Shown here: positions 1 to 64,000 of the stretch, one piece after another
Position numbering within the stretch: the stretch's first letter is position 1
How the letters are laid out: each line of letters begins with the position of its first letter
Source of the DNA: Sphingobacteriaceae bacterium
GTDB taxonomy: Bacteria > Bacteroidota > Bacteroidia > UBA7662
Direction: 5' to 3'
NCBI GenBank assembly: GCA_013824115.1
Contig: PNNG01000030.1
Coordinates: forward strand, 18,144-82,143
Length of the DNA stretch: 64,000 nt
Made by a program: the position numbers and the translations under genes
The notes under the pieces: generated by a model
What the model was told of the DNA's origin: nothing
Databases searched by the model: none
What the model saw: the letters and a program-made list of their open reading frames with translations, nothing else

Positions 1-290
1 TGGCGCGGATCGTTCTGGTTTTCGAGTTCCCACATGCTGTCGGCCTCGGCTTCTTTACGCTTCTGCTCGCGCCTTTGCCAACTCAAAGCGGTATTGAGGC
101 AAACGCGGTACAGCCAGGTGCTGAATTGGGCTTTGGCCTCAAACCTGGGCCAGGCAGTGAGGGCTTGCAACACCATTTCCTGAAAAAGGTCGTGCTGCTC
201 ATCGGCCTCGCGCGCATACAAGCGCGATAGCTTGTACACTATGGCTCGGTTCTGGTTGAGTGATTCGAGAAATGCTGCCTGGTTTGCCAT
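1..290 (-). CDS. ECF-type sigma-70 RNA polymerase sigma factor, N-terminal part (gene runs off the left window edge)
   Basis: Own minus-strand translation from the ATG at 290..288 gives MANQAAFLESLNQNRAIVYKLSRLYAREADEQHDLFQEMVLQALTAWPRFEAKAQFSTWLYRVCLNTALSWQRREQK. FSTWLYRVCLNTAL is a typical sigma-70 region 2 signature. The ORF is absent from the ORF track because it has no stop codon in the window. Confidence 0.75.
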   Translation of the reverse strand, partial: MANQAAFLESLNQNRAIVYKLSRLYAREADEQHDLFQEMVLQALTAWPRFEAKAQFSTWLYRVCLNTALSWQRREQKRKEAEADSMWELENQNDPR

Positions 291-291
291 T

Positions 292-1239
292 TCAAATGCC
301 CATAATGACTATGCTGCCTGCGGCATCGGTATTTTCTTTGTCGTAGGTTTTTTTGTCGGGATTCCGAACCGGCTTCACCGTATAGCCAGCCGCTCGCAAC
401 AAGCTTATCAATCCCTGCTCACCTGGTAAATGCAAACTGCCCACGGCTACAAAGGTGCGCTTTTCGCGGAAAAGCTGCTCTAATTGCGGCACCCAAGCCC
501 TGTTGCGGTCGCGGAGGAGTGCATGCATGGGGTCAAGGCCGCTGTCCTGAATTTCTTGGAGCAAGGCCGTCATATCGCTCATGTCCTGATGCAAATAACT
601 TTTGAGCAAGCGCGCCGCAACCAATTGCATGCTGTCGGTTTCATAGATGGTTTTGCGCAAATCGTTGAGTTGAGAGTCTAGCGTGGTATGGTACAGCAGG
701 CCAAATTGTTGATCCAGGGTTTCGAGCGGCACTGTCTTTCTTTTGGTGGATTTGGCTTGTTGAACCAATCCAAAATCGATCCCCGCTCCTGTAAAATTAC
801 GCAGGGTGTCGTTGAGCACGCTTCTGCTGAGTACCAAGGCCAGGGTGTGATGCAAAGCCGCAGGTTTGAGACTGGCCACGGCCTCGAGTCCGGCACCCAA
901 AACCGACTTGCAAAGCGAATCTAAGCTGCTTTTTTCGGCTTCACTGAGCTGTTGCACCCATGCGCCACCATCGGTAGACAGCATCATGGGCATTAGGCGC
1001 ATCATCTCCATTGAATCAACTACCACTTCCACCACCAGCTGTTTGCTTTTTTTGAAGCTCGATTTGGCGATGGGATGATGGTCGAAAAATGAAACCGGCA
1101 CCAGGTGGTGGGTGCCAAACAGGTAGCTTGAACGGCGCAAGCCATTACCGCTCACTTCCCAGAGCAGGGTTTGTTGGGCTTGCAAGCTTTGGGTGCTGAG
1201 CAGCAATCCCAAAATCGATTTAAAAAGAAAACGTTTCAT
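292..1239 (-). CDS. TraB/GumN family protein (secreted)
   Basis: Start trimmed to MKRFLFKSILGLLLSTQSLQAQ (signal peptide; ATG at 1239). Motifs are LLWEVSGNG..SYLFGTHHL near the N-terminus and FVAVGSLHLPGEQGLISLLRAAGYTVKPV at the C-terminus, as in GumN/TraB proteins. Confidence 0.7.
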   Translation of the reverse strand: MKRFLFKSILGLLLSTQSLQAQQTLLWEVSGNGLRRSSYLFGTHHLVPVSFFDHHPIAKSSFKKSKQLVVEVVVDSMEMMRLMPMMLSTDGGAWVQQLSEAEKSSLDSLCKSVLGAGLEAVASLKPAALHHTLALVLSRSVLNDTLRNFTGAGIDFGLVQQAKSTKRKTVPLETLDQQFGLLYHTTLDSQLNDLRKTIYETDSMQLVAARLLKSYLHQDMSDMTALLQEIQDSGLDPMHALLRDRNRAWVPQLEQLFREKRTFVAVGSLHLPGEQGLISLLRAAGYTVKPVRNPDKKTYDKENTDAAGSIVIMGI

Positions 1240-1366
1240 GGTGTTAAGTTGATTAGTTGTCCCATTAGTGCTGCAAGCACCGCCAATCTTACAAGCTTCC
1301 AAAAAAAAGGAATGCGGTAAACACATTTCAATGACTGCCAAGCATGGGCCGTGTAGCCTTCCCTGT

Positions 1367-1417
1367 GCAGCATCCCCAGCGCAGCATCCCCAGCGCAGCA
1401 TCCCCAGCGTAGCATCA
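1367..1417. repeat. 14-bp tandem repeat GCAGCATCCCCAGC, 3 perfect copies plus a partial one
   Basis: Perfect copies read directly at 1367-1380, 1381-1394 and 1395-1408, followed by the degenerate partial copy gtagcatca. Lies in the divergent intergenic region between the TraB/GumN gene and the NifU-like gene. Confidence 0.9.
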
Positions 1418-1446
1418 ACTTGCCCGTTTTTCCCTATTTTTGCCCC

Positions 1447-1698
1447 ATGAGCGATTTGTTTCAGCGGGTAGATCAAGCACTAGAAGGCATCCGTCCTTAC
1501 CTCCAGGCCGATGGCGGCAATGTGAAGTTGTTGGAAGTAACTCCCGACATGATAGTGAAGCTGAGATTGCTGGGCAGTTGCGAGAGCTGTAGCATGAGCG
1601 CCATGACGATGAAGGCAGGTATCGAAAAAACCATTCGTAAGGCCATTCCCGAAATTGTGAGGGTGGATGCCGTGAGCGAAAGTGAAGCCCAGGCCTGA
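1447..1698 (+). CDS. NifU-like (Nfu C-terminal domain) Fe-S cluster protein
   Basis: MSDLFQRVDQALEGIRPYLQADGGNVKLLEV...LGSCESCSMSAMTMKAGIEKTI shows the CxxC NifU C-terminal signature. Start trimmed to the ATG at 1447. Confidence 0.8.
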   Translation: MSDLFQRVDQALEGIRPYLQADGGNVKLLEVTPDMIVKLRLLGSCESCSMSAMTMKAGIEKTIRKAIPEIVRVDAVSESEAQA

Positions 1699-2507
1699 TG
1701 AAGCGACGAGAATTGGTGGGCCAAATCAAGGCCAAAAAATCGTTTTTGTGCGTAGGCCTCGATGCCGACATCCACAAACTCCCCAAACACCTGCTGCAAG
1801 ATGCAGATCCCGTTTTTGCATTTAACCAAGCCATCATCGACGCTACCGCCGATTTGGCCGTAGCCTATAAACCCAATTTGGCCTTTTACGAAAGTTTGGG
1901 CGTAAGGGGCTGGGACAGCCTGCAGCGCACCCTCGAGTACATTCCGGCCGATTGTTTCACCATAGCCGACGCCAAGCGGGGCGATATTGGTAATACCGCC
2001 GATATGTATGCCCGCACCTTTTTTAACACTTACGATTTCGATTCGGTAACCGTAAATCCCTATATGGGAGAAGATTCGGTAACTCCCTTTCTGAAGTTTG
2101 AGGGAAAGTGGGCCATTGTATTGGGACTCACTTCCAATGCCGGTGCTGCCGATTTTCAATATTTCACCAACGAAGCAGGGACCCCGCTGTACAAGCACGC
2201 CATGCAAAAAATGGCCAGCTGGGGCACACCCGAAAATTTGATGTATGTGGTAGGAGCCACCCGCCCGGCTGAACTGGGCGAACTGCGCCAAATGCTGCCC
2301 GAGCATTTTTTTCTTGTTCCGGGCGTGGGGGCACAGGGCGGAAGCTTGGCTGAGGTATATGAAAATGGCGCTAATGCCGATGTGGGCTTGCTGGTGAATG
2401 CTTCGCGCAGTATTTTGTATGCTTCGTCGGGCCCCGACTTTGCCGAGGCTGCTCGTGCCGAAGCCATGCGCTTGCAGCTAGAAATGGCTGCTTTAATGGA
2501 GCAGTAG
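1698..2507 (+). CDS. pyrF: Orotidine 5'-phosphate decarboxylase (long type 2 form)
   Basis: Motifs are FLCVGLDAD, AYKPNLAFYE, TIADAKRGDIGNT and LVPGVGAQGG. The ATG overlaps the TGA stop of the upstream gene by 1 nt. Confidence 0.85.
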   Translation: MKRRELVGQIKAKKSFLCVGLDADIHKLPKHLLQDADPVFAFNQAIIDATADLAVAYKPNLAFYESLGVRGWDSLQRTLEYIPADCFTIADAKRGDIGNTADMYARTFFNTYDFDSVTVNPYMGEDSVTPFLKFEGKWAIVLGLTSNAGAADFQYFTNEAGTPLYKHAMQKMASWGTPENLMYVVGATRPAELGELRQMLPEHFFLVPGVGAQGGSLAEVYENGANADVGLLVNASRSILYASSGPDFAEAARAEAMRLQLEMAALMEQ

Positions 2508-2649
2508 ATATAAGCCTGCATCACGAACAAGTGCCGAACTACCGCTATAAGGGAGGGAGTAGTGGGCTTAGGTGGTAGCTGAAATAATAAATGGTGTTTT
2601 AATTTGGTTGAGTAACACAGGGCAGCTATATTTCGGAAACAATTCTTGC

Positions 2650-4173
2650 ATGAAGTACTTTTTTTTCACCGCCCTGTTGTGGCTAAGCTTCGTCAGCACC
2701 CAAGCGCAACTTACCCAGCTGCAACGCACCGAGATCGAAATCAGTGAAAATGGCACCGATAATCAATTGGCCATGGGTACTTATGGCATATTGCTATTTG
2801 GCGGCATTAACTCCGAAAGTAAACTGAACTACGAAGTCACGCGTTACGATACCACATTCAAAAAAGTAGGCTCCAAACAATTCGAAATTCCGGCCAAAGC
2901 CGGTTTGGTTGATAGGCTAGTGAGCAGCGATGGCCAAACGCTTCACTTGCTTTTTCAGCGAAAAAAGAACCTTACCGTATACAGTTACAATGTGGTTGAT
3001 GGCAGCTTGAAAGTCTTGGGTGTAAAGCTTGTCAACTCAAATCCACTCGAGGCTGCCGCCCTTTTGGGAAAGCATCTGTACGTATGGACACAAATGAAAA
3101 AAATGCCCTTATTGTCGATGATCAACCTTTCTAATGGCAGGAATACAGCCATGGTATTACCCATGCAAACGCCTATGGCAAATATCAAAAGCATGGTAGC
3201 TAACAATGAAAAAGGCATGCTTACAGTGGCTGTTCAAGGTGGTTACAGCAAAAAGAATGTGCGAAAAACGCACTTCGAAATATTTTTCTTCAATGAAGGC
3301 AAAAGCCAGCCTACTTCCAGCATGCCACTTCAAAATGAGGAAGGCAAATCGACCGTAGATGCCCTGGTTACTTGGCAAGGAACGGAATCGTTTTTGGTTA
3401 CCGGCACCTATTCGCTCGACAAGGATGCCTTGGCCAATGGCCTTTACCTGGCCCTTTACGAACAAGGTAAACAGCGCTGGATTCGCTATCACAACTTCGC
3501 CGATATGGGCAATTTTTTCACTTATCTCAATAAAAAGAAACAAGTCAAGGCTGAAAAAGCAGTTCAAAAGAAGAAGGCCAAAGGAAAAGAAGACCCTATT
3601 GAAGTATTGATGTCGAGTCACGAAGTAGAGCGCCTAGCCAATCAATATGTGTTGGTCGCCGAACGCTATTATCCTACCTACCGCACCGTAACGCATACCT
3701 ACATGGTAAATGGCCAAATGCAAACCCAAAATTTTGTAGTTTTTGATGGATATGCGTATTCCCATGCGGTAGCATTGGGACTCGATGAGCGTGGTAATAA
3801 ACTTTGGGACCACTGTTTTGAGCTCGAAAACCTGGGTAAAAGCTACAGCGTGGTGCATCACGTTAAAAAACTGACTAGGAAAAATGAAATTCGCTTGTTT
3901 TACCCTGCAACCACTAATTTCAAAGCCATGCGCATTACGGGTGATGCAGGCATCAGTTCGCGTGATTTGGGAAGCATTGCCCCCGAAAATCCGGAAATAA
4001 AGGTGAAATGGAGCGCCGATCTGAACGCCCAATATTGGTATGGCGACTTTGTTTTGGTAAGTGGTTTGCAGCGCATCAAAGAAGACGAAGGCCGTAAAAA
4101 ACGCCGCACGATCTTTTTCTTATCGAAAGTCCAATTAAATACCGACTTGTCGTTTGAGGGCAAGGGGGAATGA
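2650..4173 (+). CDS. Hypothetical secreted protein
   Basis: Signal peptide MKYFFFTALLWLSFVSTQAQ from the ATG at 2650. Contains an internal Lys-rich stretch KKKQVKAEKAVQKKKAKGKE. No family recognised. Confidence 0.5.
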   Translation: MKYFFFTALLWLSFVSTQAQLTQLQRTEIEISENGTDNQLAMGTYGILLFGGINSESKLNYEVTRYDTTFKKVGSKQFEIPAKAGLVDRLVSSDGQTLHLLFQRKKNLTVYSYNVVDGSLKVLGVKLVNSNPLEAAALLGKHLYVWTQMKKMPLLSMINLSNGRNTAMVLPMQTPMANIKSMVANNEKGMLTVAVQGGYSKKNVRKTHFEIFFFNEGKSQPTSSMPLQNEEGKSTVDALVTWQGTESFLVTGTYSLDKDALANGLYLALYEQGKQRWIRYHNFADMGNFFTYLNKKKQVKAEKAVQKKKAKGKEDPIEVLMSSHEVERLANQYVLVAERYYPTYRTVTHTYMVNGQMQTQNFVVFDGYAYSHAVALGLDERGNKLWDHCFELENLGKSYSVVHHVKKLTRKNEIRLFYPATTNFKAMRITGDAGISSRDLGSIAPENPEIKVKWSADLNAQYWYGDFVLVSGLQRIKEDEGRKKRRTIFFLSKVQLNTDLSFEGKGE

Positions 4174-4405
4174 ACATTCGGAACCAAGCAAATAATTAGG
4201 GAAAAATGTTAGGCAAATGCAATTGATTAGGCAGAGGTCGGAGATCTTCGATCTGCCGATAGTCGTCAACGGGTAGCGGTCAGCCGTCTGCAAATAGCCA
4301 AATGCCGAATGCCAAAAGCAGAATGATTGCCGCACATTGTTTTCACAATCAGGCCGAAAGCTCACAAAGAGCACGTATTTTTGCACTCCGAATTTTTTTT
4401 TTGAA

Positions 4406-5944
4406 ATGTCACACCTTTCTGAACAGGAAATCATCCGCCGCCAGGCACTAGAAGCGCTGCAAGCAAGTGGCGTAAACCCTTATCCCAGCGAAGCATTTGC
4501 AGTAACGCACCACAGCAGCGATATTAAAAAGGGCTTTGAGGATGAAAAGGCGGGTGAATGGACCGAAGTACGTTTGGCAGGCCGCTTGATGAGCCGCCGC
4601 ATCATGGGCAAGGCTTCGTTTGCCGAAATTCAGGATGCCAAAGGCCGCATTCAAATTTACCTGAACCGCGACGAACTCTGCCCTGGTGACGACAAAAGCC
4701 TCTACAACGAGGTCTTCAAAAAACATTGCGACATCGGTGACTTCATCGGCGTGAAGGGCTTTGTATTTCGTACTCAGGTGGGCGAAATCAGCTTGCATGT
4801 GCAGGAATTCACTTTCCTGAGCAAAAGTTTGCGTCCCTTGCCGGTGGTAAAGCGCGATGAGGAAGGCCACGTATACGACGGCTTCACCGATCCCGAACAG
4901 CGCTACCGCATGCGGTATGTCGACCTGGTGGTAAACCCCGAGGTAAAAGACATCTTCATCAAACGCTCGCAAATGGTAAATACCATGCGTCAGTTCTTCA
5001 ACAAAGAAGGCTTTTTGGAAGTAGAAACCCCCATTTTGCAGCCCATTTACGGCGGTGCTGCGGCGCGTCCGTTCAAAACGCACCACAATACGCTCGACAT
5101 GACGCTTTATTTGCGCATAGCGAACGAATTGTACCTAAAGCGTTTGATTGTAGGCGGTTTTGATGGGGTGTATGAGTTCTCCAAAGATTTCCGCAACGAA
5201 GGCATGAGCCGCTTCCACAATCCTGAGTTTACCCAGGTAGAGCTGTATGTAGCGTACAAGGACTACCTCTGGATGATGGACATGACCGAGGAGCTTGTTG
5301 AAAAAATCGCGCTCGAATTGCACGGCAGCACCAAAGTTCAGGTGGGTAACAACACCATCGACTTTGCCCGCCCATGGAAGCGCTTCAGCATGTACGAGGC
5401 CATTCAGGAATATACCGGCATCGACATCAGCGAGATGGACGAAGCCACCATGGCTGCCACTGCCAAAAAATTGGGGGTAGAAGTAGATGCCACCATGGGT
5501 CGCGCCAAACTAATTGATGAGATTTTTGGCGAATGTGTAGAAGGCAAGCTGATTCAGCCCACCTTCATCACCGATTATCCGGTGGAGATGTCGCCACTGG
5601 CCAAAAAGCACCGCAGCAAGCCTGGCATGGTAGAGCGCTTTGAAGTGATTTGCAACGGCAAGGAGATCGCCAACAGCTTCTCGGAGCTCAACGACCCTAT
5701 CGACCAGCGTGCCCGTTTTGAGGAGCAGTTGGAGCTCGGCAAGCGCGGCGACGAAGAAGCCATGGTGCTCGACGAGGACTTCCTCCGCGCACTCGAATAC
5801 GGCATGCCACCCACCGCAGGTATTGGCATTGGCATCGACCGCCTGAGCATGATCATGACCAACAGCAACAGCATTCAGGAAGTGCTGTTTTTCCCGCAAA
5901 TGCGTCCCGAAAAGAAGGCTGAAGGCAAAACCGAAGGAGAATAA
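4406..5944 (+). CDS. lysS: Lysine--tRNA ligase (class II)
   Basis: Start trimmed to [13 protein letters not shown]. Motifs are [38 protein letters not shown] and [12 protein letters not shown]. Confidence 0.95.
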
Positions 5945-5946
5945 TT

Positions 5947-6828
5947 TTGCAGATACCAGCTTACCATCCCACCCATTGGCAGGAGTACGAGCTGCTTGAC
6001 TGCGGCAACTTCGAAAAGCTGGAGCGCTTTGGCGAGCTGGTGCTCATTCGTCCCGAACCCCAGGCGCTTTGGCAGCCTGTTTGGCCCGATAGCGAATGGA
6101 AAAAATTGGCCCATGGCCGTTTTGAGCAGCAGGGCAGCAATTCGGGCAGATGGGTGGCCCTCAAAAAACAACTGCCCGAAAATTGGCAGCTGAGTTACAA
6201 AAGTCGACATCTCGATTTGCGCTTCCGTTTGGCGCTCACCGCCTTTAAGCATGTGGGTGTTTTTCCGGAGCAAGCCGATAATTGGGAATACATTTACCGC
6301 CAAGTGCGTGAGCTGGGCAAGGGTGCACGTGTGCTGAACTTGTTCGCTTACACAGGAGGTGCCTCGCTGGCGGCCAAACAAGCCGGCGCCGATGTGATTC
6401 ACCTCGATTCGGTAAAGCAAGTGGTGAGCTGGTCGCGCCAGAACATGGAGCTCAGCAAGCTCACCGACATCCGCTGGCTGGTGGAAGATGCTCGTAAATT
6501 TGTGCAGCGGGAAGTAAAACGCGGTCGTACCTACCACGGCATCATGCTCGATCCGCCGGCTTACGGACTCGGTCCGAATGGCGAACGTTGGAAGCTCGAA
6601 GAACAGCTGGGTCCCATGATGGAGGATGTATTTCAGCTCCTCGATCCTGAAAAGCACTTTTTGGTGTTGAATGCGTATTCGCTGGGCCTCTCGAGCTTGA
6701 TTTTGCAGAATTTTTTATCGCCCCGCTACAAGCCCGACCAATTTGAAACGGGCGAGTTGTACCTCGAAGCGCGTTCGGGCATCAAATTGCCTTTGGGCGT
6801 TTTCGGCCGAGCGGAGCACAAGCGCTAA
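5947..6828 (+). CDS. Class I SAM-dependent methyltransferase (RlmI/RlmK-like Methyltrans_SAM domain)
   Basis: VLNLFAYTGGASLAAKQAGA is a glycine-rich SAM-binding loop, and GIMLDPPAY is the catalytic DPP motif. TTG start as given in the ORF track. Confidence 0.7.
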   Translation: MQIPAYHPTHWQEYELLDCGNFEKLERFGELVLIRPEPQALWQPVWPDSEWKKLAHGRFEQQGSNSGRWVALKKQLPENWQLSYKSRHLDLRFRLALTAFKHVGVFPEQADNWEYIYRQVRELGKGARVLNLFAYTGGASLAAKQAGADVIHLDSVKQVVSWSRQNMELSKLTDIRWLVEDARKFVQREVKRGRTYHGIMLDPPAYGLGPNGERWKLEEQLGPMMEDVFQLLDPEKHFLVLNAYSLGLSSLILQNFLSPRYKPDQFETGELYLEARSGIKLPLGVFGRAEHKR

Positions 6829-6964
6829 TCCATTTGCGTCATATCCAGCGGGTATTCTGGCTCATTTGGGGTATTCTTATGCCGTCTTCAGGGTATTTTG
6901 GCAGCACTTATTAGGAAGATGACCAGAAACTTTTAAGATTTGAGACTTCAACAAACCTCAAACT

Positions 6965-7396
6965 ATGAAAAAGTTATTCCTCCTCCTGGTGATCATGCTG
7001 GCCGGTGCCAGTTTTTCACATGCTCAACTCGCTAAGGGCAAGTACATGATTGGCGGCAACGTGGGCTTCTCTTCTGGCGGCCCTAATTGGAATGTTTCCC
7101 CTTCGGTAGGCTATATGTTCACCGACGACATTGGCTTGGGTGCCGATTTGAATGCTTTCGATAACGGCGCTGGATTCGGCTTAGGTCTCGGCCTTGCTGC
7201 CCGCAAGTACTGGAACATCATGGACAATACTTATTTGTATGGCCATGCTGGCTTGAACCTCGGTGTAGTTGGTGGAGGTGGCGTTGGGGTGAATATCTAC
7301 CCTGGTGTAATGTACTTCCTCAACGACCGTTTGGCCATCGATGGTCGTTTGAATGGATTATCGGGCGGTGGCTTGGGCATGTCGCTCCTTTTCTAA
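6965..7396 (+). CDS. Small outer-membrane beta-barrel protein
   Basis: Signal peptide MKKLFLLLVIMLAGASFSHAQ, Gly-rich alternating beta-strand pattern, and a C-terminal aromatic residue (..GMSLLF). Confidence 0.65.
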   Translation: MKKLFLLLVIMLAGASFSHAQLAKGKYMIGGNVGFSSGGPNWNVSPSVGYMFTDDIGLGADLNAFDNGAGFGLGLGLAARKYWNIMDNTYLYGHAGLNLGVVGGGGVGVNIYPGVMYFLNDRLAIDGRLNGLSGGGLGMSLLF

Positions 7397-7413
7397 AAAG
7401 CCTCAGTTTTACG

Positions 7414-7438
7414 AACCCTGCTCAGGCAGGGTTTTTTT
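7414..7438 (+). terminator. Rho-independent terminator
   Basis: Hairpin ccctgc..gcaggg followed by a T7 run, directly after the stop at 7396. Confidence 0.7.
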
Positions 7439-7470
7439 ATGCCGTTTTTTCGCTCAAGGGCAATTTGCGA

Positions 7471-7700
7471 TTAAAGTATCTGCCCGAAACCAAAGAAAAA
7501 TTGCCCGCCTTCCCGGCTATGGCCGTAGTCGAGCCGCACAATGGTCGACTGGTTCCAAGCGATGCAGCCTCCCAAGTCGGGTGCCGCCCGCCAGCCTCGG
7601 AAGCTGAAATCGCCCGGACGATCCCAAACGCTGCCCATGTCGAAAAAGGGCGTAAGGCCCAGGGCCAAGTGCTGTTTCAGAAAGCGCTTTTTGTGCAGAA
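7471..7700 (-). pseudogene. Remnant of the C-terminus of an Omp85/BamA-type (bacterial surface antigen) beta-barrel gene
   Basis: Minus-frame translation ..KQHLALGLTPFFDMGSVWDRPGDFSFRGWRAAPDLGGCIAWNQSTIVRLDYGHSREGGQFFFGFGQIL* matches the last roughly 70 residues of Omp85 barrels (FxDxGxVW ... RLDYG ... FxFxxGQxF). There is no start codon and no room for the rest of the gene, because the yfcC-like gene ends at 7722. Confidence 0.5.
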
Positions 7701-7721
7701 ATGAACACTTCTGATCCCGAT

Positions 7722-9317
7722 TTAAAACCCGGGGAGTTGCCACAATACAGGAGGCAGTAACAACAACGCACCAGTGACCAAGAGCAGCAGTTGCAGCGGC
7801 AACATGAATTTGAACCACTGCGCATACTCAATGCGTGCCATGCCCAACACCCCAATGAGCACCCCCGAAGTGGGTGTAATGAGGTTCGTGAAGCCATCGC
7901 CAAATTGAAAGGCGAGTACGGCTGTCTGTCGCGAAATGCCTAATAAATCGGCAAGCGGTGCCATAACGGGCATGGTAAGCGCAGCTTGTCCCGAGCCCGA
8001 AGGCACCAAAATATTGATGCCCGTTTGCACCGCAAACATTACTTCTGCCGCCCAGGCTTTGGGCAGGTCTTTGAACAAATTGGCGGTATGGTACAGTATG
8101 GCATCTATGATGAGGCCTTGTTCTAAAATCACCAAAATGCCTGCGGCCAAGCCCACTACCAGGGCCGCTGAGGCCATATCGCGGGCTCCGGCCAAAAACT
8201 CATGTACAAAATTATCGGCACTTTGCTGCATCACCCCAGCGTTTGCCACCGCCATGGCCAGAAATACAGCTGCAATTTCTTCCATATACCAGCCATGGGC
8301 CATTACGCCCACCACAATGCCGCCAATGGCCAAGCTGAGATGAAATAGCAGCAGGTAGTAAACCGATTGTCGGAGTAACCAAAGTCCACCCACGGCATAC
8401 AGCATAACCAAAAAGGGAATAGTAGGCACTTGCCACTGCTTTCCACCGGCCTCGAAAGTGCTGAGTGGATAAAACCAGGCAAAGCAAAGCATGCTCACTA
8501 ACAGCAAAAACCAACTTACATAAGCCGAAGTGCTTCCCTTGCGGTGTGCCGGCAATTCGGTATTACTGGCCGCTTGTTCGTTCCACCAGGCATTGGCCGA
8601 GGCACAAAAGCTCCGGTCGGCAAACTTACCCCAGCGATGCGCATACCACAAAACATAACCGATGCCTACGGTAGTAATAATGACAAAACAAAAAAGCCGA
8701 TATTCCAGTCCGCTAAACGGCTGCACCCCGGCAATGCCCTGGGCCACGCCAATGGTAAACGGATTGAGCAAGGCACCTGCAAAGCCCAGCGCAGCGCCTA
8801 CAAAACACATGGATACGCCTACAATGGCATCATAACCAAGTGAGCGCGACAGAGGCACGAAAAGCAGCACGAAGGGAATGGTTTCTTCGCTCATGCCAAA
8901 AACAGCCCCAAAAACAGCAAAAAGCAACATGCAAAGCGCAATCACCAGGTTCCCACCACCCAAACGCGCTGCCCAGGGGGCTTTTTCTAACTGTTGAATG
9001 CGCTTTACGAGCGATAAAATCCCCAAATCGAGTGCTCTGCTGTTTTGTAATTGAAAGAATACCCCACCCACTATAAATATGAAGACGATAATACCCGCCT
9101 GGCGCTCAAAACCCTTGAAAAAGGCCGTGAATATTTGCCAGCTCTGGGGTTGAGCATCTACCGATTGAAACGAACCTGCTACAATAAGCTGCCTCATGCT
9201 TCCATTCACCTCGGTGGCTGCCCGCTCAAATTGTCCACCCGGTAGCAGCCAAGTAGACAGAGCCGCTAAACAGATGACAGCAAAAAGGAGGACGTAGGTA
9301 TGGGGGATTTTGCGCAT
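7722..9317 (-). CDS. YfcC family transporter (putative basic amino acid or C4-dicarboxylate-type carrier)
   Basis: 531 aa polytopic membrane protein. The N-terminus MRKIPHTYVLLFAVICLAALSTWLLPGGQFER and the overall pattern are typical of the YfcC/DcuC-like family. Confidence 0.7.
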   Translation of the reverse strand: MRKIPHTYVLLFAVICLAALSTWLLPGGQFERAATEVNGSMRQLIVAGSFQSVDAQPQSWQIFTAFFKGFERQAGIIVFIFIVGGVFFQLQNSRALDLGILSLVKRIQQLEKAPWAARLGGGNLVIALCMLLFAVFGAVFGMSEETIPFVLLFVPLSRSLGYDAIVGVSMCFVGAALGFAGALLNPFTIGVAQGIAGVQPFSGLEYRLFCFVIITTVGIGYVLWYAHRWGKFADRSFCASANAWWNEQAASNTELPAHRKGSTSAYVSWFLLLVSMLCFAWFYPLSTFEAGGKQWQVPTIPFLVMLYAVGGLWLLRQSVYYLLLFHLSLAIGGIVVGVMAHGWYMEEIAAVFLAMAVANAGVMQQSADNFVHEFLAGARDMASAALVVGLAAGILVILEQGLIIDAILYHTANLFKDLPKAWAAEVMFAVQTGINILVPSGSGQAALTMPVMAPLADLLGISRQTAVLAFQFGDGFTNLITPTSGVLIGVLGMARIEYAQWFKFMLPLQLLLLVTGALLLLPPVLWQLPGF

Positions 9318-9436
9318 AGGTTATTATGTCGATTTTTCGTGATGTATATTGTAGTTGCACGGCTGGCTCGGGCCTGTGGCTGGCTCACACCTGTGGGTGC
9401 ACTCCGTGCTGTGCGCTGGTAGGGGGGCGAGTGAAA

Positions 9437-11266
9437 TTATTCGTAAAAGGCCCAGGTGATGCCGAAACGAAAGGCTCGGCTGTACATGGGGTAGAGGGGA
9501 ACGGTGTAAAAATTGGGGGCAGGAAAGCCTTGGTTGGCATGTTCAAATTTCACAAATACCCGGGTGCGCTTTACTTTGATGGCCGCAAAAAGATCGAAAA
9601 GCGGGTGATTTCCGGCTTGCAGACTGTCTTGCAGTACAAATTGCCCCACCTCGGGGCGGAAGCCCGGGGCCAAATAGGCCGAGTGGTACCTGAAATCGGT
9701 TCCTAATTGCAGTTCCCAACCGGTTTTGAAGCGGTGGTTGATGCTTAAAATATCCTGACTGAAAAAACGCGGGGCTCGCATGCTACTGCCATTTTCCACC
9801 CATTGCCAGCCATGGTTCAGGTCGAGACGGAATTTCCACCATTTTAAACTGCTGCTATAGCTGAGTTGCTGCAGGCCAAAGCTGCCTGCATCTTGGCGGG
9901 CCATTCCCTGGGCATCCCAAAATACCCAATCGTTGATTTGTGCAGTGCGGTATTGCAGCTTGCCTATGGGCAACTCTACCTGGGCAAATGCCGCACGCTC
10001 GCCCATGGCACGTAATTGCTGGTCCCACTGCTGGAAGAGCCCCTGAAACTGATTGGCCGCAAAACCTGCATTTTGTGTTTGATCTACCAAGCCGAGGCTA
10101 AAACGAACCCCTTCCTGGGCGACAAATCCGAGCGTGAATTCAGCCCTGTGCGTCCGGTCTTGCAAGGCATTGTAAAGCACTTGGGCATATTTGCCGCGCA
10201 ATTCAAAAGCTCCGAGGCGATAATGGATTTCCGCATTGGCCCACAAAAGTTGTTGCGTAAAAAAGCGATCTCCATTGCGGACATTGCCCAGGCTGTGGTG
10301 CAAAGCTGCTTGCCATTGGATATTACTGAGGGGCGTCAGACTTTTAGCTCCCAGGCTGTTTTCGAGCTGGCGAAAGCCATTGGAGTCGGGGGCAATGACC
10401 GGACTCAAACGCGCATTGGGATAATAAGCATTGTTGCTCGAAGGATCGCTAAAGGCCAGATATTCGCGTCGGTAGCTGAACTGGTGGAAAAGAGCCCAAC
10501 CCTTCAAGCTGCTGTCGGTACCCGCCATGCGCAATTGTTGGTTGAGCCACAAAGTACGGTTGTTGGTACGCAAACGGGCGCCGTTCAGATTCACGGGCAC
10601 CCCCAAAGGCGCTACAAAAAAGCCTTCTTCGAACAAGCGACCAGGCACAACGCCTCCGTTTTGTTCGTTGTTTTGATTGTTGGTGATGTATTGCAAGTGC
10701 GCGGCATACCTCCGGTTGGGTGATACCATGCTGCCAAAAAAGCGGAAGTTCTTGTTGTTAGTGGCTTCATTGGCGTACCAGCCATCGCTGCTGAGAAGGC
10801 GGTATTCGGCACCGATGTTTACTGTTTTTCCAATATTCTGTGTGTGAAACAGCCGGAATGCCTGTTGGTTGTTGCCTCCTCCCGAGCTGAAATCGAAACT
10901 GGTGAGGGGCTTGTTTACCGACCAAAAACGACCGCTATCGGCTCGAAAATCGTACAAGGCAAAGGCATCAAAGCCACTGGCAAAAGGGCGAAAAGCACCT
11001 GTGCCTAGGAGCAATGGCCGCGCAGCCGATCCAACTACGCCTAAATTAGCCCATGCCGAACTACCCGTGGCGGGGTCGTATTGCCATACCCGGTGCAAAG
11101 CGGTATCGGGCTTTTGATAGAAGGTAGTATCGAATCCAAAGTCGGAAAGTACATATTGCCTGATGACCATGCTTTTTTCGAGCAAGGCCGAGCTGTCTAC
11201 TTGCCCTTGGGTGGGCAGCACGCTCATGGCGCAAAGCGCAAAAACGAGTATGCCCAGCTGCCTCAC
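9437..11266 (-). CDS. Putative porin (Bacteroidota Porin_10-like outer-membrane beta-barrel)
   Basis: Signal peptide MRQLGILVFALCAMSVLPTQGQ, 609 aa, alternating aromatic/Gly strands, and the terminal ..FRFGITWAFYE. Confidence 0.6.
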   Translation of the reverse strand: MRQLGILVFALCAMSVLPTQGQVDSSALLEKSMVIRQYVLSDFGFDTTFYQKPDTALHRVWQYDPATGSSAWANLGVVGSAARPLLLGTGAFRPFASGFDAFALYDFRADSGRFWSVNKPLTSFDFSSGGGNNQQAFRLFHTQNIGKTVNIGAEYRLLSSDGWYANEATNNKNFRFFGSMVSPNRRYAAHLQYITNNQNNEQNGGVVPGRLFEEGFFVAPLGVPVNLNGARLRTNNRTLWLNQQLRMAGTDSSLKGWALFHQFSYRREYLAFSDPSSNNAYYPNARLSPVIAPDSNGFRQLENSLGAKSLTPLSNIQWQAALHHSLGNVRNGDRFFTQQLLWANAEIHYRLGAFELRGKYAQVLYNALQDRTHRAEFTLGFVAQEGVRFSLGLVDQTQNAGFAANQFQGLFQQWDQQLRAMGERAAFAQVELPIGKLQYRTAQINDWVFWDAQGMARQDAGSFGLQQLSYSSSLKWWKFRLDLNHGWQWVENGSSMRAPRFFSQDILSINHRFKTGWELQLGTDFRYHSAYLAPGFRPEVGQFVLQDSLQAGNHPLFDLFAAIKVKRTRVFVKFEHANQGFPAPNFYTVPLYPMYSRAFRFGITWAFYE

Positions 11267-12075
11267 AGGCTGCCAATCAATTCGCTGATGATGTGGGTCA
11301 TGTGCGGTTCGGCCTTGTGCGCGGCTTCCACAATGCTCTCAATGGTTACCTTTTCGGGTTCTTCGGGAAACCCTTCGTCGGTAATCACCGAAATAGCAAA
11401 ACAAGGCATGCCCATTTGGCGGGCTACAATCACCTCCGGAACGGTACTCATGCCCACGGCATCGCCACCAATGCGGCGCAAATATTCGTATTCGGCCGGC
11501 GTTTCAAGGGCGGGACCTTGCACCGCTACATAAACCCCACTATGTACCTTGATGCCATCGCGCTGGGCAATGCCCAAGGCTTTGTTAATAAGGCCTAGGT
11601 CGTAAGGTTCGTTCATTTGCGGGAAGCGGGGACCAAACTCAGGCAAGTGCATGCCACGCAGCGGATGCTCGGGGAGCAAATTGATGTGATCGCGCAGGAT
11701 CATGAGCTCCGAAATTTTGATAGCCGGATTCAGTCCGCCCGACGCATTGGAAACAAACAGGGTTTTTACACCCAGGTACTTCATCACCCGCACCGGGAAG
11801 GTTACTTGCTGCATGCTGTAGCCTTCGTAATAGTGAAAGCGACCTTGCATTACCATCACCCGCTTGCCATTGAGCAGGCCAAAAATGAGTCGACCGCGGT
11901 GGCTTTCGGTGGTGCTGATGGGGAAATTGGGGATTTGAGAATAAATCAATTGGTGGGTTACTTCCACCTCATTTACCAGCGAACCCAAGCCTGTTCCTAA
12001 AATGATGCCCACTTCGGGAGTTTCGCCAATGCGTTCGCGCAAAAATTCAACGGTTTCTTTGATATTGCTTAACAT
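11263..12075 (-). CDS. Purine nucleoside phosphorylase (trimeric PNP/PunA type)
   Basis: Motifs are GIILGTGLG, ESHRGRLIFG, MQGRFHYYEGY, FVSNASGGLNP and VGMSTVPEV. The start is either MKTM (12084) or MLSNIK (12075). The gene overlaps the 3' end of lpxK. Confidence 0.9.
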   Translation of the reverse strand: MLSNIKETVEFLRERIGETPEVGIILGTGLGSLVNEVEVTHQLIYSQIPNFPISTTESHRGRLIFGLLNGKRVMVMQGRFHYYEGYSMQQVTFPVRVMKYLGVKTLFVSNASGGLNPAIKISELMILRDHINLLPEHPLRGMHLPEFGPRFPQMNEPYDLGLINKALGIAQRDGIKVHSGVYVAVQGPALETPAEYEYLRRIGGDAVGMSTVPEVIVARQMGMPCFAISVITDEGFPEEPEKVTIESIVEAAHKAEPHMTHIISELIGSL

Positions 12076-13105
12076 AGTCTTCAATCATGCGGATGAATAT
12101 ACCCCGGTCATGCTCGTCGAACCCTATTTCAATAGGCAAGTACGCCAGGGGAATTTGTTTGTCGATGAACCACTGCGCATGTTCACGCAGCTTCACAAAG
12201 TCTTTTTCGGTGGTAAGCACCAACTTTTTGTTGCCCTCCATGGCCGCAAACTGCTTCTCTATCTGCTGCAGTTGTTTGTTGCCGTAGTGTTGGTGATCGG
12301 CATAGGCCAGGTGCATGTACGACAAACGCTTGCGATCGAGCATATCGGTGAGCGATTGGGCATTGGCCAGGCCTGTTACCAAAAGCAATTGTTGGCTGGG
12401 GTGTAATTTTTCTTCCTCAAAGGGCTCGAGGTAAACCGGGTCGCCATAACGGATGTGTGAAAAAATTACTTGCTGGTTGGCTGCTGGATTCACCTTGGTG
12501 TACACGTATTTTTTGTCGTACACATTCACATTTACGGGTGCCTTGGTGAAAATAATCAAGTCGGCCCGCCGGTAGGCATTTTTGAACTCTCTCAATTTGC
12601 CAGCGGGCAGCAATTGGTCTTTGTAAAAGGGTTCATTGTAATCGCTCAGCAGGATGTTCAGGCCGGCTTTTACCTTGCGGTGTTGAAAGCCATCGTCGAG
12701 CACCACGGCCGATAGAAAGGGATTTTGTTCGAGTAATTTTTCGATGCCCGTTTTGCGGTCTTCGCATACAGCCACTTGCACGTCGGGCAATTTGAGGTGC
12801 ATTTGGAAGGGCTCGTCGCCCAAGCTGCGGGCATTGTCGCTCTCACCCGCCAAACGAAATCCGCTTGTTTTGCGCTTATAACCCCTGCTCAAGATGGCTA
12901 CTGAGGGAAAAACCTCCGCCAACATGGCCGCCACCAGTTCGGTATGAGGAGTTTTTCCGGTACCTCCTACGCTCAGATTGCCGATTTTAACCAAGGCCAA
13001 ATCGAAGCCATACGACTTCAAAATCCCTAAATCGTAGAGTGCATTGCGTATAGCTATACCCAAAGCATAAAGCCACGATAACGGAAGCAACCAATACCTT
13101 TTCAC
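12047..13105 (-). CDS. lpxK: Tetraacyldisaccharide 4'-kinase
   Basis: WLYALGIAIRNALYD and VKIGNLSVGGTGKTP (P-loop) form the typical LpxK N-terminus. Length is 352 aa. Confidence 0.9.
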   Translation of the reverse strand: MKRYWLLPLSWLYALGIAIRNALYDLGILKSYGFDLALVKIGNLSVGGTGKTPHTELVAAMLAEVFPSVAILSRGYKRKTSGFRLAGESDNARSLGDEPFQMHLKLPDVQVAVCEDRKTGIEKLLEQNPFLSAVVLDDGFQHRKVKAGLNILLSDYNEPFYKDQLLPAGKLREFKNAYRRADLIIFTKAPVNVNVYDKKYVYTKVNPAANQQVIFSHIRYGDPVYLEPFEEEKLHPSQQLLLVTGLANAQSLTDMLDRKRLSYMHLAYADHQHYGNKQLQQIEKQFAAMEGNKKLVLTTEKDFVKLREHAQWFIDKQIPLAYLPIEIGFDEHDRGIFIRMIEDYVKQYQRNR

Positions 13106-13231
13106 ACCTATGGAATAGCCCCCGAAACTAAAGAATAATTTTTACAAAATAACGCTCAAAGACATGCAATCTCCAGCAGGCTGTTGGCAGGCTGGCAGTT
13201 GCTGCCGTATCTTTAGGCCATGCGAGAAGCA

Positions 13232-14323
13232 ATGCAGTTGCACACTTTGTGTCGGGCGCTTGAAACTTGGGCACCTTTGATGTTGCAAGAAGATTACGAC
13301 AATTCGGGACTTTTAGTGGGTCAACCACACATGGAAGTAACGGGGGTTTTGGTGAGTCTCGATTTGACCGAAGCGGTCATCGACGAAGCCATTCAGCGCC
13401 GATGTAATGTGGTGGTGAGTCACCATCCTATCATTTTTGGCAAACTCAAACGACTCACCGAGAGCAATTATGTGGAGCGTTCGGTGGCCAAGGCCATTCG
13501 CGCCGGCGTGGCCCTGTACGCCATCCATACCAATCTCGATCACCTGCAGGCTGGGGTAAGTGCCCGCATGGCAGCCGCGTTGGAGTTGGTAAACGGAAGG
13601 GTGCTTCAGCCTAAAAAGGGCCTTTTACGCAAATTGGTCAGCTTTGTGCCCACTGCCCAATTGGAGCAAGTGCGGGAAGCGCTTTTTGCAGCCGGGGCAG
13701 GTCATTTGGGCAACTATACCCACGCCAGTTTTGGCAGCGAAGGGGTGGGGACTTTTTTGGCAGGAGAAGCTGCAAATCCATTTGTGGGCGAAAAGGGCAA
13801 GCTGCAGTGGGAGCCCGAAACCCGCTTGGAAGTCTTGTATCCGGTTTGGAAGGAGGGCGCGGTATTAGAGGCCTTGTTCGCTGCACATCCTTACGAAGAA
13901 GTGGCCTACGACCTCCTACCCTTGGCCAATGCCACAGCTGATTTTGGTGCTGGCTACCTGGCCGAATTGGCAGTACCCATGGCGCCTCTTGCCTTTTTGG
14001 AGCTGCTAAAAGCCCGGTTTGGAGGAATGGTGCGATATACCGATTTGCCCCAAAAACCCATCCATAAAGTGGCTTTGTGCGGTGGTTCAGGTTCCTTTTT
14101 ACTGCCCGATGCCATCAAGGCAGGAGCAGATGTGCTGATAACGGCCGATTTTAAATACCATCAGTTTTTTGATGCCGACAACCGCATTCTCATTGCCGAT
14201 TTAGGTCATTACGAAACCGAACAGTTTACGAAGGATTTAATAGCGAAATATTTAAGCGAAAAATTCACTACATTTGCGGTCTTAATTTCGGAAACGAAAA
14301 CCAATCCAGTCAACTACTTATAA
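13232..14323 (+). CDS. Nif3-like dinuclear metal centre protein (GTP cyclohydrolase 1 type 2 homologue)
   Basis: Motifs are EDYDNSGLLVG, VVVSHHPIIF, YAIHTNLD and ITADFKYHQFFDA. Start is MQLHTL at 13232, or alternatively 13220. Confidence 0.85.
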   Translation: MQLHTLCRALETWAPLMLQEDYDNSGLLVGQPHMEVTGVLVSLDLTEAVIDEAIQRRCNVVVSHHPIIFGKLKRLTESNYVERSVAKAIRAGVALYAIHTNLDHLQAGVSARMAAALELVNGRVLQPKKGLLRKLVSFVPTAQLEQVREALFAAGAGHLGNYTHASFGSEGVGTFLAGEAANPFVGEKGKLQWEPETRLEVLYPVWKEGAVLEALFAAHPYEEVAYDLLPLANATADFGAGYLAELAVPMAPLAFLELLKARFGGMVRYTDLPQKPIHKVALCGGSGSFLLPDAIKAGADVLITADFKYHQFFDADNRILIADLGHYETEQFTKDLIAKYLSEKFTTFAVLISETKTNPVNYL

Positions 14324-14328
14324 GCAGC

Positions 14329-15066
14329 ATGGAAAGCACCATTGAACAAAAACTCCGCTCGCTATACCAACTACAGCAAATCGACTCCAAAATCGACCAG
14401 TTGCGCACCTTGCGCGGCGAGTTGCCCATGGAAGTGAAAGATCTTGAAGACGAGATTGAAGGTTTGGAAACCCGCCTCGAAAAATTCAACGAAGACTTGG
14501 TAGGTTTAAAGAAACTCATCGCCGAAAAGCAAGCCTTTATCAAAGATGCCCAAGCTCTCAAAACCAAATACGAGCAGCAGTTGATGGGTGTAAAAAACAG
14601 CCGTGAATACGATGCGCTTTCGAAAGAAGTAGAGATTCAAGGGCTTGAAATTCAAATTGCTGAGAAGAAAATCCGCGAGATCAATGCGCAGATCGATGGC
14701 CGCAGTCAAGAACTGCAGCGCTTTAGCGATGAACTGGCTGGTCGTAAAAAGGATCTCGACAACAAGAAGGCCGAACTCAACGATATTGTTGCCGAAACCG
14801 AAAAAGAAGAACAGGATTTGATATCTGCATCCGACAAGGCCCGCACAGGCATAGAGGAACGCTTGTTGGTAGCATATACACGCATTCGTAAAAATTCACT
14901 CAACGGCCTTGCTGTTGTAACGGTGCAGCGCGATGCTTGTGGTGGTTGCTTCAACCAAATTCCACCACAGCGTCAAATGGATATCCGTACCCGCAAGCGC
15001 ATTGCCATTTGCGAGCACTGCGGTCGCATCTTGGTAGATGCCGATATTGATGCAGTTACTGCGTAA
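14329..15066 (+). CDS. Coiled-coil / C4 zinc-ribbon protein (COG1579/DUF164 type), the usual Nif3 neighbour
   Basis: Long heptad-rich coiled coil followed by CGGC..(x19)..CEHCGR. The position immediately after the Nif3-like gene is a conserved pairing. Confidence 0.75.
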   Translation: MESTIEQKLRSLYQLQQIDSKIDQLRTLRGELPMEVKDLEDEIEGLETRLEKFNEDLVGLKKLIAEKQAFIKDAQALKTKYEQQLMGVKNSREYDALSKEVEIQGLEIQIAEKKIREINAQIDGRSQELQRFSDELAGRKKDLDNKKAELNDIVAETEKEEQDLISASDKARTGIEERLLVAYTRIRKNSLNGLAVVTVQRDACGGCFNQIPPQRQMDIRTRKRIAICEHCGRILVDADIDAVTA

Positions 15067-15086
15067 TCATGCTTAAACAACAAAAG

Positions 15087-15110
15087 AGCCGCGAATTCGC
15101 GGCTTTTTTG
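15087..15110 (+). terminator. Rho-independent terminator
   Basis: Perfect hairpin agccgcgaattcgcggct followed by a T run. Confidence 0.8.
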
Positions 15111-15216
15111 TTTTACGAGCCAATCGCAATTCCATGGGTTTAATGTAGGGTTTACTTCTGCTCAGGAGTACGGCTCAAATGAAGTACCCTTGAGAGGTTT
15201 TGATTATATTCGCCAC

Positions 15217-15456
15217 ATGCTTCGGCCCCTTCTTTTCTGTTGCATTGCATTTGGGTTTTTGTCGTGCCAGCGCGAATACAATTGCGCCTGCACTGCGGTA
15301 CATACAGAAGCAGAGCGGGAATTATTGCGGAAGCACAGTGTAACGCCTATCATGGCCAAAGATGAAGCCCAAGCACAATCCGATTGCGTTGGCGCCAATC
15401 AAGACCGAATGGTGTATAGTGTGCGCGTACGTATCAATTGTGAGCTTGTTCCTTGA
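15217..15456 (+). CDS. Small cysteine-rich lipoprotein, family member 1 (divergent)
   Basis: MLRPLLFCCIAFGFLSC lipobox-like signal, then QREYNCACTAVH..KDEAQAQSDC..INCELVP. Shares its Cys pattern with the ORFs at 16424 and 16717. Confidence 0.5.
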   Translation: MLRPLLFCCIAFGFLSCQREYNCACTAVHTEAERELLRKHSVTPIMAKDEAQAQSDCVGANQDRMVYSVRVRINCELVP

Positions 15457-15730
15457 GCGAGCGAACCAATCACAGCCAAAACAGCTCTTACACAAGCAGC
15501 GTAGCACTAAAAAGAGCAGGTTGATTACTGTACCTGCCCTACATAGGGTAAGAGCAGCACAGACCCAAAGACAGCGCATCCCATTGCTTTTTGCAGTTGA
15601 TTGTAGCATAAATAACGGCGTTTCTTGGGCAGCCATGTTTCCTTCGAGGAGGTACAGTGGTCCACAGCCAACCTAACCTGCCCACACTGCTCTGGTGTTG
15701 GGCTGTTCATTGCACCTTGCCCATAAGCGT

Positions 15731-15761
15731 AAAAAAATCGGATTGCTTTGCAACAATCCGA
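15731..15761 (-). terminator. Rho-independent terminator for the beta-barrel gene
   Basis: On the minus strand, hairpin atcggattg..caatccgat followed by T7. Confidence 0.7.
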
Positions 15762-15811
15762 TTCCAATGCATTTTTAAACGTTCACAAGGCATCTAAGCG
15801 ATGCTGTTGGC

Positions 15812-16318
15812 TTACCTCCAACGATAACGCACCGAAAGCCCAGTAGAGCTAAAGGCCATACCTGTTCCACCAATGATGTTCAAGGCAGGTTTCCAATCGA
15901 GCGAGAGGTTGATAGGAGCACCTGGGAAATTGTACTGGGCACCCAAGGCAAAGTCAACGCCTATGCCGGTAACGGAGCCCAATTCTACCCAACCGGGCCG
16001 CGTTCTGTAATTTGCGCGGTAATTCCAAAGGTGTCCGCCAGCGCCGGCATACCAGTCGAGACCGGGTAAATCAGCAGTGATTGGTTTGTGGAAGAAGTGA
16101 TAGAGCACTGTGATGCCCTGAAACCAATCGCTAAGGTGTAAAATACCTTCGTAAGCGGCACTTCCTGCATGGTGCTTGAGGGTGATGCCAGCATCGGGAC
16201 CAAGTCTCAAACCTGCACTCGTGCCTCCCGAGCTTTTGTAGCCGCCTTGGGCTTGAACCTGGAGGTGAAGCAGAGCTACCAAAGAAAACATGGTGATAGA
16301 TGCGATTAGCTTTTTCAT
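15812..16318 (-). CDS. Small outer-membrane beta-barrel protein
   Basis: Start trimmed to MKKLIASITMFSLVALLHLQVQAQ. Gly/aromatic strand pattern, ending ..LSVRYRWR. Confidence 0.6.
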   Translation of the reverse strand: MKKLIASITMFSLVALLHLQVQAQGGYKSSGGTSAGLRLGPDAGITLKHHAGSAAYEGILHLSDWFQGITVLYHFFHKPITADLPGLDWYAGAGGHLWNYRANYRTRPGWVELGSVTGIGVDFALGAQYNFPGAPINLSLDWKPALNIIGGTGMAFSSTGLSVRYRWR

Positions 16319-16423
16319 GGTGTTGGTGTTTATAAACAAATATCGGCACTTATACCGCATAAGAGGTGCGAAATTTTCAGTAAGTTGATTTTATGTATTA
16401 TTTTGTCGTCCAATGATGGATGT

Positions 16424-16675
16424 ATGCGCTACTTCTACTTGATTTTATGGTGTGCCTTGAGTTTGGTTTTATGCAGCTCTTGTTTGCGTACGTATGTGTG
16501 TTCGTGCGAAACGGTGATTACCGATACGTCGAGCGGAATGCTGAAGTCAAATACTCAATTTGGCATTTCCATCGAAAGCTATGATCGCAAGGAAGCCATG
16601 AATGCTTGTCAGGCAGCAAACCTAACAACCATTTTCGACGATGAAACTACAGTAACCTTCTGCAAACTGAAGTAA
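16424..16675 (+). CDS. Small cysteine-rich lipoprotein, family member 2
   Basis: MRYFYLILWCALSLVLCSSC signal/lipobox, then LRTYVCSCETVI..DRKEAMNACQ..DDETTVTFCKLK. Confidence 0.6.
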   Translation: MRYFYLILWCALSLVLCSSCLRTYVCSCETVITDTSSGMLKSNTQFGISIESYDRKEAMNACQAANLTTIFDDETTVTFCKLK

Positions 16676-16716
16676 GTCAAATGCGCTATTCTTACATAAG
16701 GTAAAACCCATTTGAG

Positions 16717-16977
16717 ATGATTAAAGCGACTATCATTTGCCGATGGTTCCTCGGCTTGCTGCTGTGCACCTTAACGGGTGGATGCTTGAAAACCTACACC
16801 TGCCATTGTGAAACAGTAATAGTGGAAAATGCCACTTTGAGGATAAAAAGCCGCGACGAATTCCGAATAAAGGTAGAAGCCCTCAATCGCGCAGATGCAG
16901 AAGCAGCCTGCGGCCAATCCCAATCTACCATAGCCTTAGACGAAGAAACCTCGGTTACCCAGTGTGGACTTCGGTAA
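16717..16977 (+). CDS. Small cysteine-rich lipoprotein, family member 3
   Basis: ..LLLCTLTGGC then LKTYTCHCETVI..NRADAEAACGQ..DEETSVTQCGLR. Clear paralogue of the preceding ORF. Confidence 0.6.
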   Translation: MIKATIICRWFLGLLLCTLTGGCLKTYTCHCETVIVENATLRIKSRDEFRIKVEALNRADAEAACGQSQSTIALDEETSVTQCGLR

Positions 16978-16997
16978 GTTCACCCAAGGGCTAATGC

Positions 16998-18395
16998 TTA
17001 CCGTACAAGGGGCCGTTTGCGTAAACGATGTATCCCCCAACCAGTGATGTATGCACCTGATGAAGCCAGTGATCCCCAAATAAGGGCAGGAACGGCAGTT
17101 TGAACCAAGTGCTCGCAAAAATACCAGGCAACTAAACCAGCCATCATCGACAGTGCCGCAGGAAGGGCATGGGCGTATTTAGGTAAGAATACAGCGACCG
17201 TCATAGGTACCAAAAGCGTAACCAGTCCCAATAAACTGGCTTCCCCTACCAAAGCATAAATATTGGTACGCTGTAAAGCCATCAGGCATCCCGAAAATGC
17301 CATGAAAACAACCGACAAGCGCAATAGCAACAAAAATTGCTTGTCGGTGAGTGGTTTACGAAGCAGCGGTTTAACGATGTTTTCGCTCAATATGCTGGCC
17401 GGTGCCAATATGGCTCCCGAACAAGTGCTGAAAATGGCAGATAAAAGCGCACCGAAAAATACAATTTGGAGCCCAAGCGGCATTTTGGTAAGCATTACCT
17501 TGGGCAGCACTTGCTGCATATCGCCTTGCAACAAATGGGGGTATAGATGTCGGGCTGCCAACACAATGAGCAAGGGCAAAACAGCAATGAGGAGGTAAAT
17601 AACGCCGCCCCAGTAAAACGAATGTACAGCAACCCGCTCGTTTTTGCTGGCATTCATGCGCTGAAAGATATCTTGCGACGGAAGACTGCCCAGGCCCAAG
17701 GTCATCCAGGCCGCCAAATAGTGTAGCCAGTCATGGGTGGTTGGGGGAGGTAAAATTTTAAAATGTTCGGGCGGCGTGCTTTGGGCCAGTACGGCCAAGC
17801 CACCAGCTTCGTTCACCAGCAAAACGCAAGCCCAAACGAGTCCAGCAACAATGATGATGCTTTGCGCAAAATCGGTGATAGAGATGGCCCACATCCCACC
17901 AGCCAAAGTATATATGCTTACCACCACCGTGCTCAGAATGATGCCCTGCGTGAGACTGATGCCAGCCAACATCTCAAGCAGTAAGCCCAAAGCCACCAAT
18001 TGAGCGGCAATGTATCCAAAAAAAGTAAGCAGCATAAAAAGGGCCGCAAGTTGTTCTACTTGGCGACCATAAGCTTCCCTGTATAAATCGCCCAGGGTAA
18101 GCAAATTCATGCGGTATAACCTACGTGCAAACAAGCCACCAAAAAGTAGTAGACATAAAAAGCCTCCTAATGGGTCTTCAATAATGCCGAGCAAGCCATT
18201 TTTCAAAAATGCTGAAGTAGCACCAAAAAGGGTTTCGCTGCCAAACCACAAGGCAAATAAGGCCGCAGAACTCAAAAACAGAGGCAGGCTTCGGCCAGCA
18301 TTCATAAAGTCGCCACTGTTTTTGATCAGGCGCATCGAAAATACACCTACCAGCACGGTTAGCACCAAGTATCCTACTACCGCTGCCAATAACAT
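16998..18395 (-). CDS. Sodium:solute symporter (SSF) family transporter
   Basis: 465 aa polytopic protein. N-terminus is ..DFMNAGRSLPLFLSSAALFALWFGSETLFG, and LTLGDLYREAYG is also present, both typical of SSF. Confidence 0.8.
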   Translation of the reverse strand: MLLAAVVGYLVLTVLVGVFSMRLIKNSGDFMNAGRSLPLFLSSAALFALWFGSETLFGATSAFLKNGLLGIIEDPLGGFLCLLLFGGLFARRLYRMNLLTLGDLYREAYGRQVEQLAALFMLLTFFGYIAAQLVALGLLLEMLAGISLTQGIILSTVVVSIYTLAGGMWAISITDFAQSIIIVAGLVWACVLLVNEAGGLAVLAQSTPPEHFKILPPPTTHDWLHYLAAWMTLGLGSLPSQDIFQRMNASKNERVAVHSFYWGGVIYLLIAVLPLLIVLAARHLYPHLLQGDMQQVLPKVMLTKMPLGLQIVFFGALLSAIFSTCSGAILAPASILSENIVKPLLRKPLTDKQFLLLLRLSVVFMAFSGCLMALQRTNIYALVGEASLLGLVTLLVPMTVAVFLPKYAHALPAALSMMAGLVAWYFCEHLVQTAVPALIWGSLASSGAYITGWGIHRLRKRPLVR

Positions 18396-18396
18396 G

Positions 18397-19062
18397 CTAT
18401 TGCCTGAATGGCGCCCTTAATTGCTCGCTTTCAGCGGCCATGGCATGAATAATGGCGTCTAACTCGTCGGCAGAGGTTCGGAGCTTTTCGAGTAGTTCAG
18501 CATCGCCTTGGTTTTGTAAGTAGAGCAAATCGGTCAAACTCATTAAACGGGCCAAGGGAGCGCGCATGAGGTGCGATTGCATCCAGGCAATTTTCATCAA
18601 TTGCTCATTTTGCACTTGAACGGCTTGGCGGTGGTGTTCTCGTTCGGTTATATCTTGCTGAATGCCCATCAATCCGGTAATGGCACCCGCTTCGTTATAG
18701 ATGGCCTGGTAATCGCCTTCAAAAATCACTTCCTCCCCATTGGCATTGCGCTCGGTGCTGATTGCATGGTGCCTGCCCTGTTCGAAAATGGCCCTGAGCA
18801 GCACTCTTTCCTGATCCAGGTCGTGCTCAAAAAAATTGGCAGGGGTTCGTCCCAGAAAGTCGCCTAAACGGGCCTTGTATTGTTTAAGCATGGTATCGTT
18901 GATGCGATACAAGCGCAAATGATGTAGCAAGTATTCGAGTTCTTCGGTATTGGATGCCCCTTTTACCCACTGAACGGCTTGCTCGGTTTGCATAAAAAAC
19001 ACCCCAAAAAGCGGGTTATTGAAGAATAACTTTAATTCAAACTCGGTAGGGTTTTGCGGCAT
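18397..19062 (-). CDS. PAS domain plus HisKA (H-box) protein lacking a kinase ATPase domain
   Basis: PAS-like core ..GEEVIFEGDYQAIYNEAGAITGLMGIQQDITERE, followed by the H-box region AWMQSHLMRAPLARLMSLTDLL. The ORF ends about 60 aa later, so no N/G1/G2 boxes are present. Its stop is 1 nt from the SSF start. Confidence 0.65.
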   Translation of the reverse strand: MPQNPTEFELKLFFNNPLFGVFFMQTEQAVQWVKGASNTEELEYLLHHLRLYRINDTMLKQYKARLGDFLGRTPANFFEHDLDQERVLLRAIFEQGRHHAISTERNANGEEVIFEGDYQAIYNEAGAITGLMGIQQDITEREHHRQAVQVQNEQLMKIAWMQSHLMRAPLARLMSLTDLLYLQNQGDAELLEKLRTSADELDAIIHAMAAESEQLRAPFRQ

Positions 19063-19096
19063 AGATGGTAGTCCTCTAACCGAAGGTATGCAATTT

Positions 19097-19891
19097 TTAT
19101 ATCCGAGATACTTGTGCTAACATTTCGGCATGCACCCGGGCATTGGCAGCCAAAATTTCGCGACCAAAGAGGTAGGTGTTTCCTCCTTTAAAATCGGTTA
19201 CTCTTCCGCCAGCCTCTGCTACCAGCAAGGCCCCAGCCGCCACATCGTAGCTGTTGAGGTTGTACTCGAAATAGCCTTCAAATCTACCGCAAGCCACATA
19301 GGCCAAGTCGAGGGCGGCCGAACCCAAACGCCGCATGCCTTGGGTGTGCTGCATGAAATAGCGGAGCACATCGAGGTAGTTTTCGATGCGGTCGAAAGCG
19401 TAATAGGGGAAGCCGGTGGCCAAGAGGGCCTGATCGAGCTCGGGCACGTCCGAGACCCGTATGGTTTTGCCATTTAATCGCGCACCGCCACCCTGATGGG
19501 CCGAAAAACACTCGCCGCGGTTCGATTCGTACACCACGCCTACCAGCAGCTCGTCACCGGCGGCCAAAGCTACACTGATAGAAAAGAAGGGCAGTCCGTG
19601 CGTAAAATTGGTGGTGCCATCCAAGGGGTCGATGATCCAGTGCAGGGCCTTGTCTTCCTGTGCCACGGTGCCTTCTTCGGTAATAAAGCCGGCTTCGGGC
19701 AGCAGCTGTTGCAAGCCCGCCACCAACTGTTTTTCCGATTCGCGGTCTACATAACTCACCAAATCATGCACACCCTTGTGCTCGATGCTGCTGCGCTCAA
19801 AAACGGCCAATTCCTGCCGCTGGAAGACGGCTACTTGCCGGGCGAGTTCACAAACGGCTGTTTCAAGGGAGGCTAAGGGGAGCTGGGTCAT
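19097..19891 (-). CDS. suhB: Inositol monophosphatase family protein (SuhB-like)
   Basis: Start trimmed to MTQLPL (ATG at 19891, overlapping the lnt stop as ATGA). Motifs are DLVSYVDRESE, WIIDPLDGTTNF and RRLGSAALDLAYVA. Confidence 0.85.
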   Translation of the reverse strand: MTQLPLASLETAVCELARQVAVFQRQELAVFERSSIEHKGVHDLVSYVDRESEKQLVAGLQQLLPEAGFITEEGTVAQEDKALHWIIDPLDGTTNFTHGLPFFSISVALAAGDELLVGVVYESNRGECFSAHQGGGARLNGKTIRVSDVPELDQALLATGFPYYAFDRIENYLDVLRYFMQHTQGMRRLGSAALDLAYVACGRFEGYFEYNLNSYDVAAGALLVAEAGGRVTDFKGGNTYLFGREILAANARVHAEMLAQVSRI

Positions 19892-21561
19892 GCTTTGAGT
19901 CGTTTGGCCGAACGCGATTTGCTGAAGGCGATGAGGTAAATGAGCACGCCTAAAAAGGCAGCGGTGCGACCCAAATAATCGCCGTACTGGCTGTAAAAAG
20001 TGAGCTTTTCGTTGAGGTGTACCTGGCTGGTGAGGCTCGTTTGCTCCCACCATCCGGTTTGCGCTACCACATCGCCCCGCTGGTTGATGAAGCAGCTGAT
20101 GCCGGTATTGGCCGAACGCACCACATCGCGGCGGTTTTCAATGGCCCGCAAACGGGCATAGGCCATGTGCTGGCGGTAACCATCGGTATCGCCCCACCAG
20201 CCGTCGTTGGTAATCACCGCCAGCAGATTCGCGCCTTTGTTGCGCACATAACCGGTTACAAAATCGCCGAAAATAGATTCGTAGCAGATCACCGGGGCGG
20301 CTTTTATCCCTCCGTTTTGAAAGGCCTCCCGTTCAGCCTGTTTGCCCAGCTGGCCAGTCATGCCGCCCAAATCGACCGACAATTTGTTCAAAAAGCCCAG
20401 CAGCTTGGGATAGGGCATCTTCTCCACGCCAATCACGAGCATCGATTTGTGGTATACCCCCATGGGTTGCCCCACTTGAAAAAACAAGGCCGAATTGTGC
20501 GAAATGTACTTCTGGCCATTGCCCAAATTGCGTGCGAAATCGGGCGCTTCATTTTCGGCATATACGGTGAGCGCACTGGCACCGGCCACCAACGAAGGGC
20601 CTTCGTAATTGCTGAGGAAATGCTGTATTTGGTCGGCCTGCCAGTTCGACTGACCAGTCCGATTGAGCCAAATGAACTCAGGAATGGATGTTTCGGGCCA
20701 AAATACCATGCGGGTTTCGGGCGTCATGGCCCGGTCGGTAAGCTGCAAAAGGGTGTCGAGCTGGTTTTGGTACAGATCTTCGTTGAATTTGGCGCCGTAT
20801 GGGTCGTAATTGGGCTGGATGACGGCCACTTCAGCAGTAACACCCTGCGGCTGGTAGCTGCTGTAGGTGCTCCACGACCAAATAGCCGGTACCAAAAAGA
20901 TTATGCCGGCCCTGAAGAGACTGCGAAAAGCCCGCCAACCCAGCATTTTTCGCTCCTCTGAATCGTTTTGCTGTTGACGCAATAGCAGGTTTTTGATGCC
21001 CTGATACAGCAAAATGTTCAACACCAATACCCACAAACTGCCGCCAAATACACCCGTAATGCTGTACCATTGCACCAAAGCAGGGGTGTTGGCAAAGGCG
21101 TTTCCAAGGATCAACCAGGGGAAGTCGAGGTCCCAATTGAGGTTGAGGTACTCCATGCCCATCCACAAACTCACCAGCGCAATCAAAGCTGTACGCTCGC
21201 CCGAGCGTTTTTTCACCACATGGAAGAGGTAAAAAGCAGCAGTCATGAGCAAGGTATTGGCAATGATGCCGGCCACGGCGCCAATTAAAGCAGCATTTTT
21301 CACCCACCAGGTGGCCAGGGTGTTAAAGGTTACGAAAGCCAAACTGCTCCACAGCCACACCCCACGCGAACCATGACCAGGCGAGTAGTAGAGGTCATCT
21401 TCAAGGAGCAAAAGCGGCACAAAAGCCACAAAAAGCAGATACACTTGATCGTAAGGCGGAAAAGCCAGCCAAAACAGCAGGCCGCTCAGCAGCACATAAA
21501 CGAGCTTGGCAGTGTTAGTTCCGGCCAGCCAAAACGATGACGAATTCTCCTTTGGGCGCAT
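19888..21561 (-). CDS. lnt: Apolipoprotein N-acyltransferase
   Basis: N-terminal polytopic region followed by a CN-hydrolase domain (VICYESIF, NDGWWG). The start is uncertain: MRPKENSS at 21561 would overlap rsmI by about 47 nt, and the longer track ORF is an overlap artefact. Confidence 0.8.
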   Translation of the reverse strand: MRPKENSSSFWLAGTNTAKLVYVLLSGLLFWLAFPPYDQVYLLFVAFVPLLLLEDDLYYSPGHGSRGVWLWSSLAFVTFNTLATWWVKNAALIGAVAGIIANTLLMTAAFYLFHVVKKRSGERTALIALVSLWMGMEYLNLNWDLDFPWLILGNAFANTPALVQWYSITGVFGGSLWVLVLNILLYQGIKNLLLRQQQNDSEERKMLGWRAFRSLFRAGIIFLVPAIWSWSTYSSYQPQGVTAEVAVIQPNYDPYGAKFNEDLYQNQLDTLLQLTDRAMTPETRMVFWPETSIPEFIWLNRTGQSNWQADQIQHFLSNYEGPSLVAGASALTVYAENEAPDFARNLGNGQKYISHNSALFFQVGQPMGVYHKSMLVIGVEKMPYPKLLGFLNKLSVDLGGMTGQLGKQAEREAFQNGGIKAAPVICYESIFGDFVTGYVRNKGANLLAVITNDGWWGDTDGYRQHMAYARLRAIENRRDVVRSANTGISCFINQRGDVVAQTGWWEQTSLTSQVHLNEKLTFYSQYGDYLGRTAAFLGVLIYLIAFSKSRSAKRLKA

Positions 21562-22192
21562 GGGTTTTGAAATGTTGGATGAGGTCGGCCAAGGTGCCGT
21601 TGAGGGTTTCTTCGAATTTTTTGGTGATTTCGCGCGATACGCTGGCTTGCCGCTCTGCACCGCAATACTGCGCCAGCTCTTCCAAGGTTTTGAGCACCCG
21701 GTAGGGCGATTCGTAAAACACCATGGTACGCATTTCTTCGGCGAGCTGCTTGAAGCGCGTTTGTCGGCCCTTTTTCTGCGGCAAAAAGCCTTCAAAACAA
21801 AAACGGTCGCTGGGCAAACCCGATTTCACCAAGGCAGGAATCAAGGCCGTAGCGCCGGGAGGGGCTTCCACTTCCAATCCGGCTGCTACCGCCGCACGGG
21901 CCAACAAAAAGCCGGGGTCGGAAATACCGGGCGTTCCCGCATCGCTGATGAGGGCAATGGTTTTTCCGGCCTGCAATTGGGCAATGACCTTTTCGGTGAG
22001 CTGGTGCTCGTTGAATTTGTGGTACGACTGCAGGGGTTGCTTGATTTCGTAATGTTTCAGCAGAATGCCACTGGTGCGGGTGTCTTCGCACAATACCAAA
22101 TCGGCCTCTTTGAGCAGGCGCAGGGTACGCAAACTGATGTCTTCGAGGTTGCCGATGGGCGTGGCGAGGATGTATAATTTGCCGTTGCTCAT
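21515..22192 (-). CDS. rsmI: 16S rRNA (cytidine1402-2'-O)-methyltransferase
   Basis: Motifs are LYILATPIGNLEDISLRTLRLLKEADLVLCEDTR and ALISDAGTPGISDPG. The MSNGK start at 22192 makes an ATGA overlap with the upstream stop. Confidence 0.9.
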   Translation of the reverse strand: MSNGKLYILATPIGNLEDISLRTLRLLKEADLVLCEDTRTSGILLKHYEIKQPLQSYHKFNEHQLTEKVIAQLQAGKTIALISDAGTPGISDPGFLLARAAVAAGLEVEAPPGATALIPALVKSGLPSDRFCFEGFLPQKKGRQTRFKQLAEEMRTMVFYESPYRVLKTLEELAQYCGAERQASVSREITKKFEETLNGTLADLIQHFKTHAPKGEFVIVLAGRN

Positions 22193-23379
22193 GGTTGTTG
22201 CCATTGGTCGGTAAAGCTACGCAACAAGCCGAAAATTTGGTGGTAATGTTGCCACTGCAGGCTTTCTGACCGATCGTTCGGATCGTGGTAGGCGGTTACA
22301 TCGCCCAGGGTGTACACAAAGATGGCGGGCACTCCTTTTTGGGTGAAAGGGTAGTGGTCGCTGTTGGCAGCATTGGCCCTTTTCTGCACGTTTTTGAGGT
22401 AGCTGTTCGCCCTGTTTAGGCTGTCGAGCAATTGGAAAGCGCGGCTTTGGGCCTCTCCATTCACCACCATCATGCCCTCGCTGCCACCGGCCATGAGGTC
22501 GAGGTTGAGCACCAGACTGATGCGCTTGAGCGGCACCAACGGATGGTTGACAAAATAATTCGAACCCACCAAGCCGGCTTCTTCGGCGGCAAAGGCGATG
22601 AACAAGAGGCTATAGTCGGGTTGATGCTGGGGCTGGCTGTAATGCCGCGCCAGGTCGAGCAGCAGGGCCGTACCGCTGGCATTGTCGTTGGCTCCCGGAA
22701 AGAGCACCGAACCCATGCGGCCCAAGTGATCGTAGTGTGCGCAAATGACGATAATCGAGTCGGGATGCTTTATGCCGCGCACCAAACCAGCTACGTTGGC
22801 CACAGTATGTGATTTGTAGCTGCCCGAAAAGTAGAAGTCGGCCCTTTTGATTTTGGGTGGAAGGGCCTTTTTGCGGACTTCCACATAGGCCAGCGGCCAT
22901 TGGTCGCGCCCCACACTCCAAGTAAACTTTTGGTCGGTGGTTTCGAGGATGAGTCGTGGGTTTTTGCCCATTTCTTTGGGCTGTTTGCCATTTTCAGCCA
23001 ACACCAGGCCTTTGCCGGGTTTGAGTTTTTGGGCTTGGCCGTGGCCCGACATCGGATGCACCACAAAGTCGGTACCCGGCACCAATGCCTGTTTGTTGAG
23101 CCGCAGGTACACACTGTCGAAGCTGTTCACCTCGAGCTTAAATGGCTGTAAATAATTGTCGCTGAGTGCTTGCAATCCCAGTTGGGCAAATTCGCGCAGC
23201 AGATAGTCGGCCGCCAGCTGTTGGCCGCCAGCCACATAACCGCGACCGTGAAAGGCCGCACTGCTCAGTGTATCTAAATGCCGGCGGGCGTAGGCTGCAT
23301 TTTGGGCAAGCAGCCATTGGCTGCTGCCAAAGAACAGCCCTAAAAAAAGAAAGGCGTAATTAAACGGCGCTGATTTCAA
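22189..23379 (-). CDS. M28 family zinc peptidase (secreted aminopeptidase-like)
   Basis: Signal peptide ..FLGLFFGSSQWLLAQ. Motifs are ICAHYDHLG, ANDNASGTALLLDLAR and FAAEEAGLVGS. Confidence 0.8.
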   Translation of the reverse strand: MKSAPFNYAFLFLGLFFGSSQWLLAQNAAYARRHLDTLSSAAFHGRGYVAGGQQLAADYLLREFAQLGLQALSDNYLQPFKLEVNSFDSVYLRLNKQALVPGTDFVVHPMSGHGQAQKLKPGKGLVLAENGKQPKEMGKNPRLILETTDQKFTWSVGRDQWPLAYVEVRKKALPPKIKRADFYFSGSYKSHTVANVAGLVRGIKHPDSIIVICAHYDHLGRMGSVLFPGANDNASGTALLLDLARHYSQPQHQPDYSLLFIAFAAEEAGLVGSNYFVNHPLVPLKRISLVLNLDLMAGGSEGMMVVNGEAQSRAFQLLDSLNRANSYLKNVQKRANAANSDHYPFTQKGVPAIFVYTLGDVTAYHDPNDRSESLQWQHYHQIFGLLRSFTDQWQQP

Positions 23380-23611
23380 AGTGGTAACGCTCCATGATCA
23401 GGTTGGCCAGCAGTTTTTTGCAGGCATCTTCTACTTCCTGACGGGCAGCGGCTTCGTTGGCGGCATCGAGCTGCAGGGTGATGTGCTTGCCCACCCGTAC
23501 GTTTTCTACATTGTTCAATCCAAGATTGCGTAATCCGGCTTGAACGGCTTTTCCCTGTGGGTCAAGCAGGGCGTCGTGGGGCATGATGTCGATTTCGGCT
23601 TTGAATTTCAT
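23360..23611 (-). CDS. purS: Phosphoribosylformylglycinamidine synthase subunit PurS
   Basis: Start trimmed to MKFKAEIDIMPHDALLDPQGKAVQAGLRNLG, the typical PurS sequence. 83 aa. Confidence 0.85.
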   Translation of the reverse strand: MKFKAEIDIMPHDALLDPQGKAVQAGLRNLGLNNVENVRVGKHITLQLDAANEAAARQEVEDACKKLLANLIMERYHFEISAV

Positions 23612-24294
23612 TTTGCGCGGTTTGTAAGCAGGCCGATGACCGACCAACTAATGTAGGCCAAAATTACAAAAGCCAATCCAAGGTAGGAGTACCAGAGGAG
23701 CAGAACGGCAGAAAAAAGCAGAAAAAGATAACGTGCTTGGTTGCCGGCCCAGCCAAAACTTTTGAATTTGAAGGCCACCATGGGGATGGGCGATAGAAGC
23801 AGGTACGACAGCAAGGCAGAAGCTGCGAGCAGGTACTCTTTGCGCAAACCATCTAACGAGCCAGCGGTGGAAGTGAAATAAATGGTAAGAGAGGCAATGA
23901 GGATGCCGTTGGCGGGCGTTGGCAGGCCAATGAATCCGTCGGTTTGGCGGGTGTCGTGGTTGAAGCGGGCCAAACGCAGGGCCGATGCCAAGGCTACGAT
24001 GAATACGCCATACTCGGTATACTCGATTCCGGGTACCGAAGCCGCCAGCTGAAACAGCAAAAAAGCGGGTAGCACGCCAAAGCTCACTACATCCGACAAA
24101 GAATCGAGGTCTTTGCCAATGGCCGATTGTGCGTTGAGGGCGCGGGCCGCGAAGCCATCCAAAAAATCCATCAGCGCGGCCAGGTACAACATACGTGCGG
24201 CGCCTGGCAAATCGCCCCAGGCGGCCAGACTGATGCCGATGCAGCCGAACAGCAAATTGGTGAGGGTAATGGCATTGGGTATGGCTGCGCGCAT
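23608..24294 (-). CDS. pssA: CDP-diacylglycerol--serine O-phosphatidyltransferase (CDP-alcohol phosphatidyltransferase family)
   Basis: IPNAITLTNLLFG...DFLDGFAARALNAQSAIGKDLDSLSDVV carries the DG(x2)AR(x8)G(x3)D(x3)D motif. Confidence 0.85.
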   Translation of the reverse strand: MRAAIPNAITLTNLLFGCIGISLAAWGDLPGAARMLYLAALMDFLDGFAARALNAQSAIGKDLDSLSDVVSFGVLPAFLLFQLAASVPGIEYTEYGVFIVALASALRLARFNHDTRQTDGFIGLPTPANGILIASLTIYFTSTAGSLDGLRKEYLLAASALLSYLLLSPIPMVAFKFKSFGWAGNQARYLFLLFSAVLLLWYSYLGLAFVILAYISWSVIGLLTNRAK

Positions 24295-24342
24295 GCTTTG
24301 TGGTTTGAAAGCCCTAAATTAAGGCGCTCAAAGCTCATTTTT

Positions 24343-25293
24343 ATGCGTAAGCTGCTTTTTTGCCTGTTCTTCCTGCCGCTGACTGCCCTGGCACAGTCAT
24401 CGCCCATCGCTTTTGCCATCCATGGCGGGGCCGGATTTGTTGATTCTAATAAGGTGAGTCCCGAATTGCGCGCCCGTTACCGCATGGTTCTCACCGAAGC
24501 GTCACTCACTGGCTACGGCATCCTCAAACGCGGGGGCACCAGCCTCGAGGCAGTGGAAGCAGCCATCCGCATCCTCGAAGATTCGCCGCTGTTTAATGCC
24601 GGTCGAGGCGCAGTCACCAATGCCGAAGGTTTTTGTGAATTGGATGCCAGCATCATGGATGGCAGCAAGAGGCAGGCCGGCGCAGTAGCCGGACTCACCA
24701 CGGTAAAGAATCCGATCACCCTGGCCCGTTTGGTGAAAGACAGCACCACCCATGTGTTGTTGATGGGAGAGGGCGCCGAGCGTTTTGCCAGCCAAATGCC
24801 GGTGGAAAGGGTAGAGCGGAGCTATTTCTTGGAGCGCGATCCTGATAAAAAAGGTGAAGTGCCTGCCTGGCTGCACGATGCCAAATTTGGTACGGTGGGT
24901 GCTGTGGCCCTCGACCGCAGCGGCAACCTGGCCGCTGGCACGTCGACCGGTGGCATGCGTGGCAAAAAGTTCGGTAGGGTAGGCGATGTGCCCCTCATTG
25001 GCGCCGGTACCTATGCCGAAAACGGGGTAGTGGCCGTGAGTTGCACCGGCCATGGCGAGTTTTTTATCCGACAAGTAGCAGCTTACGAAGTGGCTGCCCT
25101 CATGAAATACAAAGGAATGACGGTACAGCAAGCCGCTGATGCCGTCATCTACCAACAATTAAAGCCTATCGGCGGCAGCGGTGGATTGATTGCCCTCGAT
25201 GCCCAAGGCAATATCCATTTGCCGTTTAATTCGGGTAGCATGTTCCGCGCCTCGGTGGACAATGCGGGAAAAATTACGGTGGGCATTTGGTAA
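24343..25293 (+). CDS. Isoaspartyl peptidase / L-asparaginase (Ntn hydrolase)
   Basis: Start trimmed to MRKLLFCLFFLPLTALAQ. Motifs are AIHGGAG, SPLFNAGRGAV, and GTVGAVALD (autoprocessing Thr) followed by STGGM. Confidence 0.85.
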   Translation: MRKLLFCLFFLPLTALAQSSPIAFAIHGGAGFVDSNKVSPELRARYRMVLTEASLTGYGILKRGGTSLEAVEAAIRILEDSPLFNAGRGAVTNAEGFCELDASIMDGSKRQAGAVAGLTTVKNPITLARLVKDSTTHVLLMGEGAERFASQMPVERVERSYFLERDPDKKGEVPAWLHDAKFGTVGAVALDRSGNLAAGTSTGGMRGKKFGRVGDVPLIGAGTYAENGVVAVSCTGHGEFFIRQVAAYEVAALMKYKGMTVQQAADAVIYQQLKPIGGSGGLIALDAQGNIHLPFNSGSMFRASVDNAGKITVGIW

Positions 25294-25397
25294 GCCCACC
25301 CTTTGACTCTCATGGAGTCATATATTACGCTATCTAGTATTTTAGATATTTTGGTGTTTTATTTTGCTGCTATGGTAGGTCGTATTTGTATTTGACT

Positions 25398-25405
25398 TAC
25401 TTTTG
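25398..25405 (+). promoter_or_regulatory. Candidate Bacteroidota -7 promoter box (TAnnTTTG)
   Basis: tacttttg sits in an AT-rich region 48 nt upstream of the desaturase ATG. Motif match only. Confidence 0.3.
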
Positions 25406-25452
25406 TAGTTATAGTCCGAATATTTTTTCGGCTGAGAATTTAAATTATCTGA

Positions 25453-26523
25453 ATGCAATTACCTTCTATTCGCTTCTCGCGCCGCGACGAGCGAGGCTTC
25501 TTCCCCGAACTTCGTAAGAGAGTCGATCAATACTTCGCCGACAACAACCTCCGCAAAACCGGTGGTTCACGCATGGTCATCAAGGCCATCGCCATGTTGG
25601 TGTTTTATCTTACCCCGTATGCCTTGGTGCTCACTGGTATGTTTACTGGTTGGGCCTTGTTGCCTTTGGCCATTTGGATGGGCATTGGCTTAGCAGGTGT
25701 AGGCATGGGCGTTATGCACGATGCTTGTCACAATGCTTTTTCCGACAAGCAGTGGATCAACCGCATTTTTGCTTCGAGCATGTATTTGGTAGGTGGCAAC
25801 GTATACAATTGGAAAATCCAGCACAATACACTGCACCACACCTTTACCAACATCCACCATGCCGATGAGGACATTGCAGGCAAAGCCTTCCTGCGGCTCG
25901 ACCGCCACGATGCGCACAAGCCCATGCATCGCTTTCAGCACATCTATGGTCCGATGCTGTATAGCCTCATGACCGTGAGTTTCCACTTTAAAGATTTCCG
26001 TCAGGTATTCACTTGGGCCAGCCAAAGCAGTAAAGAAGTTTACCGCAAAGAGGTGATCAACCTCATCATCGGTAAATTGGTGTTTTTCACGCTCATGTTG
26101 ATGCCATTGTTTTTTACTACTATCACTTTCTGGCAGTGGTTGCTGGGTTTCATGGTGGTGAATTTCACCGCGGGATTCATCTTGGCAGGCATTTTCCAAT
26201 TGGCACACATTGTTGAAGAAACCGATCAGCCTTTGCCCAATGCCGAAGGTCAGATGGAAAACACCTGGGCCATTCACCAATTGCACACCACAGCCGATTT
26301 CGGTCGCAAGAGCTGGTTGTTGGGCTGGTATTCGGGTGGATTGAACTTCCAGGTAGAGCACCATTTGTTCCCCAACATCTGCCATTTGCATTACCCCAAA
26401 ATCTCGGAGATTGTAGAAAAAACAGCGCGAGAATTTGACATTCCTTACCACGCACACCCCAATATGGTGTTGGCCGCCGGCTCGCACATCCGCGCCCTCA
26501 AGCGCTTGGGTCGTGGAGAATAA
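25453..26523 (+). CDS. Membrane fatty acid desaturase
   Basis: Three His boxes: HDACH, HNTLHHTFTN and QVEHHLFP. N-terminal TM pairs are present. Confidence 0.85.
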   Translation: MQLPSIRFSRRDERGFFPELRKRVDQYFADNNLRKTGGSRMVIKAIAMLVFYLTPYALVLTGMFTGWALLPLAIWMGIGLAGVGMGVMHDACHNAFSDKQWINRIFASSMYLVGGNVYNWKIQHNTLHHTFTNIHHADEDIAGKAFLRLDRHDAHKPMHRFQHIYGPMLYSLMTVSFHFKDFRQVFTWASQSSKEVYRKEVINLIIGKLVFFTLMLMPLFFTTITFWQWLLGFMVVNFTAGFILAGIFQLAHIVEETDQPLPNAEGQMENTWAIHQLHTTADFGRKSWLLGWYSGGLNFQVEHHLFPNICHLHYPKISEIVEKTAREFDIPYHAHPNMVLAAGSHIRALKRLGRGE

Positions 26524-26552
26524 CCAGATTACACACACTAACCTTATGAATA

Positions 26553-26579
26553 AGCCCCCGGAATTCTGGGGGCTTTTTT
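26553..26579 (+). terminator. Rho-independent terminator
   Basis: Hairpin agccccc..gggggct followed by T5. Confidence 0.75.
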
Positions 26580-27043
26580 GCATTTGAAGATGCATAGTTA
26601 AACTGCATCAGGGCGTAGAATACGCGCAACTGATGTGCAGTGGATGATTTGTGGCTTCTCGCTTCTTTGGGTCAATGGTGACGTATAGCAAGCAATTTGG
26701 CTTTTAAGAGTTCCTTGTGCATTAATTGTATATCGAGAATATCGTGACGACCCATCCAGCGGAGTAATGCCCATACGTGGAAGAAATAGACTGGTGAAAA
26801 TGATTCTTCCTTCAAGTAAAATTTCTGTGCACAGCAGCAATTTGGAAATCTCGATAAAGGATGAGCGATTTTAAGTTTCTGATATAGCCGCAGGCCCTCA
26901 CCAGCCCGCAGGGCATTTACAGAGGCGCAAGACTTGTTAACAAGCCGCTGGTCGTCACCAGAGGCGCCGGCCTCTTAAATTAACCTTTCTTAGCGCTCAC
27001 TTTCACCCACAGCCCTTAGCTTTGACCAACAAATACATTCCCT

Positions 27044-29170
27044 ATGATGAAAGTTGTACCCATGCTGGCAGCTGGTAGCCTTATTTTGGCTGCTTGTGCC
27101 GACAAAACCCCGAAGGAGGAAGCCCTCGTGTATCCCGAAACCAAAAAAGTGGACCAAGTAGACGAATATTTTGGCGTGTTGGTGGAAGACCCCTACCGCT
27201 GGCTCGAAAACGATACCGCCGCCGATACCAAAGCCTGGGTGGAAGCCCAAAACAAAGTGACTTTCGGTTACCTCGATAAAATTGCTTTTCGTCCGGCCAT
27301 TAAATCGCGCCTAGAAGCGTTGTGGAACTACGAAAAATACTCAGCTCCTTTCGTAGAAGGCAAGTACACCTATTTTTATAAAAACGATGGCCTGCAAAAT
27401 CAATTCGTACTGTACCGACAGGCCGAAGGAGGAGAAGCAGAAGTTTTTCTTGATCCGAACACCTTCTCAGCCGGTGGAACCACCTCGCTTGCAGGCATCA
27501 ACTTCACCAAGGATGGCAGCTTGTGCGCATACCAGCTGAGCGAAGGTGGCAGCGACTGGCGAAAGGTTGTGGTGATGGATGCCGAAAGCAAAGCCATCCT
27601 CGAGGATACTTTGATCGATGTAAAATTCAGTGGCATCAGCTGGAAGGGCAAAGAAGGCTTCTACTATAGCAGCTACGATAAGCCCAAAGAAGGCTCGGAA
27701 TTGTCGGGAAAAACCCAAAACCACAAGCTCTACTTCCATAAATTAGGTACGCCACAAGCGCAAGATGTATTGGTATTTGGGGGCGACAAGCAGCCCCGCC
27801 GCTACATTGGTGGCTACGTTACCGAGGATGAAAAATTCCTCGTGATTTCGGCCGCGAACGCCACTTACGGCAACGAATTGTATGTACAAGATTTAAGCAA
27901 GTCCAACAGCAAAATCGTGACCCTGGTTTCGGGCTTCGACAACGAGCATGACGTATTGCACCACGAAAATGGCACCTTCTTCATCCAAACCAACCTCGAT
28001 GCACCCAACCGCCGCATCGTAACCGCCCCGGCTGCCAAGGCCACGCCTGACAATTGGACCACCCTGATTGCCGAAACCGAAAATCCGCTCAATGCCGGCA
28101 GCGCAGGTGAATACCTGTTTTGCAGCTATTTGAAAGATGCGGTGAGCATGATCCAGCAGTATGATTTCCAAGGGCAGTTGGTGCGCAACATCGAACTTCC
28201 AGGCTTGGGCACGGCAGCAGGCTTTGGTGCCAAACGTACCGATACCGAGCTTTACTACACCTTCACTTCTTACATCTATCCTCCTACCATTTTCAAATTA
28301 GATTTGGCAGCGGGCAAGTCGGAGCTCTACAAGCAAAGCGGGGTGCAATTTGATCCAGCGCAGTTTGAAAGCAAGCAGGTATTCTACACCTCGAAAGACG
28401 GCACCAAAGTGCCCATGATCATCACGCATAAAAAGGGACTGAAGCTCGATGGTACCAATCCCACTTTGCTGTATGGTTACGGTGGCTTTAATGTGAGTCT
28501 CACGCCCAGCTTCAGCACCTCGAACATTGTGTTGATGGAAAATGGCGGCATCTTCGCCGTGGCCAACATCCGTGGTGGCGGTGAATATGGCGATGCCTGG
28601 CACAATGCCGGTACGCAGCGCCAGAAGCAGAACGTTTTCGACGATTTTATTGCCGCTGCCGAATATTTGGTAGCTGAAAAGTATACTTCATCGGCCCGCT
28701 TGGCCATTGCCGGTGGTTCTAACGGCGGTTTGCTGGTAGGTGCTTGTATGACCCAGCGTCCGGAGCTGTTCAAAGTAGCCTTCCCTGCGGTGGGCGTACT
28801 CGACATGCTGCGTTACCACAAATTCACCGCAGGTGCCGGTTGGGCATATGATTACGGTACGGCCGACGACAGCAAGGAGATGTTTGAGTACCTCCGTGCT
28901 TATTCACCCGTGCATAATGTGAAGGTGGGTACCAGCTATCCGGCCACCATGATCACCACGGCCGACCATGACGACCGCGTGGTTCCTGCACACAGCTATA
29001 AGTTTGCTGCTGCCTTACAAGCAGGTCATGCCGGTACCGCTCCCGTAGTGATCCGCATCGACACCAAAGCCGGCCACGGTGCAGGCAAACCTACCAGCAT
29101 GATCATAGACGAGCAGACCGACAAATGGGCATTTATGTTCCACAATATGGGACTCGAGATCAAGTATTGA
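27044..29170 (+). CDS. Prolyl oligopeptidase (S9A family)
   Basis: DPYRWLEND near the N-terminus, GGSNGGLLVG (catalytic Ser), and ..ADHDDRVVPAHS..AGHGAGKP (Asp/His). Confidence 0.9.
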   Translation: MMKVVPMLAAGSLILAACADKTPKEEALVYPETKKVDQVDEYFGVLVEDPYRWLENDTAADTKAWVEAQNKVTFGYLDKIAFRPAIKSRLEALWNYEKYSAPFVEGKYTYFYKNDGLQNQFVLYRQAEGGEAEVFLDPNTFSAGGTTSLAGINFTKDGSLCAYQLSEGGSDWRKVVVMDAESKAILEDTLIDVKFSGISWKGKEGFYYSSYDKPKEGSELSGKTQNHKLYFHKLGTPQAQDVLVFGGDKQPRRYIGGYVTEDEKFLVISAANATYGNELYVQDLSKSNSKIVTLVSGFDNEHDVLHHENGTFFIQTNLDAPNRRIVTAPAAKATPDNWTTLIAETENPLNAGSAGEYLFCSYLKDAVSMIQQYDFQGQLVRNIELPGLGTAAGFGAKRTDTELYYTFTSYIYPPTIFKLDLAAGKSELYKQSGVQFDPAQFESKQVFYTSKDGTKVPMIITHKKGLKLDGTNPTLLYGYGGFNVSLTPSFSTSNIVLMENGGIFAVANIRGGGEYGDAWHNAGTQRQKQNVFDDFIAAAEYLVAEKYTSSARLAIAGGSNGGLLVGACMTQRPELFKVAFPAVGVLDMLRYHKFTAGAGWAYDYGTADDSKEMFEYLRAYSPVHNVKVGTSYPATMITTADHDDRVVPAHSYKFAAALQAGHAGTAPVVIRIDTKAGHGAGKPTSMIIDEQTDKWAFMFHNMGLEIKY

Positions 29171-29193
29171 GCTGCCGTTACTGCCATTAAATG

Positions 29194-29219
29194 AATCCCG
29201 CCTCGTGCGGGATTTTTTT
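29194..29219 (+). terminator. Rho-independent terminator
   Basis: Hairpin aatcccgc..gcgggatt followed by a T run. Confidence 0.75.
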
Positions 29220-29290
29220 ATGACACTGCACTGACATTGCAGCATTGTGTTCTCAGTTGTTTTGATTAGCTTGCTTTTCAAACACAGTCT

Positions 29291-30301
29291 ATGAATAAAC
29301 TTCCGACATTCTGTGCCCTGGCCGTTGTGCTTTTGCAAAGCCTTGGTTTGAGCGCGCAATCGGTAATACCTACTTCCTGGATAGCGCCGCCACCACGTGA
29401 CACCATTTCGCAATACCCCTATTGCACCAGCTTTGAGCAGGATGATTCGCTTTGGTTTGCGGCGCGTACAAGAGGTCAAGGATTGGGGTCTTTTGTCCGT
29501 GGCAATCCGCAAAAGCCCAGGATTTCGGGCGCGCGAACGGGCAGTGCTGCTTGGTACATTGGTCCCGATAGTACTTACAACAATTACGATTCATCGGTAT
29601 TGTACTTGCCTGCCTTCCAAGTTCAGAAAGACAGCCTCTACCTTATAGACTTTCACGCCAATTGGAGCATGGATTTTTTTCCTTGGGGAAGTGCCGTGTA
29701 TGGCGATGGTTTTACCATTGAACGGCACGTTGGTGTAATTGAATCGTGGGAGACATTTGGCCAATTAGATACCCTCGCGCCTTATTCCTGGTATAACTCG
29801 CTGGCTTTGGCGCTCCGTAATTTCAGTATTCCACCGAATAACTTTGGTTATGGGTGGACTGCTCGCTCGCAAGGATATGAACGTCAGCAGCAGCTGTATA
29901 AAGCCCCAGCCAATGGGGTATTGCGGTTGCGTTTTCGCTTTGGTTCCGACGATGCATTTACGGGAGAAGGTGTAGCGATTGATGATTTTTGCTTTCAGAA
30001 AATCAGTGCAGCAGCAGTAGCCACTTCTACAAAACCGAATGAAGATTTGATGGCAGTGAAGTTGTTTCCCAATCCTAGCAATGGTAGTAGCACACTGTCG
30101 ATGCATTTTAACCGCGCAGAAACCATCCGTTTGGTGGTTACAAACACATTAGGACAAGTAGTTTGGCAACGGCAACAACCGATTGAAGAAGGTGTGCAAC
30201 AAATGGAATTGCAACTACCTGCTGCAGCATATGGGCTACACTTTTTGCATTGGGAGAGTGCCACACAAAAAGGACACTTGCGCTGGCTGGTGCAACCTTG
30301 A
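29291..30301 (+). CDS. Secreted protein with T9SS C-terminal sorting domain
   Basis: Signal peptide ..LLQSLGLSAQ. The C-terminal approximately 80 aa, VKLFPNPSNGSSTLSMHF..VVTNTLGQVVW..LPAAAYGLHFL, is a typical type A T9SS CTD. Confidence 0.7.
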   Translation: MNKLPTFCALAVVLLQSLGLSAQSVIPTSWIAPPPRDTISQYPYCTSFEQDDSLWFAARTRGQGLGSFVRGNPQKPRISGARTGSAAWYIGPDSTYNNYDSSVLYLPAFQVQKDSLYLIDFHANWSMDFFPWGSAVYGDGFTIERHVGVIESWETFGQLDTLAPYSWYNSLALALRNFSIPPNNFGYGWTARSQGYERQQQLYKAPANGVLRLRFRFGSDDAFTGEGVAIDDFCFQKISAAAVATSTKPNEDLMAVKLFPNPSNGSSTLSMHFNRAETIRLVVTNTLGQVVWQRQQPIEEGVQQMELQLPAAAYGLHFLHWESATQKGHLRWLVQP

Positions 30302-30331
30302 ATTGCAAATGACTAAAAGTTTGTTGTATCC

Positions 30332-31156
30332 ATGAAAAGCCCATACATGAGCCTTAAACAAATTTTATATCCCACCAAGGTTCAGCCCGTGCTTTGGCTT
30401 TTTGCGGCTGTTTTACTCAGCCATTGCGGTAGGGTGTATCATGCGCCCATGAACCAACAAGTGACTTTGTTTAGGGAGGCGGGAGAGGCCAGCGTTCAAG
30501 CCGCTTACGGTCGTATTTCGGAGGATGGTCGGGCTGCCGATTTGCAAGGTGCTTGGGCAATCACCAAACGATTGGCCATGCAAGTGAATTTACAGGCCGC
30601 CTGGGGCTTTGATGATGGTGATCGCACGTTGCATGCTGCCAGAGGGGGCCAAATGTCGGCCGGATTGGGCTATTACAGGCCATTGGGTCGGTATTGGGTA
30701 GTAGAAAATTATGCCGGCTTGGGCATGAGCTACCAGCGTCATTTTTTTCCATTGAGTTGGTTTAATTCATCAGAATATATTTCGAGCACCTATGGCCAAG
30801 GCAATGGAGCCATTCCTAGAAACAGTGAGTTCGATTTCAGAGGTCTTTATGCCTACACCCAGCCAGCCATTGGATTTCGATGGAAATATTTCGAAGCAGC
30901 TTTGTCGACAAATATTCAATATGGCAACACCATGTTTGCGGGCTCTCGAAACGTTTCACTCAGGGATGGCGGCATGGTCTCCACGAAAGACAATCATCGG
31001 GTGTTTTTAGCTGAGCCTGCCTTTACGCTGCGATTGGTATTTCCTCATGTGAAAATTCAAACCCAAATGGTTTTGGTGCGTGAATTCACACAATCGGGTT
31101 TGAGGATGCCCACTGAGCGTATTTCTATTGGCATTTTTGTGCCGATTAAACGCTAG
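30332..31156 (+). CDS. Hypothetical lipoprotein or beta-barrel-like protein
   Basis: ..WLFAAVLLSHC lipobox-like signal. Gly/Tyr-rich. No family recognised. Confidence 0.45.
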   Translation: MKSPYMSLKQILYPTKVQPVLWLFAAVLLSHCGRVYHAPMNQQVTLFREAGEASVQAAYGRISEDGRAADLQGAWAITKRLAMQVNLQAAWGFDDGDRTLHAARGGQMSAGLGYYRPLGRYWVVENYAGLGMSYQRHFFPLSWFNSSEYISSTYGQGNGAIPRNSEFDFRGLYAYTQPAIGFRWKYFEAALSTNIQYGNTMFAGSRNVSLRDGGMVSTKDNHRVFLAEPAFTLRLVFPHVKIQTQMVLVREFTQSGLRMPTERISIGIFVPIKR

Positions 31157-31193
31157 GGGGTATTCCTATACAATGCAGGGTGCTAGTTGAATT

Positions 31194-31568
31194 TCAGCCG
31201 AACCTATTCGCCAAGCTATCCAAAAAAGGCTTCGCAATTTGTTCATTCAAAGCCGCATCTATTTTCACCTTGCCATTAAAAATCACCAAGGCATCTTCGA
31301 GTTTGGTGGCATATTCGGCGTAATCGTTCAGCACCAAGGTAAATCCAGCTTCGGGGTGCGGGTCAAAATGCGGGTCGTTGATGAGTACATCTAAGGCATC
31401 GAGCAGCTCTATCATGCTGTTGTTTTGTTCGGCCCCCAGGTTAAAGGCGTATCCATCGAAAGCATCCACGGCAAAAAAGAGGTGGCACAGGCCGTCTACT
31501 TCGGTTTCAATGGCCAAGCTAAACAAGGCGATGATGCTAGAGGCGGTTTTGGGTGGTTGAAAATCCAT
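31194..31568 (-). CDS. Hypothetical acidic protein
   Basis: Start trimmed to MDFQPPKTASS (ATG at 31568). 124 aa with no recognised motif. Lies downstream of meaB. Confidence 0.4.
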   Translation of the reverse strand: MDFQPPKTASSIIALFSLAIETEVDGLCHLFFAVDAFDGYAFNLGAEQNNSMIELLDALDVLINDPHFDPHPEAGFTLVLNDYAEYATKLEDALVIFNGKVKIDAALNEQIAKPFLDSLANRFG

Positions 31569-31608
31569 GGTGTAAGTTACGTCTGCTTGGGTAAAACTTA
31601 AAATTGAC

Positions 31609-32586
31609 TCAGCGGGTTTGTGCCAGCAGCCGGCGGGCAGCGGCATAAGGACTCATTTCGCCTTTGGCAACCGCCTGTTCTAACATATCAGCTAACTCCT
31701 TTTGACTGGCAGTACCTAACAGCCATTGCTCCAGCCGATGTCTCGTGAATTCATAAAAATGGTGCACCCGTTGCTCGGCGCGTTTTTGTTGGAGGTAGCC
31801 GTTGGGGCCGCATAAATCGGCATAGGAGCGCACGCTTTGCCATACTTCGTCTACACCGCTGCCATCGCGTGCCGAGCACAATTTGACGAGGGGCGCCCAC
31901 CCACCCGGATGAGGTGGGAAGAGGTGCAGCGCATTGCGGTAATTGGCCGCAGCTTGTTTGGCAGGCTGCAAATTATCGCCCTCGGCTTTGTTGATCACAA
32001 TCATATCGGCCATTTCCATGATGCCGCGTTTGATGCCTTGCAATTCATCGCCGGCACCACTCAACATCAGCAGCATGAAAAAATCTACCAGCGAGGCTAC
32101 TGCGGTTTCACTCTGACCTACGCCCACGGTTTCCACCAAAATGATATCGTAACCTGCGGCTTCGCACAACATCATGGCTTCCCAAGTGGCACGGGCTACG
32201 CCGCCCAGCGCTTTGCCGGCGGCTGTCGGGCGGATAAAGGCTTTTTCGTCGTACGCCAGCCGTTCCATGCGGGTTTTATCGCCCAAAATACTACCACCTG
32301 TTCTGCCACTGCTGGGGTCAACTGCCAAAACAGCTACGCGATGACCTGCAGCCGTGAGTTGTGTTCCCAGAGCATCGATGAAGGTACTTTTGCCCACCCC
32401 GGGAACGCCGGTAATGCCAATGCGCAGGCTGTTTCCGGTGAAGGGTAACACCATTTCCAGCAATTCGGCAGCAGCTTGCTCGTGCTGTGGGGCACTGCTT
32501 TCTACGAGGGTGATGGCGCGGGCCAAGGCGGCTCGTTGCTGCTGGCGCAAGGGCTCAAATAGCTCCAATGGTGAAGGAATAGACAT
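31609..32586 (-). CDS. meaB: Methylmalonyl-CoA mutase-associated GTPase MeaB (ArgK)
   Basis: Start trimmed to MSIPSPL. Motifs are [14 protein letters not shown] (P-loop), [28 protein letters not shown] and INKAEGDN. Confidence 0.9.
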
Positions 32587-32587
32587 G

Positions 32588-33944
32588 TTAAGGCAAAGGT
32601 TTACGGTACCATACCCAATCGGGCACCACTGTAACTGCATCGCGGGTGGTGGCTTTCAGAGGCCTTTGCGTTTTCCAACGCACGTACCAGGCTCCCGGTT
32701 TGAGCGTATCGCCAAAGTGATGATAGGTGATTGGCCTGTTTAACATATAGGCAATATAGTGACCATCTACATCGGTTGCAAATACGAGGGCTGAGTCGGG
32801 CAGGGCTGCTTGTATGAGCCCTATGGGTGCTTGTGGGTCGCGCAGCGACTGGTCATTGAAGCTCCAACCCCGGGTGTAGACGTCGCGGGCTGGAGGTACA
32901 ATTTGCAGCAAAGAAACTATGGAGGCTATTGCCAGCGTTGAAATCAGCCACTTTGGCGGAAGGGACTTGATGAGGAAAGCAGCCAGCAAAACAGCGGGCA
33001 ACAATAAGGGCGATAACATGCGTGCATCTAATGGAATTTGGTTGTCGATGGTAGATTTGGCTACCACCAACAGTGTCACATACAAGACCGAGCCGCCCAA
33101 CCATACCGCCCATAGCAGCGGGACTTTTTGCCGTTTGATTACCACAAAGAGCAAGCCCGTAACCGCTACAATCACCAATCCGGTCCACGAAAAGCTCACC
33201 TCCAAGGCTTGGCTGAATTCATCGCTGCCTGCCCATTCCCAAAAGTACTTGCGCGAGTGCAAAGCGCCGGCCATTACTTTGTTTCTGATGGTCCACAACG
33301 CAAATGGCAGGAGGGCCAAAGCCGAAAAGAGCAAGCTGTTGCGCCAACGATGCGTGCTTACCGCAAAAAACAGCCATAAAACAAGCAAGGGCAACATGAA
33401 CAAGCCGGCATAACGCACCAAAACCGATAATCCGGCCGCTAAACCAGCCACCACCAACCACCACAAGCGCTTTTTTTCTATCCAAAGGCTCATGGTAAGT
33501 GCCGACAAAAGCAGCAAACTCAAATACAAAGGCTCCGACCAAATGTGCCAGTGGATGCTGAAGAAGGCATAGGATCCGGCTACTACCAATACCATCAAAC
33601 CACTGCCAAACCAGGAAAGCCCGTGCTTTTTAGCAAGCAAAGCAATCATCAGGAGGTTAATGAAGGCCAAAAAAGGCAGGAGTATGGGGGTGATTTCCAC
33701 TGGACTATTGCCGCTTAACCACGCCAAAAGCGCCAGTAAGCCCGAAAAAAGAGGGGCATAATGCACTTCTGGCAGTACCGAGCCCCAATACATATTTGAA
33801 AAAGTGCCGGTCTTTAACCAATAACTTGCTCCTTCGAGGTAGTACAGAGAGTCGTGCGTGGCAGCCGGACCAAACCGGTCTATCGAAGCAAAAGCCAAGC
33901 AAATGCCAAGCGCCAAAACGAAAGGGACAAACTGCCCCCAGCGC

Positions 33945-33952
<8 letters not shown>
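32588..33952 (-). CDS. Polytopic membrane protein, GT-C fold glycosyltransferase-like (ArnT/PMT_2-like)
   Basis: 454 aa with roughly 11 hydrophobic segments. The first loop ..[17 protein letters not shown] resembles the DExxY loop of the GT39/83 families, and a soluble C-terminal domain follows. The family call is tentative. Confidence 0.45.
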
Positions 33953-36073
<2,121 letters not shown>

Positions 36074-36077
<4 letters not shown>

Positions 36078-37819
36078 CGGGCAAGCAGTTTGGTGGCCAG
36101 CTGTTCGAGGGTGTCGAGCAGGTTGGCGCGCAGGTGGATGAAGGTATTGAATCCGGCGGCCCGGAAATCGGCTTCGGATTCGCCGGGAGCACCGGCTAAA
36201 ATGAGCTCGGTTTTGCCTGCCAGTATTTGGCCGAGGGCCGGAACAGCGCATGCCCAACTGGCATCGTCGCTGCACAGCACCACGGCATCGGCTCCGGCAG
36301 CCAGGGCAGCGGCGGCACCGGTTTCGGGACTTTCGAATGCACTGTTCGAAAGCAGCTCAAAGCCCGCGCAACCTAAAAAATTGCTGCTGAAATTGAGGCG
36401 TGCCATGCGCATGGCCACATCGCCCAAGGGCAAAAGGAAAATGCGGGGTTGTTTTTTGGCCGTGGCCACGCGGTGACGCAGGCGGTCGAAGGCGTTGTGG
36501 ATGCTATTGGAATTCCAATCAGCCAGCGATTCAGGCGCGTTGGGGTATTGGTTTACACCCACCCGGATTTGTTTGCGCGAGGCCAAGGCTTTTTCACGCT
36601 GGGCAGCACCTTCGCTTAGCAATTGCTGCAGGGCACCGCTTTGTTGCCAGGTACTGAAGCCGCCGGCTGCTTCTATGATTTGAAACAGCTTCCAGGCTTT
36701 TTCGCCTACTTGGTTGCTGAGGTTTTCGAGGAAATAGGCGCCGGCAGCAGGGTCAACTACCTGACCTAGCTGGGCCTCATGATGTAGCAAAAGTTGAATT
36801 TGAAGCGAAAGTTCTTGCGAAAAATCATCGCCTCCCTGAATGGGTGCATCAAAAGGGAGCAGGGTAAGGCTTTGCACCCCACCGGCAACTGCTGCCATGC
36901 CCATGGTGGTGAGGCGCAGGAGGTTGGTGTGCCGGTCGAGGCTAAACAAGGCCTGTCGGCCGCTGACGGCATGCAAGGTGGTGGCATGGCTGCAGCTGTG
37001 CTTGGGTTGGTACGGTACCAATACTTGCGACCAGGCCTGGCGGAAGGCACGCAAACGGGCCATTTCTGCAAAATAATCGGTATCGAGGGCCAGCTGGAAT
37101 TGTATCAGTGGTGCTGCTTCGTCGGGAGTGAGTCCAGCCGACACCAGGCTGAAGAGCAATTCATGTCCTGCGGCGAGTGCCAAAGCGGTTTCTTCAACCA
37201 ATCCCGCGCCCTGCTCGCGGAAATGGGCAGTATGCAGGCAAAAGGGATTGAAAGTAGGGAAGTGCTGGCGGTAAAAATCGGCCAGGGCCCGGCGATCGGT
37301 TGGGAGTTGCGCGGGGGTATAGGCCAGGCAGCCGCGCAAGGCAAAGGGACTGATGGCGAGTTGTTTGGTCCAGCCCAGCAGCCAGTTTCCCAGTTGCAAT
37401 CCATCTACTCCCGAAAAGCCCATGGCGATGTACTGCGGGGCAATACCTGCTACCAGTGCCAAAAAATCGGATTCTGAGTTCAATGTGCCATCGAACCAAA
37501 GTGCATCTGCTCCATGGTTGAGTGCATGCAGGGCTTGCCTGTTGCCTTCTTTGGGGTGGTTAAAAGCGATGTAAGCCGTTGCGGTCCAGTGGTTGTTGGC
37601 CGTACGCAAGCCGCGGCGGTAAGGGTATTCACCGGGCAGGTAGTGGGCAACGCCAGCTGGTCGTTCGGCTGCTGAATAATAAGGCGCTAATTCCAAGCCG
37701 TCGGGCGTGCGGTGACGCAGCTTGTCGAGCGGGGCTCCTTTCAATTCCTTGGTGGCGGCTTGCTCCCAATCGGCCAGCGACTGTGGGGCAAAACCCTCCC
37801 AAAACGATGATTCCGACAT
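36074..37819 (-). CDS. mutA: Methylmalonyl-CoA mutase small (beta) subunit
   Basis: 581 aa mutase-like protein without the DxHxxG histidine loop. It lies directly upstream of, and is translationally coupled to, the large subunit. Confidence 0.8.
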
Positions 37820-38071
37820 CTGATAAGGGGTTTGGGTGGTAGGTGCTGCGAAGTTACGGCTTTTAGGGATAGGAAGAGGTGATTAGTGGATAAAATAGTC
37901 TGAATTATTTGTAGTGTGCCCTGAGCTGCCAAATGCGGCGCTATGTGCTTACACGCTGGGTGCTTGGCGTTGGCGCACTGCCGATTAAAAAGTCATTAAT
38001 TCAGTACTCAGTACGTGTGTTTTTGCTCATTGTTAATGACTTGTTTGTATGTTGCTAGCAAATCAGATGAT

Positions 38072-38563
38072 ATGCTACGTAGTATTTCTTTCCTCGCTGT
38101 CTTAGGATTGTTGGTATTTGCTTCGTGTGAAAAAGAGCAAAGCCCCATTCTATACCCCGAAAACGGTTAGTCGGGCCCCAATATCCTGGCAGCCGACCGA
38201 ATGAACTACCCGAGAGAGGTAAGCTTAGAGGCCGATTTGGGTGAAGCGAATCAGTTGCGGGTAGTTATTAAAGGCATCACCTCTTACACCCGCAGAGACA
38301 CCTTAGGGCCATTGTCTAACGGAGCTTTTGATATACGCACGGTGTATCGTGGCATGTGGTGGTGGCAAATGGGCAAGCAACACAATGCGTTTGTCGACAA
38401 AATGGATTATGAAGATCCTTTTTCACAGCAAATGCAGAGCGTAGATGCCCGCGGAAAAGTGACCGCGAAATTGTCGTTTGACAGGGGTTTTTCCTACATC
38501 GTGGAGATTAACGAAAACAACGCTACACAACCTACCCGGGTAAAGCAGATTCAAGTGGAATAA
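38072..38563 (+). pseudogene. Lipoprotein gene interrupted by an in-frame TAG (codon 33)
   Basis: The ATG at 38072 gives MLRSISFLAVLGLLVFASCEKEQSPILYPENG, then TAG at 38168-38170. The same frame continues as SGPNILAADRMNYPREV... to the stop at 38563. The track ORF 38201..38563 is the downstream part. Confidence 0.6.
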
Positions 38564-38627
38564 CATCTCTTACTGGCACGATAAACAGCACGCAGATACA
38601 GCCCATTGGGGAATTTCCCCATGGCAA

Positions 38628-38659
38628 AAGCCCGACTGACATTCGGGCTTTTTGTTTTT
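38628..38659 (+). terminator. Rho-independent terminator
   Basis: Hairpin aagcccga..tcgggctt followed by tttgttttt. Confidence 0.7.
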
Positions 38660-38960
38660 GAGCAACCATCGCCAGGCAAATGCTTTCTGTGTAGCTGACT
38701 ATGGCTGAGGTGGTTTACCAGTACGAACGGGTCGTGTTAAAAAGCAGGCATCGCGCATTTTCATCCATCCATAAAATGAACATGTTGCTTGCACATGAAT
38801 GTACTTGACACTTGCCTTTGATATGGTTTTTCAGGCGATTTTTTTTGTGTTTAAAGCATAATTCTTCCTTCGCTTGGAAGCAGTTTTTTTGCTTTCTATT
38901 TTCGTTAAGCCCCATGTGAAGAAACAAAATCAAAGGGCTAACTAATTTGAATTCAACTAA

Positions 38961-39503
38961 ATGCCCATGCAGATGGAAGATCAGAAACTGCAAGTTCCTA
39001 TAGGGACAATCATAGCACGTATTTACGAGGTGCGAGGAAAAAAGGTGATGCTCGACAAAGATTTGGCTGCCTTGTATGAGGTTACCACAGGTAACTTAAA
39101 CAAGGCTGTTTTGAGAAACATGCAGCGTTTCCCCGAGGATTTCATGTTTGAGCTTACCGAAGAGGAGTGGGAATGGCTAAAGCCCGAAGTAGAGCAATCG
39201 GGTTGGGGCGGTACCAGGCGCCTACCACGGGTATTCACCGAGCAAGGGGTTGCCATGCTTTCTGGTGTTCTCAATAGCGAGCGGGCCATCAAGGTAAACA
39301 TCCAAATCATGCGGGCTTACAGCAAGGTGCGGGAGATGTTGCTCACACATCGCGATATACTGTTAAAAATGGAGGATATAGAGCGACGAATGAATCAACA
39401 AGATGCCCAAGTAGGACAAGTATTCGAATACCTTCGCCGGTTTGTGGAAGATAATAACCGTCCTCGTCCACGAATTGGTTTCCGTTCAGATGACCTCTCT
39501 TGA
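38961..39503 (+). CDS. ORF6N domain (KilA-N-like) DNA-binding protein
   Basis: IYEVRGKKVMLDKDLAALYEVTTGNLNKAVLRNMQRFPEDFMFELTEEE is the canonical ORF6N signature, followed by a coiled-coil-like tail. Confidence 0.8.
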   Translation: MPMQMEDQKLQVPIGTIIARIYEVRGKKVMLDKDLAALYEVTTGNLNKAVLRNMQRFPEDFMFELTEEEWEWLKPEVEQSGWGGTRRLPRVFTEQGVAMLSGVLNSERAIKVNIQIMRAYSKVREMLLTHRDILLKMEDIERRMNQQDAQVGQVFEYLRRFVEDNNRPRPRIGFRSDDLS

Positions 39504-40127
39504 TATTCCAATCTGGAATATCAAGAGAGTGGCTTGTTTAACTTGACCTTCCAAATTGGAATAGCAAGAGCGTGGTTTGCAGAACTTGACCTTCCAGATT
39601 GGAATATCAAGAGGGTGGTTTGCTTAACTTGACCTTCCAAATTGAAATATCAAGAGGGTGTTCGTTGAACTTGACCTTCCAAATTGGAATAGCAAGAGGA
39701 TGGTTTACCGAACTTGACCTTCCAGATTGGAATATCAATAGGGTGGTTTGCACAACTTGACCTTCCAAATTGGAATATCAAGAGGGTGTTCGTTGAACTT
39801 GACCTTCCAAATTGGAATAGCAAGAAGATGGTTTACCGAACTTGACCTTCCAAATTGGAATATCAAGAGGGTGTTCGTTGAACTTGACCTTCCAAATTGG
39901 AATAGCAAGAGGGAATTCGTTGAACTTGACCTTCCAAATTGGAATAGCAAGAGGGTGGTTTGCCCAACTTGACCTTCCAGATTGGAATATCAAGAGGGTG
40001 GTTTACCGAACTTGACCTTCCAGATTGGAATATCAAGAGGGTGGTTTACCGAACTTGACCTTCCAGATTGGAATATCAAGAGGGTGGTTTGCCCAACTTG
40101 ACCTTCCAAATTGGAAGGTCAAGTTGG
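39495..40127. repeat. Tandem array of 13 full 42/43-bp units capped by two perfect 35-bp palindromes
   Basis: AACTTGACC unit starts read at 39540, 39583, 39626, 39668, 39711, 39754, 39796, 39839, 39881, 39923, 39966, 40009, 40052 and 40095 (the last is terminal and partial). The 5' cap at 39495-39529 is a 16-3-16 palindrome and the 3' cap at 40093-40127 is a 17-1-17 palindrome. Confidence 0.95.
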
Positions 40128-40143
40128 ATTCAAGCACTATTGC

Positions 40144-40875
40144 CTAAAACAACCCTTCCAACCAATTGCCCACTGCATAGCTTACCATGGCCGCCGCAGC
40201 ACCCAAAGCCAAGGTTTCGAGCATGCCTTTCCATTTCGAAGTTTGGGTAACGTAGGTCTTCATCCAGCCGATGAATAAAAAGGCCACGCCGGTCATCACC
40301 GAGGAAATAGCGAAGAGGTTGAATCCGGTGGGATTACAATAGTCGTATAAATAAACCAGCAAAGGAATGAGGCCCACCACCACAAAGCTGCCAAAAGTAA
40401 CCGCGCCCATGGCCAAAGGTGAACGGCTTTCTTCCATCATTTCGAGCTCTTCTTTCATCATCACATCTACCCAGCGGTCTTTGTCGGCCGTGATTACTTC
40501 AACTACCTGCTCCAACAGTGCGCCATCAAAGCCTTTGGCGCGGTAGATTTCGCGGATTTCTTCTTTTTCCTTTTCGGGAAGGTGCTCTACCTCCCAATAT
40601 TCTACTTTTTTGTGCTTGTCGTAATTGTCCTGCTCACTCTGCTTGCTCAAGTACGAGCCCACGCTCATGGCAAAACCGTCGGCCAGCAAATTGGCAAAAC
40701 CCAGGATGATTACCACCTGCGCTGAAAGTCCGGCCCCTGCAGCCCCCGCCACCACCGCAAAAGTGGTCACACTGCCATCGATGCCGCCATACACAAATTC
40801 ACCTAGGTAATCGCTGAATTTGGTCATGAAGCCTTTGTCTTGCTGGTGTAATTTGCGTTCGTGCGTATTGCCCAT
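40144..40875 (-). CDS. VIT1/CCC1 family iron/manganese transporter
   Basis: [24 protein letters not shown], an [11 protein letters not shown] central helix region, and C-terminal TMs. The MGNTHERK start (40875) is preferred because a TAnnTTTG box lies at 40891-40898. Confidence 0.8.
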
Positions 40876-40890
40876 AAAAAATGCTTTGCA

Positions 40891-40898
40891 CAAATATA
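40891..40898 (-). promoter_or_regulatory. Candidate -7 promoter box (TAtaTTTG on the minus strand) for the VIT1 gene
   Basis: Plus-strand caaatata is minus-strand tatatttg, 16 nt upstream of the ATG at 40875. Motif match only. Confidence 0.3.
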
Positions 40899-40961
40899 GA
40901 ACCTTTGGGGCATTGCAGGGGTTGCTATTAGCGCAAGGCCACCGCCTTGTTACCTATTTCC

Positions 40962-40969
40962 TATCTTTG
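40962..40969 (+). promoter_or_regulatory. Candidate -7 promoter box (TAtcTTTG) for ribBA
   Basis: tatctttg lies 22 nt upstream of the ATG at 40991. Motif match only. Confidence 0.3.
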
Positions 40970-40990
40970 CAGCCAATTTTGAATACAACC

Positions 40991-42214
40991 ATGGCCGAAC
41001 GCATCCAACTCGACACCATTGAAGCAGCCATTGACGACATCCGCAAGGGCAAAATCATCATCGTGGTTGACGATGAAGACCGCGAAAACGAGGGCGATTT
41101 TTTGGCTGCGGCCGAATGTGTGACCTCTGAAATGGTGAATTTTATGGCCACCCACGGTCGTGGACTCATCTGCGCGCCCATCATCGACGACCGCTGTGAA
41201 GAGCTGGGGCTCGATTTGATGGTAGGCAAGAACACCACCCTGCACGAAACTCCTTTCACTGTTTCTATCGATTACCTAGGCAAAGGCTGCACCACGGGCA
41301 TTTCGGCATACGACCGGGCAGTTACCATCCGCGCCCTGGTGGACCCCGAAACCAAGCCCGAAGATTTTGGCAAGCCTGGACACATTTTTCCGTTGAAGGC
41401 CCGCAAGGGTGGGGTGTTGCGGCGGTCGGGACATACCGAAGCCGCCATCGACTTTGCCCGTTTGGCCGGATTTGCACCTGTGGGTTTGATATGCGAAATC
41501 ATGAATGAAGACGGCAGCATGGCCCGTTTGCCCGATTTAAAAAGGGTGGCCGAGCGTTTCGACATGAAGCTCGTGAGTATCAAAGACCTCATTGAATACC
41601 GTTTACAAAAAGAATCGCTCATCCGCCGTGAAATTGCGGTGGAAATGCCCACCGCCTGGGGTGATTTTCAATTGGTGGCTTTCCGCCAAATCAACAACGA
41701 ACAAGAACACCTTGCCCTCATCAAAGGGCAGTGGGATGAAAACGAAGCCATCCTCACCCGGGTGCACTCGAGCTGCATGACCGGCGATATTTTCGGCTCA
41801 TGCCGCTGTGATTGTGGGGAGCAATTGCACGAAGCCATGCGCATGGTGGAACAAGCCGGAAAAGGTGTGATTGTATACATGAACCAAGAGGGCAGGGGCA
41901 TAGGCTTGCTCAACAAGCTCAAGGCTTACAAGCTGCAGGAGCAGGGCATGGACACCGTGCAGGCCAACCTGGCACTCGGCTTCAAAATGGATGAACGCGA
42001 CTACGGCATCGGTGCACAAATTCTCCGCAACTTGGGTGTGCGCAAAATGCGTTTGATGTCGAACAATCCCACCAAGCGTGCAGGCCTCATCGGTTACGGT
42101 TTGGAGGTGGTAGAGCATGTAGGCATTGAAATTGAGGCCAACAAGCACAATAAGAGCTATTTGCTCACCAAGCGCGATAAAATGGGTCACGAAATTTTAG
42201 GCAAGCAAGCCTGA
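40991..42214 (+). CDS. ribBA: Bifunctional 3,4-dihydroxy-2-butanone-4-phosphate synthase / GTP cyclohydrolase II
   Basis: Start trimmed to MAERIQLDT. Motifs are [24 protein letters not shown], and [18 protein letters not shown] (the zinc site of GCH II). Confidence 0.95.
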
Positions 42215-42286
42215 GCCTCCCAAAGCCCGAATAAGTTCTACTTCCTGTGCTGCTAATCTAAAGCATTCCTTACTTTTGGGATTCTT

Positions 42287-43153
42287 ATGGAAGACAAGCG
42301 CCCGCTGCTTCAGAGATTACGCGATAAGTACCGCCTGGTTATCCTCAACGACAAAACCTTTGAGGAGAAGGCATCGGTACGTCTTTCGCAAATGAATGTG
42401 TTCATTTTACTGAGCGTGGCTGTGGTGCTTTTCACCCTGTTCATCGGTTCGCTCATTGTATTTACGCCCTTGCGGGAATACATTCCTGGTTATGCCGATG
42501 TGGGCATGCGGCGCGATTTGGTGCGTCTTTACCAAACAGTCGACTCCTTGGAGCGGGCCATGAACGGACGTGATTTGCTGCTTCAAAACATCCGCGATGT
42601 GGCGGAGGGCAAGGTCGACAGTGTTGAAACCAACGATTCCAATAAAACGGGTCCCGACGGGCAGCGCTTTGATCCTTCCATCCTCGATGTAGCAGCTCCC
42701 TTCGATTCACTTTTGAGGTTGCAATTGCAGCGCGAAATGGTAGAAGTGCGCGTTGGAACCCCCAGTACCAACCGCAGTTTTCAGGGGGTTACTTTTTTTG
42801 CGCCTGCTTCGGGCAACGTTGTACGAGAGTTTAATGCCGAAGACAAACAATATGGAGTGGGATTGCGCTTGGGCAAGGAGGATGGTATCAAAGCCACCCT
42901 CGAAGGGGCTGTGGTGTTTTCGGGCTACACCCTGGCCGACCAGTACATCATTGGCATACAACACGCCAACAACCTGGTGAGTTGGTACAAAGGCATGAAT
43001 CAAAGTTTGCGAAAAGTGGGCGACCAGGTACGTGCCGGAGAAGTAATAGGCATTGGCGGAGGCGAAGGTGCAGGCACGCGCAAAGTGCAATTAGAATTTC
43101 AACTTTGGTACAACGGCATTCCTTTGAATCCGGCTATCTACATTAATTTTTAG
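42287..43153 (+). CDS. M23/LytM family peptidase-like protein (membrane anchored)
   Basis: N-terminal TM segment plus a C-terminal LytM-like fold (..IIGIQHANNLVSWYKGMN..VRAGEVIG..LEFQLWYNGIPLNP). The catalytic His motifs appear partly degenerate. Confidence 0.65.
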   Translation: MEDKRPLLQRLRDKYRLVILNDKTFEEKASVRLSQMNVFILLSVAVVLFTLFIGSLIVFTPLREYIPGYADVGMRRDLVRLYQTVDSLERAMNGRDLLLQNIRDVAEGKVDSVETNDSNKTGPDGQRFDPSILDVAAPFDSLLRLQLQREMVEVRVGTPSTNRSFQGVTFFAPASGNVVREFNAEDKQYGVGLRLGKEDGIKATLEGAVVFSGYTLADQYIIGIQHANNLVSWYKGMNQSLRKVGDQVRAGEVIGIGGGEGAGTRKVQLEFQLWYNGIPLNPAIYINF

Positions 43154-43157
43154 CGAC

Positions 43158-43559
43158 ATGTTTGGTAAGCGTAAACACGATCAAACCCCGCAGCAGGGCA
43201 TCAACCTCATCAACGAGGGAACGCGCATTCAGGGCGATTTTAATGCCCAAGGCGACATCCGAATCGATGGTCAATTGTATGGCGATGTACAAACCCGTGG
43301 TCGACTGGCCATTGGTGCCAGTGGCATGGTGAAGGGCCAGCTCAACGGCAATATGGTAGATATTGCCGGGGAGGTAGAAGGCGATGTGCTGGTAAGTGGG
43401 GTGTTGACCCTGCGTAAATCGGCCAAAGTGCTGGGCGACCTCACCGTAGGCAAGCTGGTGATTGAAGAAGGGGCCATGTTCAGTGGCCAATGTACCATGA
43501 CCGATATGGTGAAAACCCCATTGCATGGATCGCGGGCAGCCGAAGAAACCGCAGGTTGA
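43158..43559 (+). CDS. Bactofilin family cytoskeletal protein
   Basis: Repetitive beta-helix pattern ..GTRIQGDFNAQGDIRIDGQLYGDVQTRGRLAIGASGMVKGQLNG..VEGDV.. Confidence 0.85.
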   Translation: MFGKRKHDQTPQQGINLINEGTRIQGDFNAQGDIRIDGQLYGDVQTRGRLAIGASGMVKGQLNGNMVDIAGEVEGDVLVSGVLTLRKSAKVLGDLTVGKLVIEEGAMFSGQCTMTDMVKTPLHGSRAAEETAG

Positions 43560-43740
43560 TTACTTGCGTTACAGTGGACTGGCGTTTCAGCTGGTAGCCC
43601 TCATTTTAGCTGGGGCTTGGCTGGGCGACTGGTTGGATGGGCGAATGCAAACGGAACATCCCTACTGGACTGCAGCTTTTTCACTGCTTGGTGTGCTAGC
43701 CGGCATGTACCAATTGTACCGCGATTTGACGAAAAACTGA
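43525..43740 (+). CDS. AtpZ/AtpI-like small membrane protein
   Basis: YLRYSGLAFQLVALILAGAWLGDWLD plus a second TM segment. Lies at the head of the atp operon and overlaps the bactofilin 3' end by 35 nt, so the start is uncertain. Confidence 0.6.
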   Translation: MDRGQPKKPQVDYLRYSGLAFQLVALILAGAWLGDWLDGRMQTEHPYWTAAFSLLGVLAGMYQLYRDLTKN

Positions 43741-44153
43741 TGCAACGCAAACTACAACGTTACCTTTTGCAGTTAGGCCTGCTCAGTTTGGTCATGGCAG
43801 GAATAGCCTGGTGGATTGAAGCACAGCAAATGAACTGGCTCACCGAAAAATGGCCTGCCCTGTTGGTGGTCAGCATGCTCATCAATGGTGGCTGTTATGT
43901 ACTGGCTTTGGGGGTGCTCAAACGCTTTCACGACAATCCCCAAGCGGCCACTTTTGGCCTTCTCGCAGCTGTTTCGGCGCATTTACTCTTTTACCTCTTT
44001 TTTTTGATAGCTTATGTGCTGATTGTGGGGCAGATGGACCAAATTTTTGGCCTAAACCTATTTGCGATTTATACTTGTTTTTTGGTGTTTGAACTTGTGA
44101 GTTTATTGAATATCTTGCGCCCACTTTCAAAGGAACCCAAAAAGCCGTTTTGA
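43740..44153 (+). CDS. Small polytopic membrane protein preceding atpB
   Basis: Start trimmed to MQRKLQRYLL (TGATG overlap). Four hydrophobic segments. No named motif. Confidence 0.5.
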   Translation: MQRKLQRYLLQLGLLSLVMAGIAWWIEAQQMNWLTEKWPALLVVSMLINGGCYVLALGVLKRFHDNPQAATFGLLAAVSAHLLFYLFFLIAYVLIVGQMDQIFGLNLFAIYTCFLVFELVSLLNILRPLSKEPKKPF

Positions 44154-45223
44154 TGCTGTTTTCGAAGTTTTTCCGTTTTAACGCGCTCAGCAGCCTGCTT
44201 TTCGCTACGCTTTTTTTACTTTCATTTACGCCAAGTCGCGCTTCTGACGCGCCAGCTTCAACCGACAGCACGGCCAAAGAGGAGTTCAACATTACCGAAA
44301 TGATTTTGCACCACATTGCAGATGCCCACGATTGGCATTTGTTTGATGTGACGCACGAAGATGGATCGGTACATGCAGTGAGCATTCCTCTGCCGGTGAT
44401 CTTGTTGACCGAAGGAAATCTCGATGTGTTTTTGTCGAGTGGTTTCCACCATGGCCACAGCACTGTGAAGAAGGCTGACCGTGAATATGCTTACGAGCAT
44501 GGGCACATCACCGAATTGAGTGGCAAAAAAGTGCTTGATTTTTCTATCACCAAAAACGTAGCTTCTATGTTGATTAGTGTGAGCTTGTTGCTCATCCTCT
44601 TCATCAGCGCTGCTCGTTCGTATGCCAACAGCGTACCTACCGGTTTGGCCCGTTTCCTAGAGCCACTTGTTTTGTTTGTGCGCGACGACATTGCCATCCC
44701 CAACATCGGTGAAGCCAAATACAAGAAGTTTCTTCCCTATTTGTTGACCGTGTTTTTCTTCATCTGGATCAACAACCTGCTCGGTTTGGTGCCATCGGGT
44801 GCCAACTTTACCGGTAACATTGCGGTGACCCTTACATTGGCTGTAATGACCATGATTATCACTAACATAAATGGCACCAAAACCTATTGGGGACACATTT
44901 TTACGCCCCACGTACCCAAAGGTTTGTGGATTATCATGATTCCTGTTGAATTGATTGGTGTGATTTCAAAGCCATTCGCCCTCACCGTGCGTTTGTTTGC
45001 CAATATCACTGCTGGTCACATCATCATCCTCAGCCTCATTTCGCTGATTTTTGTATTCAAGTCGGTATTCATTGCTCCCGTTTCGGTTGGCTTCGTGCTC
45101 TTCATGAGCTTCCTCGAATTGCTGGTGGCTGCCTTACAGGCTTATGTATTCACCTTGTTGAGTGCCCTCTTCATTGGCCTGGCCTTGGAAGAGCCGCACC
45201 ACGACCACGATCACGCACATTAA
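44150..45223 (+). CDS. atpB: F0F1 ATP synthase subunit a
   Basis: ..LTVRLFANITAGHII.. contains the essential Arg. Long N-terminal extension. Confidence 0.9.
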   Translation: MMLFSKFFRFNALSSLLFATLFLLSFTPSRASDAPASTDSTAKEEFNITEMILHHIADAHDWHLFDVTHEDGSVHAVSIPLPVILLTEGNLDVFLSSGFHHGHSTVKKADREYAYEHGHITELSGKKVLDFSITKNVASMLISVSLLLILFISAARSYANSVPTGLARFLEPLVLFVRDDIAIPNIGEAKYKKFLPYLLTVFFFIWINNLLGLVPSGANFTGNIAVTLTLAVMTMIITNINGTKTYWGHIFTPHVPKGLWIIMIPVELIGVISKPFALTVRLFANITAGHIIILSLISLIFVFKSVFIAPVSVGFVLFMSFLELLVAALQAYVFTLLSALFIGLALEEPHHDHDHAH

Positions 45224-45248
45224 TTTTTTTAGAAACCTTTTCGTTTAA

Positions 45249-45473
<225 letters not shown>

Positions 45474-45567
45474 TTCTGTGGAATAAGCAGGCACGTCTGG
45501 CGGTTGGCCAGCTGCCTGCTGTTCCTATGTTAGTGATTGAAACCAAAGCTTTAAAAGAAACGACCAT

Positions 45568-46062
45568 ATGAATCTGATTACCCCGGAAATCGGTCTTATT
45601 TTTTGGACAGGTATAACCTTCCTCATTTTGTTGTTCTTGCTTCGCAAGTTCGCCTGGAAGCCTATTTTGGGCGCCGTAGAAGAGCGCGACAACAAAATCA
45701 ATGCTGCTTTGAATGCAGCCGAAGAGGCTCGCAAAGAGATTGCCAATTTGGCCGCCGAAAACGAAAAGCTGTTGAACGAAGCCCGTGCCGAAAAGGACCG
45801 CATCATTGCCGATGCCAAAAAAACGCGTGAAACCATGATCAGCGAGGCCAAGGCCATTGCCGACAGCGAAGCCAAGCGCATGATTGAAACGGCCCGTGCC
45901 AGCATCGAAAATGAAAAGAATGCAGCCCTCACCGAGGTGAAAAACCTGGTAGCCGGTTTGAGCATCGACATTGCCGAAAAATTGCTTCGCAAGCAATTTG
46001 AGAACAATGCCGAGCAACAGGCTTTTGTGAAGAAGCACATCGAAGACATCAAACTCAACTAA
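45568..46062 (+). CDS. atpF: F0F1 ATP synthase subunit b
   Basis: Single N-terminal TM segment, then a long charged Ala/Glu/Lys helix. Position in the operon supports the call. Confidence 0.85.
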   Translation: MNLITPEIGLIFWTGITFLILLFLLRKFAWKPILGAVEERDNKINAALNAAEEARKEIANLAAENEKLLNEARAEKDRIIADAKKTRETMISEAKAIADSEAKRMIETARASIENEKNAALTEVKNLVAGLSIDIAEKLLRKQFENNAEQQAFVKKHIEDIKLN

Positions 46063-46068
46063 GCATTC

Positions 46069-46626
46069 ATGTCAGACAACCGCATAGCCAACCGTTACGC
46101 TGCCTCGCTGTTGCAGCTTGCCATTGAAAAAGGCAAGGTCGACCGCGTGCACGAAGACATGAAGCAGCTGGGCGGCGCCATCCACCACAACCGCGATTTG
46201 CTAACGCTTTTTCGCTCACCTGTGGTAAAGGCCGATGCCAAAAGCAAGGTGTTAGACAAGGTATTCGCCGGTCAATTTGATGAGATTACCAATGCTTTCT
46301 TGCATTTGGTGGTTCGCAAGCGCCGCGAAGAAGTGGTACCAGCCATGACCAGCAGCTTTGAGCGCCAGTACAATTTGTACAAAGGCATTGTGAAGGCCCG
46401 TTTGGTTACAGCTGCGCCTATCGACGAGGATTTGCGCAAGAGCATCCTCAACACCATCGCCATCGAAACCAAGCAACACGTACAGCTTGAAATGGCTGTC
46501 GACGCTGAGCTCATCGCCGGTTTCGTACTCACCGTGGGCGACCAACGCTATGAAGCATCAGTAGCACGTGAGCTCAAAGACCTCAAAAAACTTTTTTCAG
46601 ACAATCCTTATATCCAAAAATACTAA
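46069..46626 (+). CDS. atpH: F0F1 ATP synthase subunit delta
   Basis: RYAASLLQLA at the N-terminus and ..DAELIAGFVLTVGDQRYEASV.. at the C-terminus (OSCP family). Confidence 0.85.
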   Translation: MSDNRIANRYAASLLQLAIEKGKVDRVHEDMKQLGGAIHHNRDLLTLFRSPVVKADAKSKVLDKVFAGQFDEITNAFLHLVVRKRREEVVPAMTSSFERQYNLYKGIVKARLVTAAPIDEDLRKSILNTIAIETKQHVQLEMAVDAELIAGFVLTVGDQRYEASVARELKDLKKLFSDNPYIQKY

Positions 46627-46629
46627 GCA

Positions 46630-48210
46630 ATGGCACAAGTTAAACCGGATGAGATATCAGCCATTTTAAGAGAGCAACTGTCGGGCTACAAAAGCGCGGC
46701 TGAGCTCGAAGAAGTGGGTACCGTACTCCAAGTGGGTGACGGTATCGCCCGCCTTTACGGCCTAACCAAAGTACAGGCCGGTGAATTGATCGAGTTTGAA
46801 AACGGCACCCGTGCGGTGGTGTTGAACCTCGAAGAAGACAACGTGGGTGCCGTAATGCTCGGTGCTGGCGAAGGCATCAAAGAAGGCGATATTGCCCGCA
46901 GAACCGGCCTCATTGCTTCTATCAAAGTAGGTGAAGGCATGTTGGGTCGTGTGGTAAACACCCTCGGCCAACCCATCGACGGCAAAGGCGAAATCAAAGG
47001 CGATTTGTATGAGATGCCCATCGAGCGCAAAGCTCCCGGTGTAATCTTCCGTCAGCCTGTACATGAGCCCATGCAAACCGGTATCAAGTCGATCGACGCC
47101 ATGATTCCTATCGGACGTGGTCAGCGCGAATTGATCATTGGCGACCGTCAGACCGGTAAGACTGCCATTGCCATCGATACCATCATCAACCAAAAAGAGT
47201 TTTACGAAGCTGGTAAGCCGGTTTTCTGTATCTACGTAGCCGTAGGTCAAAAGGCTTCTACCGTAGCCAACATCGTGAAAACCCTTGAAGAGAAGGGCGC
47301 CATGGCCTACACGGTGGTAGTTGCAGCCTTTGCATCTGACCCAGCTCCTTTGCAATTCTACGCTCCTATGTCGGGTGCTGCGATTGGCGAGTTCTTCCGC
47401 GATACAGGACGTCCTGCTTTGATCGTATACGATGACTTGTCGAAGCAGGCCGTGGCCTACCGTGAAGTATCGTTGTTGCTCCGTCGTCCTCCCGGACGTG
47501 AAGCCTATCCCGGTGACGTATTCTACCTGCACAGCCGCTTGCTCGAGCGTGCTTGTAAGTTGAACTACAACGACGACATCGTAGCCAACATGAACGACTT
47601 GCCCGAATCGCTCAAGGGCATGGTAAAAGGTGGTGGTTCATTGACCGCGCTACCAATTATCGAAACCCAGGCTGGCGACGTATCGGCTTACATTCCTACC
47701 AACGTGATTTCAATCACCGACGGTCAGATCTTCTTGGAGTCGAACTTGTTCAACTCAGGCGTGCGCCCGGCCATCAACGTAGGTATTTCGGTATCGCGTG
47801 TGGGTGGTAATGCCCAAATCAAGTCGATGAAAAAAGTGGCTGGTACCCTCAAGCTCGACCAAGCCCAGTACCGCGAACTCGAGGCTTTTGCCAAGTTTGG
47901 TTCTGACCTCGATCCGGCTACCAAGGCCATCCTCGACAAAGGTGCCCGCAACGTGGAAATCCTGAAGCAGCCTCAGTACGCACCATTCCGTGTAGAAGAT
48001 CAAATCGCTATCCTTTACCTCGGTACCAAAGGTGCTTTGATGGATGTGCCTTTGAACCGCGTACGTGAGTTCGAAAGTGATTTCCTCGACGTAATGCGTG
48101 GCAGCCACAAAGACGTGCTCGATGCATTCAAGGCAGGCAAGTTCGACGACGAATTAACAGGCGTGGTGATGAAAGTTGCCGCCGATCTCAAGCCCAAGTT
48201 CAAAGCCTGA
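46630..48210 (+). CDS. atpA: F0F1 ATP synthase subunit alpha
   Basis: [15 protein letters not shown] (P-loop) and [40 protein letters not shown]. Confidence 0.97.
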
Positions 48211-48216
48211 TAACCT

Positions 48217-49101
48217 ATGGCGAACCTGAAAGAAGTACGTGGCCGCATCAGCTCAGTGATGTCGACCCAGCAGATCACCAAAGCCATGAAAATGGTTTCG
48301 GCGAGCAAGCTGCGTCGTGCGCAAACTGCCATCACGCAGATTCGCCCGTACACCGTGAAGCTCAAAGACATCATCGACAACTTGCAAGGCAGCATGGAAG
48401 GCGATATGGACTTGGCCCTGGCCGAGACCCGTACTGCCAACCAAGTAGCTGTGGTAGTCATTACGTCTGACAAGGGCTTGTGCGGTAGCTTCAACGCCAA
48501 CCTGATCAAAACCGCCCGCCGTTTGGTAGAAGGACAGTACGCTGCCCACAAAGCCAATGGCAGCCTCACCATTTTGCCCGTAGGTAAAAAGGGGTTTGAG
48601 TTTTTCAGGAAGATGGGTTACCGTGTAGATGACCGCTTTGTAGGCATGTTCCAAAACCTCACCTTCGAAAGTTCTTCCAAGTTGTCGCAAGAATTGATCG
48701 ATCGTTTTGTTGCGAAGGATTTTGATGTGGTAGAAGTGGTGTACAGCGAGTTCAAGAACCCGGTGGTACAGTTTTTCAAAAACTACCGCATGCTGCCTAT
48801 CCAGCCGCTCGAAGCGCCTGCTGAGAAGAAGGAAATGCGACACGATTATTTGTTGGAGCCCGGCAAGATGGAAATCATTGAAAGCCTGATTCCGAACTAC
48901 CTCAAAATAGAATTCCACCGCGCCCTGCTCGATACGAATGCATCGGAGCATGGTGCCCGGATGACCTCTATGGACAAAGCTACCGAAAACGCAGGTGAAC
49001 TGTTGCGCGATTTGCGTTTGCAGTACAACCGTGCACGTCAGGCAGCTATCACCACCGAAATCACTGAGATTGTGGGTGGAGCAGCTGCGCTTGAAGGTTA
49101 A
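48217..49101 (+). CDS. atpG: F0F1 ATP synthase subunit gamma
   Basis: MANLKEVRGRISSVMSTQQITKAMKMVSASKLRRAQ at the N-terminus and ..YNRARQAAITTEITEIVGGAAAL at the C-terminus. Confidence 0.95.
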   Translation: MANLKEVRGRISSVMSTQQITKAMKMVSASKLRRAQTAITQIRPYTVKLKDIIDNLQGSMEGDMDLALAETRTANQVAVVVITSDKGLCGSFNANLIKTARRLVEGQYAAHKANGSLTILPVGKKGFEFFRKMGYRVDDRFVGMFQNLTFESSSKLSQELIDRFVAKDFDVVEVVYSEFKNPVVQFFKNYRMLPIQPLEAPAEKKEMRHDYLLEPGKMEIIESLIPNYLKIEFHRALLDTNASEHGARMTSMDKATENAGELLRDLRLQYNRARQAAITTEITEIVGGAAALEG

Positions 49102-49123
49102 TAGGAATATGACACTGTGTAAA

Positions 49124-49148
49124 ATCCCTCCTCGGAGGGATTTTTTTA
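49124..49148 (+). terminator. Rho-independent terminator at the end of the atp operon
   Basis: Hairpin atccctcc..ggagggat followed by T7. Confidence 0.8.
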
Positions 49149-49220
49149 TGCCCGATTTACCGGAAAGAGGGTATTTCAGATGGATATAGCGGTGGCTAAT
49201 TTGGCCCAAAATCAAAGCCT

Positions 49221-49778
49221 ATGCAACACTTTCTTTTACTCAACGTATTGCTGCTGGCCATGGCCTGTCAACCTAGCGAAACACCCGAGCCCAATAACCC
49301 CAACAATCCCAATAATCCGGGAGGGGGAACGACCTTAACCGACAACAGCATGCGCATTACTCCCCCGGGTGCTGGGGTTTTTGTTGTCAATTTTACCAAT
49401 CCTACTTCTGGTGATATGGAAAATGATAGTCGAGGTAGGCCTTATTTCGCCGTGAAGAACATCTTTTTGGTGCAAGACGGTAACCGCAATTTCGACCGAA
49501 TAGCGGTGGGCTTTAGGACTCAACCCGCAGCGGGTAGCTACCCTATAGCGAATGTGAATTATTACGGTGAAATTCCAGAGGGCAGTGCTGCCATGAACGT
49601 TACCTACCAAGGTTGGAATCACCGGGCTTTGTCGGGTACTGTGGTGGTAAGTTTGGTGAATGGCAACATAAAGGTAGAAGCCAATGATGTAATCATGGGC
49701 GGGGGAGCACGCGTAACAGGCGATACTACCGCTTTGCCCGATAGTTCACGCTGCGACTTGAGGTTGCTCACCTTTTAG
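49221..49778 (+). CDS. Hypothetical lipoprotein
   Basis: MQHFLLLNVLLLAMAC lipobox, followed by a PNNPNNPNNPGGG linker. Confidence 0.5.
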   Translation: MQHFLLLNVLLLAMACQPSETPEPNNPNNPNNPGGGTTLTDNSMRITPPGAGVFVVNFTNPTSGDMENDSRGRPYFAVKNIFLVQDGNRNFDRIAVGFRTQPAAGSYPIANVNYYGEIPEGSAAMNVTYQGWNHRALSGTVVVSLVNGNIKVEANDVIMGGGARVTGDTTALPDSSRCDLRLLTF

Positions 49779-49862
49779 TGCTAAGTGCGAATGGGTTGTT
49801 AATTCCTTGTTCTGCGGGCCCAAGGTATTGGTTCTGTGGCTATTTTTGAGAAAATAATTCCC

Positions 49863-50201
49863 ATGAAACTGCTGCTCGACAAACAAGCCGATTATACCTT
49901 GGTAAAACTCGAAGAGGAAAAACTCGACTCGATGATTTCGCCCCAATTGAAATCGGAATTGGTGTTTTTGAACTCAGAAGGGGTTAACAATGTGATTTTC
50001 GATATGTCGGCCGTCAAATATGTCGATTCGTCGGGCTTAAGTGCCATCTTGGTAGGCAATCGCCTCTGCAATGGTTCCGAAGGCCGATTTGTGTTGAGCC
50101 ATGTGAATGCTTCCATTGCCAAGCTCATTGAAATTTCGCAGTTGGAGGGAATTCTTGCTACGGCAGCCGACAATGATGCGGCGAAAGCTTTTTTTGAGTA
50201 A
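49863..50201 (+). CDS. STAS domain protein (anti-sigma-factor antagonist-like)
   Basis: ..VIFDMSAVKYVDSSGLSAILVG.. is the typical STAS phospho-Ser loop. Start trimmed to MKLLLDK. Confidence 0.75.
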   Translation: MKLLLDKQADYTLVKLEEEKLDSMISPQLKSELVFLNSEGVNNVIFDMSAVKYVDSSGLSAILVGNRLCNGSEGRFVLSHVNASIAKLIEISQLEGILATAADNDAAKAFFE

Positions 50202-50230
50202 GTAACTTCTTGAAGAATCCATAAAAGGAT

Positions 50231-50274
50231 ATGCCGGATGGTAGCTGTATGTATAGCTGCCATCCGGCATTTTG
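50231..50274. terminator. Long hairpin between convergent genes (likely bidirectional terminator)
   Basis: atgccggatggtagct / agctgccatccggcat forms a 16-bp stem with one G-T pair, flanked by T/A runs. Confidence 0.65.
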
Positions 50275-50296
50275 TATTTGGTGCTGCTGGCTTTGG

Positions 50297-51499
50297 TTAA
50301 AGCGGAATAGGCCAACTGTCGTGCTGCCTAAAATCTCCCTTTTTCCATTGATTGATTTCTGCTTCGTTGCACAGGCAGGCTTCCAGCTCGGCCCTGATGA
50401 GCTGTTCGTCTAAATCTTGCCCAATAAAAACGAGTTCATTGAGGCGGTCGCCAAAAGCAGCATCCCACTTGCTTTCAATGTAAGCTTGGTTGTCGACAAA
50501 TGCCGGGTACTTAATGCGCTCACCATAAGGCATACTGCACCACCACACCCCAGCACTGTCGGCGCGCAGCGATCCACCTGCTTGGCCCCAATTCAAAGCC
50601 TGATGAGGCCGCGATGCCAGCCAAAACAGGCCCTTGCTGCGGATGATGTTTCCGTGAAACTGCTGGCTGATGTAATGCCAAAACCGGTCGGGGTGGAAGG
50701 GACGGTAATCGCGGAATACAAAGGAGCCAATGCCATATTCAAGGGTTTCGGGCACATGGTCGTTTTGTAATTCTTGTATCCAGCCAGCCGCACTTTCGGC
50801 TTTTTCAAAATCAAATAGGCCTGTTTGCAGCAGTTGGGTAGGGTCAACTTGTCCGAAGCTGGCTTCTACGATGCGCGCACCAGGATTCAGTTTTTTCAAT
50901 GCCGCTTTCAATATGCCCAGCGTTTCAGCATCTACCAGGTCTACTTTATTCAATACCAAAATGTCGGCAAATTCTATTTGGTCGGTTAGTAGGTTTACAA
51001 CGGTGCGTGTATCGGCTTCGTCATCGGTGAGTGCACGGTCGGCCAATTTTTCTGCACTCCCAAAATCGTTGAAGAAATTAAAGGCGTCAACCACGGTCAC
51101 CATGGCATCTATGTAAGCAAACTGGCTGAGATCGATGTTGTTGTCTTCGTCTTTGAAGGTGAAGGTTTGCGCTACCGGAATGGGCTCGCTGATGCCGGTG
51201 CTTTCAATGAGCAAATAATCGAATCGGTTTTCGCGGGCGAGCTTTTCTACTTCCACCATCAAATCTTCGCGCAAGGTGCAACAAATACAGCCGTTCGACA
51301 TCTCTACCAGCTTTTCTTCGGTGCGCGATAAGGTTTGTTCGCGGGCTATCAAGCCGGCGTCAATGTTTACCTCACTCATATCGTTCACAATCACAGCTAC
51401 ACGCAGGCCAGCTTTGTTGTGCAATAAATGGTTGAGTAGACTGGTTTTTCCGGCGCCTAAAAAGCCGCTGAGCACGGTTACAGGAAGTTTCGTTTGCAT
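50297..51499 (-). CDS. COG0523 (CobW/ZigA-like) G3E family GTPase metallochaperone
   Basis: VTVLSGFLGAGKTSLLN (P-loop), CICCTLRED (CxCC metal motif), and a C-terminal CobW_C-like domain. Confidence 0.85.
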   Translation of the reverse strand: MQTKLPVTVLSGFLGAGKTSLLNHLLHNKAGLRVAVIVNDMSEVNIDAGLIAREQTLSRTEEKLVEMSNGCICCTLREDLMVEVEKLARENRFDYLLIESTGISEPIPVAQTFTFKDEDNNIDLSQFAYIDAMVTVVDAFNFFNDFGSAEKLADRALTDDEADTRTVVNLLTDQIEFADILVLNKVDLVDAETLGILKAALKKLNPGARIVEASFGQVDPTQLLQTGLFDFEKAESAAGWIQELQNDHVPETLEYGIGSFVFRDYRPFHPDRFWHYISQQFHGNIIRSKGLFWLASRPHQALNWGQAGGSLRADSAGVWWCSMPYGERIKYPAFVDNQAYIESKWDAAFGDRLNELVFIGQDLDEQLIRAELEACLCNEAEINQWKKGDFRQHDSWPIPL

Positions 51500-51524
51500 A
51501 GGGCAAAGCTAAGCAAATTATCAA

Positions 51525-51545
51525 AAATGCAACAAGGTTGCATTT
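51525..51545. promoter_or_regulatory. Perfect 9-3-9 palindrome AAATGCAAC-aag-GTTGCATTT upstream of the COG0523 GTPase (candidate repressor operator)
   Basis: Read directly. It lies 26-46 nt upstream of the ATG at 51499. Confidence 0.4.
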
Positions 51546-51557
51546 AAAGAGGGGGAT

Positions 51558-51587
51558 AAAAAATAAGTCCCCCGTGGAAGAGGGACT
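51558..51587 (-). terminator. Rho-independent terminator for the upstream T9SS-type gene
   Basis: On the minus strand, agtccc..gggact followed by tattttttat. Confidence 0.65.
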
Positions 51588-51630
51588 TTACACTAAAACC
51601 TGTTGAATGAACCGGGCGTCTCCCGAAATA

Positions 51631-53118
51631 CTATCTCTTAACGAAGGCAGCGTGTGCTTGTTGCCCGTCAATTGTCACAAAAATGCCATAAGGTCCGGGT
51701 GCCAATTGACTCAACTCCAGTTCTAATTCTTTGCGTGCTGGAAGTTTGGGTTCCCAATGCCAGGCCAAGCGCCCATGGTTGTCGATGATTTGAATGCACT
51801 CATATTGGCCAGTTTGATTGGATTTCAAGCGCAATTGCTCTTGGATATGCGTGCTTCCTAACTGCAATTGAAATGCACTGTGTTGGGGCAGGTAGGTGCG
51901 CAAGTGGTAGTGGTACTCCTGGCGGGTTACCGTATGGGTGGTGCCCAAGGTGTCGACATTTGAAGTTTCGAAAATATTGGGGCGGCCACTGGCATCGTAC
52001 TGATTGCGGTAGGCGAAGTGCCTCCTACTCAATCGGCCATGGCGCGTTTCTTCCCGGCTTTCGAAACGCGTGGGATGGAGCTGCTCATCATAATCGAAAC
52101 GGATAAGCATGCGAGGCGTGGCTTCTTTGCGCAGGGGCAGGGCTAAAATGCTATCAATCAGGTGACTGGCATGCCAACTGAGTAAAATGTGTTGGTCGGC
52201 AATCCAGGCGTTGTTCGCCCAAACAAAACGTTTCAAAGCGGTGATCTGACCGTTGCGTAATTCGCTAAGCATGCGGTGACTCTGGTCGCTTTTGCCATTG
52301 GACAAGGCGGTACGTACGGTGAAGTCGGTAGGGCGGTAGTGGTACGGACTTTCGGTGCCTTGTTCCTGAAACAACAGTGCCTCGGCGGTGGGTATGTTCA
52401 GCCAATGCGACCAGGTGCGGAAACCCAAGCGCCAATGCTGTACGTTAAATTCCTGCCAAGGTGCCCAACGGTTTTGAACAGTATCGAAGGCAGTATAGGT
52501 GAATTGCTTGGGCAATGCTGTTTTTATATGGTAGCTCATTTGACTGAGTTCCTGGCTGTGCTGCCAGCGGCCCCAATGCCAGCGCCAATGCGTTACAGTA
52601 CGGGGAAGGCTGTCGCGCAGATCGAAGGCCAGCGAATCGGCTTGAAACAATTCAAAATCGAGTCTTTTGTTCCTTTTGTAATGCCTCCGGCTGCTGATTT
52701 CGCCGCGCTGAAAGTACTGGTATTCGTGGCGTTCCATCTCTATTTCATCCTGCTTGCTTTCCACGAAAAAGCTCATTCGTGTAATTTGATTGGCTTCGTT
52801 GTAGCGTATTTCAGTACGGCGGTAGGGAATCCAACTGCCCATTTCCTGCAAGTATGAAATTTGAATGAGCCTCCCACGGCTGTCGTATTGAAAACGGGCG
52901 GCCTGGTGGGCTTCCCATTTTTTCTCGCTCTCATTGTACTCGTAAAAGCTCACCGAATCGGGTTGAAACAAGCTGGGCGAGCGAAGGGCAGGGTGCAGCT
53001 TGTAGAAGGTTTCAGGGTGAACCAAATCGTGGCCCGCAGGCAGCTCTCCACCCAACCATTGGGCGGAGAGCGTATGTGCGAGAAATAAGGTTGCAAACAA
53101 TGGGAACAGGCTTTTCAT
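51631..53118 (-). CDS. Secreted Trp/Tyr-rich repeat protein (YD-like motifs), probable T9SS CTD
   Basis: Signal peptide MKSLFPLFATLFLAHTLSAQ. Repeated Y(D/N)xxGR motifs (FQYDSRGRL, NQYDASGRP). The C-terminus ..LSQLAPGPYGIFVTIDGQQAHAAFVKR is CTD-like. Confidence 0.55.
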   Translation of the reverse strand: MKSLFPLFATLFLAHTLSAQWLGGELPAGHDLVHPETFYKLHPALRSPSLFQPDSVSFYEYNESEKKWEAHQAARFQYDSRGRLIQISYLQEMGSWIPYRRTEIRYNEANQITRMSFFVESKQDEIEMERHEYQYFQRGEISSRRHYKRNKRLDFELFQADSLAFDLRDSLPRTVTHWRWHWGRWQHSQELSQMSYHIKTALPKQFTYTAFDTVQNRWAPWQEFNVQHWRLGFRTWSHWLNIPTAEALLFQEQGTESPYHYRPTDFTVRTALSNGKSDQSHRMLSELRNGQITALKRFVWANNAWIADQHILLSWHASHLIDSILALPLRKEATPRMLIRFDYDEQLHPTRFESREETRHGRLSRRHFAYRNQYDASGRPNIFETSNVDTLGTTHTVTRQEYHYHLRTYLPQHSAFQLQLGSTHIQEQLRLKSNQTGQYECIQIIDNHGRLAWHWEPKLPARKELELELSQLAPGPYGIFVTIDGQQAHAAFVKR

Positions 53119-53139
53119 GGTTTAGTTGGAAGGTTGGTT

Positions 53140-54657
53140 TTATTGTTTTACGATGCGCAAGGCGCCGTGCTGACTGCCCGCAATGGCTTCAACGAGGTAT
53201 ATCCCTGCAGGCAGATTTTCGAGCGATAGCTGCGCATTTCCGTTGCCTGCATATTGCTTTTGACTCAGGAGCAACTGGCCTTGCAGGTTGCGTACGCGTA
53301 TTTCAGCCTCGTGGGTGCCTTCGGGCAGGATGATTTGTATGCTGCCTTGGGTAGGGTTGGGATAGGCCTGCAAGGGCAAGTTGCGGGCTTGTTCTCTGGC
53401 GCTGGCAGCAACAGGCTGGCGGTAGAAGAACTCGGTGAAGCTGAAGTTGACGAATGACTGGGTGCTCCAATCCAATTCGCGAACCAATTGGTTGGCTACT
53501 TGGCTAGCTGCATTGAGGCCATAGTTGTAAGTGGCAGAAGCGCTTATTTGCCAACGGTTGCCATCGTACATCAAACCTTCTTTGAACGACATCTTGCCAT
53601 TGGTATGGTAACCGTAGATGATTTGTTCGAAAGGCATGAAATTGCCGTTGTCGTGATCATACAAATGTTGGGTGATGGTTTGAATGCCATGTTGATTGTA
53701 GGCGTACTGGGTGAAGTCGCTGCTGGCCCAGGTATTGCCACCCCAATAGAAGTTACGGATGGTGGTGATGCGTCCCAGGCCATCGGCTTCTGAGTCACGG
53801 AGCTCGGTATCTTCCCATCTGCCGTTTTCAAAAATCTGTACCAGGTAATCGGTAGGCTCGTCGAAACGGAAATCAACGGGTTCGTACAAAGAGAAGTCTA
53901 CATCGAAGCGCATGGTGCCAAACAAACGGTCGAAGCCATTCCAGCCGAAGCCCCATTGCAGTTGGTTGAATTTGCGGTGGTCGGTCCACTGCTGATTTAC
54001 ATCATCCCAATAAGCCGACTCAAAGGCATCGGGCCGACCGTTGCCGTTCCAGCTGATTTGCTCAATTTGCTGCAAAGGAATCCAGCCGGTGAAATTCACG
54101 AAATCTAATACCAACACAGTAGCACTGGCCACCCGGTTGCGCTGGTCGTAGGTATAGGCAATGGAGTCGCCAAATACAGCCACCATGTTTCCAGTAGAAT
54201 CGGGCATGCGGATAAGGCCCGAAGTTTTGTTGCCCCGGGTGTCGTAATTAAAATCGAGACGGAATTGCTCGCGACGCAAACCGGCAAAAGTGGCGGCGAA
54301 TACATAAGAACGCAAGGCACCCGCAGGGGTGTAGTGGTAGTCGATGACGGCGTACTGGCGGCTGGCCGGACCAGCTTGGTCGTACATCAACATATGCTGC
54401 ATGCGGCCACGGGCATCGTAACGCAAACCAGCTACTTCTTCTATTTGCCAGGCGTTGTTGTCCCAGCTCGAAAAATGCATGGAGTCGGGCAGGGTTTCAT
54501 TGCTGCTGCTGCGCATGGCTGCCGCAGGGGCTGCAAATGCTTTTTTGACTTGCTGGCGGGCGGGGTGTTGTGGGCTTTTGCGGAAGGGAGCTTCTGTGGC
54601 GCTTACCAGCTGCAGGCTCAAGGCCAAGAGCGAGAAGGTGAAAAGGGTTTTTATCAT
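53140..54657 (-). CDS. Secreted repeat protein (YD-like motifs) with T9SS C-terminal sorting domain
   Basis: Start trimmed to MIKTLFTFSLLALSLQLVSA. Repeat motifs are LRYDARGRM, FNYDTRGNK and YTYDQRNRV. The C-terminus LQAYPNPTQGSIQIIL..LENLPAGIYLVEA.. is a typical type A CTD. Confidence 0.65.
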   Translation of the reverse strand: MIKTLFTFSLLALSLQLVSATEAPFRKSPQHPARQQVKKAFAAPAAAMRSSSNETLPDSMHFSSWDNNAWQIEEVAGLRYDARGRMQHMLMYDQAGPASRQYAVIDYHYTPAGALRSYVFAATFAGLRREQFRLDFNYDTRGNKTSGLIRMPDSTGNMVAVFGDSIAYTYDQRNRVASATVLVLDFVNFTGWIPLQQIEQISWNGNGRPDAFESAYWDDVNQQWTDHRKFNQLQWGFGWNGFDRLFGTMRFDVDFSLYEPVDFRFDEPTDYLVQIFENGRWEDTELRDSEADGLGRITTIRNFYWGGNTWASSDFTQYAYNQHGIQTITQHLYDHDNGNFMPFEQIIYGYHTNGKMSFKEGLMYDGNRWQISASATYNYGLNAASQVANQLVRELDWSTQSFVNFSFTEFFYRQPVAASAREQARNLPLQAYPNPTQGSIQIILPEGTHEAEIRVRNLQGQLLLSQKQYAGNGNAQLSLENLPAGIYLVEAIAGSQHGALRIVKQ

Positions 54658-54774
54658 GGGTTGGGTTGTTTTGATTGTTTTCCCCTGCCTTACCCATTTT
54701 GTGCCAAACTTCAGCAACCACGGCGCATTGGCATGGCATGTCGTGCGGCTGTCGTGTTAGGTTTGTTTTTCATG

Positions 54775-54806
54775 AAAAAAGCCCTGAATCTCAGAAGAAA
54801 CAGGGC
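54775..54806 (-). terminator. Rho-independent terminator for glyA
   Basis: On the minus strand, aagccctg..cagggctt followed by T6. Confidence 0.75.
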
Positions 54807-54831
54807 TTGTTAAGTGTGCTGCTTTTTGTAC

Positions 54832-56103
54832 TCAGCCTTGATACAAAGGATAATGCTGCATCAGCGCATTTACCTCTGCTTTCACAGCAGCCAGGTTAGC
54901 GGCATCGTCGGGATTCATCAACACCCGATCAATCAAGCCCACAATGGTTTCCATATCGGCTTCTTTCAAACCGCGGGTGGTAATGGCAGCTGTTCCTACG
55001 CGGAAACCGCTGGTAACGAAAGGTGATTTATCATCGAAAGGCACCATGTTTTTATTCACGGTGATATCTGCTTTTACGAGCGCATTTTCAGCTTGTTTGC
55101 CGGTAACGCCTTTGTTGCGCAGGTCGATGAGCATGAGGTGGTTGCTCGTTCCTTCCGAAATGAGGTGGTAACCGCGACCCACAAAGGCTTTGGCCATGGC
55201 TTGGGCATTGGCAATCACCTGTCCGCAATAGGCCTTGTACGCGGGCGACAAAGCTTCACCAAACGCAATGGCCTTGGCAGCAATGATGTGCTCCAACGGA
55301 CCGCCCTGGGTGCCAGGGAAAACCGCCATATCGAGCAAATTCGACATCATTTTGATTTCGCCTTTGGGCGTGGTATGGCCCCACGGATTCGGGAAGTCTT
55401 TGCCCATCATGATCAAACCGCCACGTGGACCGCGCAGGGTCTTGTGGGTGGTGGTGGTAATGATGTGGCAGTGGGGAACGGGATTGTTGAGGTAACCAGT
55501 GGCAATGAGTCCCGATGGATGTGAAATATCGGCCAGCAACAAAGCACCCACTTCATCGGCAGCAGCACGGAGGGCGGCATAATCCCAATCGCGGCTGTAG
55601 GCCGAGGCACCACAGATAATGAGTTTGGGTTTTACTTCACGGGCTTTGGCCACTACTTTGTTGAAATCGATAAGGCCGGTTTCTTTTTCTACACCGTAAA
55701 AGTGAGGTTCATAGAGTTTACCGCTGAAGTTTACGGGTGAGCCGTGGGTGAGGTGACCACCATGGCTGAGGTCGAAACCGAGAATGCGATCGCCAGGGTT
55801 GAGCACCGCCAGCATCACCGCAGCATTGGCTTGGGCACCTGAGTGGGGCTGTACGTTGGCCCATTCAACGCCAAAAAGCTGTTTTACCCTGTCGATGGCC
55901 AATTGTTCTACCTGGTCAACCACTTCGCAACCGCCATAATAGCGTTTGCCAGGCAGTCCTTCGGCGTATTTATTGGTGAGTACTGAGCCGGCGGCTTCCA
56001 TCACCTGCGGGCTTACAAAATTTTCGGAAGCTATGAGTTCAATCCCGTGCTGTTGACGGGCTTTTTCCTGTTCTATCAGGTCAAATACAACTTGGTCGCG
56101 CAT
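54832..56103 (-). CDS. glyA: Serine hydroxymethyltransferase
   Basis: Start trimmed to [10 protein letters not shown]. Motifs are [22 protein letters not shown], and [14 protein letters not shown] (PLP Lys). Confidence 0.97.
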
Positions 56104-56124
56104 GGCACGAAGATAAGAAAGTTC

Positions 56125-56312
56125 GAGGTTCAAAGTTCAAAGTTCAAAGTGGAGCGCAGCGACATCCCGAGAGCCAAGGGCGATTCGGGATTCAAGAGGG
56201 GTTTCGCTGCGCTCAACCGGGCAATTCAAAATTCAAGATTCAAGATTCAAAAGGGGTTTCGCTGCGCTCAACCGGGCAATTCAAGATTCAAGAGGGGTTT
56301 CGCTGCGCTCAT
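56125..56312. repeat. Composite intergenic repeat: heptamer runs plus three copies of GGGGTTTCGCTGCGCTCA and one inverted copy
   Basis: GTTCAAA x3 at 56125-56145, the inverted core GAGCGCAGCGA at 56152-56162, and direct copies starting at 56198, 56253 and 56294, separated by ATTCAAG heptamer runs (spacing 55 and 41 bp). Confidence 0.85.
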
Positions 56313-56537
56313 CCCGCAAAGCGAAATTGAAAAAAAGCTTGTGGACCGAGAGCTTCTTTTCCCAAAAAATTACTGCGTAACAAAATGTATCGTTACTTAC
56401 CTCTGGAGAGGGTTATTGAGCTTGTCGAAATAGGGATGAGAGGGTGAGGCCAGTTCATGTGGAGGGATTCGAAATCCAGCGAATCGAGCATTCAGCATGC
56501 TGCAGACAGCCAACAGACGACCGCCAGTGGCCGATGG

Positions 56538-58094
56538 CTATTTTACCACCACCCGGCTCCAGCCCCGCTTTTCGCCTTGCTGCACCTCCAGCAAATACAT
56601 GCCTGCCGACAAAGCAGGAAGCTGGATGCGGTTGTCATCGGCCGCCAAAGAACCACTGGCCAAACGGCGGCCCTGCAAGTCGTGGAGTTGCCAGCGCATC
56701 GTTTCGCTCGTTGGTTGGCCCAACTGGATAAATAGGTCTCGGCCTTGCATAGGATTTGGATAAACGCTGAATGAAAGGTTTTTAACTTCCGGCAAACCCA
56801 CATAGTTTATCCTGCGATGCAGAAGTATCCAGCGTGGTGTAAATGCACTTGCACCTGGTATAGCAAAGGTAGTATCGCAATTGCCCCATTCGCATTTTAG
56901 GCGTACTGCTCCTGTGGCTTTCACCGTGAGGTAATAGTTCGATCCGAAGCCACCTACCGCGCCAACCCTTCCAGGCTCACTCGAATTGGCGAGAAAAAGC
57001 GTATCGGGCCAAGCAGAACCACGTAGCCATCGAATCACATGGCTTTGGTGCGGTGCGTTGGGAGCTTGATAAAGCAAAACAGGTCCGGCGCCTATATGTT
57101 GTGCATCTGCGGCGAATTGTCCGTGCATTTGCTGCACTTCAAGGGTGTCGTTCTGCCAAAAGCCGCCAATGGTATATAAAATGTATTGCTGACCGTTTGC
57201 AATGCTTGGTGTTGACCAAAAATACCTTAGCCAGGAGGTGGATGTACGCAAGGGAACCGCGTTGTCTACCACAAGGCTGGGCTCAAAATCGAAGGTGATG
57301 TAGGGGGTGGTGGCAATGAACTGCACCGAATCGTTGGCTGGCCAATAACGCGCCAAAAAAGTGCGGTAGCCGGTATTGGGCAATGGATTTAGCGGCGTTG
57401 GGATGTTGTTGAGGTGCCCAAAATCATCGATGGTGCCGGTAAAAAGCACCGCACCCGGAAAGTCGGGGTCGAAACAGGCATCGCTCACGGTGCGGGCACC
57501 CGTCCATGCTTTTTCCCACAGCAATTGGCCGTTTGAGGCGTTAAAAGCAGCGAGCCAACCCGATACATCGTCGTACAAGCCGCTGGCGAGTATGGTGCCT
57601 TGTCCGGCCTCGTAGTTGATTTTGTGGATGTAATTGTTCTGTGCCTGGCGGCGGTGCCACACCCATTCGGGCTGACCGGTTTGTGCATTCACCCGCATCA
57701 AAAACGGATCGAGTGCCAAGGGTTCAAAGCCAATGAGGGTATCGTTGGGCAGGTAGCAGGTATCGTGAAAACCACCGGCAATTAAAAAGCGCGAAACAGC
57801 CAAATTGGGCATGCCTACGATGTGATTGGCTACAAATTTTCCGGGAAATTGCACGCTGGCCAGGGGGGCTTGCCAATCACCTGTGAGCTGGTTCACCGGA
57901 TGGATGCGCAAGCGCAAATCGCCGGTACGCGGGAAAAAGGTGCTGCCCTCGGGCTGACTGGCTACGGCCACCAGGTTTTCTACCGAGCCCATGGCCGTAG
58001 GGGTATAGCCCGCTGAATCGAGCAATTGCATCCGCCAGGGCGATTGTGCGGTGGCAGTTAGGGTTACAAAAAGGAGGAGCAGGGTTGAACGCAT
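56538..58094 (-). CDS. Secreted protein with T9SS C-terminal sorting domain
   Basis: Start trimmed to MRSTLLLLFVTLTATAQ. The C-terminus is FSVYPNPMQGRDLFIQL..LPALSAGMYLLEVQQ... Confidence 0.65.
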   Translation of the reverse strand: MRSTLLLLFVTLTATAQSPWRMQLLDSAGYTPTAMGSVENLVAVASQPEGSTFFPRTGDLRLRIHPVNQLTGDWQAPLASVQFPGKFVANHIVGMPNLAVSRFLIAGGFHDTCYLPNDTLIGFEPLALDPFLMRVNAQTGQPEWVWHRRQAQNNYIHKINYEAGQGTILASGLYDDVSGWLAAFNASNGQLLWEKAWTGARTVSDACFDPDFPGAVLFTGTIDDFGHLNNIPTPLNPLPNTGYRTFLARYWPANDSVQFIATTPYITFDFEPSLVVDNAVPLRTSTSWLRYFWSTPSIANGQQYILYTIGGFWQNDTLEVQQMHGQFAADAQHIGAGPVLLYQAPNAPHQSHVIRWLRGSAWPDTLFLANSSEPGRVGAVGGFGSNYYLTVKATGAVRLKCEWGNCDTTFAIPGASAFTPRWILLHRRINYVGLPEVKNLSFSVYPNPMQGRDLFIQLGQPTSETMRWQLHDLQGRRLASGSLAADDNRIQLPALSAGMYLLEVQQGEKRGWSRVVVK

Positions 58095-58281
58095 GCTGCA
58101 AGTTAAATAAAACAGCGCGTAAAACATGAGCCAAGAGCGACAAATTGCTGGAAATGGTAGTTTGAGGTTGGCCGTGAGCAGTCAGCGGTCAGCCGCCAGC
58201 CAAACGCTAAAGACTGCATGCCCGGCTTGGTTCCCGCCTGGCATCATCGAAGGTTCAGCAGGGAACTGAGTTCAATTCAGA

Positions 58282-59049
58282 CTAATAAGGGTCGCAAAGG
58301 GATTTTAACGCTTCGAAATCCACCAAATTTAAATGCGCCTTTCGATTTGCGTCCAGAATGCCAAATTCGAAAAACGGATTGAGTGGAGGCATGCTTGTGC
58401 CGATGGGTTGGCTTTTTGAAAGGATGCCAACGCCCCAATCTGAGTCTACACAGCATGAATGAACAGCAGGATTAAAACGCCATTTCAAAAAGGCTTTCCA
58501 AGTAGTGCCATTCCACCAACTTCCGGCAGGAGTGAACTTGTACTCAAATGTTTCACGGGCATGCCACTCTGAAGGTGGATTGCAGTCGTGCAACACCACA
58601 AAACCTTGTTCATGAATAAAATCCAGGGCGTTCAAAATATCTCTGTCCACTTGCTCGGCCAAGTGAAGCCCATCGATGAAGATGACGTCAAATCGAATAC
58701 CATCGTCAAGCAAACTGCCATTACGCAACTTCTCAAAAAAATCATCACTGGTCATCACAAAATCAACCGGATTCTCTTGGAACTCAATGCCCGGGTCAAC
58801 GCTGTATTTCGTATGAGCCTGAATGTGGTTGTAGTTGTGGTTGGGATTTCGTACGCCAATTTCTAAATAACTGGTTTTTCCCTCCTTTAATGACAATAGG
58901 TAATTGATGATTTCGGTGCGGGTAGTGCTTTTGGCAACTTCTTGCTGGATCAGCGCTTGGGTTGATTGGAAATGGGGGCTGTTCAGAATTTTTTTTCCCA
59001 ATTTATACTTGCGAAGGGGCTTGAATGCGAAGGTTGGCTTTTTAGGCAT
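58282..59049 (-). CDS. Class I SAM-dependent methyltransferase (Methyltransf_24-like)
   Basis: SYLEIGV (motif I-like), FDVIFIDGLH and VVLHDC. Confidence 0.6.
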   Translation of the reverse strand: MPKKPTFAFKPLRKYKLGKKILNSPHFQSTQALIQQEVAKSTTRTEIINYLLSLKEGKTSYLEIGVRNPNHNYNHIQAHTKYSVDPGIEFQENPVDFVMTSDDFFEKLRNGSLLDDGIRFDVIFIDGLHLAEQVDRDILNALDFIHEQGFVVLHDCNPPSEWHARETFEYKFTPAGSWWNGTTWKAFLKWRFNPAVHSCCVDSDWGVGILSKSQPIGTSMPPLNPFFEFGILDANRKAHLNLVDFEALKSLCDPY

Positions 59050-59139
59050 ACAGTATAAGGATGTCGGCTTTAGGGTGGTACAGATTTAAGCTGAAGGGCC
59101 GAATATAGGGGCTTTTATGATTTATGGGTGCATGAAATT

Positions 59140-59425
59140 GCAGCGGACTTCGCAGATGGGTGCAGAAGGCGTTCGGCTTTCAGCTATCATTAAAGGGCAC
59201 TTCGCTTGGTGCGTCCTACGGGCTGGGGTTTCCCGCAGACTTCGCAGATTTGCGCAGATGAGGCCCGAAATGGAACGCGGATCACGCAGATGTGGCGGAT
59301 TAGCGCGGAAGATGATTGGCATGAAGCATTCATCGAATAAACTGCTGTCGTTTCGCTTGGCGCGCCCTGCGGGCTGGGGTTTCCAGCAGACTTCGCAGAT
59401 GGGCGCAGAAGGAGGTCGGCTAATG
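59140..59425 (+). repeat. Two and a half direct copies of a dispersed GC-rich element (CGCTTGGYGCG..CGGGCTGGGGTTTCC..CAGACTTCGCAGAT..GCAGAAGG)
   Basis: Copies read at about 59196-59262 and 59350-59412, with a partial 3' half at 59146-59170. A related CGCAGAT word occurs at 59283-59292. Confidence 0.8.
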
Positions 59426-59456
59426 TCCAAAAGCCGAACGTCACTGACGAAAACCT

Positions 59457-59870
59457 TTAGTTCTTTTTCAGAAATTCAGTAATCGGGAGAATGGTGGTAG
59501 AACCTACTTGACGCAAATCAAGCAAATCGCTGTCGCCGGTGATTAAATAGTCAGCTTGGCCGTCAACGGCCAACGAAAGCAAGAAGTTGTCTTTGGAGTC
59601 TCTGCAAATATCGATTTTTGACTCCACGCGGATGAAATCGGCAAATTGGTCGATGGTTTCGAGAATGGCTTCCATATCAGTCGAGGAAAAAAACCTACGG
59701 AATTTTGGGCGTTCGGCTACCGAAATAAATTCTTCAAGCAATTCTTGGCTAAACACCAAGGTACATTGCTTCGTAAACAAGAGCTCGTCGAGCTTCGAAA
59801 AATCTTTGCTTATCAAAAAGCTGATCCAAAGGTTGGTGTCAAGAATAATCCTGACAGCCTTATTTTTCAT
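59457..59870 (-). CDS. PIN domain toxin (PIN_3 / VapC-like)
   Basis: RIILDTNLWISFL (first acidic residue) ..DSKDNFLLSLAVDGQADYLITGDSDLL (distal acidic residues). Overlaps the upstream small ORF by 11 nt. Confidence 0.75.
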   Translation of the reverse strand: MKNKAVRIILDTNLWISFLISKDFSKLDELLFTKQCTLVFSQELLEEFISVAERPKFRRFFSSTDMEAILETIDQFADFIRVESKIDICRDSKDNFLLSLAVDGQADYLITGDSDLLDLRQVGSTTILPITEFLKKN

Positions 59871-60072
59871 GACGTTTGCTTCTCACCAACTCCACTTCCT
59901 GGGTGATTTCTTTCAAGGAGGGAGCAGCTTTGGACTTTGACCTCAACTTTTTTAAAACACTTTCGAAACCGTTTTGCTCAACTTCTTGAATGGCAATGAG
60001 ATTCAAGTCGGCTAAGCTCTTCAACAGCTTGGCAGCTTTGGGATTCAAAATATTGACTCTGACAGTGCTCAT
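59860..60072 (-). CDS. Putative antitoxin partner of the PIN toxin
   Basis: 70 aa ORF, MSTVRVNILNPKAAKLLKSLADLNLIAI.., overlapping the toxin start. The call is based on position and size only. Confidence 0.55.
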   Translation of the reverse strand: MSTVRVNILNPKAAKLLKSLADLNLIAIQEVEQNGFESVLKKLRSKSKAAPSLKEITQEVELVRSKRHEK

Positions 60073-60162
60073 ACATCAAAAGTAACGAAAAGACTTCGGA
60101 ATGCGCTTATTGAATAGGCTTAAGTATTGCGGCATTTAGCGATTGGCTTTCAGTCGCGTGCC

Positions 60163-60275
60163 TAGGGGCGCTTCGCTTGGTGCGCTCTTCGGGCTGGGGT
60201 TTCCCTCAGACTTCGCGTATTTTCGCAGTAGGTGGTAGGCGTTCGGCCCAATGTCGAAGGCCGAACGCCGTTAGC
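60163..60275 (+). repeat. Third copy of the dispersed GC-rich element, followed by an 11-bp-stem hairpin
   Basis: cttcgcttggtgcgctcttcgggctggggtttccctcagacttcgcgtattttcgcag, then ggcgttcggcc..ggccgaacgcc. Confidence 0.8.
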
Positions 60276-60308
60276 CAAAAGTACTTTTAGCTGATCACCT
60301 GCTTGCCA

Positions 60309-61190
60309 TTAATGTAAAGCAGTTGCATAAAGCTGGTTTAAATAGGTTTGGATGCTTGTAGGTTGACGCCCCAACAGCTTTTCTAGGTCGGTGCCAACCG
60401 TTTCCAATTCACCCAAGGCTTGTGCCGTGGCAAATCCCGAAAACAAACCGATGTATTCGGCGGGCATGCCATGGGCTTGCATGGTTTGGGCAAATTCTTC
60501 CGCCGAGGGCGATACATAGCTGATGGTTTTTCCGCTGATGTTAGAAAGGTGCTGTGCCACTTCTGCATACGAAAATGCCTGGCTGTGGGTGAAGTGGTAG
60601 GTTTTGCCGGCATGATTTGAACCGCTGAGGATGTTGGCCGTAGCTTCGGCCATTTCGGAGCGCAAAACTGCGCCCACTTTGCCATCGCCGGCAGGCAAGT
60701 AGATCATGCCTGTTTCTAGCACTTTTTCTCCTACAAATACTGGGATAAAATCCATGTAAAGCGTGTTTTTTAGGATGGTGTAGGCCATGCCGCTTTCTTT
60801 GAGCCAGGCTTCTGTTTGCAAATGCGATTGGGCCACCATCCAGAGCGGAGAAGAGGCGGTTTCGTTTGTTCCCAAAAAGCTGGTGTAAACCACATGCTGC
60901 ACGCCACCAGCTTTTGCTGCCTCAATGACGTTTTTGTGCTGACTGCTGCGCTTGAAAATATCGCTTCCCGATACAAACAGCACCTTTTCTACGCCTTCCA
61001 TCGCGCCCAGCAGGGAGGGGTAATCGTCGTAATCGCCTGGGCGCACCGCCACACCCAAGGCTGTTAAATCGGTGGCCTTGGCTGCATCTCTTGCCAAAGC
61101 CACGATCTGCTCGGCCGCTACCCCATTTTTCAAAAGAAAGTGAATGCTCGCCTTTCCGAAGGCTCCTGTTGCTCCTGTTACTAAAATCAT
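60309..61190 (-). CDS. NmrA/SDR-family NAD(P)H-binding oxidoreductase
   Basis: MILVTGATGAFG Rossmann motif. 293 aa, atypical SDR without the YxxxK spacing typical of classical SDRs. Confidence 0.75.
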   Translation of the reverse strand: MILVTGATGAFGKASIHFLLKNGVAAEQIVALARDAAKATDLTALGVAVRPGDYDDYPSLLGAMEGVEKVLFVSGSDIFKRSSQHKNVIEAAKAGGVQHVVYTSFLGTNETASSPLWMVAQSHLQTEAWLKESGMAYTILKNTLYMDFIPVFVGEKVLETGMIYLPAGDGKVGAVLRSEMAEATANILSGSNHAGKTYHFTHSQAFSYAEVAQHLSNISGKTISYVSPSAEEFAQTMQAHGMPAEYIGLFSGFATAQALGELETVGTDLEKLLGRQPTSIQTYLNQLYATALH

Positions 61191-61255
61191 TTTTGTGTAT
61201 TTTAAATTTAATTTTTACTTTAGTGACACAAAGTAACTAATAATGGTTTTTATTT

Positions 61256-61267
61256 GTAACATGTTAC
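61256..61267. promoter_or_regulatory. Perfect 12-bp palindrome GTAACATGTTAC in the NmrA/HxlR divergent region (candidate HxlR operator)
   Basis: Read directly. Additional GTAAC half-sites lie at 61233, 61274, 61291 and 61302. Confidence 0.4.
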
Positions 61268-61309
61268 CTTTGGGTAACAGCGCAATAGTGGTAACGAAAG
61301 GGTAACAAA

Positions 61310-61651
61310 GTGTTTGCAGGAGAAAACATCCAATGTCCGGTAACTGGCTTGCTTCAACTCATTGGAGGCAAATGGAAACCAGTAATTTTATATTGTTTGC
61401 GTCACGAAACGCGGCGGTTTGGCGAAATTTCGGCACGTATTCCCGGCCTCTCACGCAAAGTGCTAACCGAACAATTGAAAGAGCTGGAGGCCGACGGTTT
61501 GGTTTTGCGAACGCAGTACAAAGAAATTCCACCACGTGTTGAATACGAACTTACCGAAATGGGCAAAAGCCTCGCGCCCGTATTGCACGAAATGGAAAAG
61601 TGGGGGATGCAAAACATCGTCAACAGGCCCTTGCAGCCGGTGGAGGGCTAG
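61310..61651 (+). CDS. HxlR family winged-helix transcriptional regulator
   Basis: CPVTGLLQLIGGKWKPVILYCL...RFGEI...LSRKVLTEQLKELEADGLV.R....PPRVEYELTEMG. GTG start. Confidence 0.85.
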   Translation: MFAGENIQCPVTGLLQLIGGKWKPVILYCLRHETRRFGEISARIPGLSRKVLTEQLKELEADGLVLRTQYKEIPPRVEYELTEMGKSLAPVLHEMEKWGMQNIVNRPLQPVEG

Positions 61652-61663
61652 GGGGCCGGGAGC

Positions 61664-61812
61664 GGTTGGCGGTCAGCCTTTGGCGGTCAGTTTTCAGCCG
61701 TCAGCCGTCAGCCAATGGCCGAAAGCCTCCCTTCGGCTCTTCCCTTCGGCTCCTCCCTTCGGCTACGCTCAGGGAACGCAGGGAACGCAGGGACCGGCCG
61801 ATCGCCAATCGC
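61664..61812. repeat. Mosaic of short GC-rich tandem words (GGCGGTCAG, GTCAGCC, CTCCCTTCGGCT, CAGGGAACG)
   Basis: ggcggtcagcctttggcggtcag, cagccgtcagccgtcagcc, cctcccttcggctcttcccttcggctcctcccttcggct and cagggaacgcagggaacgcagggac, read between the convergent genes. Confidence 0.85.
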
Positions 61813-61853
61813 AGATAGGCACACTTCAAGGCTATTGAATGACTCTAGGGCAC

Positions 61854-62840
61854 TTAATGTCGGTTGTCGCAATGAATACGCAAATCAGGATCGGTGCTGC
61901 TGATAAAGTTGATGTATGGACAGCCAAAACTGGCGTATTGAAAGCCAAAAACAACGGGCGGTTTGTTTTTAAATAATTTTCCGGTCCATTGTTCCTCCAA
62001 GGAGGCAAATGATTCGCTTTCGCTTTCTCGGTACAGCTTTTCATAAAGCACCGTTTTGGTGTCGAGTGCTATCACCAGCAAACGTTTTGCGGCCAGGGAT
62101 TGGTCTGCATGGCTCAGCAAGTTTTGCAGCACATATTGCATGCCGCCGGCTTCAAAGGTGTAGGTTTCTGCAAGGGTGTAGGTTTTTGCATGGGGCGCAA
62201 AACTGGTAGTGGCAGGGGAGATAGGTTGAGTCGTAGAAGCCGCCTTTTGCCAAACTACAGGCTTTACCTGGCCCCTTTCAAAGGGATTTACCTTGCCTAC
62301 ACTGGCAAATGCATGCAGCATGCTGTTGCTTTTGGTTTGGATGGATGCAGCAGGCAACTCGAAACCAATCATATAATCGAATTGGGCATAAGGCCAATCG
62401 TCTCCGTAGGGGTTCAGCAGGGCCTTCAGTTTCAGGCTTTTTAGGCTAAAAGTGTAGAGCAGGTCGTTTTGATAATCGTACACAAAAAGCTTATCGTTTT
62501 CCGACAGCGCGGTTGCACGCAAAAATCGGCTCCTGAAGGGGCTATCCAACGCAAAGTATGAGAACTGATCGGCTGCCTCAAAAGGGTAATTGCCGAGGTA
62601 AGGGGTGGCAAGAGAATCTGGATGCTCGCTCAAGGGGTAGATGTCTGACAGCGAAACAAAAAGGATGTACTGCGCCGAGTCTATTTCATATTGCTGCAGA
62701 TCGAAGATGCGCAAATCTTGAGCGGCCAAGCCCCAAATTTGACCCAAAACCAATACCAACAGCCATGTGACGGTTTTGGCTGAGCGCACAACCGCAAACG
62801 GCAACGGTCGACTTTGTTTTCTTTGCGATGGTGGGTGCAT
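61854..62840 (-). CDS. Hypothetical secreted protein
   Basis: Basic N-terminus, then TVTWLLVLVLGQIWGLAAQ (signal-like). No family recognised. Confidence 0.45.
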   Translation of the reverse strand: MHPPSQRKQSRPLPFAVVRSAKTVTWLLVLVLGQIWGLAAQDLRIFDLQQYEIDSAQYILFVSLSDIYPLSEHPDSLATPYLGNYPFEAADQFSYFALDSPFRSRFLRATALSENDKLFVYDYQNDLLYTFSLKSLKLKALLNPYGDDWPYAQFDYMIGFELPAASIQTKSNSMLHAFASVGKVNPFERGQVKPVVWQKAASTTQPISPATTSFAPHAKTYTLAETYTFEAGGMQYVLQNLLSHADQSLAAKRLLVIALDTKTVLYEKLYRESESESFASLEEQWTGKLFKNKPPVVFGFQYASFGCPYINFISSTDPDLRIHCDNRH

Positions 62841-62941
62841 TTGGGTCCTCCTGCTTCACCGACAAGATGCGGAAAATGCGGAATGAGCGAGATGCTTGTG
62901 GGTGGAAATGTAGTTGGCGGATCACGCAGGGCAGTCAGCCA

Positions 62942-63316
62942 TCAGCCGAAAACCAAGGGCTGCCACGCACACAGCCATTGCCAAATCTGTTGGTACAGCA
63001 TGGCAATGAGCAAGGAGGCAAAATTGCCTATCAAAAAATAATCGTTTTTGATGCGGTTGTCCTTTTCGAGCCGGGTGCCAATTTTGAGCGCTCCAAAAAC
63101 AACCAAAACTTGAGAAAAGCCGACTGACAGGCCAAAAAACAATACGAATCTTTCCAGTAGTCCTTTGAAGGTGGAAATACCAAATGGAAATGCAGGACTA
63201 GCTTCTGTAGGATTATCTACTATCTCGAATTTCCTTTTGAGATAGGCGAAGAACGAAATGTTCAGCAACCATTCACCTAAGGCAAAAATGACGATAAAAT
63301 AAACCATCGCTTCCAT
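62942..63316 (-). CDS. Small membrane protein, possibly DUF3307/SatE-like C-terminal half
   Basis: 124 aa with 3-4 hydrophobic segments. ..KGLLERFVLFFGL..ALKIGTRL..DYFLIGNFASLL resembles what I recall of DUF3307. The ATG shares 1 nt with the SatD-like stop. Confidence 0.45.
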   Translation of the reverse strand: MEAMVYFIVIFALGEWLLNISFFAYLKRKFEIVDNPTEASPAFPFGISTFKGLLERFVLFFGLSVGFSQVLVVFGALKIGTRLEKDNRIKNDYFLIGNFASLLIAMLYQQIWQWLCAWQPLVFG

Positions 63317-63954
63317 CAGCTTCCGTTTTGAAGGGTGTATTGCAAAAGATCTTTACAACGAATATACGCTTCAATGTTTAAACTTTTCCTGCGACGCCAG
63401 GCACTTGATTTATCCACTTGCAATAGCTCGGCGGACTTTTTATAATCGGGTTCCTGAAAAAACACGCTCACTGCCGACCAGTCTTTGGGTTTCCAGGCAT
63501 CTATTAGGCTTTGGTAAATGAACAGCCCGTTGTTTAAGGCTGTTTCCTTTTGATTTTGGGCATCTGTGAGTTGCAAAGCAAACCGATTGGGACTTTTTTT
63601 CAGCGCGTTTAGCAATTGACGGGCTTGGGTCAGTCCTGGTCCTAGCATTTCATGCGCTCTTTCTGCATTGATGGCGGTATCAATTTGACCATGTACCAGC
63701 ACAAAACGCATTTGAATGCCTAGTTGTAACTGAATGATGCCTTCTTCGCATGCAAAAACGATTTGCAAGGCTGCAGATAGGTCTTTGGCAACGCCTTGGA
63801 ATTCGTCGCCGAGGGTGATGGTAAGTGGCGACAAAAGTTCATGTTGATGGCTTCGATTCAGCTGTAACACCAGTTTTTTAAAAGCCTCCATCAAGCCAGA
63901 GCCCTCTTGTTGCCGACTTTGGATGATATCGGCCATCAAAATGGGGTAGTTCAT
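63316..63954 (-). CDS. SatD family-like protein (cyclase-like N-domain plus C-terminal HTH)
   Basis: Start trimmed to MNYPILMADIIQSRQ. TITLGDEFQGV follows, and the C-terminus ..KKSAELLQVDKSSAWRRRKSLNIEAY is HTH-like. The family assignment is from memory of the SatD pattern (xxGDIxxSR ... GDEFQ). Confidence 0.5.
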   Translation of the reverse strand: MNYPILMADIIQSRQQEGSGLMEAFKKLVLQLNRSHQHELLSPLTITLGDEFQGVAKDLSAALQIVFACEEGIIQLQLGIQMRFVLVHGQIDTAINAERAHEMLGPGLTQARQLLNALKKSPNRFALQLTDAQNQKETALNNGLFIYQSLIDAWKPKDWSAVSVFFQEPDYKKSAELLQVDKSSAWRRRKSLNIEAYIRCKDLLQYTLQNGS

Positions 63955-64000
63955 TATGTTGTAATAAAAATGCAACAGCAAATATATTGTATAAAAAATA

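Follow-up and report, generated by a model that had tools for sequence, protein, structure and literature searches.

A 15-site palindromic array behind an ORF6N gene as a probable amplification of the cognate site of its protein

What might recognise a tandem array of palindromes that begins on the stop codon of a protein gene and runs up to a convergent neighbour? The array lies at 39495-40127 of the window, by which we mean the whole 64,000-nucleotide stretch of Sphingobacteriaceae DNA analysed here, and consists of 15 co-oriented palindromic sites with a spacing of 42/43 bp. From centre to centre, the spacings are 43, 43, 43, 42, 43, 43, 42, 43, 42, 42, 43, 43, 43 and 43 bp. Tandem Repeats Finder reported a single array at 39499-40123, with a period of 43, 14.6 copies, 86% matches and a score of 858, together with a super-period of 128 bp (43+43+42) that scored 945. 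A preliminary description had presented the same DNA as 13 units between two perfect caps. Every one of its 13 unit starts was right, as was the complementarity of the unit arms at 10 of 14 positions, and the two caps are perfect palindromes as described, of the form 16-3-16 at 39495-39529 and 17-1-17 at 40093-40127. The array is nevertheless better described as 15 sites, the caps being simply the first and the last of them. The earlier judgement that it does not code was upheld, in that the longest open reading frame crossing the array has at most 74 aa and the 128-bp super-period is not divisible by 3.

Site 1 (39495-39529, no strand assigned) is a canonical perfect site of the TTCCA type, and the TGA stop codon of the ORF6N gene falls within it. 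Its 25-bp core recurs unchanged in the site preceding the ATG in the related loci L231-233, and with 1 nt changed in that of L023. The 13 internal units (39540-40094, plus strand) are composed of a left arm TTGACC-TTCCA, a right arm TGGAA-TA-TCAA and a tail of 11 or 12 nt. The tails fall into a few recurring types, and each holds a short T-run, GGTTTG. The arms mismatch at CC/TA, positions 7-8 from the centre, and five internal units deviate at position 9 as well. The core TTCCAA-A-TTGGAA, said earlier to be perfect in most units, is so in 7 of the 13 internal units, while five carry CCAGATTGG and one carries TTGAAA. Site 15 (40093-40127, no strand assigned) is a perfect palindrome built on the left arm together with the final CC of the tail before it. 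With a mean spacing of 42.7 bp, the sites recur every ~4.07 turns at 10.5 bp per turn. By this arithmetic they drift by ~24 degrees per unit, or about one full rotation over the array, so the expectation that all dyads would lie on one face of the helix holds locally and fails across the array.

The gene upstream (38961-39503, plus strand) encodes an ORF6N-domain protein of 180 aa from the first ATG; its orthologues begin at MEDQ, which corresponds to 38973. The protein matched PF10543 above cut-off (E 2.5e-31), the PDC-S05 models of PADLOC (E 8.9e-55) and an anti-repressor family of PHROG. It is 90% identical to P0001/L002, and no exact match is on record. The segment at 38835-38960 (plus strand) holds the promoter and 5' region that travel with the gene and marks the left boundary of the conserved module. 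Its homology with the region upstream of the ORF6N genes in L016 and L002 starts at TTTTTTTTGTGTTT and is absent further left, and no palindromic site was found in it at up to 3 mismatches. A sigma-70 promoter scan returned nothing, the model being of limited value for an organism that appears to belong to the Bacteroidota; a tRNA scan was likewise empty. On the right, outside the module, is the convergent gene of a VIT1/CCC1 iron transporter (40144-40875, minus strand; PF01988, E 1e-65), whose orthologues have 243 aa. Other neighbours are methylmalonyl-CoA mutase, a 120-aa ORF with no family match, ribBA and ATP synthase genes. The plasmid collection yielded similarity to VIT1 alone, and the only matches among cultured and deposited phage genomes were five unannotated metagenomic records. 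A sequence search of the PDB found no relative of the window protein, and Foldseek against the PDB gave weak winged-helix-like matches only. More than 7,900 relatives were retrieved at E <= 1e-10 in one search. The annotation of ORF6N proteins goes no further than "anti-repressor" or phage-defence candidate PDC-S05, the family being otherwise uncharacterised; no title or abstract among the papers listed on ORF6N deals with how the domain works.

In a sample of ORF6N (PF10543) genes picked regardless of palindromes, the genes carry a palindrome of 25-29 bp at one fixed position of the coding sequence. The best palindrome with 12-bp arms had on average 10.75 of 12 positions paired, compared with 7.78 when the same proteins were resampled with synonymous codons, and pairing reached 87% at the palindrome but 20-38% in slid controls. 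Changes on both sides were seen at 11 of the 13 palindrome pairs and in 39 cells, where shuffles gave 12.9 +/- 2.4 (0/500). A one-sided change leaving a wobble occurred in only 1 of 247 cells. The ORF6N palindrome is constrained at the nucleic-acid level. Intramolecular template switching, which could help to keep palindromes perfect in the absence of selection, leaves the correlation with helix residues described below unexplained. When metagenomes were scanned for nothing but the relaxed palindrome, 120 loci came up. Of the matches, 96 fell within ORF6N genes at the one fixed position, and 12 more lay upstream or downstream of an ORF6N gene, nine of them within 300 bp. What is unusual here is that the gene of a presumed DNA-binding protein would preserve a putative operator within its reading frame through compensatory changes that also alter the protein sequence.

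The array units share the anatomy of the family palindrome. Across the family, positions 2-6 and 9-13 from the centre are paired and positions 7-8 are free; the CC/TA mismatch of the units, the only systematic one in all 13 internal units, sits exactly at these unconstrained positions. At the constrained positions, nine of the 15 sites show full symmetry and the remaining six have a deviation, which suggests that part of the array may be decaying. In the window gene itself, the segment that usually bears the internal palindrome (39174-39203, plus strand) has diverged to LKPEVEQSGW and the palindrome is lost: its best internal palindrome pairs at 7 of 12 positions, against 10-12 of 12 in most family members.

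Which protein features go with the site? The AlphaFold2 model of the window protein, of moderate quality (pLDDT 75; top fold match weak, to a Ski/Dachshund domain at E 0.09), places a helix at residues 32-39, a turn, and a second helix at residues 43-52. The latter (TGNLNKAVLR, codons 39087-39116, plus strand) is the predicted recognition helix. Over the family, the core type of the palindrome tracks three residues of this predicted helix (i, i+1 and i+4), which share one helix face. The mutual information with the core type was 1.34 and 1.32 bits at two helix columns and 0.85 bits at the third, and at most 0.67 bits elsewhere. Lysine goes with TTCCA in 46 of 49 genes, glutamine with TCACA in 33 of 34, glutamate with TCGCA in 6 of 6, and arginine with TGC in 6 of 6. 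Altogether the rule holds in 94 of 103 genes; the two clear exceptions, L052 and L090, combine an E-type helix with a TTCCA palindrome only. Proteins with different core types are up to 88% identical elsewhere. The window protein has G44, N45 and K48 at the three columns, which places it in the TTCCA class, and the TTCCA/TGGAA core of the array is the one that this class predicts. The array has thereby led to a testable proposal of what ORF6N proteins bind, and to a rule linking three residues to a core triplet. Judged from these sequence patterns, the adjacent ORF6N protein, named earlier as a candidate binder, is the right candidate, and the array, as had also been suggested, is predicted to be a row of phased dyad sites for a dimeric DNA-binding protein.

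The number of copies varies among relatives. Downstream of the gene there are 0, 2 (L126), about 12 (L002) or at least 10 (L055) units, compared with 15 sites in the window. The arrays of L002 (12 sites) and L126 (2 sites) follow the orthologous ORF6N gene; L055 has a further array (at least 10 units) next to murA, and L224/L225 one next to VIT1. Gene and array were found in two different chromosomal contexts, the right neighbour in L002, L055 and L126 being murA and not VIT1. Sister lineages retain the ORF6N gene with no array at all, so multiplicity is not essential to ORF6N. Relatives with no array carry one site before the ATG, and in four lineages of K-type genes that have no internal palindrome (L017, L023, L230 and L231) a single TTCCA site lies just upstream of the ATG. 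The cap-array-cap architecture of the preliminary description is not a conserved design, because the nearest relative, L224/L225, which shares the VIT1/ribBA synteny, ends in an ordinary hybrid unit with no 3' cap. Two other species, represented by L002 and L055, end in a different hairpin followed by T5-T8 on the plus strand.

We hold with moderate confidence that the array arose when the palindromic target of the ORF6N protein, whose gene lies immediately upstream, was amplified in tandem, and that the protein would dock to it. The predicted helix-turn-helix is followed by long C-terminal helices that probably form a coiled-coil dimer, and such a protein would read a two-fold symmetric site. 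Each gene of the family would keep one cognate site in cis, usually in the variable-loop codons of its own coding sequence. Otherwise the site lies ~50 bp before the ATG, where an operator would be placed, and autoregulation is implied. A point against this reading is that a site at the 3' end cannot be a classical operator. The window lineage may have lost the internal copy and carried a canonical site on the stop codon instead. Unequal recombination or slippage would then have multiplied a 43-bp segment (right half-site, tail and left half-site) into 15 sites. The 5' cap would be the ancestral perfect site, and the 3' cap a recent hairpin-templated conversion. Derivation from two ancestral perfect palindromes, a-a' and b-b', was considered and rejected: with b-b' absent from L224/L225, a secondary conversion accounts better for the 3' cap. 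The caps would be by-products of repeat growth. Once formed, the array, placed between convergent genes, could tether many ORF6N dimers at the 3' end of the gene that encodes them. We infer binding, dimerisation and any physiological effect; the most likely effects would be local buffering or sequestration of ORF6N, and a protein roadblock or insulator against convergent transcription. The idea that gene conversion of the ORF6N loop draws on the units as silent cassettes was discarded on finding no flanking homology with the window gene.

How much of this could have arisen with no selection on the array? It is possible, if rather unlikely, that the array is a neutral minisatellite, its units stemming from the ORF6N site or a terminator hairpin, multiplied by slippage or unequal crossing-over between neighbouring palindromes and tolerated between convergent genes with no selected function. 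The variable copy number among close relatives, the six deviating sites and the unconserved 3' cap are all consistent with neutrality, as is the in-frame TAA in the ORF6N gene of L126, which has two units only. The repeats have a higher order of 128 bp and some neighbouring units are identical, both signs of recent unequal exchange. However, over three species the site cores are conserved and the period of 42-44 bp is kept while the tails have diverged, and at least three assemblies, with two chromosomal contexts between them, retain arrays of at least 10 units that moved with the gene. Both observations count against neutrality. An action of the array as RNA, with hairpins in the ORF6N 3' UTR serving as terminators, 3'-end stabilisers or protein-binding RNA, we regard as improbable. 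In its favour, all palindrome copies, internal or external, are in sense orientation within or adjoining the ORF6N transcription unit. Site 1 was flagged as terminator-like in the scan with the tail TGGCTTGTTT, and the T-runs of the tails and those after the last unit in L002 and L055 point the same way, but the window's own 3' cap has no T-run on either strand. Moreover, the covariation in the family runs nearly entirely from one Watson-Crick pair to another, with its single wobble, and complementarity often reaches within one base of the centre (78% at position 1), which could not pair in a hairpin. That core identity tracks helix-turn-helix residues argues for a reading of duplex DNA. Rfam 15 gave no match at the gathering score, and at relaxed thresholds the window had eukaryotic matches at chance level only, while 18 related loci had none. 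Folding of the whole array on both strands was uninformative because the units pair with each other and the low energies are unspecific. The asymmetry of G.T versus A.C mismatches likewise does not separate sense RNA from DNA, because Thr/Ile coding confounds positions 7-8 and the counts at constrained positions are few (8 G.T, 13 A.C and 21 other).

The geometry had earlier been taken to suggest that a complex for segregation or replication nucleates here, on a centromere-like partition site or an iteron origin, in an element whose cap-array-cap architecture had no described parallel. An analogue does exist: in sopC of the F plasmid, a 43-bp direct repeat occurs 12 times, and SopB binds a 16-bp inverted repeat present in every unit (PMC3177203). 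Like the array, sopC, part of a type Ia ParABS system, lies directly after the gene of its binding protein, presumed in our case. Yet we consider a centromere or origin very improbable here. The window protein matches PF10543 only and not ParB, no ParA, ParM, TubZ or Rep gene is among the neighbours, the surroundings are chromosomal housekeeping genes, and the sister lineages dispense with the array. In addition, the cumulative GC skew rises steadily through the locus (38-42 kb) with no switch. The array is a chromosomal, partner-less counterpart of sopC-type arrays. We give next to no credence to a dispersed palindrome of a generic kind (REP/BIME or MITE), nor to an array of guide or antitoxin RNAs (CRISPR, TIGR or type III ToxI-like). 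Imperfect palindromes do cluster here in the space between convergent genes, and their even period and short, varying tails give them that general look. Unlike REP/BIME, the array has a strict head-to-tail phase of 42/43 bp with no alternation of orientation, is tied to one protein gene and shows no sign of dispersal within the sequences covered. The 64-kb window contains no further copy of arm, core or unit, bar two isolated 2-mismatch matches to sub-motifs of 13-14 nt, and among 185,579 representative genomes a single contig, from a related MAG, has the unit in array form. Five further matches, each to a lone unit, lie away from ORF6N genes and equal the chance estimate in number. Tails of 11-12 nt in a few recurring types are not spacers, and no cas, tas, RAYT or endoribonuclease genes are nearby, which agrees with the earlier verdict that this is not CRISPR.

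Genes that harbour sites for their own products are known: parS lies inside spo0J in B. subtilis, and the iterons of ori-lambda lie inside the O gene. As in these cases, the presumed binder's dyad site lies in a tolerant segment of its own coding sequence in ORF6N genes, and specificities co-vary. The ORF6N genes differ in having one site each, no replication or partition machinery, and an unrelated protein family. Autoregulated repressor-operator pairs of phages and plasmids, such as the heteroimmune lambdoid repressors, resemble a predicted dimeric helix-turn-helix ORF6N protein with a palindrome near its start codon (the four K-type lineages above), and there too helix residues track bases. 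By contrast, the putative ORF6N operator is mostly intragenic, and that of the window is at the 3' end and 15-fold.

A broader proposal, which we regard as doubtful, is that ORF6N proteins are "self-addressed" regulators. Each gene would carry its own operator in the codons of a tolerant loop, with three helix residues specifying the core triplet, and sites of other classes would link the genes into cross-regulatory networks. The 15-site array might then be a selected decoy or sponge that retains or titrates ORF6N-class proteins and so contributes to the candidate PDC-S05 defence; the proteins could be the host's own or an anti-repressor homologue of that class encoded by a phage. Sites of other specificity classes were found in or beside the ORF6N genes of L031, L143, L088, L061 and L027.

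The sequence of the array at 39495-40127 proved to be exactly as the preliminary description gave it. Tandem Repeats Finder reported a single array (39499-40123, period 43, 14.6 copies, score 858), in which a higher-order period of 128 bp (43+43+42) outscored the 43-bp period. The array is most simply described as a series of 15 palindromic sites, all in one orientation, whose centres lie 42 or 43 bp from each other. The 5' cap (39495-39529) and the 3' cap (40093-40127) have the described sequences but no separate status, being the first and last of these sites, and the CC versus TA imperfection noted in the units falls exactly at positions 7-8 from the centre. The array is indeed not coding: no ORF longer than 74 aa crosses it, and the 128-bp period is not divisible by three. 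It contains no tRNA and no Rfam match, and Rfam has no family for the palindrome. With an average of 42.7 bp between them, successive sites would drift around B-DNA, completing roughly one turn of the helix by the end of the array, and would not all lie on one face as had been proposed. Outside the array, the 64-kb window contains neither the unit nor either of its arms. Other repeats occur at 56118-56293, between two minus-strand ORFs: short tandem AAAGTTC (x4.7) and AATTCAA (x4.3), and a 55-bp unit present twice (92% identity).

Upstream, the array adjoins a plus-strand gene for a 180-aa ORF6N-domain protein (38961-39503; PF10543, E 2.5e-31), whose TGA stop falls within the first site. Downstream lies a convergent VIT1 iron-transporter gene, then ribBA, with methylmalonyl-CoA mutase and the ATP synthase operon farther out. 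The locus is ordinary chromosome. No partition, replication, cas or transposase genes were found in its surroundings and the cumulative GC skew runs smoothly through it, which speaks against the centromere-like or iteron role first suggested. Interpretations of the array as a centromere or origin, a REP/MITE element or a CRISPR-like array each fell short on defining features, the REP/MITE one in that no dispersed copies turned up in the 64-kb window or, beyond a single contig, in the related MAG described below. Outside the ORF6N module, a 120-aa ORF (38201-38563) matched nothing in Pfam, PHROGs, PADLOC or NCBIfam; a clean hairpin resembling a terminator, AAAAGCCCG...CGGGCTTTT with a T-run (38626-38652), comes after it.

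When 185,579 representative genomes were scanned for exact matches, the unit occurred as an array at one place only, a Chitinophaga-labelled MAG (L002). Its ORF6N gene is 90% identical to the window's and is directly followed by 12 sites, the first again at the stop codon; the right-hand neighbour is murA instead of VIT1. The metagenome scan contributed three further cases. In contig L055, which begins inside the array, at least 10 units of strictly 43 bp adjoin murA. L126 has just two sites before murA, and its ORF6N gene (reverse strand) carries an in-frame TAA as the codon after LKP; the gene may be a pseudogene, or the TAA a sequencing error. The third case, contigs L224 and L225, shares the window's synteny (ATP synthase, bactofilin, M23 peptidase and ribBA, with VIT1 at 95% identity); each contig breaks off within an array unit shortly after VIT1. 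Because array relatives lie beside murA as well as beside VIT1, promoter, gene and array form one module in two chromosomal contexts, with homology between the two starting about 125 bp upstream of the ATG. Orthologues with 67-68% identity (L017-L023) lie between ndk and murA without any array, with a single near-perfect copy of the array palindrome placed 30-50 bp ahead of the start codon. Four contigs of relatives, three from Logan assemblies and one from an ENA metagenome assembly, break inside the array (L016 6528-6571, L224 ~8770-8802, L225 ~8140-8170, L055 1-430), so assemblies like these may understate how common such arrays are.

A finding beyond the array coordinates was more surprising: a family-wide putative operator, usually intragenic, that co-varies with the predicted recognition helix. 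A scan with a relaxed palindrome alone, TTGANNTTCCANNNTGGAATANCAA, returned at least 120 metagenome loci. Among the 120 matches listed, 96 fell within an ORF6N gene, always at the same place, and 12 more up- or downstream of one (9 of the 12 within 300 bp). We also selected ORF6N genes solely on the protein anchors RFPxDFMF and FTEQGVA, blind to the palindrome; 27 of 28 distinct genes had a 25-29 bp palindrome at the same position, with differing cores (TTCCA/TGGAA, TCACA/TGTGA, TCGCA/TGCGA, TGCCA/TGGCA, TGCA/TGCA). Observed pairing was 10.75 of 12 positions, compared with 7.8 of 12 after synonymous-codon resampling of the same proteins. In a gap-free alignment of 19 palindrome segments from this sample, 87% of cells were complementary; shuffles reached 71.5% and slid controls 20-38%. 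Both-sided changes occurred at 11 of 13 pairs, and only a single cell showed a one-sided (wobble) change. Pairing was about 100% at positions 2-6 from the centre, 63% and 44% at positions 7-8, 89-100% at positions 9-13, 52% at position 17, and 7-15% at positions 16, 18 and beyond. The intragenic palindrome, seen across viral (L144-L223) and metagenome (L024-L143) contigs, is kept by compensatory changes that alter amino acids (F..G, S..V, S..A, C..G, C..C). The window gene has lost it at the homologous position, 39174-39203. Two tandem palindromes of unlike specificity classes, present as a 9-codon insertion, occur within the coding sequence in L031 and L143, and back-to-back clusters of TTCCA-, TCGCA- and TCACA-type palindromes lie just up- or downstream of ORF6N genes in L088 (~1880-1990), L061 (~1800-1950) and L027. 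Such mixed classes suggest possible cross-regulation between ORF6N paralogues.

In the AlphaFold model of the window protein (pLDDT 75), helices 32-39 and 43-52 are separated by a turn and followed by a small sheet and a pair of long C-terminal helices, likely a helix-turn-helix domain with a coiled-coil dimeriser; its fold matches were weak and winged-helix-like. When core type was compared with each protein column in 96 distinct genes, mutual information peaked sharply at three positions on one helical face, corresponding to G44, N45 and K48; two of these columns gave 1.34 and 1.32 bits and the third 0.85, with at most 0.67 bits at every other column. At position 48, K went with a TTCCA core (46/49), Q with TCACA (33/34), E with TCGCA (6/6) and R with TGC (6/6). 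The rule relating helix residues to core was satisfied by 94 of 103 genes, and three of the nine exceptions were K-type genes without an internal palindrome but with an external TTCCA site. Proteins of unlike site type reach 88% identity outside the helix and the palindrome-encoded loop; therefore the correlation is not simply deep clade structure. Two further K-type genes without an internal palindrome (P0004 and P0076), on which the rule was tested, each had a single TTCCA palindrome some 50 bp ahead of the ATG. The upstream site in L231-L233 has a 25-bp core identical to the window's 5' cap. In two lineages, these contigs (1-1402) and L230 (1-1433), two tandem tyrosine-recombinase genes precede the ORF6N gene and its TTCCA site, suggesting carriage on an integrative element. 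As the window protein has G-N-K beside a TTCCA-type array, we read the units as putative cognate duplex-DNA sites of the adjacent ORF6N protein.

Site placement suggests classical autorepression where the site lies upstream of the ATG, and a roadblock form of it where the site is intragenic. With its 15 sites at the 3' end of the gene, the array cannot repress initiation. It would most economically be read as a high-avidity docking platform that buffers or sequesters ORF6N at the locus encoding it and also blocks transcription between the convergent genes. The array might alternatively be a neutral minisatellite, as sister lineages without an array, wide copy-number variation among relatives and degeneracy of 6 of 15 units at a constrained position would allow. 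We consider this unlikely: site cores are conserved between species while tails diverge, and arrays of at least 10 units persist in several assemblies, both of which point to selection maintaining the sites. A role as RNA hairpin or terminator is quite improbable; the first unit is terminator-like and T-runs follow the last unit in two species (L002, L055), but wobble pairs are nearly absent and core type correlates with helix residues.

For the origin of the array we infer the following. The first site is the canonical perfect palindrome. The repeated 43-bp segment would run from one site's centre to the next, so that each internal site joins a variant left half (TTGACC..) to the canonical right half. 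The 128-bp super-repeats and runs of identical units appear to show continuing unequal exchange. The 3' cap pairs the left arm, extended by the terminal CC of the tail before it, with a reverse-complement copy, and looks like hairpin-templated conversion. It is missing in the nearest relative (L224/L225), and the array ends differently in L002 and L055, so the cap-array-cap architecture is not a design feature. The original interpretation is partly supported: the array is noncoding, not CRISPR and made of phased dyad sites beside ORF6N, but a centromere or origin, a cap design and one-face phasing over the whole array find no support.

The array is, as judged from sequence, a tandem binding-site array beside the gene of its putative binding protein. 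Its nearest known counterpart is F sopC, 12 x 43 bp with an inverted repeat in each unit bound by SopB (PMC3177203); the array would work like such site arrays but is not a member of the sopC family. In titles and abstracts of the literature matching 'ORF6N', no site, operator or palindrome is described for the domain. The window protein matches the PADLOC phage-defence candidate PDC-S05 (E 8.9e-55), one representative of which, described as RhuM-domain, is reported to have given ~1000-fold protection in E. coli (preprint 10.1101/2024.09.26.614923). The window gene sits among housekeeping genes, outside any defence island. Neighbours of 85 ORF6N genes were likewise mostly housekeeping genes, with a recurrent placement between two NADH-dehydrogenase antiporter-like subunit genes; the Proton_antipo_M family accounted for 13 of the 85. 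In L024 (9503-13043) the ORF6N gene is tightly packed between, and co-oriented with, two such genes, and L036, L070, L091, L099, L109, L130 and L139 have a similar placement.
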